Positions 1-64,000 of a DNA stretch of 64,000 bases are shown here, piece by piece. The translations under genes were made by a program, and so were the position numbers. Where the stretch lies: the IMG/VR virus record IMGVR_UViG_3300010351_000784, positions 30,475-94,474 of that record, one strand, 5' to 3'. Position 1 is the first letter of the stretch. Every line of letters starts with the position of its first letter. Under the pieces are notes generated by a model. The model saw only the letters and a list, made by a program, of their open reading frames with translations. It did no database searches and had not been told where the DNA came from. The stretch comes from a virus. Taxonomy: Duplodnaviria; Caudoviricetes.

Positions 1-2614
1 ATTTAACTTCTCCAGTAAAACTTGTAGAGAAGACTACGTCATAAGTAACTTCCTCGTCAGGGTCTCCTTCATTTATAGTTATACAAAAGCATTTTTCATT
101 ATTATCTGAAATAATTTTGAACTATCTCCATTTTCCCTTAAATTCTGGGCTGTAATAACAAGTTCCATCACACATATCCCAGTTAGAGTTGTCATAGAAA
201 GAATCATATTTCTTAATTAAATTACAAGAAATGATTTTTCCAACTTCAACACTTTCACCATCTACTTGGATAGTCATTACGCCAGATTCGCCGTCGATTG
301 TAACAGCATCAATATCATATGCTTGTTCATAAGAATCATCGGTTGGAGGAACCTCCAATGAATATTCTGAAGGAATGAAGTGGTAAATATGACATAAAGC
401 ACCGATATCCCAATATAGCACGCTACCACTACCAATCCATGGAGTTACTCCGATTGCTGTTGCAACATAGCAAGGCTGTGAAAGGTTATTAGATTTAATT
501 AAATAATTTTTTACTGCAATAAGACCATGTTTCTTTAAGAATGCTTCGTTAATTTCTGTACAGCTTTTTTCAGTAGGGTTCTCGCTGAAACATAAATCAG
601 TTGAACTTTGTCCAAGCTAATCTTTATCATATAAGTATGTTGACCAGTCATTCAAATAGAACTTAAGTTCACTTCTATTTGTATCAGGATTTATATCGCT
701 GGTATGAGTTGTAACATTACCCCTCATAAGAGTATGTGTCTAATCACTCATTCTTGCAGTTTCAAATTGAATCATTCCTGTTCTAAGATAACTTCCGACC
801 TTAATAACATGAGCAGTAGTGTTAAACAGATTATTAGAATGAGATTCTTTCATGGTTTTTGCTTTCCAAGAAGTAACCTCACCCATGTAATAACCAGGGT
901 ATCCAGCAGTTGGATTTCCACAAACAACTTCAAGATTTTCTGGAACAGCTCTTTTTTCATCATAATAACGTAAATAAACTATATTATTCTTAACAGCCTG
1001 ACTTGTATAATATCCAAGTCTTCCAAGTACTCCGCCTCCTTCAATAAGCTGCGCGGCAGCATCATAAATATCAATATCAATACAGGTAAAATTAAAACCA
1101 TTTGGCGTTGCCTAACAGCTAACCCAATTGTTAGATACAGAAGTCTATAGGCAACCATAAAGAATAAATCGTGCATAATCTGCTCTTGTTACTGAAGTCT
1201 TACTGAAAGGAGATGAATAATAAATACATTCGTCTTTTGATTGCTTTGAAGAATAAATATGAGAAGAGAAGCGAGGTAAAAGAGTTTCTCCTTCTTGAAG
1301 AGGTCTAAAGGCTCTTTCATATTTAGGAGAAATAATTATTTCTCTTGTTGGAGTCTCTTCATTGGGAGTATAAACGTTCTCAGGAATTTCAACAAGCTTA
1401 TAAACGGTCCATTCTTTTGTACCCTGATGGTACATATAAACGCCAGGGTACCAGCTTGCTGCATAATAATTATGCTTATAATTTTCAAGACGAATATAAG
1501 GAATAATACAAAGATTTTTATCTGCATATCTTTCTATTAAATATGCAAGTCTCTTTTCTACCTCTGCGTCAAAATTTGTTCCACGAGTAACATTGAGATA
1601 GCCATGACCATCATCTTCATAAGAATACCAATCTACACTTACATCAATATCAATATAATCATACTATCTACCATGTTCATTATCTCTTATCTGTAATGGA
1701 AGGTGAATAATAGCAACTTCACTACCATTTTTCTTTTGTGTTGTTGCCGCGATGCCTGTCCAAAGATAAAGAATGTTTTCCCAAATTTCAGAGACTTCGC
1801 GAGTTAATCCTTCCCACATTTTAAAAAGAGGATTATCAGGGTCAAAAAGATAAGCACTAATAGCCGCAATAGTCTGTGTAATAACCCAGAAGTTTCTGTC
1901 AAGGTCTTCTATCTCAACTCTTCTACCATATTGAGGCATAAGGAGTCTTATCCAATTTTTAAATGTAAGTTCTCCCTCTTCTTCACCAGGCGCAGGATTC
2001 TAAGGGGAGCGAGTGTATTGAAGCTTACTCTAATTTTTAAGAATATTATAAACCTCGTCACACTTACGAACATCATCATAGTTATCATTATCAATGTTCC
2101 ACCAAGGTTTTACCCACTGGTCACCGCCACGAATCTCCGGAAGATTAAGTCCTGCATCGGCATCTTTTAAAACATTAACGGTGATATCATGTTCGTCGCC
2201 ATCAATATTAAGAAGAACTTTATTTTCGTTCTACTCAAAATTTTTAATGAAAAATTCAATTAGTTTTTGCATTGACTCATTCCAAAAACTATCTTCTCCT
2301 TCACTGATAAGCTCTTTTATATCATTATAAAGTGCGCTATAAATTGGAGTTTGTTCTAAATCTTTTAAATCTGCATTTTGAGTTATGAAACCCATCAAGG
2401 TTCTAATATCTTCATCTTCTATATCCTCTGGACCTCCAATATCATCTGCTATCCATCGGATTGGAGACTCCTCGCTCTTTAAAAGGGCGAGGAACTTCTT
2501 CCAAAAGATAGCTTCAGTTTGAGGAGTAAGATTAAGAGATTTAATTAAAACACTGATATCAGTAACAGTTTTAAGAGATTTAAACCATTTAATCTGTTCA
2601 GGCGTTGCTGCCAT
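1..2614 (-). CDS. Large putative structural protein, paralog A (runs off the window; TAG=Gln)
   Basis: ORF fragments 2231-2614, 1664-1939, 1145-1435 and 122-421 share one frame and are separated by TAG. RBS GAGGTGA upstream. Motifs WNES, WVKPWWN and IRLLMPQYGRRVEIEDLDRNFWVI are shared with paralogs B and C. Confidence 0.8.
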
Positions 2615-2627
2615 TATTACTCACCTC

Positions 2628-5600
2628 TCATATTTCATCTTCCCAGATATATGCTTGCCAGTCGGTTAATGAGTCACCATTCTGCATTTTTGCTCGACCA
2701 TTATCTTTATACCTATCATAATTTCTTTCTTTTCCTTTGCTATATTTTTTGCCGCTTCCATTTAAGTTCATAAAGGCTACGTAATTACTTCTTAAATCAT
2801 TAAAACCTTTTTCACTACCATTTAAAGTTGCACCTTTGGTCCAAGTTAATGCATCCGGCTACCACTCAGATGAATCTTTACGGCTATAAGTCTAAGAGCC
2901 CCATTGATTTTCGCCAGGACCGAAAGCAAGAATAGTCTGCCCCATGAAGATTCCACCATCGACATAATAGCCATCGGGATTTACAAATTCTGTTTTATTT
3001 AAGAATTCGTATATTTCTTCAATATCGTTCTAATAATCAGTGTCATTTTGAATATCAATTTCTTGCTAAATTGACGGCTAAGTGCCATGGACATCAGACC
3101 ATCTTTTAGCATCATCATCACCTTCCCAATCATGAACATCACTTGGCATTGTATAAATTTTGTTTAAAGCTCTTACACTACCAAGATAATTAGGAGAGTT
3201 TACATCACTAAATATTGGAACATGCTGACCACCATAACAAGAAATAAACATAATTGACCAGTTAGTAGAAGTTAATTTATCATCCTCATTTCTTCTCAAA
3301 ATGATAAATTCATTATCAGAATGATTCGTTCCGTATGATTTTTCATATCCTTCTTCATCTCTTGTATATATCCAGTATATACCATTAAAACCAAGCTGGT
3401 CAGTTACTAAAGGATAATAGTATTCTTGTTTTTCGCCCTTGACATAGAACATAATACCAAAGCCACAAGGAAGGCTATAACCAGCGGCGTAAGCTCTCTA
3501 TGCTTTTAAAAATAGAATATCTTTTTTAGTATATTCTCTTTCTTCCCATATTCTATTCAATTCAGCTTCAAGTTCTACTTTATCATTAGCCCAATATTTA
3601 TTCTTATAAATCAAAGGATTTTCAACAATTTCAAATTTACTTTGGTTATCATCAGGATTCATGTTTTGATAGCTATAAGTTTCAACATGAATTTCATATT
3701 CAATAGCTTCAACATCCATATAGGTACTAAGTACTTCTCCCTAATAATAGCCTCTCTCAATATTTGCAGAAGCCATTTCAACCTTGTCGATTTCGCCTTC
3801 ATCTTTAATATCATATAGAGTTGTCGTAAGCATTCCTTCTTCTCTTAAAAAAGAAAATATACACAAGATAAGAGGATTGCCTTGAGTAACAAGATACTTT
3901 GCTAAATCTATAAAACTGATTACTACAGTAATATCTTTATCTTCATTCCATTCACTACTCTATTCATCATAAGTATAAAGATTTCCTTCAATAGAAATCT
4001 TATCTCTTGCCATTCCATAGAATCGTACATCATCGTCAGCAGTCTCATTCTCTGTATCGCTAAGCGGCGCCAAGTAAGAATATGTTTCTTCTTCTTCATG
4101 TAATCCATAAATATAATCTACATAGTCTTTCAAATCAACTACGATTCCTTTTTCTTCTTCATCTGGGTAAAAATAATAAACTTCCCAACCAATATCCTTA
4201 TTTCTATCATATACAAATACGCCCGGATACCAAATTACATCGTAGTAATTTCTCTCATAATTCTGTAATCTGATTTGTGGAAGAATCATAAGATTCTTCT
4301 CAGGATATTGTGAAATAAGATAGTTAAGTTTCTATTTAATAATTTCTATGCTTGTTGATGTTGTCAACTTATCGAAATTATCATATTTAAGATAAGGCAA
4401 GAATGTCTCATTTGGAATAGTAACAACCTCAGTATAAGTTTCTCCATAAAATCTTCCTTGAGAAAGTAATGCTAATGCTGCCCAAAAGAAAGTTACATTT
4501 TCCCAAAGCTGAGCAATTTCATTAAGCAAACCTTTTATCATCGCACCGATAGGTCCATTGGGGTCAAATATATCTATACAAATTCCAGCAAGTACCTATC
4601 CGATAACCCAAAAGTTTCTATTCAAATCTTCGACTTCAACTCTGCGCTTATACTGCGGCATTATAAGTCTTATCCATCTATTTGAACTAGACGGGTCTTT
4701 TCTAAGTCTTGTGAAATCAAGTTTTGAAGGGTCAGTTAAAGCACTAAGCTTTTTATCGTCTCCTCTTACGCGGCGATATGTTTCACCGTCAATATTATAC
4801 CAAGGAATAACCCAAGGATTTTTAACAACTTTAAATGTATATTTTTCTCCTTCGGTTTCCATTGTTACCTAAATTGTTCCTTTAGAAGGAAATGGTGGAA
4901 TATGTTCAGAAACTCTTTTGCCACTATAAATATAAGAACCTAAAGAAGTTTCACTATCAGTATGAAGGAGTTTTGTTAAATTTTCAACACTGATTTCATA
5001 ACCATTTTCAATTGCAGCTAAGGTTTCAAGAGCTTCTTGTTTATAAAGAATTTTTTCATATGTAACTGACTAAAGCTCACTCTATGAATCTTTTCTGTAA
5101 GAATAAGTTATTTTATCAAAGTATTTTCCGAACCAGTATGTGTCATTCTCTCCAGCAAAACTATAACCTGCATCGGCATCTATGATGTCAATGATTCGAA
5201 GTTCTGCAAGAGTTCCCTCATAGTTACCCCTTTCAGGAGCAATATTACCGCGAAGATGGTCAACATCTATCATGCCATCACTCTCAGGCGGCTCAACAAG
5301 TTCAATAAGTAAACCAGACTATTCATAGGTTTTAATATTATCAGGGTCAATTCGTTGAGCAAGAATTTGCATTAACCTTGTAACAGACTCATTCCAGTAA
5401 CTATTTGACCACCAACCATTATCGCCGCCGACCAAATCCTTTTTTTTATAGTCGTTACCTTGAGCTTCAAAAACTTCTTTTAAAGCATTATCTAATGAGG
5501 CATAAAGACCGTCTGGTCCATTAAAGAATTCATCCTCTCCGTATTCGGTAGACATAAACATTTCCCAATCAATATTGTTAAGGATATTACTAAGAACATC

Positions 5601-5780
5601 AGAGGGGACAGTTACGCCGCCCTCTGTATGCTCTACTGTATCACTCTTATAAACTGGGTCATTGTCATGTAAACCAAGTAGCATTTTTTGATAGAAGACT
5701 TCTTTAAGCCCACTTTCTGTAGCTAACTTGTTTATAACAAGAGATAAGAACTCTTCTTTATTAAATTTTGTTACACTCAT
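2628..5780 (-). CDS. Large putative structural protein, paralog B (~1050 aa; TAG=Gln)
   Basis: Fragments 5319-5780, 5082-5273, 4596-4862, 4332-4541, 3960-4289, 3498-3719 and 3078-3452 are co-frame; TGA at 2628. RNFWVIG(TAG)V aligns with RNFWVIGQV in paralog C. Confidence 0.85.
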
Positions 5781-5791
5781 TTTCTCACCTC

Positions 5792-8581
5792 TTATTCTGT
5801 GTCTTCTTCTTTATTAGTGAAGGTTACTTCATTGTTTCCGCTGTTAATATTTATTGTAGTATTATCGAAGGTTGTTTCCCAACCAGCCCCCATACTCTCT
5901 TCAGTAAAGGTATAATCAATAACGTGTTCATTATTACTATAACCATTAAGAGGTAAGGTCAATGATTCGGACGTATCTTCACCAGGACAGTCAAATATAA
6001 ATGTGTCATCATAAACTACAAAACCTTCTGAGTCTACGCCATGAACATTGATGACAGCATCTCTTCTTAATCCAGAAGGAGTCGTATGAAGGTTCCTCCA
6101 ATTTTTTGTAAGAACGATAGTGAACTAAGGAGTAGCTTTATGAATCCAAGATATCACTTCGCCGCGGTACCAGCCTTTAACAATTTCTTTAGATTCGTCT
6201 ACTACCGCAACTGCGTTATCTTTTACAACTTCATTTTCGCATACAAGTTTATCCTAAGTGAAGTTGTATTCACAGCTATAAACTTCTGCATCAGGAGCTC
6301 CACCGAGCTCTTTTGCTACATCTATACAAGAAACGCTTATACCAAAATTTGTAAGCTCTCCATTTGTAAACTCAGGTGGGGTAATTATATCAAAAATAGT
6401 TCTTATTGCTGCAACATATGCTACACCGTTTAAACCTTCACTATCATCAGCAAAGTCGCTCTTAAAATAATAGCGTGGCGAACTTTCATAAACTCCCCAA
6501 GGATTATTCTGATATAATTCACCATTGATTCTTAAATTATTTCCGAGTTCTACTATAAGATTTCTGTTTGTACTATTTTTGTTAAAAGGAATATGCTCAA
6601 CTCTCTCTTGGTTTGAAACGTTTGGCTATGAAGCTGGATAAAGATTTGCAACTCCTTCTGCAACTTTTCTGTTATAGATAATTACGCCTGGGTATGAGAC
6701 TCTGGCATAATAATTTTCAAGATAAGCATTCTGCCTTACTTCAGGAATAATTACCAAAGTGCTTCTATTATAAACATCTTTAAGATATTTTAATTTATCC
6801 CATATTGCATTAAGCTGAGTAGTATTATTTCTTTGGAAATCGTCAAACTTAATATAAGGCTCTGAATAAAGACTATTGACAGGAATGGTAAGAACCATTA
6901 TATCATTTTCTCTAAGAGCCTGAGAAATCAAAGCAAAAGCTACCCAAAGATATAGAAGGTTCTCCCAAAGCTGCGCAAGTTCATCAAGCATACCATTAAA
7001 CAAATCGTTGATTGGAGAATCTTCATCAAAAAGGAATGAAAGAATTCCCGTAAGAACCTGTCCGATAACCCAGAAGTTTCGGTTTAAATCTTCAATTTCA
7101 ACTGTTCTTTCATATTCGGGCATTAAGAGTCTTATGTATTTATCAAAAAGCTTATGAGTAAATTGTAAGAATCGTTTGTCATTAAGTACTCGCTTAATTT
7201 TATCATTCGCTCTTACAGTTGAATAGTTATATGGAACTGTATAAGTATCTTCATTATGTATCTTAAGAGGAGTTATATCCCATAAATAAGGAATCATACC
7301 AACCTCTTCCTGAGCGGTTTCATCGTATAATGTTCCACGCAAAATTGCATAATAAAAATTCATAAGGTCATGATGAATGTTTGTAGAATTTGTTTCAACA
7401 ACATAAGGATGCTTCTTATCATCATATACATGTTCCCATTTATAAGTATGATGTAGATTTGGTTCATCTGTATATCCCCGTCCATTTGGGAAGTTAATGC
7501 CAAGACTTCTATAACCTTCTAACACATAAATCCACTCATGCATCATTACTGCTGCCAAAGGAATAACTGGATAATCATAACCATCACCATAAATTTCGCA
7601 GGGGTTATAGGTTTCTCCATTATATGTTCTTGAAATATTATCTCCTAACATTCCAAATGAAATATATCCAAAAGCATTATTTGTATAAGTACACATTGTT
7701 GTACCCATCTGCCCTTTGGCGTCTAATCCTTGGAATACAAAGAAATTGTCGTAGTGATAAGTTATATCATCAATAATCTCTGGCGGAATATTGTTAAGAA
7801 AAATTACATTTTCATGTTCGCCGCCAGGACCACTCATAACAATTGGATTATCTTCCGTATCATACTTTAGAATATCGTACTGTATAATAACATTATTATC
7901 ACTAAAATTTTCTACGCTTCTTTTGAAATTATCCGCTGCTTTTACAAGTATGTCTAAGTCCGTTTGTGAAAACTCGTAAACTTCTCCACCTCTTTCAACA
8001 TGAGTAAAGTAAACAAATGCAAAAGTATGAACAGGAGTTGCCGATTTCATTTTTAATTTATTATGAGAGGTATAAAAAGGAATAAGACCTTCCTTTTTCT
8101 GCTCGTAGGTTATCTCATGAGTATCTGATGAATTCCAAGGTATAACCCAAGGCTTAGTTTCATTAAAACTATTGCCGGCATTCGCTTTTAAGATATCATC
8201 AACAGTAATATTTGTACTGTCAATTTCGCCGTGGTCAATAAAATACTAACGATAAATAGTAAGAAGTCTTTGAAAACTTTCATTCCAGTGATAAGGAGGA
8301 CTTAGACAATCATCAAGAAAGCTATCAATTAAATCTGCATTATCATTTATATATTCAATTACACTTTCGACATTGCCAGGGAATATGTTCTATCTTATAC
8401 CAAAAACGCCGCCAGCTTTATCATTTTCGTTTTGGAGGTATTGAAGCAAACCATCCCAAAACAAATCTTGATGTTCTGCAAATGCTCCGAGCGCCACACC
8501 GCTAAAATTCTCAGCTGTTGTGCCATTCCTACCGGTGAGAAGCTCGTCCATTACTCCATCAAATTTCTAATAATTAGCCAC
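5792..8581 (-). CDS. Large putative structural protein, paralog C, with inserted zincin-like domain (~929 aa; start uncertain)
   Basis: Extends ORF 6626-8050 through TAGs to TAA at 5792. Shares the WNES, PWVIPW and MPEYERTVEIEDLNRNFWVI motifs; the insert contains HEWIY. Confidence 0.75.
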
Positions 8582-8891
8582 CTTTCTTTTCACCACCAGT
8601 AAAACGGTTTATAATTTCTTTAAACTGGTCAAAACCAAACATGGAAATGAAAGAAACCACAAAGCCGCCAAAGATTGCCATTATAATTGAAGTAACAGTA
8701 ATTGTTCCAAACACAAATGTATATACAAGAACAACAACAAATGAAACAATCATTGTAAGAGCTTTTGTTGGAAAAGATTTTGGAAGAACTGCTTTAAGCA
8801 CCTCAACGATAATCGCAGTAGCTGCTGCAAGAATTCCGACCAAACCTAATACTGAGCCGCCCAAAGTTGTTAATGCTCCCATTCGTCTCAC
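8574..8891 (-). CDS. Holin-like small membrane protein
   Basis: About 105 aa with three hydrophobic segments and a charged C-terminus (GFDQFKEII), close to the endolysin. Confidence 0.7.
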   Translation of the reverse strand: MRRMGALTTLGGSVLGLVGILAAATAIIVEVLKAVLPKSFPTKALTMIVSFVVVLVYTFVFGTITVTSIIMAIFGGFVVSFISMFGFDQFKEIINRFTGGEKKGG

Positions 8892-8892
8892 C

Positions 8893-9912
8893 TCACTTTA
8901 AATAATATTCATAGTTCTCATTGAACTCTGAGTAGTCTTCGTTCTTTACTCGGTAAGTATATTCAGGCATTGATACGTTTGTTACAACAGTTAAGAAGTG
9001 AGCAAGAGAAGTTGTAACCATATTCTGATAAACTTCTGCAAACTTTTTCTTTATTGTTTTATCATCAATTTTTGAATATGCTGCCTCATAAAACCAACGA
9101 GCAAGTTTAAGAATTTCTATTGCTTTAGCTTCGCCTTTGTTCTGAAATACGTCTAAGAAATGGAAATAAATTCTTATCCAAACTGCGATACAATGATAAA
9201 CACATTTATCTTTATACTCAATTCCTCTTAGTACGCACTGGTCATAAACCCATATCATATTCTCAACGTAACTCTTGAAACCTTTGTATTTATATTCGTG
9301 ATTGTTTTCACGAGTTATTGAAGATGGTTGAAATCTCCAAAAATAAACTGGCTATAAAAGCCAAGTAACATTATCTGTACAAAGAGAACAAAGAGTACAG
9401 AAACTATTATCTTCATTTGCTCTTGTATCATTAAAATTTATATTGTTCTTTCTCAGAAACTCTGTCTTATAAAGTTTTGCAAAACACCAAATAAAACTGC
9501 GCTCATGGATATAAGTTGTTCCATCTTCAAGTTCCTCAATAGTTTGTCCACAAATCATATCTGCATTTGGATTTGCAAGAGCTTCACTATAAAGTCTTTG
9601 AAGCACCGTACTGTCAATATATTTATCATCTGAGTCGATGAAGGTAATATATTTCCCTACTGCTTTATCAACGCCCATATGGCGGCAAACACCAGGACCA
9701 GCGTTCTTTTCTGGCTTAAGGATTGTTAAATTAAGATTGAGAAAATCGTTATAGACTTCTGAATAATTTTCAGTAGAACAGTCATCAACAATAATAACTT
9801 CAATCATTTTATTCATTCCCTAATCTGCAATACTCTAAAGACAATCTCTGAAATAATCAATAGATGTATTATAAAGCGGAATTATAATACTAATCTTTAC
9901 TGATTGTTTCAT
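8893..9912 (-). CDS. Glycosyltransferase family 2 (TAG=Gln)
   Basis: SIIIPLYN...VIIVDDCS...FIDSDD...NED motifs; ORFs 9352-9816 and 8893-9258 are co-frame with ATG at 9912. Confidence 0.85.
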
Positions 9913-9934
9913 ACTCCTTTCCTCCTTATTAAAA

Positions 9935-9964
9935 GAGCCGCCATCCGCTTACTGAATGGCGGCG
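9935..9964. terminator. GC-rich stem-loop after the endolysin gene
   Basis: GCCGCCAT...ATGGCGGC inverted repeat. Confidence 0.5.
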
Positions 9965-9971
9965 TAATTAC

Positions 9972-11057
9972 TTAAGCCTTTACAATCTTAACCTGAATTT
10001 TATCAATAGCCTTTCCGTAAAGACCTGCATAGTCTTCGAGACCCTTAACCCATGGAAGGTAAGCGCCAGTGCCGAAGAGTGAAACTCTGTACATTGCCTG
10101 ATAGCCAGGAGCACCAACAAGTTCCATCTGAAGACCATCAACTGTACAGCCAGGATATCCTGCAACACCGTTGTTCCAGTCAGCCTTATTGTACTGGTCA
10201 ATCCAGCTATACCATTTGTTTTCGTTTTTAACATGAACTCTGTACTTAAGTTTACCTTCTGATGTTTTTGCGCCGAAGCCTGAGATAATATAATTCTCAA
10301 TACCAGCGTAGCCGTTTATATTAACATCATTGCAGTTCTTAATTTCACCAAGCCAACGACCTGGGATATATGCACTATATACTACGTCAATAGTTTTTTC
10401 AACAGGCTTTACTGGCTCTGGAGTAGGTTCAGGCTTTGTATCTTCCTCTTCCTTCTTTGCATAGTCAACATAACTCCAGTCTTCATCAACATCGCCGTTA
10501 ATGCCGCTGTACTTACCTTTCCAAGAATACTGCCACATTTCCTTATGACCAGGATAACCAGTATTTGAAAGTGGTGCACCACCATTACCAACGTGTGCAA
10601 GCCATACATCATACTTACCTTTTACTTCATCTGTAAAGTAGGTCTGGAATGTGTAGTATGAAGAATAAAGACCAACCTTATATCCTGCCGCCTTGAGAGC
10701 TTCACAGAATACTTCTGCAATCTTAGAAACATTTGCCTTACCTGTTGCAAATACTGAGTTCTCTTCAATATCATACCATACAGGATAGTCCATCTTTCTG
10801 CCGCTTAAGCACTTAATACAAGCTTCAGCTTCTCTCTTTGCATCGTCAACTGTTTTAGCATAGTTATACCAATAGCCGCCTACTGGAATATTGTTTGCTT
10901 TACAGCCTGCATAGTTAGCTTCAAATCTTGTATCCTTCTGCGATACTTCACGACCATAACCGATACGAAGTATAGCGAAGTCAATTTCTTTCTTTGTCTG
11001 CGCCCAGTTAATGGAGCCGTTCCAGACACTTACATCAATACCCTTAAGCTGTGCCAT
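9972..11057 (-). CDS. Endolysin: GH25 muramidase, PE/PT linker, ChW-like C-terminal repeats
   Basis: GIDVS, YDIE, WQYS and VDED GH25 motifs; YRVH...W...NG.AG repeats at the C-terminus. Confidence 0.9.
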   Translation of the reverse strand: MAQLKGIDVSVWNGSINWAQTKKEIDFAILRIGYGREVSQKDTRFEANYAGCKANNIPVGGYWYNYAKTVDDAKREAEACIKCLSGRKMDYPVWYDIEENSVFATGKANVSKIAEVFCEALKAAGYKVGLYSSYYTFQTYFTDEVKGKYDVWLAHVGNGGAPLSNTGYPGHKEMWQYSWKGKYSGINGDVDEDWSYVDYAKKEEEDTKPEPTPEPVKPVEKTIDVVYSAYIPGRWLGEIKNCNDVNINGYAGIENYIISGFGAKTSEGKLKYRVHVKNENKWYSWIDQYNKADWNNGVAGYPGCTVDGLQMELVGAPGYQAMYRVSLFGTGAYLPWVKGLEDYAGLYGKAIDKIQVKIVKA

Positions 11058-11211
11058 AGTTTCTCACCTCCAATTCTTCAAGAATTTCAGGATTTTCATC
11101 TATGACCTTTTCAACTTCTTCTTCAGAAATCTTCATTATTTTTGCAATATCTTTAGAAGAAAATCCATTGAAATGAGCCTTCAAAAGCTCTCTTTTAGTT
11201 TCTTCATTCAT
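11044..11211 (-). CDS. Small HTH-like protein (55 aa)
   Basis: MNEETKRELLKAHFNGFSSKDIAKIMKISEEEVEKV; RBS GGAG. Confidence 0.6.
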   Translation of the reverse strand: MNEETKRELLKAHFNGFSSKDIAKIMKISEEEVEKVIDENPEILEELEVRNYGTA

Positions 11212-11226
11212 TATTAACTCCTCCTA

Positions 11227-11262
11227 AAAAAAATAGAGAGAAAAATTGTTTTCCCTCTCTAT
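11227..11262 (-). terminator. Rho-independent terminator
   Basis: AGAGAGGG...TTCTCTCT hairpin followed by a T-run on the minus strand. Confidence 0.55.
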
Positions 11263-11296
11263 TTATGTAGAAATATTGTTGTTATGCTCTAATGAT

Positions 11297-12409
11297 TTAT
11301 TTGCTGAACTTTTGGTTATATTGCTTAACGACTTCTTCAGCTTTCTTCAAGTGAATTGAGAATCCTTTATCTTGCTCTGCCGCCGCGCGGTCATTGTAAA
11401 TAAAGGTAGACCAATCCCACCAGAATACTCCGGCGAAGTATGGAGATGGAAGGAATGTGTCATAGCAGGATTTAATAAAGTTTGCCTGCTCATTCTCGTC
11501 CCAAGCAAGGTCTTCTGTGAAGTCCCAAGGATGAGTTGAAGCCTCCTTAACAGAGCGACAACCGATTTCCATGAAGATGTATTGCTTGTTACGGTCCTTG
11601 GCGATTGCGTCAAGACGATAACGAACTTCCATCCAATTTTTGCACATTTCTTCATATGTTCTTGATTCGCCGCCGACTGGATAGTATGCAGAAGTTCCAA
11701 TATAGTCAAGTGTGTCAAACCACTCTTGGTCATCTTCGTGGTCATGATTTGTGTTGTAAATGATTTTGCCTTTGTAAACACGACGTACTTCATCAATTAA
11801 GTAAAGCCAATCATATTTACGATGTTCTGTTCCAAGCATCTCGCAGCCAATACAGAAGAGTTCTACATTAAGTTCCTGAGCAAGTTCAGCGTAGTGAAGA
11901 AGGAAGTTCTTATAGCTTATAAACCAAGCTTTCCAGTAAACATCCATATCTTCCATGTTAAGGTCTGGGAATCCAATATGTGCTCTCCACATATGGTCAC
12001 GACATTCAATAATAGGTTTAAGACAAACCTTAACGCCACGCTTATGAGCAGACTCGATAAACGCCGCAACATCGCGGTCAGTTGGAGTTGCAAGATGGTC
12101 TGCATAAATGTTTGTTGAATGGTATGTGTCTTGCCAGTTTACGACAGGAAGACAAACCCAGTTAATACCGAGGTCAAACATTTTATTCTATGACTCTATC
12201 GCGGCAGGAGAACGATATTCTCTGCGATTTGCCATATAGCCGTAGTTGTATCCCATTATTCTTTTGCCGGACTCAATCGGAGGAATGGCGTGAGTACCGC
12301 TCACAAAGAACGGCACGCCATCTGTATATCCGATTGGAGTTCCGGTAGTTGATGGGATTGGATAATATCCGCCACCATCTGAGCCGCCATAGAAATTGGT
12401 TGTACTCAT
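11297..12409 (-). CDS. GH113-like (beta-mannanase / GTA TIM-barrel) glycoside hydrolase (TAG=Gln)
   Basis: ORFs 12188-12409 and 11297-12181 are co-frame. Motifs VCLKP, WRAHI, IGCEM (acid/base), SAYYP, MEIGCRS (nucleophile) and GVFWWDW. Confidence 0.8.
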
Positions 12410-12429
12410 ACTCCATTCCTCCTTTTTAT

Positions 12430-13071
12430 TTAATTAAATTCTAAACATAAAGCTCCATTTGTTAAGAACTTTTTATCATTTAAAGTTATCTGTTTAATAT
12501 TGTTGCTTTCTGTAGTTTGCGTTCTGACTGCAAAACAAACATGAGGAATATATTCTCCTTCAGGACTGCCAAGTAATAATGGAAGAATTTGTGTTAAAGG
12601 AGCCTACTTATTTTCATATTCATAATATGGAGGTACAACATTATCCTCATAAGTCATTGCCGGCGTAGTGGGATATGAAGTATTATAAGCAATCACTGCA
12701 TTTTTGCCTGTTTGGGTTTTTGCAAAAATAATAGCTTTGGTTGACCACATAATAGCAATACTGTAATCTGTTATTATAACTCTGGGGTCAACGGATAATG
12801 ATGATAAATTATTTTCAGATGAAGGTCCTAAAGAATAAAGAATAACTTTGTTTGATGTCGATGACGTTAATGAAGCTGGCACGCTAATCTAACAAACAAC
12901 CCTATCTCCTTTTTTAAAATTCAATTCATTGATTACAGGAGAAGACTCCCTATCTACAGTAAGAACAGTACTATCGAAATAGTCAACATCCAACTCATCA
13001 AGAGTTGCTTTTAATGAACTTAACCAAGTGAACTAATCAGTTTTATCAATTTGTATAATTGTATATGCCAT
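12430..13071 (-). CDS. Hypothetical tail-region protein (213 aa; TAG=Gln)
   Basis: ATG at 13071 with RBS GGAGG; includes ORF 12604-12882; TAA at 12430. Confidence 0.65.
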
Positions 13072-16000
13072 TATTCTTCAACCTCCTCTGCATTTCCAGT
13101 TTCTCCTTCGGTAGAAATTGTTCCTACTTCCATTTCAGTATTCGCCGCGATAGCTGATGGATTTGTTATAAAATCCTTCAAAGCTTTAAGCTAAGCAAGT
13201 GTAAATGATACCTCTCCCTCTGCTGAAGTGCCACCAAATGTTACAAAAGTTGTATCCCATTTTGTTTCAGCTTTAATTGAAGCACCATTTGTAAGTCTGA
13301 GTTCAGAAGAACCAATCATTTCAAATACTGGGTCGGTACCGTTACTTAATACTTCATTATACATCTATGGGTCTTTAGTAAGGAACTTAACAATAATAGC
13401 TCCACTATCTTCTTGAAGTTCAATTATCTTTGAAATGTTGTCTACTGTATAGCCTAAATCAGTTAACATAGCAGGATAATCCGCGCCATTTAAAAACTGA
13501 GTTATAACATCATAAATACTCTATGCAAAATCATATGTCTCTTGAGGACTCTGAATTACATATACAAGATATGGAATTTGATAAAAAATCTGTGCGGACT
13601 AAAAACCAATATCGTTTATTAAATATATCTCAGTAAGTTTTGGTATTTCTCCATTTCTGCAGAATATTTGTCTTCTAAAGATTTCATAGTCTGGACCCGA
13701 TTCAAATGCTGCAATAAGTGCCGCCTATGAATCATTAGGATTATAAGTCTGTGTACATCTAAACGCAAAACAATATGTATTATCTTCATTATATTGTTTA
13801 TCATTTCTTAAGCAAATATTTGCTTTATCATAAAGCTGAAGTACCGGTCCATCTTGTGCATCTCTTTCTGACTGAATTGGTAATCTCCAGTCTGCACCAA
13901 TATGAGTGCCATTACTATATCTATATGCGCTAACTGTTGTTGAATATTTTAAGTTTGGATTTGGACCATTTTCAACAACTTTTGCATTAGTTGTTGTTTT
14001 AGGAGTAATATAAATTTTATTCTTATCTTCGGTAGAAAGATTATCATAAGGTGTATCAATTGCGTATTGAGTGTTAGAGGTAAATGATACTCTTACATTT
14101 TTCATATAGCCATAGAAATGATAGGTATATCTCTTATTAGTTCCAGAACCACTTTCAGTTCTTTGATTACAAGCATATGAACTATAAAATTCTGCATTAG
14201 GACCAAAATTATATGCCATTTGAGCTTTTACATAAGGGTCATTCAAAATTGCCGCGGTTTGTGAGGTAGTGTATTCGGTATATGAATAAAAGCTATATCT
14301 ATTATTTGGACCGCCATTGCGATAAAGAGTAAATCCTTCAACGACAATTTTATAAAATTCCCTTTTGGGTGTTGATGCTACAATTCCACCATCATAATAA
14401 TTACGTCCAACACTTGAGAACTGGTTTGTCTCAGAAACTTTATCAATTAGTTCAGTCTTATCTGCTGGAGCAAAATCATCAACAGTTAAACCTGTGTAAT
14501 CTACATTAGTTTCAAATGTAATAGCCTCTTCTTGAGTAGCAATACTTATAGTAGGTTGTAAATATGTCCATCTCTCTTCCTAAGGTGCTGCAGAAATAAG
14601 TGTAATACTTTCTACATTATTAACTGTATCATTGTTAATATCAAGATAAGGGCTTACAGTTTTCTGAATAAAAACATTATTTCTTTCTGTTGCGCCAATA
14701 ATTATAATATCTTTAAATTGAGCAAGCGTCATAGTCCCATTTGCTTCAATATTGTCAATAATATCGAGAATTTCAGTATTGTTACTATTTGAAAGAGTAA
14801 TTAACATCTTCATCACAAATTGTGTAACAGTTTCGTTATCATTGTATTCACCAGTTAAATTGATTTCGTATCTCTTTCTATTAGAAGATATAGATATTGG
14901 CTGTCTATGTGTTTTACCTCTTAAGATAATAGTTGTATCATCAAGTGCTTCAAAGTGGTCTTTACCCTCCATCTGTACAAAGCCATCTTTACTTTCAATA
15001 ATAGCTTCAAAAGACTTCCACTGACATACGATATCAGTATATGTTGGAGTAAAACCAATACCACAATGACTCTCTGGAGCAAAGTTTAATGAGCATACAT
15101 TATGAGGAGTAAATAAAGCGGTTACATTAGCACCACTATTTGGGCAAATTTTATAGTAAATATTAGAACTGCCGGAGTCTCCCATGTCAAGTACAACCTT
15201 AGAATTTGTACCATATCCAATTTTAACATCTACATCTGAGCCGGGACTGTCCGTCCAGTCAATACTTAAGCAACCTCGTGTTGCAACTTTGGCATTAAGT
15301 ACGCCTGAATCACCAAATACTACACAAGTTCTTCCTTGTGCACCTAAAGTTGGCTACTTATATTTATTATTGAAGCTACTTATATTGCCACCGTCATATC
15401 CGCCATTATAAACTTTACTTCTTACAAACTTAGCTGCTAATGGAGACGCTGAAGAGTAAAGGCTCATAATTCTATTCTTAGGTCCGCCATTATTTATAAG
15501 TATATTAGCAATGTTTCCTGCAGGCTCATCAGAATTATTATGTTTAACCTATGTAGTCATAAAGACTTGTCCATCATTTCCATCATCAGCAGATAAATAT
15601 AAGTAAGGTACATATCCCTCTGAACTACCTGTAGACATTTTTACATTTGCGCCGTGTTCGATAAGGATTCTTGTATCTCCAAACTATGAAGGTGACCAAG
15701 AAGTACTTCCTCCAATACCGTTAATTTTTACAGAAGCATTACCTGAAATCTCTACTCCTGCACCGTCTGCCATTTTAATAAGAGACGCGCCCTCCATATA
15801 AATTGTACTGCTATTTGCCATATGAAGATAAGGGAATGGAGGGTCATCACTTAATTTATGACCAAAAGGTCCGGTTAAATCACCATAAATTGTTGATGCC
15901 AACCAAGACATTGGTGGGTTAGAAGAGGCATAATATCCCTATCTCATACTTCTTGTAATATTTGCCTATGCACCATATCCAAATTTATCTATTTCAATAA

Positions 16001-16520
16001 TTCCGCCGCCATTCATTGAGAATATTGGACCACGTATTGTCTATTCAGTTTCATCATTTATCATACTGAAATAAGAGTTTCCGCCCATAAAGAAATCAAG
16101 ACTCTTAATTGGAGTATCCCAATAAGTAGAGTTTCCGACTTCTGCAGTGCTCTTTATTTCAAAATCTGGAAGTGGTGTTTGTAAGATAGATTTTCTTGTG
16201 TCAGCTTTACTATATATCTGTCCTATATTGCCTTTTGCCCAATTTTCTCCATCACCAACAAGAACCTAATCTTCTTCGGCATCAATATCGCCGCCGCCGC
16301 CGCCGCCGCCTGCTTCACCAAGCTTGAAATGGTCTCTTGACTCTTTTGTGCCCGGCTCTGCATCGGGGTCAGCAGGGACTCTGATTACTGCAATCTTCTC
16401 TTCTTCTCCAATAGGAGGTCCTTCAACAAGAACATCACTTAAATCAGAAAGGACATTATCAATTATTTGCGCACTGGCATTTTCACCTTCTACTTGCCAG
16501 TAGTGTCCGTTTTCTGCCAT
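13071..16520 (-). CDS. Large tail fibre/spike-like protein (~1149 aa; TAG=Gln)
   Basis: Fragments 16266-16523, 15684-15911, 14580-15185 and 13725-14246 are co-frame. Poly-Gly linker, beta-rich composition. Confidence 0.7.
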
Positions 16521-16786
16521 CAATCTCCCTCCTTTACATCTATAAATTTATTATCATAACTACAAATAAATTTGCCATCATAGCTCATTAAATTTGGAGC
16601 TTTAATCTTAACCTCTTTATCTGCTTCAGCATCTATATCAATGCTCTTTCCTTCAATCTGAATTGTCATATTGGTAGTAGCATGGATATTATCTTTAGCA
16701 AGAAAGTTATATTTAAGTCTTGTATCAGAGGTTATTATTTCTTCAATCTCCTAATCAACGTCAGGAATAAAATTATTCCATCCCAT
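16520..16786 (-). CDS. Hypothetical protein (88 aa; TAG=Gln)
   Basis: MGWNNFIPDVDQEIEE...; RBS GAGGTGA; TGA overlaps the next ATG. Confidence 0.6.
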
Positions 16787-16800
16787 TTTCTTTCACCTCT

Positions 16801-16829
16801 ATTATATCACATTGGATAATAAAAGTCAA
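16801..16829 (-). promoter_or_regulatory. SigA-type promoter
   Basis: TTGACT-17 nt-TATAAT with extended TG. Confidence 0.7.
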
Positions 16830-16971
16830 GCCGCCGAGTTAGACTCAGCGACATATACTAAAATAAATTAAATTAATTATTAAATAATATCAATAAATAT
16901 AATAACTTATTACAACCTCACTATTACACTAAGTATAAACTATTTATGTAGTTATTACGATGTTAAAATAT

Positions 16972-17100
16972 TTAATTCTTTTCTAATATTAATTCAACTT
17001 CTTCATGAGTTAGCCATTTGCCTTCTGCCTTTTTTACCCATTCCTCAGACCAAACTCCTTCTTTATAATACTTCTTAATTTTTTCAAACATTTTACTCAT
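16972..17100 (-). CDS. XkdX-like small protein (42 aa)
   Basis: MSKMFEKIKKYYKEGVWSEEWVKKAEGKWLTHEEVELIL fits the XkdX pattern (IK.YY..G.W...V...V...LT.EE...I). Confidence 0.75.
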   Translation of the reverse strand: MSKMFEKIKKYYKEGVWSEEWVKKAEGKWLTHEEVELILEKN

Positions 17101-17434
17101 TATCAATTCCTCCTATAAGGTCTTCACCATTAATCATCAAAAGATAATCAATAGTCGCATTTACCTTTTCAAGTGCGATTCTATATTCTCCACTTTTATC
17201 AATATTTTTAGTATAATCAGAAACAATATACCAAGTGTAATGTCTACCAATACTATCCATATCTTCTTTGATTAATCTTTCAATTTTACAAGACTCAGTA
17301 ACTTCTATATATTCATCCTTTAAAGTAAAAGTCTAATAATGACCAATAGGATACTTTGTTTTATCACCAATAGTAGAGAGAATAATAACATCATTACCCT
17401 CAAATTCTCCTCTTTTAAAACTATATTCTAACAT
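17093..17434 (-). CDS. Tail-fibre-associated (XkdW-like) protein (113 aa; TAG=Gln)
   Basis: MLEYSF...ATIDYLLMING; RBS GGAGG; lies upstream of the XkdX-like gene. Confidence 0.6.
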
Positions 17435-17579
17435 TTAATCGCCTCCTGTTATTGCTTACGATTTGCTTCATCATTCCATTTATCCAACTTGGAATATATC
17501 TTTTCGAAATAGAACGATGATTACACCATTTTAACTATCCTATTCGAGCAATTAATCCTGCCGCAAGCCAATGTACTAT
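17415..17579 (-). pseudogene. C-terminal remnant of a DGR reverse transcriptase
   Basis: Start-less frame IVHWLAAGLIARIG(TAG=Q)LKWCNHRSISKRYIPSWINGMMKQIVS resembles the Firmicutes DGR RT thumb motif (AAGLLSRLGQLKHCNS...Y); recognised from memory. Confidence 0.6.
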
Positions 17580-17585
17580 TTATAT

Positions 17586-17605
17586 TAACGTAAAAAATTA
17601 CGTTA
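17586..17605. promoter_or_regulatory. Hairpin (8-bp stem, 4-nt loop) just downstream of VR/IMH
   Basis: TAACGTAA-AAAA-TTACGTTA, 2 nt after the target gene stop codon. Confidence 0.55.
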
Positions 17606-17607
17606 TT

Positions 17608-19221
17608 TTAATTTGTTGAAGGTATCTTCTATAGTCGGACGCCGATGTTGAGGCCCTGGCCGACAGCCCTGAGGCTCCCGGACAGTAAGAACAAACCGCG
17701 GTACGGGTACGAGATATAGAGACCACCAACGCACAACACAACACCATTAACATTGAAGTGGCAGCTATCAGGTATTTGATTTTGACTACTTGCTGTATCA
17801 CCATTTCCAGGATACAACACCCAATCAAATCCACTAACATTTGACTAATCAAATTCCTAAATATAATTTGATACATTAGCTCTTCGTCCAACTAATACTG
17901 CACCTGACGCACTATAACTATCTGAATAATTCTCAAAATCTTCAAAACAATAGATACCTTCTCCAGTATTATTATTTTCATCAGGTCCAAAGGTAATTCC
18001 ATCGCACCAGTCACAAACATTACCCCAGGGGTCTTCAATATATCTATATTGAACACCAACCCCATAAGTTGTTTTTGAAGCCTACATAGTTCCAGTATGA
18101 TATGGCATAGTATCTGTAGAGCCAGTATTTTCTTTTGACTTATCATTACCACAGTTATAGCCAATCATTGACTATGTATCCCAGTTGGCAAATTCAACAA
18201 GATATAACATCCAAATTGTTATCCAAAGACTAAAATCAAGCTGATAATATCCGCTTCCTATTGCTGCCTAATTAGTTCTCGCTGTTGCTCTGGTAATACT
18301 CGCAATTGGAATTACACCACTTGTTGATTTATAGTTGCTATTAGAATGATAACGTCCAATGTAAACATAGTCTTGCTCGGGATATGAACCTCTTGCTCTA
18401 TGTGCAGGACTTACATTAAAGCCAGTTTTTGGAGCATCGGCAATCTAAATTGAGAATTTTGAATTTGTTTTTTCAATTTTATACCAGAATTTTGGAATTT
18501 TAACAACTTCATTCCCATCAACTGTTTCTCTTACCATTCCATTCCAAGGATAAAGATTATCAAATGGTGAGCCACAATCTTCAGCACTCATACCATTATT
18601 TACATATGGTACTGGATTAGTAAACTCCGCCGCGGCATCTGTTCTTGATAAAGTTTTGCCAGTTAGCCCCCATTCAACACCATAAACAACAACAAAAGTT
18701 AATTCAACATCATAAATTTTAGATGTTGTAAAGTTAATTATTTTACTAATGACTTTTCCATTTAAAGAAGCAGAGAAAGTCCATTCGCCACATGAAGGAA
18801 TTAACATCTTAAGGTGAGTCTATTCCATTGTGGCAGTAAGAATTATTGTTCCATTTGTTGCAGTTATTATTGCGCCACTATCCGCGATAATGTTTGCACT
18901 TGGATAAGTAATTGCTGCAAGTTCATCAATCGCTGCCTAAATATTAGTTGCTTCAAGATAAGAAATCTCAGATGCAGTAGTTGGAATTGTAGGTTTGTTT
19001 TTAATATAATCATCTTTGGAATTATCTGCCTAATTCCAATCAGATTGAATATTAACCATGTCAATGAGAGCATTTTCAACATCAGAAAAACTATCAAGCG
19101 TTTCTCCATCTTTGATAGCAGCAATCTCAGCTCTTGCAACTCTATCTTCTGATGCGCCTGCGCCTGCGCCTCCACCTCCACCTCCACCTATGAAAGGATT
19201 AAACATATTCATCATTCCCAT
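17608..19221 (-). CDS. DGR target protein copy 2 (tail fibre / receptor-binding protein with C-terminal CLec/FGE-like fold; 537 aa; TAG=Gln)
   Basis: Co-frame fragments; YRYIEDPWGNVCDWCDG and C-terminal GG....GLF.......IGVRLQKIP. Confidence 0.85.
17647..17763 (-). repeat. DGR variable repeat VR-a
   Basis: GC-rich 117-nt segment. It differs from VR-b at 37 nt, 36 of them at codon positions 1-2, and is followed by an identical 3' (IMH-like) tract. Confidence 0.85.
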
Positions 19222-19237
19222 TATATCACCTCTCAAA

Positions 19238-19279
19238 TTATGTAATAAAAGGTTCCCAGAGATATCCAATTCTTTTCAA
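19238..19279 (-). pseudogene. N-terminal remnant of a DGR reverse transcriptase
   Basis: TTG-start (M)KRIGYLWEPFIT right after the target gene stop; resembles the MKR.G.L(Y/W)E.I N-termini of DGR RTs; cut at the junction with copy 2. Confidence 0.55.
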
Positions 19280-19292
19280 TTTCTTCACTTCC

Positions 19293-20912
19293 TTAATTTG
19301 TTGAAGGTATCTTCTATAGTCGGACGCCGATGGCGTCGTTCTGGTAGGGAGCCGTGTAGTGCCCGCCCAGGCAGAACAAACCGTAGCTCGCGTACTGGCC
19401 ATAGCAACCACCAATGTACAACACAACACCATCAGCATTGAAGATGCTGCTATCAGGTACTTGATTTTGACTACTTGTTGTATCACCATTTCCAGGATAC
19501 AACACCCAATCAAATCCACTAACATTTGACTAATCAAAATCCTAAATATTATTTGATACATTAGCTCTTCGTCCAACTAATACTGCACCTGACGCACTAT
19601 AACTCTCTGAATAATTCTCAAAATCTTCAAAACAATAGATACCTTCTCCAGTATTATTATTTTCATCAGGTCCAAAGGTAATTCCATCGCACCAGTCACA
19701 AACATTACCCCAGGGGTCTTCAATATATCTATATTGAACACCAACCCTATAAGTTGTTTTTGAAGCCTACATAGTTCCAGTATGATATGGCATAGTATCT
19801 GTAGAGCCAGTTTTTTCCTTTGAAATGTTATTACCACAGTTATAGCCAATCATTGACTATGTATCCCAGTTGGCAAATTCAACAAGATATAACATCCAAA
19901 TTGTTATCCAAAGACTAAAATCGAGTTGATGATATCCGCTTCCTATGGCCGCCTAATTAGTTCTCGCTGTTGCTATGGTAATATTTGTAATCGGAACTAC
20001 ACCACTTGTTGATTTATAGTTGCTATTAGAATGATAACGTCCAATGTAAACATAGTCTTGCTCAGGATATGAGCCTCTTGCTCTGTGTGCAGGACTTATA
20101 TTAAAACCAGTCCTTGGAGCATCGGCAATCTGAATTGAAAGTTTTGAACTTGTTTTTTCAATTTTATACCAGAATTTTGGAATTTTAACAACTTCATTCC
20201 CATCAACTGTTTCTCTCGTCATTCCATTCCAAGGATAAAGATTATCAAATGGTGAACTACAATCTTTAGCACTCATACCATTGTTTACATATGGTACTGG
20301 ATTAGTAAACTCTGCCGCGGCACCTGTTCTTGATAAAGTTTGGCCAGTTAATCCCCATTCAACACCATAAACATTATCAAAAGTTAATTCAACATCATAA
20401 ATTTTAGATGTTGTAAAGTTAATTATTTTACTAATGACTTTTCCATTTAAAGAAGCAGAGAAAGTCCATTTACCACATGAAGGAATTAACATCTTAAGGG
20501 GAGTCTATTCCATTGTGGCAGTAAGAGTTATTGTTCCATTTGTTGCAGTTATTATTGCGCCACTATCCGCAGTAATGTTTATACTTGGATAAGTAATTGC
20601 TGCAAGTTCATCAATCGCTGCCTAAGTATTAGTTGCTTCAAGATGAGATATGGTATTATCATAAGAAATCTCAGATGCAGTAGTTGGAATTGTAGGTTTG
20701 TTTTTAATATAATCATCTTTGGAATTATCTGCCTAATTCCAATCAGATTGAATATTAACCATGTCAATGAGAGCATTTTCAACATCAGAAAAACTATCAA
20801 GCGTTTCTCCATCTTTGATAGCAGCAATCTCAGCTCTTGCAACTTCATCTTCTGATGCGCCTCCACCTCCACCTCCACCTATGAAAGGATTAAACATATT
20901 CATCATTCCCAT
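19293..20912 (-). CDS. DGR target protein copy 1 (539 aa; TAG=Gln)
   Basis: Near-duplicate of 17608-19221; RBS GAGGTGA; co-frame fragments 20733-20927, 19953-20492 and 19314-19505. Confidence 0.85.
19332..19448 (-). repeat. DGR variable repeat VR-b
   Basis: Counterpart of VR-a; NNC/NNG/NNT codons with fixed third positions. Confidence 0.85.
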
Positions 20913-20923
20913 TATATCACCTC

Positions 20924-21211
20924 TCAAATTATGTAATAGATGTTACCAGTGAAAGCGGTTTCAAATTTGAGACTCCAAATATTCATACCTCTTTCTCCAG
21001 TAAAAGGAGTCACAAAGTGACCTACTGCTGGTATTTCCATTTCTTCATTGGAGTCATTAAGATAAAACTTGGTACTAGCAGTTCCTTCAAATCCCACGAA
21101 TCTGAGAGAAGAACCCATACTAATATTATCGTTTTCCCTTACTGACGCCTTGATTAATGGTACGCAATTTTCCATTGCTCCAGCTGTGCATTTCCACATT
21201 CTGTATTCCAT
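20924..21211 (-). CDS. Hypothetical protein (95 aa)
   Basis: Clean ORF with RBS GGAGG. Confidence 0.7.
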   Translation of the reverse strand: MEYRMWKCTAGAMENCVPLIKASVRENDNISMGSSLRFVGFEGTASTKFYLNDSNEEMEIPAVGHFVTPFTGERGMNIWSLKFETAFTGNIYYII

Positions 21212-21223
21212 ACCATCGCCTCC

Positions 21224-21484
21224 TTAAATAATTTCTTCACCATATTGGTTAAAAATACTCTTGACTCTACTCATTTGTTCAGGATTATCAATTAATATTT
21301 TAATTGTATCTCCCTATAAGAAGCGTCCTGATAATATTCCTATTAAAGATTTACCATTCACTCTTCTGTCATTTGCTCTATATAAAAAAACACTTGAATT
21401 TATTTCTTTTAATGAGAATATTAAATTCGCAGCGTTTCTTTTCGAAAGATTTTGTGTGAGATAATATGTACAATCCATCATCAT
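21224..21484 (-). CDS. HPr/Crh-like protein lacking His15 (~85 aa; TAG=Gln)
   Basis: RVNGKSLIGILSGRFL(TAG=Q)GDTIKI matches the HPr Ser46 signature; NLSKRNAA replaces GIHARPA. Confidence 0.65.
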
Positions 21485-21499
21485 CAACCCCCAATTATT

Positions 21500-21572
21500 A
21501 TAATAGCATGACGCCGCCTAAAAGTCAAGCAATTAACAAAATCTTGACTTTTTGATAATTTTATGATATAAT
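21500..21572. promoter_or_regulatory. Back-to-back SigA promoters at the transcription divergence point
   Basis: Minus strand: TTGACT (21523-28), 17 nt, TG-n-TATTAT. Plus strand: TTGACT (21544-49), 17 nt, TATAAT (21567-72). Confidence 0.75.
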
Positions 21573-21605
21573 AAAAGTATCAAAAAAAAGGAGCGTGAAC
21601 ACACG

Positions 21606-22517
21606 ATGTTAAATATTGAAATGTCTGAGCGTATTAAAAAACTCAGAACAATAAATCATTTTAATTTTATTGGTCCTTTCTTTAATGATAAATAGAAGGA
21701 CACAGATTTTTCTATTGGAAGCGCAATCAGAGAAATAATTATAAGATATGATTATGAAATAAAACATAATTACACATTTGTAATTAAGTATGATAAGGAT
21801 ATTTATTCATCTTTGGCTTATCGCATGATTTACAGCGCGGGTTCTGTTTTACAGAAAACTATTGATATTAAAATTCTTGGTGATATTGACACTCCAGAAG
21901 AGAAAGAAATTTTTAAGGATATCCCAGTAATAGGCTATCGTAAAGCACGAAAGCTGAAGAAGGTTGTCTTCATAACTGGTTATCATCCTATTTATAATGT
22001 AATTAACCTAAGCTCTTACTCTAAGACTTTTATTGAAATCTTCAATCCAATTGAAAGATTTTTGCCTGATTCGCTTACAATGGCACAAGAGTTTTATCTT
22101 AAGCCGGAGAGTCAATTATGGAGTCTTTTTCTTGAAATGAGAGAGGATAATTACCTTGATTCAAATTGGGAGAGCGTAATTAATAAAACAATTCCAATTG
22201 TTGTTTTTAAACTTGAGGGTAATGAGAACGATTTCCCTGTTTTCAATTTCATCTTAAAGTCTTCAAAGGAAGGTAATATTCATATGTATATTGTTGAAAA
22301 TGAAGAAGCAGCAAAATTCATTACCGATAATTTAAGAATTTATGTTGACACTCGTAATGTTCCTTCTGAATTGAATATTATAAATAATGAAGAATATATA
22401 GATATGATAAGTAAATTTACACTTAATTCAAAAATTGAAATTATAAATGAAATTCTTTTCTTTGATAAGAATACATTACCCGAGGAGGAGGATGAAAATG
22501 AAAATCATGGTCGTTAA
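21606..22517 (+). CDS. Hypothetical protein (303 aa; TAG=Gln)
   Basis: ATG at 21606 is co-frame with ORF 21813-22517, with one TAG between. Confidence 0.65.
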
Positions 22518-24087
22518 TGGGCGCGGCGCGTCAGGTAAAGCTTTACCAAATTCAACTTTAATTCCTACACCAAATGGATATAAAAAGGTTGGAGAAATAA
22601 AGGTAGGAGATTTTCTTTTTGATAGAAAAGGAAATCCAACCAAAGTATTGGGCGTATTTCCATAGGGAGAAAAAGAAGTATATAAAGTTTATTTTAAAAA
22701 TGGAAAAGTTGCAGAATGTTCTGAAGAACACTTATGGAATATACATAAACAAAGTTGGCATAGGGAGAAAAGTAAAAATAAATTTGAGCCATACACCTTA
22801 AAGCAAATTATTGAAGAAGGAGTTAAAGTTTCTGATAAAGCAGGATACCGATTTAAGATTCAAAACAATGAAGCAGTAAAATACCCTCATCAAAATTTAA
22901 AAATTCATCCTTATGTATTTGGCGTTTTTCTTGGTGATGGGTCTTGTTTAGAAAGACAATTAACTCTATCATCTAATGATATTGAGATTGTTGAAAGAGT
23001 TAATACCTTACTAAACGCAGGAGGGTATGTTAAAAAAAGTAAATTTAATTATAACTGGTATTTTTTGAATAGAGAAAAAAAGAAAAATAAAAATAATACG
23101 GATGTTAAATATATTCAAACATTAGATTTATTTAAAAATTATAGTGATAATATATGTCAATTAAGTTATAATAAAAGTATTCCAGATATTTATAAGTATA
23201 GCTCAATTGAACAAAGAATAGACTTATTATAGGGATTGATGGATACTGATGGTTCAATTGATAAAAACGGAAATATTAAATTTACTTCAACAAGTAAAAT
23301 ATTGATATATGACGTTAAAGAAATTATTGAATCATTGGGCTATTGGGCTACTATATATAAAGATACAAGAAATGATAAATATACTAATGAAATTTGTTAT
23401 CAATTAGGCATACATATGAATAATAAAGAAAAGGAAAAATTATTCTTTTTATCAAGAAAAAAAGATGTAGCAAAAGCCTTGCCAATTTCTATATTTGATT
23501 ATAATACAACCCAAATTATTAAAATTGAAAAAACAAATAAAAAAGAAGAAATGACTTGCTTTTTGGTTGATAATAAAGAACATTTATTTTTAATGAATAA
23601 TTATATCGTCACTCACAATACTACATTTGAAACAATGGTACAAAAGATTGCCGCGGCAAGAGGAAAGGAAGTAAAAGTCATTTCTACTATTACGTATGTA
23701 AAGGAAATTGCAAAGCTGTTTGGTTGGGATGGCGGTAAGACTCCAGAAGATAGACGATTCCTCTCAGACCTCAAAGATGCTCTAACTCGTTGGAAAGACC
23801 TTCCGTATCAGAAGGTTAAGAGCTTTATTGAGACTTATGAACAAAGTGATACTGACCTCTTATTTATTGATTGCCGCGAGCCTGAAGAAATTGCAAGATT
23901 CGTTAATGATTATGGCGCGCTTACAATTCTCGTTCAGCGTGGAGAGTTTGAATTGCTCGGCAACCATGCTGATGATAATGTTCTTAATTATCAGTACGAT
24001 GTAGTTATTGATAATAACAGAGGGCTTGACGAGTTAATGCAGGAAGCCACTATTTTTGAAGAAACTTTTGTAGATGAAGAAGATTGA
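22498..24087 (+). CDS. P-loop nucleotide (dNMP-type) kinase with intein (TAG=Gln)
   Basis: Extein NGRGASGK|TTFE; WDGGKTPEDRRFLSDLK; FIDCREPEE. Confidence 0.75.
22540..23619 (+). mobile_element. Class-3-type intein (Ala1) with LAGLIDADG domain, 360 aa
   Basis: Starts ALPNSTLI; SEEHLW; FLGDG; LL(TAG=Q)GLMDTDG; MTCFLV; ends VTHN|T. Confidence 0.85.
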
Positions 24088-24112
24088 CTTTCTGAAAAAA
24101 TTATTTTATAAT
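24084..24112 (+). promoter_or_regulatory. SigA-type promoter
   Basis: TTGACT-17 nt-TATAAT. Confidence 0.7.
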
Positions 24113-24178
24113 AATAATAGAAAATGAAAAGGAGAAATGTGCATGGAAATTATAATTGATGGTTTTGGAGATGATTAA

Positions 24179-24385
24179 ATGGCTTATGATTTAACGAATT
24201 AGCGATTTGGGAAATTAAAAGTTATAAAAAAATCAAAAAAGAAATCTAATAGAGGAATAATCTGGGAATGTCTTTGTGATTGCGGGAACATTTGTGAAGT
24301 TTGTTCTACTGATTTAAGAAAATAGGATACTAAATCATGTGGATGTCTACAAAGAGACAAATTTATACATAAAGGAGAGTACATA
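24179..24385 (+). pseudogene. Truncated homing endonuclease N-terminus, in frame with the ligase
   Basis: MAYDLTNQRFGKLKV...WECLCDCGN...L....TKSCGC motif. Confidence 0.7.
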
Positions 24386-25507
24386 ATGAAAGATATTATT
24401 ATTGATGGTTTTAATTTTACAACTATGGCAGCCCAAAAATATTACAGTTTTACATCTTCATTTAAAGGCGACAAAAAGACTAAAGCAAAAGAGTTAATTT
24501 TTTCAGATAGATATTTGGGCGCAAGAAAGATGGATGGAGCCTGGGCAATGATTATCAAGGACATGGACGGTAACTTCCATATGCGTAGCCGCACTGAGTC
24601 TGTTAATGGTGGCTATCAGGATAAGGCAGAATGGATTCCTCACATTTGTAAACAGCTTGCTGCAATTCCAAACGGTACTGCACTTGTTGGTGAGATTTAC
24701 TTCCCTGACAATGAAGGTAGTCGTAAGATTACATCAGTACTGAACTGTCTCAAGGATAAGTGCCTTGAAAGACAGAAAAAGAATGGATATCTTCATTTTT
24801 ACATTTTTGATATAATTGCTTGGAATGGTAAGTCAATGATTGATATGGAATTTAAGGATAGAATTAAATATCTTAATCTTGAACTTTTTAAAGACCTTGC
24901 AAATGTTGAAACAGCAAACTATGTAATGGGTGAAGACCTTTGGAATCTTTACAGTGAGATTATTGCCGCAGGTGGAGAAGGTATTGTAATCACTCGTGAG
25001 GATTGTCATTATCTTTGTGGTAAGAGAACGGCATGGATGACACTCAAGATGAAGAAAGAGTTGGAAGATACAATCGACGCTTTCATTGACGGTGATTACA
25101 AGACAGCAACTCGTCTTTACACCGGTAAGGAAATTGAGACTTGGACTTTCTGGGAAAATACAAAGACAGGTGAAAAGTTTAATACTTGCAAGTTCGATGA
25201 TTTTTCAAATGGTGTTCCTGTTGAGCCAGTTACTAAGCCTTACTTCTATGGTTGGGCAAGTGCAATATCATTCTCTGTAATGAACGGAGATAAGCCTGTT
25301 CATATTACTTGGATATCAGGTATAACTGATGAACTTAAGAAGGAAATCGTTACAAATCCTGACAAGTGGATTGGTAAGGTTGCAGAGCTTACTGCAATGG
25401 AAATTGAGCATATCGACAATGATTACACATTGCGTCATGGTAAAATTGAGAAATGGCGTAATGATAAGAATTCCACAGATTGCGAGTTCAGTCAGCTTAC
25501 TAAGTAA
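24386..25507 (+). CDS. ATP-dependent DNA ligase-like nucleotidyltransferase
   Basis: KMDG, GEIY, FDI, EGIV and LKMK motifs plus a C-terminal OB-like LRH...WRNDK segment. Confidence 0.8.
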   Translation: MKDIIIDGFNFTTMAAQKYYSFTSSFKGDKKTKAKELIFSDRYLGARKMDGAWAMIIKDMDGNFHMRSRTESVNGGYQDKAEWIPHICKQLAAIPNGTALVGEIYFPDNEGSRKITSVLNCLKDKCLERQKKNGYLHFYIFDIIAWNGKSMIDMEFKDRIKYLNLELFKDLANVETANYVMGEDLWNLYSEIIAAGGEGIVITREDCHYLCGKRTAWMTLKMKKELEDTIDAFIDGDYKTATRLYTGKEIETWTFWENTKTGEKFNTCKFDDFSNGVPVEPVTKPYFYGWASAISFSVMNGDKPVHITWISGITDELKKEIVTNPDKWIGKVAELTAMEIEHIDNDYTLRHGKIEKWRNDKNSTDCEFSQLTK

Positions 25508-25587
25508 AAAATTGGACTATAAACAATGTAAAACTACATTATATTAGTAGAGGTAGGTTCTATCCTACCTCATTTTTTTACAGTGAG

Positions 25588-26637
25588 GTGAAAGAAATGC
25601 ACGACGGTTATGTTTATGGAACATGGGTTCCTTACCCATATGACTTTGAAGCTCCATGTCAGACACCAAGTTCCGCCGCAAGATCTGCTCCAAAAGATTA
25701 TTCTTATGAAGTAGACGAGCCTTGTGAAAGACCTGCGTCTGTTCCAGAGTTCAAACCGGACCTTGTAATTAAGCCTGAGTTTGGTCCGACTCCGAATCCG
25801 CCAGGAACTCAAGAGCCTGTTGAGATGAAAATTCCTCGTATGCCATATCCGAAGAGACCAATTCTTGCGCCAATCCCTCCTCAGTTACCACCAAAGCATA
25901 CACAGGTACAGCCTCGCTGTTTTACTTGTCGTCACTTTGAAATGTGTGGTTTTAAGAAGGACTATCTTAAGACCATAACTTTGGTATAGAACAGTCTCGG
26001 CGCACCACAAGCAAGTTATGAAATTACAGATAAGTACATTATAATCCCAGACTTTGTTGGTTTCCCTCTTGCAAATGAGGATAAATACTTCCCTAAAGAG
26101 GTCGACTTTGACAACATAGACCATAAAGGTCATTTATTCCTTGCAAAATTCAACGGTATCAACTATGTAAATGTTGTATATCTTGAAGGTCATCACTATA
26201 TTCTTATTCAATTAGAATATAGTAAGGATACTGAGCTTTATGAACTTAAGTCTTGTGAAGAAGCTTTCTATGGAGTTAAATATGAATTATCTGCAAAGTC
26301 TCTTGAAGAAATTCAGCTCGGACTTATTGAATGGAGAGAGGTTATTGTAAATGCTCAAAAACCACCTCCGCCGCCAAGAAAAGATATTATCAATACAACA
26401 CACTTTTCTGCAAATTTGAATTGTGATATGTATGATTGGAACAAGGAAACTACTGAGCAGGCAATCGCAAGATTGGTAAAACAGTTCCCATATGGTATTC
26501 CAATTGATGAAGACGGTCACAGATTCTATCATGTAGCTACTTTCCATATTGCAAATGGAGAAGTTCCTTATTCTCCATACTTCCCACCTAAGCCGCCGAA
26601 ACCTAAGAGACCACTTAAAAGATTTGGAGATATGTAA
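25588..26637 (+). CDS. Proline-rich hypothetical protein (349 aa; TAG=Gln)
   Basis: ORFs 25588-25989 and 26416-26637 are co-frame; CxxC motif. Confidence 0.65.
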
Positions 26638-27032
26638 TGTCAAAAGGAGAAGAAAAAGTTGAAAAACTCCTACGCTCACATAATCTTTATTTCCAAAAAG
26701 AAGTTTCCTTTCCTGACTTAAAAAGTTTAAAAGGAAATTTATTAAGATTTGATTTTATCGTTTATGATAAAAATAATAAAATTATTTGCGCCATAGAGAT
26801 AGATGGAGAACAACACTTTCATAGAGTTCCCCATTTTCAGAAAACTGTTTCTGAATTTAAACAGACTCAAGAGTGGGACAGACGTAAAAACGCTTACTGC
26901 TTAAGGAAGAAGATACCTCTGATAAGAGTACCTTATTGGGATTACAATAATCTCACTTTTGAGTCTTTATTTACTAACCCGGCGTATAAAGTTTCTTCGA
27001 AATACCATAATGATTTATTAAATCGGAGGTGA
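26637..27032 (+). CDS. PD-(D/E)XK / Vsr-like endonuclease
   Basis: SKGE...LRFDF...IEIDGEQH...D..KN.YC....IPLIRVPY. Confidence 0.7.
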   Translation: MSKGEEKVEKLLRSHNLYFQKEVSFPDLKSLKGNLLRFDFIVYDKNNKIICAIEIDGEQHFHRVPHFQKTVSEFKQTQEWDRRKNAYCLRKKIPLIRVPYWDYNNLTFESLFTNPAYKVSSKYHNDLLNRR

Positions 27033-27036
27033 GAAT

Positions 27037-27510
27037 GTGAACGAAGTAATAATCGCTGCTATTGCCGCGGGACTTGGTTCTGTAATAACAATCGTTGGCA
27101 AAGTAATTGTTGACATTATTAAGGCAAAGAAGGAACCAGACCAAGCTGATTTAGAATTGAAAGACAGTCTTCAAAGAGAAAAGGAAAAGAATGATGCGGC
27201 TATCCAAGCATTCACTGATTTTGGAAAAGAGATTAAAAGAGCTGTAGATGAGCTCAAAAGTGAGGTAACTCAGAAAATTGAGGAAATGGATGAGAGAATT
27301 GAATCATATCGCAAGGAAACACGCGAAATCAATAGGTCTGAGATTAGACACTCTATTACTCAGATTTATTTTGAACATTGTAATGATAAGGCCTTAGATA
27401 TGAGAACCAAGGAAGACCTTTGCTCATTGTATAATGTGTACAGTAATATTGGAGGAAATTCCTTTGCACATGAGCTATATGAAGAAATGATGACTTGGCA
27501 AGTTAAATAA
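27037..27510 (+). CDS. Membrane-anchored coiled-coil phage protein
   Basis: N-terminal TM helix; C-terminal LY..Y..IGGNS motif common in phage holin-like proteins. Confidence 0.6.
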   Translation: MNEVIIAAIAAGLGSVITIVGKVIVDIIKAKKEPDQADLELKDSLQREKEKNDAAIQAFTDFGKEIKRAVDELKSEVTQKIEEMDERIESYRKETREINRSEIRHSITQIYFEHCNDKALDMRTKEDLCSLYNVYSNIGGNSFAHELYEEMMTWQVK

Positions 27511-27518
27511 TGTAATTT

Positions 27519-27574
27519 TGAGGGCAGGCAACTGCCCTCATTTTGTTGACTTTTTATAAAAATTAAGATATAAT
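27519..27574 (+). terminator. Terminator followed by a SigA promoter
   Basis: TGAGGGCAG-GCAA-CTGCCCTCA-TTTT, then TTGACT (27546)-17 nt-TATAAT. Confidence 0.7.
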
Positions 27575-27701
27575 AAAAATAGATTAAATGAAAAGGGAAA
27601 TGAATATCGAAACCTTACGGTAAAGATAGTGGTATGATTACTAATGGCGTTCCTTGTTTTAAGAAAGATGATATTTGCGAGCATTATGAGGAGGATGTAG
27701 G

Positions 27702-28274
27702 ATGATTGAAAAGTTTATTATTTATACTGACGGGGCTGCAACAATGAGAAAAGTTGATGGACAGTACGTTCGTGAAGCAGGTGGCTGGGCATATGCAGTT
27801 CTCGACGAAAATGAAAAAATATTATTTGACAACTATGGTCACGCAGATAATACAACAAATCATGAAATGGAACTCAATGCAATCTTCCAAGGTCTTATAA
27901 GATTTAATGGTCTTGGCTATACTGGTAAGACCGTTGAAATTCGTTCTGACTCTGCTTACTGTGTAAACATTTTCAATGACTGGATTAAGGGCTGGAAAGC
28001 TAACGACTGGACTCGTGGCAAAAAGCATGAGCCTATTGAGAATGTTACACTTATTAAGAATATTGACTGGGCACTTAGCGAAGCAACTCGCTACTTCAAT
28101 AAAGTTACATTCGTTAAAGTAAAGGGACACGCAAATGACGAGTGGAATAACTATGTTGATAAGCTTGCAGTTGATGGAAAAGAAAGAAGATGGAGAAAGC
28201 AGGAAGATGACGCAATGCTTCTCTTTGGTGTTGTCCCTCCAAATCCAATCCCGAAAGTTTGCGCTGAGAAATAA
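27702..28274 (+). CDS. rnhA: Ribonuclease HI
   Basis: IYTDGA, TTNHEMEL, SDSAY, KVKGHA and N..VDKLA motifs. Confidence 0.9.
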   Translation: MIEKFIIYTDGAATMRKVDGQYVREAGGWAYAVLDENEKILFDNYGHADNTTNHEMELNAIFQGLIRFNGLGYTGKTVEIRSDSAYCVNIFNDWIKGWKANDWTRGKKHEPIENVTLIKNIDWALSEATRYFNKVTFVKVKGHANDEWNNYVDKLAVDGKERRWRKQEDDAMLLFGVVPPNPIPKVCAEK

Positions 28275-28360
28275 TTAAAAGGAAATCAGGTGGTTCGACT
28301 CGAATGACACCAAATCATTAGAGTTTGACTATCTGATTTTTACTTTATAATTACCATGTC

Positions 28361-28389
28361 TTGACTTTTAAAGTTGGATGTGGTATAAT
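28361..28389 (+). promoter_or_regulatory. SigA-type promoter of the nrd operon
   Basis: TTGACT-17 nt-TATAAT with TG. Confidence 0.7.
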
Positions 28390-28420
28390 TATAATAGAAT
28401 AAATAAAAAGGAGTGAGGAT

Positions 28421-28663
28421 ATGGCTAATATAAGACTTTATTCTACTGGCTGTCCAAAGTGTAATGTACTTAAAAAGAAGCTTGATGCTTTAAATGCCAA
28501 GTATGATGTCATTACAGACGCGGATGAAATTAAAGGAATTTGTGAAGCAACTCATAATGATTCATTGCCTATCTTACAGGTTGATGAAGCATGGGGAACA
28601 GTAACCTATGATTTTGCAAGAGCAATTGACTGGATGAAAAAGGTAGGTGAGAGCAATGCTTAA
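28421..28663 (+). CDS. Glutaredoxin/NrdH-like redoxin
   Basis: YSTGCPKC CxxC motif and LPILQV. Confidence 0.75.
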   Translation: MANIRLYSTGCPKCNVLKKKLDALNAKYDVITDADEIKGICEATHNDSLPILQVDEAWGTVTYDFARAIDWMKKVGESNA

Positions 28664-31600
28664 TATTGGAAGAAAGAATAAAAATTTCACAACTCAGTGG
28701 AATAAACTGTAGAACGAATTTGGTACAGAGCTTGCCTATTTAAACGGCTTTGGTGATGACCAGCTTTCTCTCGGAGAATTTATTGACAATTTCGTTGACG
28801 AGCCAGTTGTAGCTGATAGCTCAATTGACTCAAACAGTAATGTAAGAAGAAAAGATATTGTAACCCTTCTTTCAGAAATGCCAAAGCCACACAGAAAGGT
28901 TATGGCTTTTCAGAAGATTTATTATGAAATGCAGAAGGAGTATGGTTTCAAGGCTGCTAATGAATGGCTTCGCCGCGAGTGGATGGGTGAAATGTAAACA
29001 ACTTGCCCTTAGATTACTTTTCCCTTTATCAAGGGGGTTCATATTTAATATGAGCTAACGAGGAAGGCTTTTGCTAATCTCGTGGGAATTTATTTACGAA
29101 AAATCTTTTTTGTTTTGTCAAGGAGGTTTACTTATGAAAAAAGATATTTATGTAATTACCAATATAATTACTGGGATGCAATATGTGGGACAGAGTTCTA
29201 ATGCTCAAAAAAGATTTCTTGCTCATAAACAAGCTAAAGATGGGACAGTTTTTCATCAAGTTATTAGGAATTATGGTCCAGAAAATTTCTTTATAGAAGT
29301 ATTAGAAGAACAAATCGAAAATTTTAATGAAAGAGAAAAGTATTGGATTAAAAAATTGAATACCCTATACCCTACTGGATATAATATGACCAAAGGCGGA
29401 GAGGGGTATCCTCACTTAAATGGAGAGCTTTCTTATCAGAGTAAATTAACTAATGTTCAAGTGAACCAAATTATAGATTTACTCTTAAATTCTTCATTAT
29501 CTCAAGAGCAAATAGGTGAAAAGTTTAATGTTACACAAGAAATTATTAGTAACATAAACAGAGGGAAAACATATTTTAGAACAAATTGTTCTTATCCTAT
29601 TCGCTCCACAAAAGAAAAAGAACAAGAAGCATCTCAAATCATTTCTGAAATTTTAAATAATAAAAATTTAACTTTAAAACAAATCGCAAAAAATCATCCA
29701 AATTTTTCTTATTTTATGATAAAAGCAATTAACGAAGGAAAGAGTTACAGAAAAAAAGATTTAAAATATCCTCTTGCTATTGAAACTGGCAATAAATTAA
29801 AAGAAAATGATATTATTGCGATAAAAAGTTTCTTGGAGCATGATGATTTAACTATTATTGATATTGCAAATTTTTTTCACGTAAACAAGCAAGCCATAGA
29901 AAAAATTAACCAAGGAGAAGCTCATTTTCATCCCTCTTGGGATTATCCTCTTAGGAAGCATGCTGTTTACAAGAAAAATATTTCTATTGAGGATTTAAAT
30001 CAAATTAAATTTTTGTTAAAAAATTCAGACCTCTCTTTTCGAGAAATTGCTCGGCGGATGAATATTAAGTCCCATAGCACTATTAGTAATATCAATAGTG
30101 GAAAAACTAAAGCATATTTTGAACCCAATGAAAATTATCCAATTCGTAAATAAAAGCCTGTAACGACTACCTCGTGAAGAGGACTACAAATGCTATTGAT
30201 ACGCATTTGGAAAGAGTAATTATTTGTCTTCAAAAGGCAAATCTAAAAAATAGTCTAATAATTGGAGTTGTATTTACATGACTCAGATACTGCAACCTTC
30301 AAGTCTTATTGTTTTGCTTACGATTTAAAGGATTTGGCTGAAAAGGGATTGTTTTTCCTTGGTGACACCTTTAATGCTAAGCCGCCAAAGCACTTGACAA
30401 CTTTTGTTGACTTCGTAAAAGAGTATATCAACTTTGCAAGTAACAGAACTTCGGGTGAATTTGCTGCGCCCATATGTTTCTTTTCTGCTTACCAGCAGGG
30501 TCGCATTTGCGGCTAACGGGGGAGGCTAAGTGAATGAATAATTCATATGTTAGTCCCGTGGGAATCATTAGAAAAGATATCTACATTATTAAAAACAACA
30601 TTAACACTAAAGTTTATATAGGACAAGCTTTAGATAGTAAAAAGAGATTTCAATCTCATTGTAAAGGCGATTATGATAATTCTTTAATTGATAAAACAAT
30701 TCAAAAATACGGAAAAGAACATTTTTGGTTTGAAATTTTAGAGTCTCAAATTGAAAATTACAATGAAAGAGAAAAATATTGGATTAAATATTATAATTCA
30801 AAAAAGCCATTCGGATATAATATCCTTGATGGCGGAAATGAGCCTCCTATTTTTTATGGAGATGAACATTCTAATACTAAAATTTCAGATGAGGATGTGC
30901 TTAAACTAAAAATAGACTTGGCAACAACTCAAATTTCTTTATCTCAGTTGGCAAAGAAATATAATATTTCTAAAAGACAAGTATTGAGAATAAATCAAGG
31001 CATTAGTCGAGCTTTATTAAATGAAAAGTATCCAATTAGGAAAAATTCTAATATAAATGGAAAAATAACAGAAGAAGATGTAGATAATATTATTGATATT
31101 CTCAAATACACTTATCGTTTTAATGGAGATATTGCAAGAGAATATGGAGTTGAAGTTCATGCTATTTCTAAAATAAACGCTGGAATTACACATCATAGGG
31201 ATAATATTCAATATCCAATTAGAAATTGGAAGAGCAGCGGTGTAATATTATTTACTTATGAACAAGTTTCTGATATTATTGACGCTTTATTAAACACAAA
31301 AGAAAGCATACAATCTTTAGCAAAAAAATATAATGTAGATAGAAGAGCCATTGAAGGAATTAACCGTGGCACTTCAAAAAAATATTTTCGTGAAGGACTG
31401 TCCTACCCATTACGAAAATTCTAATGAAGCCTGTATCGACTATCCACGCTAAGTGGAGTACTCTTGCTATTGGTACGTGAGGGGACAGAGAAACACTGCG
31501 ACAAAGGTCGTAGGAAAATCCAGTCAGTCCCGATAGAAATATCGGAGTTCCGACGGCAGTCGGATTACCAAACCTTATTCCTTATATGTATTACTTCTGG

Positions 31601-34600
31601 AAAGAAGACCAGAAGAAGGCTTACTTTGGCATTACAGAATGGGACGAGTATGCTTATCAGAACATTCAGAGATTTATTTATGCCGTTAATCAGCCTTGCG
31701 TAAGGGATAGAATCTAATTAGAACTGTCCATTTATTACTTTTCCAGTAATCACTGGGGTCACTTAAATAGTGGCTAACGAGGGAGCCTGGAGCCCTGTCG
31801 GGAGACATAGGTATGGTAATCTCGTGGGAATCATTTAATTGCTCTAATAAAATAAAAATAAAGGAGGTGAATAGATGGAAAAATATATTTATATAATCAA
31901 AAATAATATTAACAATAAGGTTTATATCGGTCAATCCAATAATCCTAAACATAGATTTAATCAACATTGCCGCCCTAATAATGATAATAGTTTAATAGAT
32001 TTAGCTATACAAAAATACGGTAAAGAACATTTTACTATGTCAATATTAGAAGGTCCAATAAAAAACTATAATGAACGAGAAAAATATTATATACTCAAAT
32101 ATAAATCTTTAAGACCAAATGGATATAATATTCTTGAAGGAGGAAATGAACCGCCTCTTTTTAAAGGCATTGAACATCCTGAAGCAAAATTTAAAACTAA
32201 TATAGAATTAGAAAAAATTGTTTCAGATTTAAAATTCACAAAAAATAGTATAAGAGATATTGCAAAAAAATTTAATATATCTTCCTCTTGTGTAAATGAT
32301 GTTAATTTAGGAAATACTTATTATAATTTAAATGTTGAATATCCGCTTAGAAAAAATCCTAATCCAACTGGTAAACTTACTCAAGAAGATATTGAAGAAA
32401 TTATATATTCTCTAAAATTTAGTTATTCTTCTTATGAAGATATTGGAAAAAGATATGGAGTAGAGGGAAGGACTATTTCAAGAATAAACAGTGGAATTTA
32501 TCATAAACAAAATAATATTTCTTATCCAATTAGACAATATCGAGCAACAAAAAATGCTGGTCAATTAACTTATCATCAAGTCTCAGAAATTATTGAACTA
32601 ATTTCTACAACAAAAATAAGTTTAAGACAAATTGCGCTACAATATAATGTGGCTCCAAATATAATAATTGGTATTAAAAATGGTTCAACAAAAATGTATA
32701 GGAGAGATAATCTTATCTATCCACTTAGAGCAAATAATTAAATGAAGCCTGTATCGACTATCCTCACGAAGAGGAGTACCTCCGCTATTGATACGCGGCG
32801 GGAAAGAGTAATATTACTTTTAACTAAGTAATAAAAAATAGTCAGCGCATAATGAAAATTATGATAACGTGGGTTAGCAGTCTGCTTTTACAAATACATC
32901 AGTATTTGACAGAGAATATTTGATGGCTTTGTTCGGTGGTTCAGAGTTTCCAAATGGCGAACTTATGGTTGACCACATTGATGGTATTATGGATTTCCAA
33001 AAGCTTTATATGAAAGCTATGAGTGATATTCGTTCAGAGAATATGTTTACATTCCCTATTTCTACGATTTCACTTGTAAGAAAGGATGGAGAGTTCCTTG
33101 ACCCTGAGTTTGCAGAGTGGGGAATTGGACATAATATGAGGTGGAGTGATTCAAACCTCTTCATTGATGATAATGTTTCAAGCCTTTCTAATTGTTGCCG
33201 CCTTAAGAGCGATATTCGCGACCTTGGGTATGTAATAAATGCCCTATTATCCCTTTACCAGTAATCTCTGGGGTATACTTTAAAGTATGCTAACGGGGAA
33301 ACCTGAAGCCCCTGTCGTGAGACATAGGTATGGCAATCCCGTGGGAAGTCTTTTCATCTATAATTTCTCTCAGCTTAGAGAGGTGATATAGTGAAGAAAA
33401 GCATTTATGTAATCAAAAATAAAATCAATAATAAAGTTTATGTGGGTCAAGCAATAGACCCACAACATAGATTTATAGCTCATTTATCAAGAGCCAAAAT
33501 GAATGCTGATAACTCTCCTATTCATGACGCAATAGAAGCATTAGGTAAAGAAAATTTCTATTATGAAATTTTAGAAAAAAATATTGAAGATTATAATGAA
33601 AAGGAGAAATATTGGATAAAAAAATTAAATTGTAAAATTCCTAATGGATATAATTTAACGGATGGCGGCGAAGAGCCACCGACATTTTATGGAGAAAATC
33701 ATCCAAGAAGTGTAATATCTGATAAAACAGTATATGATATTATTAACGATTTAAAATAGAGTAAATTAACACAAGCACAAATTGCTGAAAAATATAATGT
33801 TAATACACAAATGATTACTTCAATTAACCATGGTACAACTCATAAAATAAATTGTGTTGATTATCCAATTAGAAAAGGAACTCCATATCATTTGTTACCA
33901 GAAGAAGTTGATAATATACAATGGTTATTACTTAATAGGGAATTTACAATAAAGACTATTGCAGAATACTTCCACGTATCGGAAGGAACAATAAAACACA
34001 TAAATGCTGGAAGAAATTATAAAAATTCTGCTCTATCTTATCCGTTAAAAACAGGTAGAGCAAAAGGTGAAAAGGAACCTGTATCGACTATCCTCGCCAA
34101 GAGGAGTACACTTACTATTGATACGTAAGTGGAAATGGGGATATGCTTACACAGGATATGTAAGTATAAGAGATAGTCAGTGCCCACAGAAATGTGGGGT
34201 TACACGATTTTAATTCCATTGGTGGTACTGCATTGAAAGTTGGTTCTGTTAAGGTTAATACAATTAACTTGACAAGACTTGCTCTTGATACAAATACAAA
34301 AGAAGAGTATCTTGAAGAATTGAAGAACAGAACTCTTTGTATTGTCCGTTCACTTCATGTTGTTCGTCACATCATTAAGAGAAATGTTGAAAAGGGATTA
34401 CTTCCTAACTTCAGCTTTAGTCTTATTGATTTTGAACATCTTTACAACACAATCGGCTTTATTGGTATTTATGAAACAATGAAGAAGTTCGGTTGTACAT
34501 ATCAGGATAAACTTGGTAATACATATTACACACAGGAAGCTGCTGATTTCGGTAAGCAGATTTTCGATACAATGAGAGAAGTTGCAGATAAGTTCCTTGA

Positions 34601-37327
34601 AGAGGGCGGCTATGACTATAAGATTAACACAGAACAGATTCCTAAACATCACTGGGAATGCGTGGCATAACGTCAAATAAACCACGAAAAATAAAAAGTT
34701 CCACTAATTGACTTGGAGTTCTTTATAAGTTAGCGTTTCTTATAAAGATAACAGGGCGCAAGCGTAATGGTAGCGTGAACGACTAAATGTGGAACCTCCA
34801 AATTGACTATTTTATTGGAGATGCGATAGTCTGAACTCACTTATATATTGAAGAGTGAGAGAAATGGTCAAGAGTAAAGACTCTTTAAAGAAGAACCATT
34901 TCCGCCAAATATATAAAGGAGTTGAAATGAAATGGATATATTAAATAGTTCAGGCTTTAAAATTGGAGTCGCTAAAATTGATGAAAATTCAATTATCATA
35001 AATAACTATAATAAACCACTTTTAATAATTGAAGAAGCACAAGACCTAATTCAAAAAATTTAGAACAAGGATGAAAGTGGTTTTAAAGAGCTGTTTGATG
35101 ATTATTATCTTTTAATAGGAGAAATTGCTGCACTTTATCATATGACTTATTCTACAACTCGGAAGCATATGATAAAACAAGGTATAAATACAAAATCTAA
35201 AGCGGGACGTAGAAATTCATCTTATGGAAAAACTTTTTCAGATGAACGAAAAGCAAAAATTAGTGCCGCATCAAGAGATAGAAAAATTACTCCTTATGAA
35301 AGAACTCCAGAAATTAAGAATAAAATTTCTGAAAGTTTATTAAAATATTATTCAGAACATGAGGTTAGTGAAGAAACAAGGATAAAGTTATCTCAGGCAT
35401 GGAAAGATGGCAGATATAAAAATGCTAATATGGGGCGTGGATATAATGGTTTCTTTTACTCTATTAAAAATAATAAAAAATTCTTTTTCAGAAGTTTGTT
35501 AGAGCTATGTTATTTGATACAAATAGAAAATAATAGAGATATTTCTTTCTATGATGTTGAACCATTTCAAATTAAACTACCTAATAACCATCATTATACT
35601 CCAGATATATTTTTAAATGGAGAAATTTTAATTGAACTAAAACCTAAAAAGCATTTATTATATGAAGATGAAGAAAGATTTAATTTAGAAGCGTCTTCTG
35701 CAGAAGAATACTGTAAAAAACATAATTTAACTTTTAAAGTTATTTATGATGAAGATTTAGGTTTTAGAAGTGATAAATTTAAAAGATGGTTATTAAATAA
35801 TAAAGAAGATTTAAGTAAATATCAAATTACTTTTTCTTCTAAAAATATTTGGTCATAAAAGTAACAGATTGGGTGAAAACGCCGCGGCTAAGTTGATGAA
35901 GAAAGACCAGTTCTTCTATCCAGATGCAAATATTTATGATTTGCCGCTTTATGGTAATCAGTTCATGCCTCTTGGTATTAAGTCAACTTTACAGGAAAGA
36001 GTTCGTGTGCAGGCATTGTTCGATGGTTTCTGCAATGGTGGTTGATGAAGATTGAGCCACCTTAATAATAAATTGTGTGAACCTTGTCTAGGGGTGTCCC
36101 AAAAGTGGGGCTAACGGTGGATGGAGACTAATACCGTGCCAAGTCTTTTAAAAAAAGAAAGGTGTAACGACTATGGGTGATGAATGTAGCCCAGTAGAAA
36201 TGGAGATAGACACCATTTCCAAGCGCACAACTTACAGTGGAGGGATTGCCCACCAAGTAAGAAGAGATAGTCTAAAGGAGGAATATTAATGAAATGTAAT
36301 CAGTGTGGGAAGGATATCCCATCAACAAATCAACATCCTATTAACTATCATGGTATTCATATGATAGTTTGTGGAAAACATTATTCACAGTATGTAAAGT
36401 ATGGAAAATTTTTAGATGAAAGTCCAAAGACTTGTTTTGATTGTAATGAATATGAAATTACTCCAGAAGGAACTTGGATTTATTGTTTTAATAAAAAAAA
36501 TGAACCTTCAGGTAAGTTTCTTATTGATACAGAAGATTTAGAATTAGTTTTAACAAGAAAATGGAGATTTTGGAAAGGACAGTATTTTACTGGAAATTAT
36601 CAACCAATTCAAATTCATACTTGGTTATTATCTCCACCAGATAATATGGTTATCGACCATATCAATGGAAATCGCGCTGATAATAGAAGAAGTAATTTAA
36701 GAATTGTTCCACAATCAAAAAATTTAATAAATAAAGCAATTTTATCTAATAATAAATCTGGAGTTGCGGGCGTATTTTTTGATAAAGAACGTAAAAAATG
36801 GACTGCGGAAATACGAATGGATGGAATTAAATGCTATCTTGGTAGATATGAAAAAATGGAAGATGCAGTCTATGTACGATATATCGCTGAAAAAATGTTA
36901 TTTAAAGAATTTCGCTCTACTCGAAATGATGATAAAATACTTGAATATGTGAATAATTGTAAAAGAAAAGAAGAGCTTAAAAATTATGTTGAAAAAAGAT
37001 TACAAGAAAAATATTCTATTTAAGTCAATACTTCATGCAAATATTGACGCACCTTTCAAGAACTATGAAACTGCAAAGCAGATGGTTGAGTATATTGCTG
37101 ACCAGGGTGTAACTTACTTTGCCTTCAATACAAAGATTCAGGCTTGTGAAGATAATCATGCCTTCTATGGAACAACTTGTCCTATTTGTGGTAAGCCTAT
37201 TGCTACAGAGTATTGCAGAATAGTCGGCTTCTTAACACCTATTAAGACTTGGACAAAGCCAAGAAAAGCTGAATATAAAATGCGCCGTTGGGAGCCAGCT
37301 AATGATATAGTTGGAAAATTAGTATGA
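28656..37327 (+). CDS. nrdD: Anaerobic (class III) ribonucleotide reductase, 7 exons, 648 aa after splicing
   Basis: Exons 28656-28988, 30265-30456, 31556-31708, 32872-33229, 34207-34643, 35872-36042 and 37025-37327 total 1947 nt. Splicing restores GELYLHD, TSGAVGLPN, RDGQQSAF, GYFNSIGG, IPGENAA and GGSILH; also SNCCRL and the glycyl loop RIVGF. Confidence 0.9.
28989..30264 (+). mobile_element. Group I intron nrdD-I1
   Basis: 5' splice after U, IGS CAACTTGCCC, core GCTAACGAGG / TCTCGTGGGA / CCTGTAACGACTA / ATAGTC, terminal G. Confidence 0.85.
29134..30153 (+). CDS. Intron-encoded GIY-YIG endonuclease with repeated HTH/YP(L/I)R modules
   Basis: DIYVITN...YVGQS...RF..H...REKYWI...GYN.T.GG. 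Confidence 0.85.
   Translation: MKKDIYVITNIITGMQYVGQSSNAQKRFLAHKQAKDGTVFHQVIRNYGPENFFIEVLEEQIENFNEREKYWIKKLNTLYPTGYNMTKGGEGYPHLNGELSYQSKLTNVQVNQIIDLLLNSSLSQEQIGEKFNVTQEIISNINRGKTYFRTNCSYPIRSTKEKEQEASQIISEILNNKNLTLKQIAKNHPNFSYFMIKAINEGKSYRKKDLKYPLAIETGNKLKENDIIAIKSFLEHDDLTIIDIANFFHVNKQAIEKINQGEAHFHPSWDYPLRKHAVYKKNISIEDLNQIKFLLKNSDLSFREIARRMNIKSHSTISNINSGKTKAYFEPNENYPIRK
30457..31555 (+). mobile_element. Group I intron nrdD-I2
   Basis: GGT| 5' site, IGS CTGCGCCC, core motifs, ...ACG|GCAGTC 3' site. Confidence 0.85.
30534..31424 (+). CDS. Intron-encoded GIY-YIG endonuclease
   Basis: DIYIIKN...YIGQA; repeated HTH modules. Confidence 0.85.
   Translation: MNNSYVSPVGIIRKDIYIIKNNINTKVYIGQALDSKKRFQSHCKGDYDNSLIDKTIQKYGKEHFWFEILESQIENYNEREKYWIKYYNSKKPFGYNILDGGNEPPIFYGDEHSNTKISDEDVLKLKIDLATTQISLSQLAKKYNISKRQVLRINQGISRALLNEKYPIRKNSNINGKITEEDVDNIIDILKYTYRFNGDIAREYGVEVHAISKINAGITHHRDNIQYPIRNWKSSGVILFTYEQVSDIIDALLNTKESIQSLAKKYNVDRRAIEGINRGTSKKYFREGLSYPLRKF
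31709..32871 (+). mobile_element. Group I intron nrdD-I3
   Basis: GAT| 5' site, IGS AACTGTCC, core motifs, ...GTG|GGTTAG. Confidence 0.85.
31875..32741 (+). CDS. Intron-encoded GIY-YIG endonuclease
   Basis: YIYIIKN...YIGQS. Confidence 0.85.
   Translation: MEKYIYIIKNNINNKVYIGQSNNPKHRFNQHCRPNNDNSLIDLAIQKYGKEHFTMSILEGPIKNYNEREKYYILKYKSLRPNGYNILEGGNEPPLFKGIEHPEAKFKTNIELEKIVSDLKFTKNSIRDIAKKFNISSSCVNDVNLGNTYYNLNVEYPLRKNPNPTGKLTQEDIEEIIYSLKFSYSSYEDIGKRYGVEGRTISRINSGIYHKQNNISYPIRQYRATKNAGQLTYHQVSEIIELISTTKISLRQIALQYNVAPNIIIGIKNGSTKMYRRDNLIYPLRANN
33230..34206 (+). mobile_element. Group I intron nrdD-I4
   Basis: GGGT| 5' site, IGS AAATGCCC, ...ACG|ATTTT. Confidence 0.85.
33391..34128 (+). CDS. Intron-encoded GIY-YIG endonuclease (TAG=Gln)
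   Basis: ORFs 33391-33759 and 33811-34128 are co-frame; the C-terminus reads into the intron core. Confidence 0.8.
34644..35871 (+). mobile_element. Group I intron nrdD-I5
   Basis: ATTCCT| pairs with IGS GGGAAT; GAACGACTA and GATAGTCT core; ...TTG|GGTGAA. Confidence 0.8.
34932..35858 (+). CDS. Intron-encoded NUMOD3-like plus TnsA-like PD-(D/E)XK endonuclease (TAG=Gln)
   Basis: SEETRIKLS-type repeats; FRSLLE...EPFQI...YTPDIF...IELKP. Confidence 0.7.
36043..37024 (+). mobile_element. Group I intron nrdD-I6
   Basis: GGTGGT| pairs with IGS GCCACC; ATTGA pairs with exon TCAAT; ...TAAG|TCA. Confidence 0.85.
36289..37023 (+). CDS. Intron-encoded HNH-AP2 endonuclease
   Basis: DHINGNRADNRRSNL and SGVAGV...W.AEI...YLGRY. 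Confidence 0.85.
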   Translation: MKCNQCGKDIPSTNQHPINYHGIHMIVCGKHYSQYVKYGKFLDESPKTCFDCNEYEITPEGTWIYCFNKKNEPSGKFLIDTEDLELVLTRKWRFWKGQYFTGNYQPIQIHTWLLSPPDNMVIDHINGNRADNRRSNLRIVPQSKNLINKAILSNNKSGVAGVFFDKERKKWTAEIRMDGIKCYLGRYEKMEDAVYVRYIAEKMLFKEFRSTRNDDKILEYVNNCKRKEELKNYVEKRLQEKYSI

Positions 37328-37331
37328 AAGG

Positions 37332-37853
37332 ATGGAGGCGAGTAAAATAATGGAAATAAAGAACTTAATTGATGAAGATTTTTGTCAATACGGTAAGCCC
37401 TCTATGTTCATTGGTATGCCGCATTGTACTTTTAAATGTGATAAAGAGTGTGGTTGTGAGGTCTGTCAAAATTCAGACCTCGCTCTTGCACCTACTATTG
37501 ATATGGATAAAATGGAAATTGCAACACGTTTCTATGAAAATCCTATCACAAAAGCTGTTGTCTTTGGAGGTCTTGAACCATTTGACGATTTTGAGGATAT
37601 GATTGAACTCATTAAAATAATGGAAGTCTTATACATCACTTGCTTCGATATAAAAGAAATGCCTGATATTGTTATCTATACGGGTTATTATCCTCATGAA
37701 ATCGAAGATTTGTTATTAAGACTCCAAAGAGAAACAACTGAATCAAATATAATTGTTAAGTTTGGACGCTTTATTCCTAATAAACCAAGTCACTTTGATG
37801 AATTGCTTGGAGTTCAATTAAGTAGTGATAATCAATGGAGTGAAAAATTATGA
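37332..37853 (+). CDS. nrdG: Anaerobic RNR activating protein (radical SAM)
   Basis: CTFKC.......CQN, FGGLEPF, IYTGY, KFGRF and SSDNQ motifs; follows nrdD. Confidence 0.85.
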   Translation: MEASKIMEIKNLIDEDFCQYGKPSMFIGMPHCTFKCDKECGCEVCQNSDLALAPTIDMDKMEIATRFYENPITKAVVFGGLEPFDDFEDMIELIKIMEVLYITCFDIKEMPDIVIYTGYYPHEIEDLLLRLQRETTESNIIVKFGRFIPNKPSHFDELLGVQLSSDNQWSEKL

Positions 37854-37897
37854 TTAACAAAGATAAATTATATATAGTTTATGAATGGAGAAAATAA

Positions 37898-38803
37898 ATG
37901 AAAGATTTAATTATAATTGGTAATGGAATGGCAGGAATGACTGCCGCACTATATGCGAAAAGAGCAAATCTCGATTTTACCTTAGTTGGTTTTGACGAGT
38001 ATGAGTATGGACAGATTGCAAATGCTATTCTTGTAGAGAACTATCCTTGTGCCGCCAGTCAGTCTGGTTTTGATTTAGCCGATTCTTTACATGACCAGCT
38101 TTTAGCAAATAACATTTCAATAGAACAGCATACTGTTAAGGAAATAAAAATCGAGTCTGATGGTACTTTCAGAGTTATTACTGAGGATGAATGGGTTGGT
38201 GCCGCCAAGTCAATTATTTATGCGTGTGGCTGTAAGCACAGGGAATTACCCGCAAAAATTGACCAAGGAACTCCAATTCATTATTGTACAATTTGCGATG
38301 GTCCTTTGTACAAAGATAAAAGAGCTGCTGTTATTGGCGGTGGAGACGTAGCTTTTACACAAGCAGAATATCTTTCAAAGATTTGTAAAGATGTTTACAT
38401 TGTAATGTGTGACCAAAATGTTACTGCCGCACCGGCTACTTTTGACAGAGTTTCAAAACTTCACAATGTTCATATCTGGTATGACGCACCAGTTACTTCA
38501 ATTTCTAAAGATAATGAAGGAGTTTGTTGGATATTGTGTAAAGGAGTAAGAGGTCCTCTGTTTGCAGAAGGCGTCTTTGTTGCTATTGGTATGATTCCTA
38601 ATACAGAACCTTTGAGAAATAACTGTTCAGAATTACTTAGTAAACAGGGATATGTAATGGCTACTGCAAATGGAGATACTACAATCCCAGGCTTCTTCAC
38701 CGCAGGAGACGTTCGTTGTAAAATGTTACGTCAAGCTCTTACCGCCGCCTCAGATGGTGCGTGTGCAGTTAATTCTGTGGTAAACTATTTAAAAAATCGC
38801 TAA
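37898..38803 (+). CDS. trxB: Thioredoxin reductase
   Basis: IIGNGMAG, YCTICDG, VIGGGD and FTAGDV motifs. Confidence 0.85.
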   Translation: MKDLIIIGNGMAGMTAALYAKRANLDFTLVGFDEYEYGQIANAILVENYPCAASQSGFDLADSLHDQLLANNISIEQHTVKEIKIESDGTFRVITEDEWVGAAKSIIYACGCKHRELPAKIDQGTPIHYCTICDGPLYKDKRAAVIGGGDVAFTQAEYLSKICKDVYIVMCDQNVTAAPATFDRVSKLHNVHIWYDAPVTSISKDNEGVCWILCKGVRGPLFAEGVFVAIGMIPNTEPLRNNCSELLSKQGYVMATANGDTTIPGFFTAGDVRCKMLRQALTAASDGACAVNSVVNYLKNR

Positions 38804-38819
38804 TTCGTATGGTTTTTAA

Positions 38820-39044
38820 ATGGAGGTGACGCTTATGAACAAATGTGATTCTTGTATATGTAAAACCTGCGCTATCGCTTATTATAACGGTGGCGCTCCT
38901 GGATGTGGAGATTGTTGGCTTTGCGAAGGAACACCAAACCAACGCGGAGTTACGATGTGTAATGAATATTATAATCCAACCCCAAGAAAAAGAAAGCCAA
39001 GCCCATACGATGAAATAAAAAGTGAGGAAGAAAGTCAAGAGTAA
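38820..39044 (+). CDS. Small Cys-rich protein
   Basis: Multiple CxxC motifs; the real start is probably ATG 38835 after GGAGGTGA. Confidence 0.55.
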   Translation: MEVTLMNKCDSCICKTCAIAYYNGGAPGCGDCWLCEGTPNQRGVTMCNEYYNPTPRKRKPSPYDEIKSEEESQE

Positions 39045-39048
39045 CATC

Positions 39049-39077
39049 TTGACTTTTCTTTTATTTTGTGCTATAAT
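39049..39077 (+). promoter_or_regulatory. SigA-type promoter
   Basis: TTGACT-17 nt-TATAAT with TG. Confidence 0.7.
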
Positions 39078-39112
39078 AAAGTATAGAAATAAAGATAAAG
39101 TGAGGTGAAATT

Positions 39113-39484
39113 ATGTTAAAAGACGTATATATTATAAAAAATACGATAAATAATAAAGTTTACATAGGGTAGGCAATAAATACTCAGAAAAGATTTACTT
39201 CTCATAAAAGTCGTTCTAAATTAGATTTAGATAATTCATTAAAACAAAATGATGATAGAAATATTCTTAAAAATAGAAAAAATATTGAAGATATTTTTTA
39301 TTTATTAAAAGAGTCTTCTTGCTCAATGGAATAGATAGGAAAATATTTTAATGTAAGCAGAAAAGTTATAGAACGTATTAATAAAGGGGAAACTTATTAT
39401 TAGAACATTTCTTATTCACTAAGAACTTAGAGAAAACGTTCGGTAGAAACTGTCGAATAGGCTCTTTTAAAAGGAGGAAGATAA
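39113..39484 (+). pseudogene. Internally deleted free-standing GIY-YIG endonuclease (open frame, 5 TAG=Gln)
   Basis: DVYIIKN...YIG(TAG)A...RF.SH, then jumps to an HTH module; the catalytic E / GYN region is missing; its TAA overlaps the gyrB ATG. Confidence 0.7.
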
Positions 39485-41340
39485 TGAATAGTTATGGAAT
39501 TGAAGATATTGAGTCTTTATCTTTTAAAGACGGTGTTAGGGCAAGAATCCCCATGTATTTGGGAACCGACGATACCGAAGGCATTTATCAAGCTTTAAAA
39601 GAAGGAGTAAATAATTCTACTGATGAAGCTTTAATGGGTTTTGGAAACAAAATAATTATTACAGTAAATGAAAAAGAAAATACTGTTTCAATTAAGGATG
39701 AAGGAAGAGGTATTCCATTTGGCATAAGAGAAGATGGCGAAAACGTTCTTGTTTCTATTTTTTCTCGTTCACATACTGGTGGAAAATTTAATAATAAAAA
39801 TTATACTATGGTAAGTGGATTAAATGGAATCGGGATTAAAGCAACTTGTTTGTCTTCTGAATTTTTTGAAGGTATTTCTTATAGAGAAGGAAAACAAGCA
39901 AAAGTTTATTTTAAAAAAGGAAATCTTATTTCATATGAGGAATGCAAATCTGAAAATCCCGATTTACATGGCACATATATCAAATTTAAACCTGACAAAG
40001 AAGTTTTCAAGAATATGACAGAAGGATTTACCTTTGAAAAAATTTGTGAAAATATTAAAATAACTTCTTATTTAACAAGAGGAATTACTTTTGTTGTTTA
40101 TGATGAAATATCAAAAAAGAAAATAGAATACTGTTCTGAAAATGGTATTGCAGATTTTATTAAAGAAAATGTTAATAAGCCTCTTATGAACATGCCAATT
40201 GTTGCCAATGCGAAAGATAATACAGATGAAGTAGAAATTGCATTTATGTGGACAGGCGATCCGACACAAGAATATGTTTTTGTTAATGGGTTAATCTGTG
40301 AACAAGGTGGTTCTCCTGTAACAGGTGCAAAGACTAAGATTACTACAAAGATTAAAAATTTAAGTGGCAAGTCATTTGACCCTGAGCTTATCCGTAAGGG
40401 ATTGGTATTTGCAATTAACTGTAAGGTTGCAAATCCTTCATTTGCAAACCAGACTAAGAGTAAGATTAACAACCCAAATCTTCGTACACTTGCTTCAGAA
40501 GCATTTGAAAAGGGATTAACAGAGTTCTCTGCACTTCCCGAATACGCCGCATTGATTGAGTCTCTTGAAAGGTTCCAGAAGGCTGAAAAGGCTGCTGACG
40601 TTTTAAGAGAGAAAATTCTTAATGCCGCAAAGGAAGTCTCTGAAATGAGAACTAAGAAGGGTATGATTCTCGATAAGGTAAGCGATGCAAAGGTCCTTGG
40701 CGAGAATTCTCGTCTCCTTATCTGTGAGGGTAAATCTGCAAGTGGTTCTGCTAAGAAGGGTAGAGACAAAGACACAATGGGTATCTTCGAAGCTCGTGGT
40801 AAGATTATCAATGGTCTCAGTAGTTCAGAAGATAAGTTCCTTGATAACGGTGAAATTAAGCAACTACAGGCTGCAGTAGGTTTCGACTATGGTAAGTCGC
40901 TTAATATAAAGAAGTTAAGATATGGTTATATCGACTTCTTCGTTGACCCTGATGTTGACGGTCTTCATATCTTCTTGCTTGGTCTTGTTGCCATTTGGAA
41001 GATTTGTCCTGAGTTCGTTAAGCAGGGAAGAGTTGGTTGGTATCATGCTCCTCTCTTCATTGTTGAGAACAAGGGTAAGCAGACCTACTTCTATACTGAT
41101 GAAGATTACAATGAGAGAGGAAGAAAACTCCCCGGTAATGTAAGACGTGTAAAAGGTCTTGGTTTGCTTGAAAAGAAAGAACTTCGTGAAGCAATCTTCG
41201 ATTGTCCTGAAGCACATGAAATTTTTGAGTACACACCTGAAGCTATGGAGGCTCTCGAAGCACTTATGGGTGCAGATGTTGGTCCTAAGAAGGAATTCAT
41301 TTTCGAGAATATCGACTTCAGCAAGTATGGTGAAATGTAA
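39484..41340 (+). CDS. gyrB: Type IIA topoisomerase (gyrase) subunit B
   Basis: MYLG, NSTDE, DEGRGIP, HTGGKF, GLNGIG, EGKSA, DPDVDG and KGLG motifs. Confidence 0.9.
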   Translation: MNSYGIEDIESLSFKDGVRARIPMYLGTDDTEGIYQALKEGVNNSTDEALMGFGNKIIITVNEKENTVSIKDEGRGIPFGIREDGENVLVSIFSRSHTGGKFNNKNYTMVSGLNGIGIKATCLSSEFFEGISYREGKQAKVYFKKGNLISYEECKSENPDLHGTYIKFKPDKEVFKNMTEGFTFEKICENIKITSYLTRGITFVVYDEISKKKIEYCSENGIADFIKENVNKPLMNMPIVANAKDNTDEVEIAFMWTGDPTQEYVFVNGLICEQGGSPVTGAKTKITTKIKNLSGKSFDPELIRKGLVFAINCKVANPSFANQTKSKINNPNLRTLASEAFEKGLTEFSALPEYAALIESLERFQKAEKAADVLREKILNAAKEVSEMRTKKGMILDKVSDAKVLGENSRLLICEGKSASGSAKKGRDKDTMGIFEARGKIINGLSSSEDKFLDNGEIKQLQAAVGFDYGKSLNIKKLRYGYIDFFVDPDVDGLHIFLLGLVAIWKICPEFVKQGRVGWYHAPLFIVENKGKQTYFYTDEDYNERGRKLPGNVRRVKGLGLLEKKELREAIFDCPEAHEIFEYTPEAMEALEALMGADVGPKKEFIFENIDFSKYGEM

Positions 41341-41343
41341 TAT

Positions 41344-41372
41344 TTGACTTTACTTTAAAAATGTGTTATAAT
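41344..41372 (+). promoter_or_regulatory. SigA-type promoter
   Basis: TTGACT-17 nt-TATAAT. Confidence 0.7.
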
Positions 41373-41395
41373 TATAATATAAAAGGAGTGATAAA

Positions 41396-43792
41396 ATGAA
41401 AGTGGATTTAAAGGGCAGAGTTGAACAGAGTTTCAGTACTTATGCCGCAATGGCTATTCAGCATCGCGCCATCTTTGATGTCCGAGACTGTCTTAAGCCA
41501 TCACAGCGTATGGGTATGTATTCACAGGTTCTTGATAAAATTACATATAAGCGCGCTCATAAAAAGACACACCTTAGTATCGTGTCTGCCATGAAACATT
41601 TCTATGTTCATGGCGATGCGGCGATGGCGGGTGTTTTGTGTCGTATGGGTAGTCCTATTAGCATGAGATATCCTATTGAGGATACTATTGGTAATATGGG
41701 TACTTATGCTCACTTGAACGATTTCGCCGCACCTCGTTATACTGAAATGAGATTAGGCGAAATGGGAACAAAAATGGTTAATGGTATCGAAAAAGAGAGC
41801 ATTGATATGTGGTTCGATAACTTCGATAACACAGAACAGTTCCCTGCTGTTTTACCTTCATTGGGCTATTATAATATTGTAAATGGTACAACTGGTATTG
41901 CCGTTGGTATGGCAAGTAGTATTCCTCAGTTCAATTTAAGAGAAGTTAATGAAGCAATGATTAAATTGCTTTGGAATCCTGACATTGATTTTGATGAAAT
42001 CTATTGTGCTCCTGACTTTGCAACCGGTGGTACAATTCTTAATGCTGATGAAGTTAAGGAATCTTTAAGGATTGGTAAGGGTAAGTCTGCGATTATTCGT
42101 GGTACTATTGAGTATGATGATAAGGAGAACACACTTCAGGTAACAGAAGTTCCTTATGGAGTTGCAACTAACCGTATCTATAATCAGCTTGGTGGATTGT
42201 TCAATCCAGACCCTAATGCACCAGTTACAAAGAGAATTCCTGCAACAGCTTGCGCAGGTATTAAGAGATTTACAGATTCCTCTGAGGAAATTGTAGATAT
42301 AACTGTATGGCTTGAAAAAGGAGCAATCCCAGCAAGTGTTATTCGTAATCTTTATAAATATACAGCAATTCAGAGTTTCTTCCCTATCAACATGACTATG
42401 CTTGATAATGGTACTCGTCCAAGAGTATTCGGTTGGAAGGAAGCTCTTCAGGCTCATCTTGACCATGAGATTGTTGTAAGAACAAAGATGCACGAATATG
42501 ATATCAGAAAGATTGATGAAAGACTTCCTATTGTTGAAGCTATCTGTCTTGCATTGGCTAATGTTGATGAAGTAGTAGCTATCATTAAAGGTTCATCAAG
42601 TACCGCCGCAGCAAGGGCTAAGTTAATTGAGCGTTTTGGTTATACTGATGCTCAGGCAAAGGCAGTTATTGATATTAAGCTTGGTCGTTTGGCAACACTT
42701 GAAATCCAGTCATTTAAAGATGAAAAGGAACAGCTTACAAAGGACAGAGAATATCACGTTCTTGCTCTTAGCGATAGAGATACTCTTTACAAGGAAATTG
42801 AAACTGATTTGAAGGAAGTTGCTAAGAAATATGGCGACGAAAGAAGAACCAGACTCATGAACCTTGATTATAAGGGCAGCGATGAAGATACAGAAGTTAT
42901 TGAAAAGAAGGAACTTCTCCTTCACTTCACAACTCTTGGCAATATCTATACTCAGACTTCTTCTACACTTATGACTACACATCGTGGTGGTAAGGGTTCT
43001 AAGATTAAGATGCAGGATAATGAGATTATCGCTAAGACTATCTCAGACGACAACTTGGGTTATCTTCTTCTTTTCTCAAACAGGGGAAAAGTTTATAGAA
43101 GTGCCATTGCAGATTTACCTGTAGATGCAAAGATAAATACAGCACAGCTCTTTGAGTTTGAACCCGGCGAAAGAATTACTGCTATTACTACACTTTCTCG
43201 CCGCGAGACTGCTGAGTATATTCTCTTTGTAACTAAAAATGGTATAGTAAAGAAGACTGCCAAGGAAGAGTATAACTTCAAGAAGGGTAAGTCTCTCAAG
43301 GCTATTAACTTGAAGGATGATGACGAAGTCATTGCTGTCCATACAATAAATAAAGAGCCTATCGGAATCTTGACTTTTAATGGCAATTTTGTTATAATAG
43401 ATACAGAAAAGATAAATGCTATCGGTAGAGTTGCCGCTGGTGTTTGCGGTATCAAACTTAACGAAGGCGATAAAGTTATTGATTCTAAGATTATTAGCGG
43501 TAAGTATCTTATGACAGCTACTGCAAATGGTCTTGTAAAGAAGGCAGAGCTTTCTGAATTTCCAGAGTGTACTCGTGGTACAAAGGGTAAGAAAATCTCA
43601 GGAGTCCGTAAGGACGATAGGGTAGTTAAATTCTTGACTTTGAATAACGATTGCGATATAATAGTTATATCGACAAGAGGTTTAATCAAGATTAACTCTG
43701 CCGAGATAAAGGTTGCTTCAAGAGATGCAACTGGTGTCATGGGAATGAAAATTCCCGAAGGAGCAAAAGTTGTGGATTTAGCGAAAGCTTAA
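41396..43792 (+). CDS. gyrA: Type IIA topoisomerase (gyrase) subunit A with beta-pinwheel CTD
   Basis: HGD, AAPRYTE, GIAVGMA and PDFATG motifs; GyrA-box-like HRGGKG. Confidence 0.9.
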   Translation: MKVDLKGRVEQSFSTYAAMAIQHRAIFDVRDCLKPSQRMGMYSQVLDKITYKRAHKKTHLSIVSAMKHFYVHGDAAMAGVLCRMGSPISMRYPIEDTIGNMGTYAHLNDFAAPRYTEMRLGEMGTKMVNGIEKESIDMWFDNFDNTEQFPAVLPSLGYYNIVNGTTGIAVGMASSIPQFNLREVNEAMIKLLWNPDIDFDEIYCAPDFATGGTILNADEVKESLRIGKGKSAIIRGTIEYDDKENTLQVTEVPYGVATNRIYNQLGGLFNPDPNAPVTKRIPATACAGIKRFTDSSEEIVDITVWLEKGAIPASVIRNLYKYTAIQSFFPINMTMLDNGTRPRVFGWKEALQAHLDHEIVVRTKMHEYDIRKIDERLPIVEAICLALANVDEVVAIIKGSSSTAAARAKLIERFGYTDAQAKAVIDIKLGRLATLEIQSFKDEKEQLTKDREYHVLALSDRDTLYKEIETDLKEVAKKYGDERRTRLMNLDYKGSDEDTEVIEKKELLLHFTTLGNIYTQTSSTLMTTHRGGKGSKIKMQDNEIIAKTISDDNLGYLLLFSNRGKVYRSAIADLPVDAKINTAQLFEFEPGERITAITTLSRRETAEYILFVTKNGIVKKTAKEEYNFKKGKSLKAINLKDDDEVIAVHTINKEPIGILTFNGNFVIIDTEKINAIGRVAAGVCGIKLNEGDKVIDSKIISGKYLMTATANGLVKKAELSEFPECTRGTKGKKISGVRKDDRVVKFLTLNNDCDIIVISTRGLIKINSAEIKVASRDATGVMGMKIPEGAKVVDLAKA

Positions 43793-43854
43793 TCCTTGAC
43801 TTTTCTTCAAAAATGTGATATACTTAATATAGAAAGTTAAGGGAGGAGATACCA

Positions 43855-44283
43855 ATGACTCTTGAAGAAAAAAGAGAACTCATTGCTCAGAATAGAGACC
43901 CTACGATTGCAGCAATAACTTCTATTATTGATACTCATTATAATTTACTTGCACCTGTATCAGACAATGGAATAATCAATGAGAACAAATTCAATGATGA
44001 GAAGTCACTTAACTTTGCAAAAGGCTTACAGACTGATGTAGCGAAGTATGAAGAGGTTCTTATGAAAGTTAAAAAGAACGAAGAGCTATCCGCTAAGGAT
44101 ATTGCTTACATCGGTATTTGTTACGATTTTTGTGCAAAGAGAGCAGAAACTCAAATTCTTGCGATGGCAAAAGCAAAGGTTCTTTGCAGTGATTTGGCTG
44201 AAAAATTGAGTTCTAATGTTAACAAATCTGACGCGGCAGATAGTATGAGAAAATTGATTCAAAGATACGAATCAAAAACTTGA
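43855..44283 (+). CDS. Hypothetical protein
   Basis: ORF with its own promoter (43796-43824) and RBS. Confidence 0.7.
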   Translation: MTLEEKRELIAQNRDPTIAAITSIIDTHYNLLAPVSDNGIINENKFNDEKSLNFAKGLQTDVAKYEEVLMKVKKNEELSAKDIAYIGICYDFCAKRAETQILAMAKAKVLCSDLAEKLSSNVNKSDAADSMRKLIQRYESKT

Positions 44284-44381
44284 CTTTGTTTCAAACTTAT
44301 GCTATAATGATTATAGTAAAAAAATAGCGAGCCTAAGCTATTTTTATATAAATTAAATTTACTTTAAGGAGTGATGTTAAA

Positions 44382-44675
44382 ATGGCAACTAAGAAGACTG
44401 GCACAATGACAGCAAATTCAAGAAAGGTTTTTGATTACCTCAAGGGAAATGGCGTGGGCGTTAAGTTTACTCATAAGGAAGTAGCAGACGCACTCGGTTT
44501 CGAGACAACTGCAGCAGTTGTTGGTTCCGTTACAGGTCTTGTAAACAAGGAGCTTGCTGTTCGTGAGAAGGAGACTCGTACTGTTGATGGTAAGGAGAAG
44601 GAAGTTTCTGTATTCTACCTTACTCAGAAAGGTATGGAGTACGACCCAGACGCTGCTGCTGCTGACGCTGAATAA
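44382..44675 (+). CDS. Winged-helix DNA-binding protein
   Basis: wHTH pattern (EVADALG...GLVNKELA...FYLTQKG); promoter at 44280-44308. Confidence 0.65.
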   Translation: MATKKTGTMTANSRKVFDYLKGNGVGVKFTHKEVADALGFETTAAVVGSVTGLVNKELAVREKETRTVDGKEKEVSVFYLTQKGMEYDPDAAAADAE

Positions 44676-44700
44676 TTTAACGTCGCACACGGCTGAAATT

Positions 44701-44726
44701 GGCGGGACTTCGGTTCCGCCGTTTTC
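44701..44726 (+). terminator. Terminator
   Basis: GGCGGGAC-TTCG-GTTCCGCC-GTTTT. Confidence 0.65.
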
Positions 44727-44772
44727 CTAATTCACTTTTATTAAAATTGTTATTTATTGGAGGAATTAAAGT

Positions 44773-45717
44773 ATGTTAAATATTAAGGAAGTACAGAGTA
44801 CTAATGTTGTTGAGATTTCTGGAATTCTTAGCCAGCTTGAAGTTGAGCAGAAGCAGACCGCAGATGGTAAGAACTATGCATCAGCTAAAGCTACTATTAA
44901 GGTGGACCAGGAAATCGGCGGAAAGATGGTCGAGAATGAGATTCCTGTTAAGTTCTTCTCTATGGAAATGAAGTCAGATGGTTCTGCTGTAAGCAAGATT
45001 TACACAAGCATCTGTGAAATGCCTCAGAAGTTTACTTCTCTTGCCTCACTCGGCGAAGACGAGAAGGAAAAGGCATCAAGAGTTGTTATCACAGCTGGTA
45101 ACATCAGAGAGAACATTTGGGTTGACCCTTCAAGCGGTCAGGTAAGAACTGGCTTTGAGATTGATTCAAACTTCATGAACCCAGCTCGTCAGTCAAATGA
45201 CCCATTTGAGCAGGATGCAAGATTCGAACTCTCTGGCGTTGTTATGGATATGACAAAAGAGATAGACCAGAATCAGGAAGAGACTGGTAGACTCAAGGTT
45301 AAGGTGGCAGTTGTTGGTTATACTGGTAGAGACGGTATTACAAGAGTCGATGTTATTGACCTTATCGCCGCATCAGATAATGCAGTTAACTTCATCGAAA
45401 GCAACTGGGAGAAGGGCGATACTGTTAACATAAACGGTAAGATTAACTTCAACCAGTCTACAAAGGTTTGGTATGAAGAGCAGGGCTTCGGTGAGCCTAT
45501 TAAGAGAACAAAGACTCAGACTCGTAAGGAGCTTATCATCCTCGGTGGCTCTCCAAGTGGTCTTGAGGAAGAGTACTCTTACGATGCTAATGATATCAAG
45601 GCTGGTCTTGCTGCTCGTTCTGCAAGAGTTGAAGAGCAGAAGGCAAAGGGTGCTACTAAGGGTAAGGCACAGACAAAGAAGAATACTTCCTTTAACGATG
45701 TAAACCCTGGCTTCTAA
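44773..45717 (+). CDS. Putative ssDNA-binding protein (tandem OB-fold)
   Basis: Two OB-like halves and an acidic/aromatic C-terminus; upstream of the AAA ATPase. Confidence 0.55.
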   Translation: MLNIKEVQSTNVVEISGILSQLEVEQKQTADGKNYASAKATIKVDQEIGGKMVENEIPVKFFSMEMKSDGSAVSKIYTSICEMPQKFTSLASLGEDEKEKASRVVITAGNIRENIWVDPSSGQVRTGFEIDSNFMNPARQSNDPFEQDARFELSGVVMDMTKEIDQNQEETGRLKVKVAVVGYTGRDGITRVDVIDLIAASDNAVNFIESNWEKGDTVNINGKINFNQSTKVWYEEQGFGEPIKRTKTQTRKELIILGGSPSGLEEEYSYDANDIKAGLAARSARVEEQKAKGATKGKAQTKKNTSFNDVNPGF

Positions 45718-45756
45718 TAGCCAGGGCACCATCTATAATAAAGGAGGGATTGAATA

Positions 45757-47781
45757 ATGGCAATTGATTTATTGGCACTTGAACCTCAGACAATAAGCAG
45801 AAATCTTAAAGGTAAGTACGCAATGTTTTACGGCTTGCCGGGTGTAGGTAAGACAAGTCTTGCCGCACAGTTCCCAAAGGTTCTTATTGCAGGGTTAATT
45901 TAATAGCTCCCTTATATAGTAATATATATTGAATAATGTGGTTAATTGCTGGGAAACCTAAGTCTTAAAAGATATGGCAATCAGCAGCCAAGCCGCCCAA
46001 TCAGCGGAAGGTTCAACGACTATTTAATTAAGTAGTAGTAATACGAAATGCCACACTTCATTAGTTGCTTATATTTTTACAACAGGAGGTGAAAAGAATG
46101 CGAATGATTGATGATAAAGAAGAGCAAGAAATTTGTAAAGATTACTTATCTGGACTATCTATGACAAATATTGCAAAAATGCGACATTGCACACAACCAA
46201 GAATTAAAAATATATTGGTTAAAAATGATATTCCACTTCGTGTAAGAAAAATAAATGTTAATTTAAAGGAAGATTATTTTACAAATATTGATACACCTAA
46301 TAAAGCATATTTTTTGGGGTTAATTTTTACAGATGGGTCAGTGACAGAGGAAAAAGACAAACAATCTCAATTACGCTTAGAACTTAAGGCTTCTGATGTT
46401 GCTTTGCTTGAAAAGTATCGAGAAGAACTTGGAATTACATCAAAGCTTATCTATTCAAAAAGAGGAAATACAGAAAGTTTTCTAAGCACAGTTCGAAGCG
46501 ATAAGATAGTAAAAGATTTAAATAAATACGGAGTTGTAAAAAATAAAACCTATTTAACAAACGTTTTACCGAAAGTTCCAGCAATTTTAGAAAAGGATTT
46601 TCTAAGAGGTTTAATTGATGGCGATGGAAGTATTTATCCTAATCAGAACTATTATAGAGTTAATTTCACTTCTCATTCAATAAACATTTGTAATGATTTT
46701 CTCTTATTATGCGAAAAAGTATCGGGAATGGAAATTACCAATAAGCCTACACAAAATGGCAAAAATTATCGTGTAACTCTTGCCAAAAAGGCTTTAGTAA
46801 AGAAGTTGATTACTTCTTGCTATAAAGATGCAGAAATGTATCTTCCTCGAAAATATATAATTGCAACGAATATATTTGAGGTTAAAAATGAAGAAGATAT
46901 AGTCTAGTCCGACTCTTAAATGAGTGTTAAAGTATGTTGAAAAACACGGTATTAACGTTGAGATGGGCACTAATGCTCTTAATAAGGTATATGTTCAGCC
47001 TGTTAAGGGTTGGAATGACTGGAAAACTGTGGTTGGACAGCTCATTCGTAAGCAAGAGTTGAAGGACAAGTTTGAAAGTATCGCAATTGATACTGTCGAT
47101 TCCGCATGGGATTTGTGCGTAAGGTACATTTGCGGTCAGGAAGGTGTCGAAAAGCTTGCCGATATCCCTTGGGGCGCAGGTTATGACATGGCTAAAAAGG
47201 AATTCCAGTCAACTTTCAGAGACTTAACTTTCGCTGGTTATGGTCTTATCTTTATTTCACACTCTACTGAAAAGACTCTTAAGGACGAGGAAGGAGAAGA
47301 ATATCAGCAGATTGCTCCTGCTTTGCCGCAGAGACCTTACGATATTGTAAACAAGATGGTTGACGTTATTGGTTACATTCGTGAGATTAAGGACGAAGCA
47401 TCCGGCGAAAGAAAAAGATTTATTTTCTTCAGAGGCGACGACAGATTCTTCGCAAAGTCTCGTTTCAAGTATATTACTCCTCGTGTTGAATTTAGCTACG
47501 AGAATATCGTAAATGCTATCTTTGATGCTATTGATGAGGAGATTAAGCATTCCGGTGGCGAAGCTTCAGATGAAGTTAATCCTTATGTTGTAAAGACATT
47601 CGATGATTTAATCAATGAAGCTAAGGAGCTTTGGGATGCGGTTGTTCAGAACGAAAAGACAAAGGAAGCATCTGAAATACTCGAAAACGAATTCGGAAAA
47701 CCCACAAAATTTTCTGAAATTCTTCCAGAGCAGATTGATAGTCTTCAGAATGTTCTGATTAGAATTAAAGAAATACTTTAA
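45757..47781 (+). CDS. AAA (Sak4-like) ATPase, 2 exons (45757-45895, 46958-47781)
   Basis: GLPGVGKT; splicing gives IAGFEMGTNAL; IAIDT; FISH. Confidence 0.8.
45896..46957 (+). mobile_element. Group I intron in the AAA ATPase gene
   Basis: AATTGCTGGGAA, AATCAGCAGCCAAG, GGTTCAACGACTA and AAGATATAGTCT motifs; terminal G. Confidence 0.85.
46098..46919 (+). CDS. Intron-encoded LAGLIDADG endonuclease
   Basis: YFLGLIFTDG and FLRGLIDGDG; reads through TAG to TAA at 46919, the same position as the stop in its PhoH-intron paralog. Confidence 0.85.
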
Positions 47782-47830
47782 TCCAAGTGGGGAAGGTTTA
47801 CGAACCTTTCCCATTTTTTTATAAGCGAGG

Positions 47831-50142
47831 TTGAGAAAATTGAACGAAAAGGTAAAGATTTTGGACACAAATGTTCTTTTGGACTACCCACAAATTGTTA
47901 CTAGCCCTAAGGAATATTGGGTTATTGCAATGGTAACTCTAAAGGAAATTGACGGACTCAAACTTAACAGGAATCCCGAAATTTCACAGAAGGCTCGTAA
48001 GGCGGCAGTTTATATTGCCAAGAATATGAACAACATTGAATGGGATTTTACTCGTGATTATTCAGAAGACCCCGATGGCGTACTTCTTGAAATTGCGAAA
48101 AAGAGAAACGCAACTATTGTTACAAACGATATTTCCTTTAAGGTAAGATGTGAAGTTAATAATGTTGACGTTGAAGGCTACAGCTGGAAGGACGATTACT
48201 GCGGTATTGTTTATATGAATGTTAATGATATGAGTCTCGACGAGTATAATGAAATGCTTGCAGACCTTAGGGAAAATGGTCATTACGAAACTGATAACTA
48301 TAACTTCAGCATAAATGAATATCTTATCATTCCGCCGCCATATGAAGACGCTTCTTTCGGTAAGGAAAGTATATTCAAGTATGATGGCGCACGTTTTCAC
48401 TTAATTAAAGGCAAAGCAATTAAGAATAATTGGGTCGGCGAGATTTATCCAAGGAATCCTGAACAGATTTGTCTTATGAATGCTTTGCTTAGCAATGTTC
48501 CTATCATTTATGCCGGTGGGCATTTCGGGACGGGTTAATTGATAGCTCCTTTATACAGTAATGTATATCGAATAATGCGGTTAATTGCTGGGAAGCCTAA
48601 GTTTATAGGAGTATAAATATGGTAATCAGCAGCCAAGCTAGTTTAGCCAACTAGAAGGTTCAACGACTAAAATAATAATAATCTTCGGATGAAAAACCGC
48701 ACTTCATTAAAATAGCGCAATCAAAAATAAGGAGGTGAATATATGAGACAATTTAATAAAAAAATTCAAGATGAAATATGTTTTAAGTATGATAGAGAGG
48801 GAGAAACATTAACTTTTCTTGCTCAAACATATCATTGTAGAATTGAAGCAATAAGAAATGTTTTATTATCTAATGGTATTAAAATAAGAAGAAGAGGTTA
48901 GAAAACAAATAGAACAATAAAAGAAAATTATTTTGAAACAATAGATACAGAAAAGAAAGCTTATTTTTTAGGATTATTTTTTGCAGATGGAAATATTAGT
49001 TTAGATAAAAGGCGTTCTCCGTTAATACGAATTTCATTAAAAATATCCGATAAAAATATTTTAGAAGAGTTTAGAAATGAATTAAAAGTAAATTCTAAAC
49101 TTTTATATGATAAACGAAATAAAAAAGAAAGTGCAATATTGAGTTTTAGAAGTGAAAAAATGGCAAATGATTTATCTAAATATGGTATTGTTCCAGATAA
49201 AACATATGTCACAAAACATCTCCCAATTGTTCCTCAAAAACTATTAAAACATTTTTTACGAGGTTTAATAGATGGAGACGGAAGTATTTATCAGTCAAAA
49301 AAAGGACAATGGTTCATTGACTTATGTTCATATCATGAATCAATTTGTGCTGATTTTCAAAATTTATGTCTATCTTTTCTCAATGATAAAAATAAAACAA
49401 AAATAGCAAATTATGGAACAGCATATCATATTAAATTTGGGAAAAAATCACAAGTAAAACAGTTGGCAACTGTACTTTACAAAGATAGTAATGTCTATCT
49501 TACTCGAAAATATGAAAAAGCGCAACAAATTTTCGAGAATAATAATGAAGAAGATATAGTCTACTCCGACCATTAAATTGGTGTTAAAGTACTTCGAAAG
49601 AAGCGGTATAAAGGAAAACTTTCCTTACTCATAACTATGCAATTGGACAGCTTGAGAAAGACAAGATTAAGAAAATCATTTATGTTCCTAATAACTCTTA
49701 CACCCAGAACACTATGGAGCTTGGCGCGCTGCCTGGCGACTTAATGGAAAAAATTCTTCCTTCAATTGGACCTCTTGTTGATTTGGTTGGTATTGACCAG
49801 ATAAATAGATGGATTTCAGAAGATAAGTTGGAGATTGTCCCTGTCGCCTATATCAGAGGACGTAATTTTGACGATTCTATTGTTCTTGTAAGTGAAGCTG
49901 AAAATCTTACTGAGGAACATATTAAACTATTACTTGCTCGTTGTGGTAAAAACACAAAGATTTTCTTTGATGGAGATATTCATCAGGCAGATAGTGCTAT
50001 CTTCAAGGATAGAAATGGTTTGAAGCTATTACTTAAACTTCATGAAAGTCTTGAATTTGCTCCACTGTTTTCTACTGTTCAGCTTATCAGAATTGAAAGA
50101 AGTATTGTAGCTGCTGCTGCCGACTTTCTTGATAATATTTAA
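47831..50142 (+). CDS. phoH: PIN-PhoH protein, 2 exons (47831-48535, 49615-50142)
   Basis: LDTNVLL PIN domain; splicing restores the Walker A GHFGTG|KT; LGALPG, RGRNF, EAEN and GDIHQAD motifs. Confidence 0.85.
48536..49614 (+). mobile_element. Group I intron in phoH
   Basis: Core nearly identical to the AAA-gene intron. Confidence 0.85.
48743..49576 (+). CDS. Intron-encoded LAGLIDADG endonuclease (TAG=Gln)
   Basis: YFLGLFFADG and FLRGLIDGDG. Confidence 0.8.
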
Positions 50143-50207
50143 GAATGGCGGCTCATGCCGCCATTCTTATTTTAATTCTTGACTTTTGAATTAAAATGTG
50201 ATATAAT
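50141..50207 (+). terminator. Terminator followed by a SigA promoter
   Basis: AAGAATGGCGGC-TCAT-GCCGCCATTCTT, then TTGACT (50179)-17 nt-TATAAT. Confidence 0.7.
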
Positions 50208-50239
50208 TATTATAGAGATTAAGAAAAGGGTGATAGCCA

Positions 50240-50959
50240 ATGGGAAAGAAAATTGACGAAGCTGTAATTGAACAAATTCCAGTTTTATACGAAGAATTAA
50301 AGAGTAAGGCAGAAGTTGCCAGAAGACTCGGTATTAGTACAGCAACGGTTAATAAATATCTTGCAATCTATAATGGAGCGCCAGTCGAAGTTGTAACCAA
50401 GAAAAGGGTTAAGGTCGATGAGGAATTGGTTGCAAAGATTAACGAACTTTACAAGAGTTGTAAGAATATGGCGCAAGTTGCAAAGGAGCTTGGTATATCT
50501 CCTACGACAGTTAAGAACCATTTGAATGAGGATAATCTTAAATTAAAGGAGAGGGTGAACGATGACCGTGATGCTTTGTGGTTTTATATTCATCGTCTTT
50601 TTGGTCCTGATACAGATGGACGACCTGTAAGCGAATGGAATGTCACACAAATGATGAAGTTCAATCGCATGGGAATAAATTATAAGTCACAGCTTTTGAC
50701 ACTAAAGTATTTCTATGAGGTTGAAAAGAATCTAGTGCAGGATAAGTATAAGACGATTGGTATTATTCCATATGTCTATGATAAGGCTGCGCTTTACTAT
50801 AAAACACAAGAAAAGAAGAGACTTGAAATTGAAGAAGCTATTGAGAAACAGTTGGAGCAGGATAGAATCGAAATCAAATACAATCCGAGCGATTACATTG
50901 GTGCAAGGAAGAAGAAAAAGATGATTGACCTTGACCAGATTGTAGGTGATGCTGAGTGA
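50240..50959 (+). CDS. Tandem-HTH protein upstream of the helicase
   Basis: Two HTH repeats (EVARRLGISTATVNKYL / QVAKELGISPTTVKNHL). Confidence 0.7.
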   Translation: MGKKIDEAVIEQIPVLYEELKSKAEVARRLGISTATVNKYLAIYNGAPVEVVTKKRVKVDEELVAKINELYKSCKNMAQVAKELGISPTTVKNHLNEDNLKLKERVNDDRDALWFYIHRLFGPDTDGRPVSEWNVTQMMKFNRMGINYKSQLLTLKYFYEVEKNLVQDKYKTIGIIPYVYDKAALYYKTQEKKRLEIEEAIEKQLEQDRIEIKYNPSDYIGARKKKKMIDLDQIVGDAE

Positions 50960-53900
50960 TAAAAATTGACCGCCATACAGTTATCCAAGTCCTTGGTGGA
51001 CTCATGAATCGTCCAGATTATTTAAACAATGTAGATAAGTACAGATTTGAGCTGAGTGATTTCCCAACTTCGCTCGATAAGTTTATCTTTTCTGCTATTA
51101 ACAACTTATATAATAATGGAGACGGAGCGGGTAATATTCGCTCTGTTGATGTTATTAACTATTTGAAAGGGAATGCTCTCGCCGCCGAACTTATGGAGAA
51201 AGAAAACGGCGAGGTTTACTTACAAGATTGTGAGACAATTGGAGAGCCTGCAAACTTTAACTACTATTATAACAAGTTTAAGAAACTCAATTTCTTAAGA
51301 GATTTGCAAAAGGACTCCGGCAGAGATATTAGCCACATTTATTGTGAAGATATTCTCAATCCGAACTATGCTGAAATTAACGAACGATTTGAGTAGATGA
51401 CTGTTGAAGATATTCTCAATATGTTGAAAATGGAAATCAATGGTTATGAAAGTAAGTTCGTACTTAAGAGCGTTGTTGAAGAGTCAAAGGCTGTTGATGG
51501 TATTGAACAGTTGATTATTGACTTACAACAGAAGCCTGAGATTGGCTGTAAACTACAAGGCGATATTGTTAATACCATAACTCGTGGTGGACGTAAGGGT
51601 AAATTATATCTTCGTTCAGCAGGTTCTGGTGTTGGCAAAGCGGTCCCAAATTTCACAAGAATCCCAACACCAGATGGATGGAAATCGGTCGGCGAAATTA
51701 AAGTTGGAGATTTACTTTTTGACAGATTTGGTAATCCAACTAAAGTACTGAAAGTATTTCCTCAGCAAGAAAAGAAAGAAATCTATAAAGTGTACTTTAA
51801 ATCGGGTAGAGTTGCAGAATGCTGCGATGAGCATTTATGGAGTTACTATTCGAATAAGAATGACAGAAATCCAAATAAACTGATAACGACAACATTAAGA
51901 AATATAATCGACAATCCTCGTGGACTTCGTGATACAAAGGGACGCTATAGATGGAGTATTCCAGTAACAGAACCAGTAAAGTATCCTGAAAAGTTTTATT
52001 CGATTGACCCTTATGTTATGGGCTTAATACTTGGAGATGGAAGCTTTAGATATTATTTATCAAACAAAAGTTTTTCATTCTCAAGCTCAGACGAAGAACT
52101 TGTTAAAGCAATATGTGATAGACAAGGATACTCAACTTATAAGAGGAACTCTGACCATTACTATAATTGGAGCTTTGAATTGGTTAATCAAGAAAAGCAC
52201 AAAAATGTATGGGTTGAAGACATATTAAGCGAATACCCAGAATTATGGCAGTTAAAGTCAGAAAATAAATACATACCACAAGAATTTTTATTAGGCTCAG
52301 TGGAACAAAGATATGATTTACTTGCCGGCTTACTTGATACCGATGGCTCAATTGATGAAAAGGGCAGAATAGGTTTTACTACTATAAGCCCCATTTTAAG
52401 AGATAATATTATTGAACTGTGCGAAAGTCTCGGATTGACTTGTAACTATAGTACAGACACAAGAAGTGACAAATATACAATTGGAGAATGTTATAATCTA
52501 CACATCCAGGCTCCAAAAGCGGTAAAAGCAAAACTTTTTAAACTAAAAAGAAAATTAGATATCGCAATTGCCTATACAAATAACGGGAAAAGAGAAGAAA
52601 GACGTGACAGAGACTCTATTATAAAAATTGAATCAACCGGAGAATTTGTTGATATGACTTGTTTTTATGTAGACAATGATGAACATTTATTCTTAATGAA
52701 TAATTACATTTGTACACATAATACTCGTTCTATGGTTGGTGATGCGTGTAATATTGCATATCCAATCAGATTTGACAGAAAGAAAAATAAGTGGGTTTCA
52801 ACAGGTAGTTGTGAAAAGGTTCTTTATATAATGACAGAGCAAGACCCTGATGAAATCAAGACAATGATACTTGCATATCTTACAGGATATAATGAAGAAA
52901 TATTCTTGTATGGTACATATGGTGAAAAAGAAATGCCTCGTATTCAGCAGGCTATTGATATTATGAAGAAGTATGAGGACAATATGTTGCTTGCTCATGT
53001 TCCTGACCCATGTGCGTCTGCGGTAAAGAATTTGTTTAGAAGATATAATATCCAGCACGGTGTTGAAAATATCTTCTATGACTACATCTTCTCTTCTCCT
53101 GCTATGCTTAATGAGTATCGTGATTTGAAACTTCGCGAGGATAAACTAAGGTAAAATGTCCTCAAAATAACTTTTCCGCCTCATCAGCGGGGTCACAATT
53201 ATATTATAATTAAATAATATAGTGGCTATCGGTATCAGCTAAATAAGACTGGCGTAAATAGCGAGATGACGCCGTATCCCAAAGACGAATACGCTGACTA
53301 AGAGAACCTACGGTCCAGAAATGGATAGCAGGCAATACCGAGGGATGATTTTATTAGAGTAATCGCAATTAAACATCACTCTATATGTAGAGGTGAGATT
53401 ATGCGATTTAATTATTACAAAATTAAGCCGATTACGCTAATAAAATAACCTGTAACGACTATCTCTTATCATGAGAGAGTAGGGGCACTATTGATACGTG
53501 CCGCCGCGGCGATAACAATGCGGCTGAGAACCGAAAGAGTTATACCTAAATGGTGAAATATAGTCTATACTTTTAGAAATAAAAGAAAATATGGTTTGTC
53601 TTAGATTGTTCACAACAACTTTAAAGAATCTTGCTGTTGAGCTTAATGCGTTCATTATGACCTCAACACAGGTTAGTAATGATGATGATGAAAAGGGGGG
53701 ATTTAGAGACTTTAAAAATGTTCAAGGGTCAACTTGGCCCCAACATATCTTTTCCTATTTTATTAATAGGGGTCAGAGTTTTCTGGCTAACGAGGGAGTC
53801 TAGAGCCCTGTCGGGAGACATAGGTATGATAATCTCGTGGGAATTTTTTATTGAAGAGTATAAAGATACTCTGATATAGAATAAATCCTGTATCGACTAT

Positions 53901-54520
53901 CCCTGAGGTTGAAATGCCGGGGAGTAGGGACACTATTAATACGTGTCTTAGTTTTAGGAAACGAAGCTAATGAGAACCGAAATGGATATGGTATTATAAT
54001 ATTTTTATAATATTAAGAAATAGTCAGCGCCGTTGGAAACAACGGAATTCGTGCAAAGGCAATCGTAAACCTTGCTGACTTTGCTTGTGTTATGTCTCGT
54101 CCAACAAAGGTAGAATTACAAGAACTTGCAGGATTTTTGGGCTCATTCTCATTCGTTCCAAATCTTGTTACTGACGTTTATAAGAATCGTCGTGGTAGAT
54201 GGAATATGATAAGAATTTGGTCACATAATGATTTAGGTTGTTGCCGTAGAGAAGATTTGTTTGTAACGACAGTTGATATGAAGCCGATTAAGGAATTCCA
54301 AGTTGTTCAGTTTGACTCAATAGCATATGGAGATTTCCATGAGCTGTGTGACCTTTATAATGAAGGAATTGTATCAGATGCAATTTATGAGGAATATTAT
54401 TCAACATCAGATATCAAGCCTGAAGATTTAGTTGTTGATTTCGCCGCGGCATTTGAAGATGATGAAGACAATAAGAGAAGACTAAGCGAAAAAGATTTTT
54501 CTGATTTCTTGACTTTCTAA
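50956..54520 (+). CDS. dnaB: Replicative DnaB-family helicase (TAG=Gln, intein, 2 introns; exons 50956-53142, 53594-53729, 54054-54520)
   Basis: SAGSGVGK|TR, IMTEQ and FYDYI motifs; splicing restores REDVCL and QGSKAIVNLAD; VYKNRRG. Confidence 0.85.
51640..52722 (+). mobile_element. Class-3-type intein (Ala1) with LAGLIDADG domain, 361 aa
   Basis: AVPNFTRI...CDEHLW...ILGDG...LAGLLDTDG...MTCFYV...CTHN|T. Confidence 0.85.
53143..53593 (+). mobile_element. ORF-less group I intron dnaB-I1
   Basis: GAGGAT| pairs with IGS GTCCTC; CCTGTAACGACTA; ATAGTCT; ...ATG|GTT. Confidence 0.8.
53730..54053 (+). mobile_element. ORF-less group I intron dnaB-I2
   Basis: GGGT| with IGS TTGGCCC; core motifs; ...GTG|CAAAG. 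Confidence 0.85.
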
Positions 54521-54531
54521 GGAGTGATTAA

Positions 54532-55587
54532 GTGAGTCATTTAAAGGATTTAATGAATAGTCTGTCGAATGAGGAAATCATTGATATAATGACTAAACTC
54601 GGAGCAGATAGATTTGAAGAGACTGGAAACGCAATAATCTTTCCTACTATCTGTCATAATCATGACGCCGCAGAAGCAAGTATGAAATTATATTATTATC
54701 CTAAGACTCATACCTTCCGTTGCTATACAGGTTGTAGTTGTACCTTTAACATCATTGAAATGTTTAAGAAACGCTATGAGCTATTAAATGTACAGTATGA
54801 TTTCTTTAAGGATATCGTTTTGCAGATTGGTGGTAAGGCTGGTCCAAGAGAAAGAGAAACTTTCTACCAGCCATATCAATCTTTGTATACAAAAGAAAAT
54901 CATAATCCAGAAGTTAATTTACCTATTCTCAATAAAGGTCTGTTAAATGCGTATACATTCTATCCTACTGCAGAGTGGTTAGAAGACGGAATAAGTGAAG
55001 AGGTAATGAAGATATATAATATACTTTACTCAATTCAAGAAAATAAGATTATCATTCCTCATTATGATATTGAAGGTAACTTAATTGGTATAAGAGGAAG
55101 AGGTCTTAATGATGAAGATGTTGCACTGGGTAAATATCGTCCCGTAAGTATCGAGGGTAAAATGTATAACCATCCTCTACAATTCAATTTATATGGATTG
55201 AATTTTGTAAGAGAGAATATAAAAAAGTATAAGGTGGCTATTGTTGCAGAGTCTGAAAAGAGCTGCTTGCAGTATGCAACGATGTTTGGACAAGATAGAA
55301 ATATTGTTGTCGCCGCCTGTGGTAGTACTTTTCATAAGTATCAGCTCGACCTACTATTACAATGTGGGGCGGAAAAGGTCTTAATAGCTTTCGATAAGGA
55401 AGGCGAGACCTGGGCTGAGAAGGAAAAGTATTTTGCTAAATTAAAGACAACATGTGAAAAATATAAGAATTATTGCTCAATGGGATTTCTATATGACAAC
55501 AAAAATTTATTAAATTTAAAAAATAGTCCATTTGATAAAGGTAAAGAAATTTTTATACAATTATATAAAAAAGCAATTTGGATTTGA
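54532..55587 (+). CDS. DNA primase (Zn-finger plus TOPRIM)
   Basis: ICHNH...CYTGC; GIRGR; LYGL; AESEKS; AFDKE. Confidence 0.8.
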   Translation: MSHLKDLMNSLSNEEIIDIMTKLGADRFEETGNAIIFPTICHNHDAAEASMKLYYYPKTHTFRCYTGCSCTFNIIEMFKKRYELLNVQYDFFKDIVLQIGGKAGPRERETFYQPYQSLYTKENHNPEVNLPILNKGLLNAYTFYPTAEWLEDGISEEVMKIYNILYSIQENKIIIPHYDIEGNLIGIRGRGLNDEDVALGKYRPVSIEGKMYNHPLQFNLYGLNFVRENIKKYKVAIVAESEKSCLQYATMFGQDRNIVVAACGSTFHKYQLDLLLQCGAEKVLIAFDKEGETWAEKEKYFAKLKTTCEKYKNYCSMGFLYDNKNLLNLKNSPFDKGKEIFIQLYKKAIWI

Positions 55588-55588
55588 G

Positions 55589-55738
55589 GTGATAAAAATA
55601 AAAACGCTTGATTTAGTTGGAAAAACATTTGAGGAATTAACTGTTTTAGAATGGGATTTATCCATTAACAAAAAAGGCACATATTGGAAATGTTTATGTT
55701 CTTGCGGGGAACGTAAAAACTATTAGAGGAACCTCTAA
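55589..55738 (+). pseudogene. Homing endonuclease N-terminal fragment
   Basis: DLVGKTFEELTVL...YWKCLCSCGE, then truncated. Confidence 0.6.
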
Positions 55739-55806
55739 AGATTTTAATAAAATAGATAACAACTATTTAAAAGCAAAATTGATATCAAAAGGAGTCTGGT
55801 TATAAC

Positions 55807-58583
55807 ATGAAATACATAAGAAAAACAAGCCAAGACATTACACAGGATTTCAGTCGAAGCTTACTTATCGACAGAGGAATTTTAAAGGAAGAAGAGAATG
55901 CTGATTGGTATTTTAAGCCTACGTTTAAAAATCTTCTTGACCCACTTGGTCTTGACCATATGGAAAAGGGTGCAGAATTACTCTTAAAGCACTTAAAGAG
56001 AGGAAGTCATATTCGTGTCTATGTTGACTGTGATGTGGATGGTTTTACTTCTGCCGCCCTATTTATTAACTATTACAATAAGCATCTGAAGAATAAGTTC
56101 CCCAACACTACAATTTCTTATCACATTCCTGACGGTAAGGAGCATGGTCTTCGTTCAGTTATGGATGAGCTTGTTCATGACAAGATTTGTGATTTAATTG
56201 TGTTGCCCGATAGCTCTTCAAATGACTATCCAGAACACGCAAAACTTCATGCAATGGGATACGATATTCTTGTATTTGACCACCATGATGCTGACCATTA
56301 TAGCGACAATGCAGTTGTTATTAACAACCAGCTTTCAAATGACTATGAGAATAAGGCTTTAAGCGGTGTAGGTGTTGTATATAAGTTTATCAATTTCTTT
56401 GATGCTTATTGGTGGAGCGATTCTCCTGAGAGTAAGGAAGAGGAAGCGTTCAGAGATTTCACTTATGATGATTTTCTTGACCTTGTTGCTCTTGGAGAAA
56501 TCAGTGATATGATGAATATGAATACACCTGAGAATCGTTATATCTGTGATATGGGACTTTCCAATATTGAAAATACTCTATTCCGTGCAATCGTAAAGAA
56601 ATAGTGTTATTCAATGTTTGGTATCTATGAGGCTGATTGGAAGGATAGCTACTACACCAGTGGCGATGTCACATAGATAAAGGTTGCTTTCTATGTTACC
56701 CCTCTTATCAACGCTCTTATCAGAGTTGGCTCACAGAGTGAAAAGGAACAGTTATTCCTTGGCTTTATTGATGGTGATAAAGCAGTTCCTTCAACTAAGC
56801 GTGGAGCAAAGGGCGAAATGGAAACTGTTGCGGAACAAACAACTCGTAACTGTGTAAATGCTCGTTCAAGACAGAATAGAGAAAAGGATAAGGCTATTGA
56901 GTTACTTGATATTCAGATTAGTAACAACTGTCTTGATGAAAATAAGATACTTATTCTTAATGCTGATGAACTCAGTGTATCGAATAACCTTACTGGTTTG
57001 ATTGCAATGGGTATTGCCGCAAAGTATAAGAAGCCAACAATGCTTGGCAGAATTAGTCCTGATGGTTATTTGAAGGGTTCAATTCGTGGTAGAGAGGAAA
57101 GCGAGCTAAAAGACTTTAAGTCCTTCTTAAAGGGCAGTGACTATATGGACTTTGTTGAGGGTTGAGTGTGGCCCATAACACCTTTTCCGCTTACCAGCGG
57201 GGTTAAATTTTGAATTTAGCTAACGAGGTAACCTAAACCAAATGGCATGGAAATCTCGTGGGAAAAATATTGCTTTGATAAAAATATTTAAAAGGAGGTG
57301 AAATATGGAAAAAGCGATTTATAAAATTGAAAATAAAATAAATCATAAAATATATATAGGATAGTCAAAAAATCCAAAAGAAAGATTTATTTAGCATTGT
57401 GAAAGAACTCCAAGATATAAATCATTAATTCATGATGCAATTATAAAATATGGTAAAGAAAATTTCTCTTTTGAAGTTTTAGGATGGTTCGAAGATTATA
57501 ATGAAAAAGAAAAATACTATATACAATATTATTAGTCATTAATTCCTAATGGATATAATATTGCACAAGGAGGAGAAGAGCCTCCAATTTATAGTGGTGA
57601 CAAAAATCCTTCTGCAAGAATTACAAATGAAGTTGCTGAACAAATTAAAAAAGATTTAAAAAATTGGAAAATTCCAAGAAAGCAAATAGTAAAAAAATAT
57701 AATATTACTCAAGACATAATTAGACATATTAACGACGGGTCTTCTTGGAATGATAAAAATGAATCTTATCCTTTGCGACCGCAAGAAAAAGAAATAAATA
57801 AAATAAGAGTTAATAAAATAATAGAATTATTACTAACTACTAATATTCCTATGAATCAAATTGGCGCAGAAGTTGGATGGAGTCGTAGTTCTGCAAAAGA
57901 AATTAATGCAGGAAGGAATCATTATAATGAAAAATTAATTTACCCATTAAGAAATAATAAAGAAAAAAATAAAGCAATATTAAACCTGTAACGACTATCC
58001 TCACTTTGAGGAGTACAATTACTATTGGTACGTAATTGGAAATGGGTGTTCTACTTTTATAGTAGTAAAAAATAGTCTGTACTATTGGAAACAATAGATA
58101 AATATACACGCGAACGCAGCTGGCTTTAGTATTAAAGAAAGCGACGTAAGTAAGCTATATGATTATGCAAACGAGAAGCTCGCTAATGTTGACTTTAATG
58201 AAGGTTTCTATGAAGCTGATTTCGTAATTCAGGGTAATTATTCTGAAATCACTCAGCTTGTTATGGATATCGGTGCACAGCAGAAGTTATGGGGTCAGCA
58301 AAATGATGAACCTGTTATTATCATTGAAAATATCACAATCCCTAAATCTCAGGTTCAGATGATTGGTTCAAAGAAAGATACTATTAAATTCGTATTTAAT
58401 GGTATGACTTATATGATTTTTAAGGCACAAGATATCATTGACCAGATAGCTGAGACTCCTGGTGATACTCTTAATATCACTTGCGCCGGAAGAGCGAATA
58501 TAAACACATGGGGCGGCAGAACTGTACCACAGATTTATGTTGACTGTATTGAATTAAAGGAGTCGACTCTTTATGATTTCTAA
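55807..58583 (+). CDS. recJ: RecJ-like DHH/DHHA1 exonuclease (TAG=Gln; exons 55807-57162, 58107-58583)
   Basis: DCDVDG, DHH, LSGVGV, ISDMM, PLINA and GSIR motifs; splicing restores EG|HANAAG. Confidence 0.85.
57163..58106 (+). mobile_element. Group I intron in recJ (probable terminal A)
   Basis: GGGT| with IGS GTGTGGCCC; core motifs; the frame- and P10-consistent 3' site is ...AATATA|CACGCG. Confidence 0.75.
57305..57991 (+). CDS. Intron-encoded GIY-YIG endonuclease (TAG=Gln)
   Basis: AIYKIEN...YIG(TAG)S...GYNIAQGG; co-frame with ORF 57773-57991. Confidence 0.8.
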
Positions 58584-58740
58584 TATTTAGATAAAAGATA
58601 TTAAAGGGTATGAAGGACTATATGCTATTACCTCTTGTGGAAAAATATATTCTTATACTTCTAAGAAATTTCTAAAACCAATTTAGTAGAAAAATGGATA
58701 TTTAAGGATATGTTTAAGTAAAAATAACATTAGATTATAA
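58573..58740 (+). pseudogene. NUMOD4 fragment of an HNH endonuclease
   Basis: KDIKGYEGLYAITSCGKIYS...LKP...NGYL; the HNH domain is absent. Confidence 0.65.
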
Positions 58741-58748
58741 AGGGTGAA

Positions 58749-59141
58749 ATGAAAATGAAATTACTTGTGGCAGGAAGTCGTGACTATTATGATTATGACG
58801 AATTTTCAGACATAATGAATTTTATCCATGAAAAGTATAACATAGCTGAAATAGTAAGTGGAGGCGCCCGTGGAGCGGATACCCTCGCTGAACGCTGGGC
58901 AAAAGGAAATAATATCCCAATCAAGATTTTTAAAGCAGATTGGGATACATGCGGAAAATCTGCGGGCTTCATTCGTAATGCAAGTATGCACGATTATCTC
59001 TCTCAATTTGAGAATAGAATGTGTATTTGTTTTTGGGATGGACAGAGTCGCGGGACCGCACAGAATTTCAATTTGTGTAAAAATAATAATACCAAATTGA
59101 TTTGTTATAACTTTAAATTACATAAGGTAGTGGAGGTATAA
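58749..59141 (+). CDS. SLOG-superfamily (YspA/DUF2493-like) protein
   Basis: VAGSR, VSGGARGAD, ADW...GKSAG.IRN and FWDG.SRGT motifs. Confidence 0.8.
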   Translation: MKMKLLVAGSRDYYDYDEFSDIMNFIHEKYNIAEIVSGGARGADTLAERWAKGNNIPIKIFKADWDTCGKSAGFIRNASMHDYLSQFENRMCICFWDGQSRGTAQNFNLCKNNNTKLICYNFKLHKVVEV

Positions 59142-59160
59142 GAAATGGGAGAACTTTGTA

Positions 59161-59517
59161 ATGTCTAAAAGAATAGATTTAACTAATTAGATATTTGGTG
59201 ATTGGTATGTTATTGATTTTAATAAAGAACGAAGTAATAATCACGGCTCTTATTGGAATTGTAAATGTCTTAAATGTGGACTAATAAAAGCAGTACGTTC
59301 TACCCATTTGCGCTCGGGTGCCTCAACAAGTTGTGGCTGTAAATCTTCTTAGATAAGAATTGGAGACAGGTTTGGATTTTTAGAAGTCATTTCCTTAGAT
59401 GAAGAATGAAGTGGTTAGGGAAAAGGCAGATATTGGTCTTGTTATTGCCATAATTGTGGCAGCACGCATTCAATTGATGCTTCAAATCTAAATAGAGGAA
59501 ATTTCTTATAGAGATAA
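59161..59517 (+). pseudogene. Decayed homing endonuclease (Cys-rich repeats, internal TGA)
   Basis: DLTNQIFG...WNCKC..CG...L.SG.STSCGC; TGA at 59407, after which the second repeat continues in frame. Confidence 0.65.
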
Positions 59518-59546
59518 TATTATTAGTAAATTGGAGGAAAGTATTT

Positions 59547-59744
59547 ATGGAAATAATGAAACAAACTGATGAGATACGTGTTGATACTTATGAAGAAGCT
59601 AAGGAGTTAATTGAAAAATTTAAATCTGATGCTAAAAAAGAAGGATATGATATAATTAGTAGCGCCGCGACTCTTAAAGAAAAAAAATCTAAAGGCGAAG
59701 TAATTGATTCATACTATATTGTTAAAATAGTTAAAAGATGGTAA
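59547..59744 (+). CDS. Small conserved-looking phage hypothetical protein
   Basis: ORF with RBS; KEKKSKGEVID motif. Confidence 0.65.
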   Translation: MEIMKQTDEIRVDTYEEAKELIEKFKSDAKKEGYDIISSAATLKEKKSKGEVIDSYYIVKIVKRW

Positions 59745-60028
59745 AAGGACAGGAATAATGGATGAAGTTTGCCGCGGCTTAGCTGGTGAAATAAGCTTCG
59801 AAGAATCCATTCGCAGACAAGCAAATATCTTAAAGTATGAGATAATATAGGCTATTAAAGAAGAATTGGAGGGATATATCAATGAAATTCCACATGGACG
59901 AAAAGGAGAACTACAAAAAGAAAATCGATAAGATGAAGGAAGATATGGCTCGCCGCAATAAGGAAATTCAGAAAGAGCGCGAAAAGAAGAAAAAACAGTA
60001 AGGTTGAAAAAGTCAGGGCTTAAAAGTC

Positions 60029-60057
60029 TTGACTTTTTCTTTATTTTATGATATAAT
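60029..60057 (+). promoter_or_regulatory. SigA-type promoter
   Basis: TTGACT-17 nt-TATAAT with TG. Confidence 0.7.
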
Positions 60058-60135
60058 ATATATAGAAAGATAAAAGAAATATTAAAAATGAATATCCCTG
60101 CATAGTTGCTCGGCGATATTGATTGGAGGTATATA

Positions 60136-63100
60136 ATGGATATTAAGACACTCAAAAGATTTGACGGTCATTCTCATAGCATGTTTTCTAACTTCAGATT
60201 GATTGACTCAATCAGTAGACCGAAGGATATGATTCTTAAGGCTTATGAACTTGGTATGTCAGGTATTGCGTTGACAGACCATGAGACAGTTGCCGGTCAT
60301 GTTGAATGGTTGAAGTGTGAAAAGGAACTGAAGAAAGCTGGTAAGATTCCAGAGGACTTCAAATGTGCTTGCGGTAATGAGATTTATCTTGTTGATAGCC
60401 GTGAAAATATTGAAAGATATTGGCATTTTATATTGGTGGCGAAAAATACTGATGGACACAGGGCGTTGAGAGAATTAAGTTCAACGGCTTGGTATAATGG
60501 ATTTAGTTCTCGTGGTATGATGCGTGTTCCTACTGAAAAGGCAGAACTTGAAGCAATCGTTAGAAAGTATCCGAATACTTTGATTGCATCAACTGCTTGT
60601 CTTGGTGGACATCTTCCTCATTTTGTGGCAGAGTTAGTTAAGGCAGAGCAGGCTCAGGACGAAAATGAGATTCGTAAGTGGAAGATGGAAATTCATAAGT
60701 TCATGACTTGGAATATTGATTTGTTTGGTGATGATTTCTATATTGAAATTGCCGCCGCAAATGTAAAGGACCAGATTCGTTTCAATGAAAGAGTTAAGAG
60801 CATCGCCGCTTACTACAAGAGAAAAGTTGTAATTGGTTCAGACGCACATTATCTCACAGCAAAAGAGCGTTCAGTTCATAAGGCATATCTTAACTCAAAA
60901 GACGGTGAGCGTGAGGTTGATGGTTTCTACACTTTTGCCCACATGATGGATAATGAGGAAGCATTTGAAAATCTTAAAATCAATCACACAGAGGAAGAGT
61001 TCGCAGAGTTCTGTGCAAACTCAATGGAGATTTATGATAAAATTGGAACATATGATATCTTCAGAAAGCCAATCATTCCAAGAGTTGATGTAAGAGATTA
61101 TGACAAGCACATCCCGGCAGATATCACAGTTGTTTATCCTACTCTTTATCAGCTATTCACAAGTGACAATGTGCAGGAAAGATATTGGGTAAATGAGTGT
61201 TTCAACGCTCTTGAAGCAAAGAACCTTATTAACGCAACTTATCTCAATACTCTTGAAACAGAAGCGAGAGTAATTAAGGTTGTTGGAGAGAAACTCGGTA
61301 ATTGTCTGTATGAGTATTTCAATACTTTCCAGCATATGATTAACTTGTTCTGGGATTGCGGCTCAATCGTAGGTCCACGTGGTTCCGCAGTTTGTTTCTT
61401 AAGTAACTATCTTCTTGGTATAACTCAGCTTGACCCATTAAAGTGGAACTTGCGTTTTTGGAGATTTTTAAATGAAGAGCGTGTGGAACTCCCTGATATC
61501 GACATCGATTTGACCCCTTCAAAGAGAGCTGCTGTTTTTTCCGCCCTTCGTAAGGAGCGTGGAGAGCTCAACGTTATTCAGGTTTGTACTTATGGTACAG
61601 AAGGAACTCGTTCTGCAATTGCCGCAGCTTGTTTTAAGAAATGCACATTAGTAAAGACTATAAATGGAGAAAAACCCATTGAAGAGATTCTGCCTGGAGA
61701 TCGAGTATATACAACAAATGGTTGGGAAGAGGTTATTGCCCCTACGGAGATTAAAGGGACTCAGCTTATAAATTTAAAAACGAGATATTCGACGAATCCA
61801 ATTTTAAGTTGTACTCCTGAACATGAAATTTTATGTCTACCTGCGAATGAGCATAAAGGTAGAATTAATGGTAATTGGAATAAAGAAAAGACTTTTTCAC
61901 TGTTTCCTGAGTTACGAAAGTTAAAGTCTTCTTCTCTAATATATCAAACATATTACAATTACTGTAAGAATATCGTCCCTGAATGGAGAACAGCCAGAGA
62001 CTTTACTAAATATGATTACGCTCTTCAAAAAATCGAAACGAAGGTTGATAATTCATCATATATCACTTGGAAGAATGAAGTCCAGAGAAAGTATGGTTAT
62101 GGATTGCCAGAAAAAATAAAAATTGATAATGACTTTTGTGAATTAATAGGAATTTGGTTGGCAGAAGGAAGTTGTAATGGACAAAGTATATGTTTTACTA
62201 TTAATCAAAAAGAAGAAAATCTTAGAAATAGAATCTTGCAACTGATGTGGAACGTCTTTCAATTAGATAATTTTCAAATCTATAATAGAAAAGATTCTCA
62301 AGCTCAGAATATTTCTTTCGCATCAAAACAGTTAGTTGCTTTCTTCTCTCAATTATTTGAAGTCGATTCAATTACTGAAGTAAATCAGTGGAATAAATAT
62401 GTTCCTAGAAAATTATTATATATCCTTCCAAAAATTCAATTGCAAATTTTTAAAGGTTGGTTCCTTGGGGATGGATACGCAAGAACAAGCAGGAACGGAG
62501 AAAGGCAATCCGCCGAAGCGAGAGGAACAACAGTTAGCAAACAACTTGCTGAAGATATGAGCTTCATCTTAAGAAGGAATTATATTAATCCAACGATTAT
62601 TGTGGAACACAGAAAAGATAAAAAAACAACTTATAATGTTCAACTTTATTCAAAAAAAGCTGATAAACTTTATGATTTAAAATACTTACTCATTGATTAT
62701 CAAGATGTATTTGAATTTAAAATAGAAGACAGAGGAGAAATGGACTTCCCAGTTTATTATAAAGAAGAAACATATCTTAAGGCTAAGATTGAAGAGATTG
62801 ACAGAGAAGATATTGATGACAAAGTCTATTGTTTAGTGACTCCATCTCATTCCTTTACCGTTAATAATATTATTGTCCATAATTGTCGTGGTTATCGTTC
62901 AGAATGGTATCCAGATGGTATTGATACAGATACAGCACAGTATCTTAGCTCATTGATTCCTCAGGAGCGTGGATTTCTCTGGTCAATTCATGATGCCGTT
63001 TACGGTAATGAGGAAAAGGGTAGAGCGCCTATCACAGCATTGGTAAATGAGCTTGATAAGTATCCGGGACTTCTTGAGATTATCGAATCAATTGATGGGT

Positions 63101-64000
63101 CGAAGAAAAAACTGGCCCTTAAACACCTTTTCCATTAATCAATGGGGTTAAGATTTAATCTTAGCTAACGGGGAAGCCTGAAGCTCCTGTCGTGAGACAT
63201 AGGTATGGTAATCCCGTGGGAAAAACTTTTCTTCACGATTTTATTGAAGAGTATTTATTATGATAATACTCTTAAATATCCGTTAAGAAAAAGTTAAGCC
63301 TGTATCGACTATCTCTGGTGAGACAGAGAGTAGGGACACTATTGATACGTGTCGCCACGGAGGCAACAATGTGGCTGAGAACCGAAATGGGGTTATTAGT
63401 ATTTTATACTAATTAAAAGATAGTCAGGGCTTGATTGAAAAATCAAGATAACCGTAGTTAATAAGAGAGGTCAGCACGCATCTGGTGTTATTCTTTATAA
63501 TGATTCTCCATTTGAAACTGGTGCAATTATGAGAAGCCCGAATGGTGACTTGACAACTCAGTATTCTCTTCACGAAGCTGAGGAACTGGGTGACGTTAAG
63601 TATGACTTCCTCGTTACTGAAATTTGTGATAAACTTACAATCGCAGTTAACTTACTTCAGAAGGATAACTTGATTGACCCTTCTCTTAGTTTGAGAGAAG
63701 TTTATAATAAGTATCTTCATCCTGATGTTCTTGACCTTAACAACCAGAAGATTTGGGACGCACTTAGTAACGGTACAGTTCTTGATGTATTCCAGTTCAG
63801 TACTAGTGTTGGTCTTGCAACTGCAAAGCAGGTTAAGCCACAGAATCCTACTGATATGCTTAACGCAAATGCGTTAATGAGACTTATGGGTGAACCTGGA
63901 GAGGAAAGACCTCTTGACAGATATTGCCGCTTGAAGGAAGATATGAGAGCATGGTATATGGAAGCCAGGGACGCAGGTCTTACACAAGAACAAATTGAAA
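60136..64000 (+). CDS. dnaE: DNA polymerase III alpha subunit (intein plus intron; runs off the window)
   Basis: PHP domain HSHS/TDH/SDAHY; PDIDID; splicing gives GLVNKRGQHASG; KYDFL; VFQF. Confidence 0.9.
61630..62883 (+). mobile_element. Canonical (Cys1) intein with LAGLIDADG domain, 418 aa
   Basis: AAA|CFKKCT...CTPEH...WLAEG...WFLGDG...VHN|C. Confidence 0.9.
63101..63454 (+). mobile_element. ORF-less group I intron in dnaE
   Basis: GGGT| with IGS ACTGGCCC; core motifs; ...CCG|TAGTT. Confidence 0.85.

Follow-up and report, generated by a model that had tools for sequence, protein, structure and literature searches.

Very probable wreck of a DGR, with its tail-fibre target gene doubled in tandem, in a TAG-recoded phage

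What became of the DGR (diversity-generating retroelement) at a phage locus where two copies of a tail-fibre gene stand among fragments of a reverse transcriptase (RT) gene? The locus lies on the minus strand of the window, a stretch of 64,000 nucleotides (positions 30,475 to 94,474 of IMG/VR record IMGVR_UViG_3300010351_000784) from a TAG-recoded phage, and was read in code 15 (TAG=Gln). An earlier note on this DNA proposed that the RT core had been swapped out for a second copy of the target gene. The elements that it listed were all found: two target copies, two VRs, the RT stubs, a hairpin, and the downstream genes. The locus is very probably a wrecked DGR that once hypermutated the C terminus of a tail fibre, and that was taken apart by a tandem duplication and two deletions, in three microhomology events.

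A promoter-like site at 21500 to 21528 (minus strand, as are all window features below; TTGACT-17-TATTAT with TG, 10 of 12 positions, consensus scan only) heads the operon HPr-like/U/T1/T2/MLEYSF/XkdX, and a terminator-like hairpin at 16830 to 16852 (pattern scan only) closes it. Upstream gene U (20924 to 21211) encodes 95 amino acids; one side of junction J2, described below, consists of its final codons and stop (TATTACATAATTTGA), and its homologue in relatives ends in ..AIYYII. At the other end lie the MLEYSF gene (17093 to 17434; 113 amino acids), which in relatives adjoins and overlaps the end of the RT gene, and an XkdX-family gene (16975 to 17100; 42 amino acids; PF09693, E = 1.4e-6, 28.7 bits against a cut-off of 23.5). 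These two had been read as an XkdW/XkdX-like pair, which is supported for XkdX and unsupported for XkdW, as the MLEYSF gene gave no Pfam or PHROGs match; nor did U or a 1150-residue neighbour. A tRNA scan of the window returned none, so that there is no suppressor tRNA within it.

Target copy 1 (T1; 19293 to 20912) encodes a tail protein of 539 amino acids with 9 in-frame TAG codons read as Gln, and target copy 2 (T2; 17608 to 19221) encodes 537 amino acids with 10. T2 has its own native ribosome-binding site and ATG, starting with the same TATTACATAATTTGAGAGG...ATG found ahead of T1. At the nucleotide level T1 is 92.8% identical to the target gene of the related contig L002, and its sole family match in PHROGs is phrog_5302, "tail protein" (E = 4e-41). 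Sequence searches gave no Pfam or PDB match for the target, a putative receptor-binding protein presumed to adopt a C-type-lectin fold. Beyond the VRs the copies differ by ∼60 substitutions, one 12-nt indel, and one 18-nt indel (dS 0.077, dN 0.037). The possibility that T2 is a retro-copy, with a gene-wide adenine bias, was rejected: of ∼38 T2-specific changes, polarised with the relatives, 13 had A as the original base, roughly as base composition would give.

VR-b of T1 (about 19319 to 19460) and VR-a of T2 (about 17634 to 17775) carry DGR target-site signals, both ending in the GC-rich, IMH-like ATCGGCGTCCGAC. VR-b aligns with the TR of L002 (8478-8618), with 21 of the 33 mismatches at TR adenines; VR-a and VR-b differ from each other at 38 positions, 26 of which are adenines of the relatives' TR, and the codon-position split is 22/22/2. 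Between T1 and T2, dN/dS is 28 within the VR and 0.49 outside it. From the concentration at codon positions 1 and 2 and the dN/dS of 28, VR-a and VR-b appear to differ in the manner of DGR products. Some 12 to 16 VR mismatches lie at non-adenine bases of the relatives' TR, the only TR on hand; either the lost TR was unlike that of the relatives or ordinary mutations have accumulated since. A hairpin, TAACGTAA-TTTT-TTACGTTA (17586 to 17605), with an 8-bp stem and a 4-nt loop, begins 2 nt past the T2 stop (z = -3.8 versus shuffles). It is found only behind copy 2, that of copy 1 having been lost via junction J1.

The ancestral state can be read from three independent, colinear contigs, L002, L003, and L004, which carry U, a target with VR, the 8-bp hairpin kept behind the VR, TR, a 356-residue DGR-type RT, and the MLEYSF gene. 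The relative's RT matched Pfam RVT_1 (45.3 bits, cut-off 29.6) and phrog_1423, "reverse transcriptase" (E = 4.5e-63); its best PDB match was the 328-residue RT 8ub7 (E = 4.7e-19), with the IGxxxSQ motif aligned. A fourth relative, in bovine-gut run X4, holds an 879-nt RT core between the two stubs, together with a TR. An intact RT had been predicted directly behind the target in relatives; it is present at this locus in the three contigs and overlaps the MLEYSF gene, but an interval of ∼425 nt with hairpin, spacer, TR, and leader, and no ORF, separates it from the target. Given that interval, the layout in the window is not the product of one swap. In L011 and L012, every VR mismatch (15/15 and 16/16) falls at a TR adenine, and L002 and L004 differ at 13 VR positions, 12 of them TR adenines, with zero differences elsewhere in >7 kb upstream. 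The DGR of the relatives is, by the L002-L004 pattern, active. Among INPHARED phages, blastn of the 4.4-kb region gave no match ("distant").

Comparison with the relatives identifies what lies behind each target copy. Behind T1, the RT leader and N-terminal stub occupy 56 nt (19243 to 19298), running from ..IKEVKK through LKRIGYLWEPFI and on to T and a stop (19238-19240) in U-derived sequence; the 56 nt are 56/56 identical to L003 and 96% identical to L002 8735-8790. The frame there has a TTG start 13 nt past the copy 1 stop and 13 codons (19241-19279) that read LKRIGYLWEPFIT, 12 of 13 residues being identical to the L002 RT. The 13-codon remnant named in the earlier note is thus RT-derived, but the RT-derived stretch measures 56 nt and begins upstream of the TTG, within the RT leader. 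Behind T2, the RT C-terminal stub (17415 to 17569; ∼51 codons and stop) holds the ribosome-binding site and start of the MLEYSF gene. Its start-less 54-codon frame (17418-17579) reads ..HWLAAGLIARIGQLKWCNHRSISKRYI.. and is identical to L002 RT residues 307-355 at 39 of 49 amino acids (80%). With these identities to a protein that matches RVT_1, phrog_1423, and 8ub7, the two peptides are the RT termini that they had been taken for. We considered the C-terminal stub as a clock since RT loss and discarded it: its nucleotide identity is 85 to 87%, like that of the flanking genes, and a divergence (13 to 15%) equal to that of its neighbours is uninformative on the time since RT loss.

Three junctions, J1, J2, and J3, were mapped to the base against the relatives, each with 5 to 8 nt of microhomology. 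At J2 (19243 to 19247), RT codon 13 is joined to the 3′ end of U (L002 8790 to 5974); the shared sequence is TATTA, 5 nt, rather than the TATTACA first proposed. At J1 (19293 to 19298), the T1 stop is joined to the RT leader at AATTAA (L002 8328 to 8735), with a loss of ∼407 nt that took the hairpin, spacer, TR, and part of the leader. J3 (17564 to 17569), with an imperfect microhomology of 6 to 8 nt, breaks off 16 nt beyond the hairpin and resumes at RT codon ∼305 (L002 8372 to 9670), a loss of ∼1.3 kb that comprises spacer, TR, leader, and RT core. The TR loss that the earlier note considered possible did occur, J1 and J3 each having removed one TR copy. The idea of an RT core replaced by a second target is right in that the core is gone and the target doubled; the route was not a single swap but the J2 duplication plus the J1 and J3 deletions.

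Is the tandem arrangement real? In one objection, it is an assembly chimera of two coexisting strains with one target allele each, and short-read assemblies do exchange alleles between the copies, as in L090, whose T1 contains T2 alleles, and in L097, an apparent T1/T2 hybrid behind U. Because such assemblies are unable to phase the copies, copy number and per-copy alleles rest on depth and junctions rather than on single molecules. Independent assemblies from several samples nevertheless cross all three junctions. L090 (ENA, 15.9 kb) runs gapless through U, T1, J1, and the stub, across J2 and into T2, and J2 is also crossed by a Logan contig of run X3; L104 and eight more ENA, JGI, and Logan contigs cross T2, the hairpin, J3, and the MLEYSF gene, and J3 is crossed with zero mismatches by L099-L106 and runs X1 and X2. 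De Bruijn assemblers could not invent joints with 5 (J2) and 6 (J1) shared bases, and the same joints were obtained repeatedly from different samples, in separate ENA (SPAdes), JGI, and Logan assemblies. Depth in run X2 agrees: the VR-a and VR-b contigs are each at about flank level (19) and the shared parts at ∼36, that is, ∼1x per VR and ∼2x for shared sequence. Stretches left uncovered (e.g., 19586-19839 in X1-X3) reflect cross-placement of the near-identical copies and carry no meaning. A chimera, one of the conditions under which the earlier note would have been wrong, is accordingly extremely improbable.

The preferred reading starts from an ancestral order of U, target with VR, hairpin, TR, RT, and MLEYSF gene, which the close relatives keep intact. 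Joining of RT codon 13 to the U 3′ end at TATTA would have doubled in tandem the segment from the U 3′ end through the target to the RT 5′ end; behind copy 1, J1 (at AATTAA) would have taken out the hairpin and TR with part of the leader, and behind copy 2, J3 would have taken out the TR and leader along with the first ∼305 RT residues. All three would be illegitimate, microhomology-mediated events, to which the data give no order. A single complex event, in which a FoSTeS/MMBIR-like serial template switch between two coinfecting strain genomes produced J1, J2, and J3 together, would account for the 5 to 8 nt of microhomology at all three. It would fit the divergence of the copies as well: with a dS of 0.077 and two indels between them, T1 and T2 each match the relatives' alleles in different segments, as would follow were the copies derived from two alleles already in circulation. 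Exact-match scans of IMG/VR turned up no intermediate with J1, J2, or J3 alone, but, confined to a single collection, they make this weak evidence; the same scans found none of the junctions in any other IMG/VR record (the window's own record was possibly masked). Stepwise decay fits too, in that after a plain duplication an intact downstream TR-RT could have diversified both VRs independently. We consider a single event unlikely, though not negligible, and retain one duplication and two deletions as separate events.

The outcome would be one late operon with two intact, cotranscribed tail-fibre genes whose tips bear differing relics of adenine mutagenesis. No RVT_1 match was found in the whole 94-kb record, and a TR scan of the entire contig, ungapped and on both strands, with adenine mismatches scored as matches, returned only the two VRs. 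Lacking TR and RT in cis, the element is unable to diversify either copy by itself. The record is 57% complete by CheckV estimate, so that an RT/TR pair elsewhere in the genome is excluded via synteny, through the syntenic 122-kb relative G001, which has no second RT, rather than directly. Both fibres may be produced, conferring two fixed host specificities, and loss of the DGR may have been tolerated or favoured after useful variants arose.

The earlier note called such a DGR "frozen," and most of the evidence agrees. All assemblies seen, L090 and the Logan contigs of three runs among them, have the same VR-b, and VR-a is identical in at least 7 independent contigs from several samples; the read-run data are not raw reads but contigs, in which rare VR variants are invisible. 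The exception is L101, an assembly that carries J3 and differs at 11 VR-a sites (9 amino acid changes), versus 3 in the other 6.8 kb, which a fully frozen VR would not predict. Could the DGR work in trans, with cDNA from an RT/TR in an unsequenced part of the genome or in a coinfecting, DGR-intact relative? Copy 2 retains the IMH-like end and the hairpin and would then still be a target, while hairpin-less VR-b, invariant across all assemblies seen, would be locked; in BPP-1, efficient homing requires the hairpin (PMC3240598). The DGR-intact contigs L003 and L002 come from assemblies with neighbouring accession numbers, suggesting a shared sample series. Against this, VR-a and the L101 variant have nearly all diversified codons in common. 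A full retrohoming event would re-randomise every adenine site, and the two are hence not separated by one. Of 10 scorable L101 differences, only 5 coincide with TR adenines of the relatives; one difference falls beyond the TR-homologous stretch, and at two conserved TR positions that are not adenines the variant has a base other than that of the TR. Together with the at least 7 other contigs of identical VR-a in several samples, and with no RT in 94 kb here or 122 kb of the syntenic relative, these points make diversification in trans improbable, and a frozen state, as judged from these comparisons, likely. A more specific form of the trans reading, in which the RT-less phage is a DGR "free-rider" whose copy 2, having kept just the cis signals that retrohoming requires, is rewritten, perhaps patchily, by the cDNA of coinfecting relatives while copy 1 is kept as a locked, safe allele, is in our estimation an equally long shot. 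If true, the phage would have built-in receptor-binding genes of two kinds, one fixed and one able to evolve, and this would account for the VR polymorphism seen in the RT-less lineage being confined to VR-a. Separately, the VR-a contig of run X1 has a depth of 4.5 versus 10.6 for the flank, with 11 differences; a second VR-a allele might be present.

The DGR of Bordetella phage BPP-1 (mtd VR, TR, and brt) was reportedly described by Liu in 2002 and Doulatov in 2004. As in BPP-1, the VR here is C-terminal in a phage tail-fibre gene, its end is GC-rich and IMH-like, and a hairpin of 8-bp stem and 4-nt loop follows just downstream; the relatives add an adenine-specific TR/VR pair, and their RT is closest to the solved structure 8ub7. 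The locus differs in that RT and TR are deleted, leaving RT stubs of 56 nt and ∼155 nt, and that the target is in tandem. No Avd homologue (PF05635) was found in G000, G001, or G002, relatives included, and the RT of the relatives has YMDN where bRT has YMDD. Measured against the target-site rules of Guo et al. 2011 (PMC3240598), the hairpin also differs in composition, with an AT-rich stem and TTTT loop here, where the published one of BPP-1 has a GC-rich stem and a GRNA loop.

DGRs with several VRs arise by target-gene duplication (Schillinger et al. 2012, PMC3521204), and two targets occur in ∼13% of cassettes (PMC10743442). The locus shares with these the two paralogous targets, the independently diversified VRs, and the origin by duplication; there, however, a working RT/TR serves all VRs, whereas here the duplication joint falls within the RT gene and neither TR copy is left. 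In Pseudogulbenkiania sp. NH8B, distal targets lie beside a strongly mutated RT (Schillinger et al. 2012, PMC3521204), likewise a duplicated DGR with one RT decayed. That case is on a bacterial chromosome with a second intact RT and decayed by point mutations; here no RT is detectable and the deletions are clean. Nostoc PCC 7120 all3226 retains TR-VR homology with no RT, and Anabaena sp. 90 has a degraded DGR cassette (Vallota-Eastman et al. 2020, PMC7517822). These are, as here, variable-protein genes without diversification machinery, but they are dispersed paralogues in cellular genomes with breakpoints not reconstructed, in contrast to tandem copies in a phage with each breakpoint mapped against intact, active relatives. 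Our literature search, incomplete in coverage, found such bacterial DGR remnants and no phage case with this layout. In phages Mu and P1, invertible G/C segments give alternative tail fibres, and a site-specific invertase causes one or the other to be expressed. The analogy would be functional: two alternative receptor-binding ends on the same fibre scaffold in one genome; here, however, both genes are complete and in one operon.

DGR surveys begin from the RT and so do not see RT-less descendants, and the exit of a phage from hypermutation is therefore hardly documented. Here that exit can be rebuilt base by base against intact, active relatives of similar habitats. The finding leaves knowledge of the DGR mechanism unchanged, but supplies naturally matched phages, one DGR-on and one DGR-off, that bear on the cost of hypermutation, on target duplication as a substitute, and on the ordinary mutation rate of a former VR. 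The hairpin, kept in one copy only, is a natural test of the cis requirements of retrohoming. The J1 and J3 deletions begin 2 to 16 nt from the hairpin, a weak hint that the DGR target structure may be a fragile site.

The minus-strand late genes of the window are open only if TAG is read as glutamine, and at one codon pair the two copies of the tail-fibre target gene carry CAG in one and TAG in the other. This use of TAG is heavy in the late genes (9 to 14 per large ORF) and rare in the plus-strand early genes; despite it, ARAGORN found no tRNA genes in positions 1 to 64000. The locus lies on the minus strand and begins, in transcription order, with gene U (20924-21211), followed by target copy T1 (19293-20912; 539 aa), a 56-nt stretch containing a TTG-started frame, LKRIGYLWEPFIT, and then a stop, and target copy T2 (17608-19221; 537 aa). 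The sequence TATTACATAATTTGAGAGG..ATG precedes both T2 and T1. Downstream of T2 come an 8-bp/4-nt hairpin (17586-17605), a start-less frame (..HWLAAGLIARIGQLKWCNHRSISKRYI..; stop at 17415-17417), the gene MLEYSF, and an XkdX-family gene. The target protein matches phrog_5302, "tail protein." A promoter-like site (21528-21500) and a terminator-like site (16852-16830), both pattern matches only, would bracket the region from U to XkdX as one operon. At the head of the tail-fibre operon lies a gene (21224-21532, minus strand) with a match to PTS HPr (PF00381, E = 3e-8), an unusual component of a phage late operon; a homologue occupies the same place in the related contig L002.

A similarity search identified relatives of the locus in other metagenomes. 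Three independent, mutually colinear contigs (L002, L003, and L004) share the order U, target with a C-terminal variable repeat (VR), the same hairpin, a spacer, a 141-nt template repeat (TR), a leader, a reverse transcriptase (RT) gene, and MLEYSF, which overlaps the RT end in all three. The RT matches Pfam RVT_1 (45.3 bits) and phrog_1423 (E = 4.5e-63), and its closest solved structure is a 328-aa RT, PDB entry 8ub7 (E = 4.7e-19), in which the GIxIGxxxSQxFAN motif lines up; on these measures it is an RT of the diversity-generating retroelement (DGR) type. Its N-terminus reads LKRIGYL(W/R)EPFIS (MKRVGKL.. or MKREGNLW.. in more distant members), and its C-terminus ..RLAAGLIARIGQLKWCNHYTISEKYIPNWIDRTMKQIVSSSRRRLNVRIQL. 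The whole subclade to which the lost RT belongs carries RYMDN(L/F)T (L002:8754-9824; also L003, L004, L011, L012, and L013); canonical DGR RTs, including that of Bordetella phage BPP-1 (8ub7), have YMDD, and the more distant RTs of L014 and L015 have the canonical motif.

L002 and L004, which come from different metagenomes, show no difference over more than 7 kb apart from 13 sites, all in the VR, 12 of which fall at TR adenines; the intact cassette of the relatives was therefore active very recently. Together with the TR/VR mismatches of L011 (15/15 at TR adenines) and L012 (16/16), this makes the YMDN-bearing elements look active. The target of the relatives (L002:6001-8328; 775 aa) contains an extra block of ∼240 aa after the N-terminus that it has in common with the window copies; the block matches phrog_18608 and phrog_10588, "tail protein," and is missing from T1, T2, and contig L006. 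The 5' half of the L003 TR (L003:2114-2269) has lost ∼10 adenines (AA>GG, A>G, and CA>TG), with several of these positions equal to VR sequences, and its 3' half is the same as in the L002 TR. The L003 TR looks as if VR-like or mutagenised sequence had replaced part of it, which would be a second way for DGRs to erode in this phage group.

Both short frames of the window have counterparts in this RT. The N-terminal stub is identical to L003 at 56 of 56 nt, and the C-terminal stub matches RT residues 307-355 at 39 of 49 amino acids. In a contig from a bovine-gut run (X4), 879 additional letters, which are the RT core, sit precisely between the two stubs, and a TR follows further on. The two frames are RT remnants. 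VR-a (in T2) and VR-b (in T1) differ at 38 positions, 26 of them adenines in the relatives' TR; variable sites among VR-a, VR-b, and the L002 VR fall 22/22/2 by codon position; and dN/dS is 28 within the VR, whereas the value outside is 0.49 at a dS of 0.077. Both VRs thus have the signature expected of DGR products.

BLAST of the window against L002 placed three microhomology junctions to the base. J1 (19293-19298, AATTAA; L002 8328 to 8735) joins the T1 stop to the RT leader, with the hairpin and TR deleted. J2 (19243-19247, TATTA; L002 8790 to 5974) leads from RT codon 13 back to the final codons of U. J3 (17564-17569, imperfect, 6 to 8 nt shared; L002 8372 to 9670) joins a point 16 nt past the hairpin to RT codon ∼305. 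In the simplest history, a tandem duplication running from the 3' end of U to RT codon 13 would have made J2, and one deletion per unit (J1 and J3) would have taken out the two TR copies and with them the sole complete RT; alternatively, a single replication event switching several times between two templates could have made the junctions. An earlier note had read the locus as a swap of the RT for a second target. That reading is supported, with its mechanism refined to three junctions in place of a single swap. The two deletions have their starts close to the hairpin, one 2 nt ahead of it and the other 16 nt past it, a weak hint that the hairpin is a fragile site (roughly p = 0.1, our own estimate), since any deletion sparing the target must start within about 150 nt anyway. 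Beyond the VR, about 60 ordinary substitutions and two indels separate T1 from T2, and each copy shares alleles with relatives in different segments, so the duplication either is not recent or joined two circulating alleles.

The tandem structure is not an assembly artefact: every assembler uses k-mers far longer than the junction microhomologies, and independent assemblies agree. The ENA contig L090 (15.9 kb) is gapless and colinear over a stretch that starts 6 kb upstream, takes in U, T1, J1, the stub, and J2, and reaches T2; L104, assembled from that sample too, has one mismatch across T2, the hairpin, J3, the stub, and MLEYSF. In other samples, eight further contigs (ENA, JGI, and Logan) cross J3. 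Logan contigs of runs X1 and X2 also cross J3, and one of run X3 crosses J1 plus J2. Short reads cannot phase T1 and T2. Contig depths in X2 (VR-a, 19.2; VR-b, 18.5; flanks, 19 to 26; shared sequence, ∼34 to 36) show the twofold excess expected of two copies in one genome. The earlier observation of two target copies with RT-like end frames is confirmed. The strain occurs in sludge and digester samples, and other assemblies of it deviate in places. L090 (6300-7919, against window 19539-20377) carries T2 alleles inside T1 over about 840 nt, in L097 U is joined to what looks like a T1/T2 hybrid, and the Logan contigs of runs X2 and X3 lack a 12-nt insert of T2, GGCGCAGGCGCA. The cause of these deviations could be gene conversion between T1 and T2, a collapse of the two copies into one, or mixing of assembler paths.

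No RVT_1 match was found in the entire 94,474-nt IMG/VR virus record to which the window belongs (CheckV completeness estimate, 57%), and a search of both its strands for the TR, with adenine mismatches forgiven, returned only the two VRs. G001, a 122-kb relative syntenic at 80 to 98% identity, reaches about 83 kb past the end of the window, and no RT was found in it; the missing part of this phage's genome is therefore unlikely to hold one, an argument from synteny and not a proof. Both defining components of a DGR, RT and TR, are absent from the locus, which is a DGR derivative and not a functional member.

VR-b is identical in the window, L090, and the Logan contigs of three runs, and at least seven contigs carry an unchanged VR-a. 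L101 (JGI, 28 kb) has J3 together with 11 differences from VR-a, which change 9 amino acids, and just 3 more over the other 6.8 kb. Nearly every diversified codon is common to both VR-a alleles, so no full retrohoming event separates them, and of the 10 differences that can be scored only 5 fall at TR adenines. The L101 variant could have arisen by ordinary mutation under strong selection, by recombination, or by patchy conversion in trans.

DGRs with multiple VRs from target duplication have been described, as has one bacterial case in which distal targets lie beside an RT that has decayed (PMC3521204). The locus resembles the former in its target duplication and differs in that the joint lies within the RT gene and both TRs are gone; within our incomplete coverage of the literature, we found no phage with this combination. 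RT-less remnants have been described, with the idea that the machinery is shed once a good variant exists (PMC7517822), and a hairpin requirement has been reported (PMC3240598).

Elsewhere in the window, Rfam identified two group I introns on the plus strand (45887-46122 and 48526-48747). Repeated units at 29 to 34 kb, 39.1 kb, 53.8 kb, 57.2 to 58 kb, and 63.1 kb have similar ribosome-binding sites and N-terminal coding starts and carry conserved RNA-like blocks (..GCTAACGRGG..GAGACATAGGTATGG..); the similar starts and RNA-like blocks of this family suggest that the early genes hold many intron or homing-endonuclease insertions.
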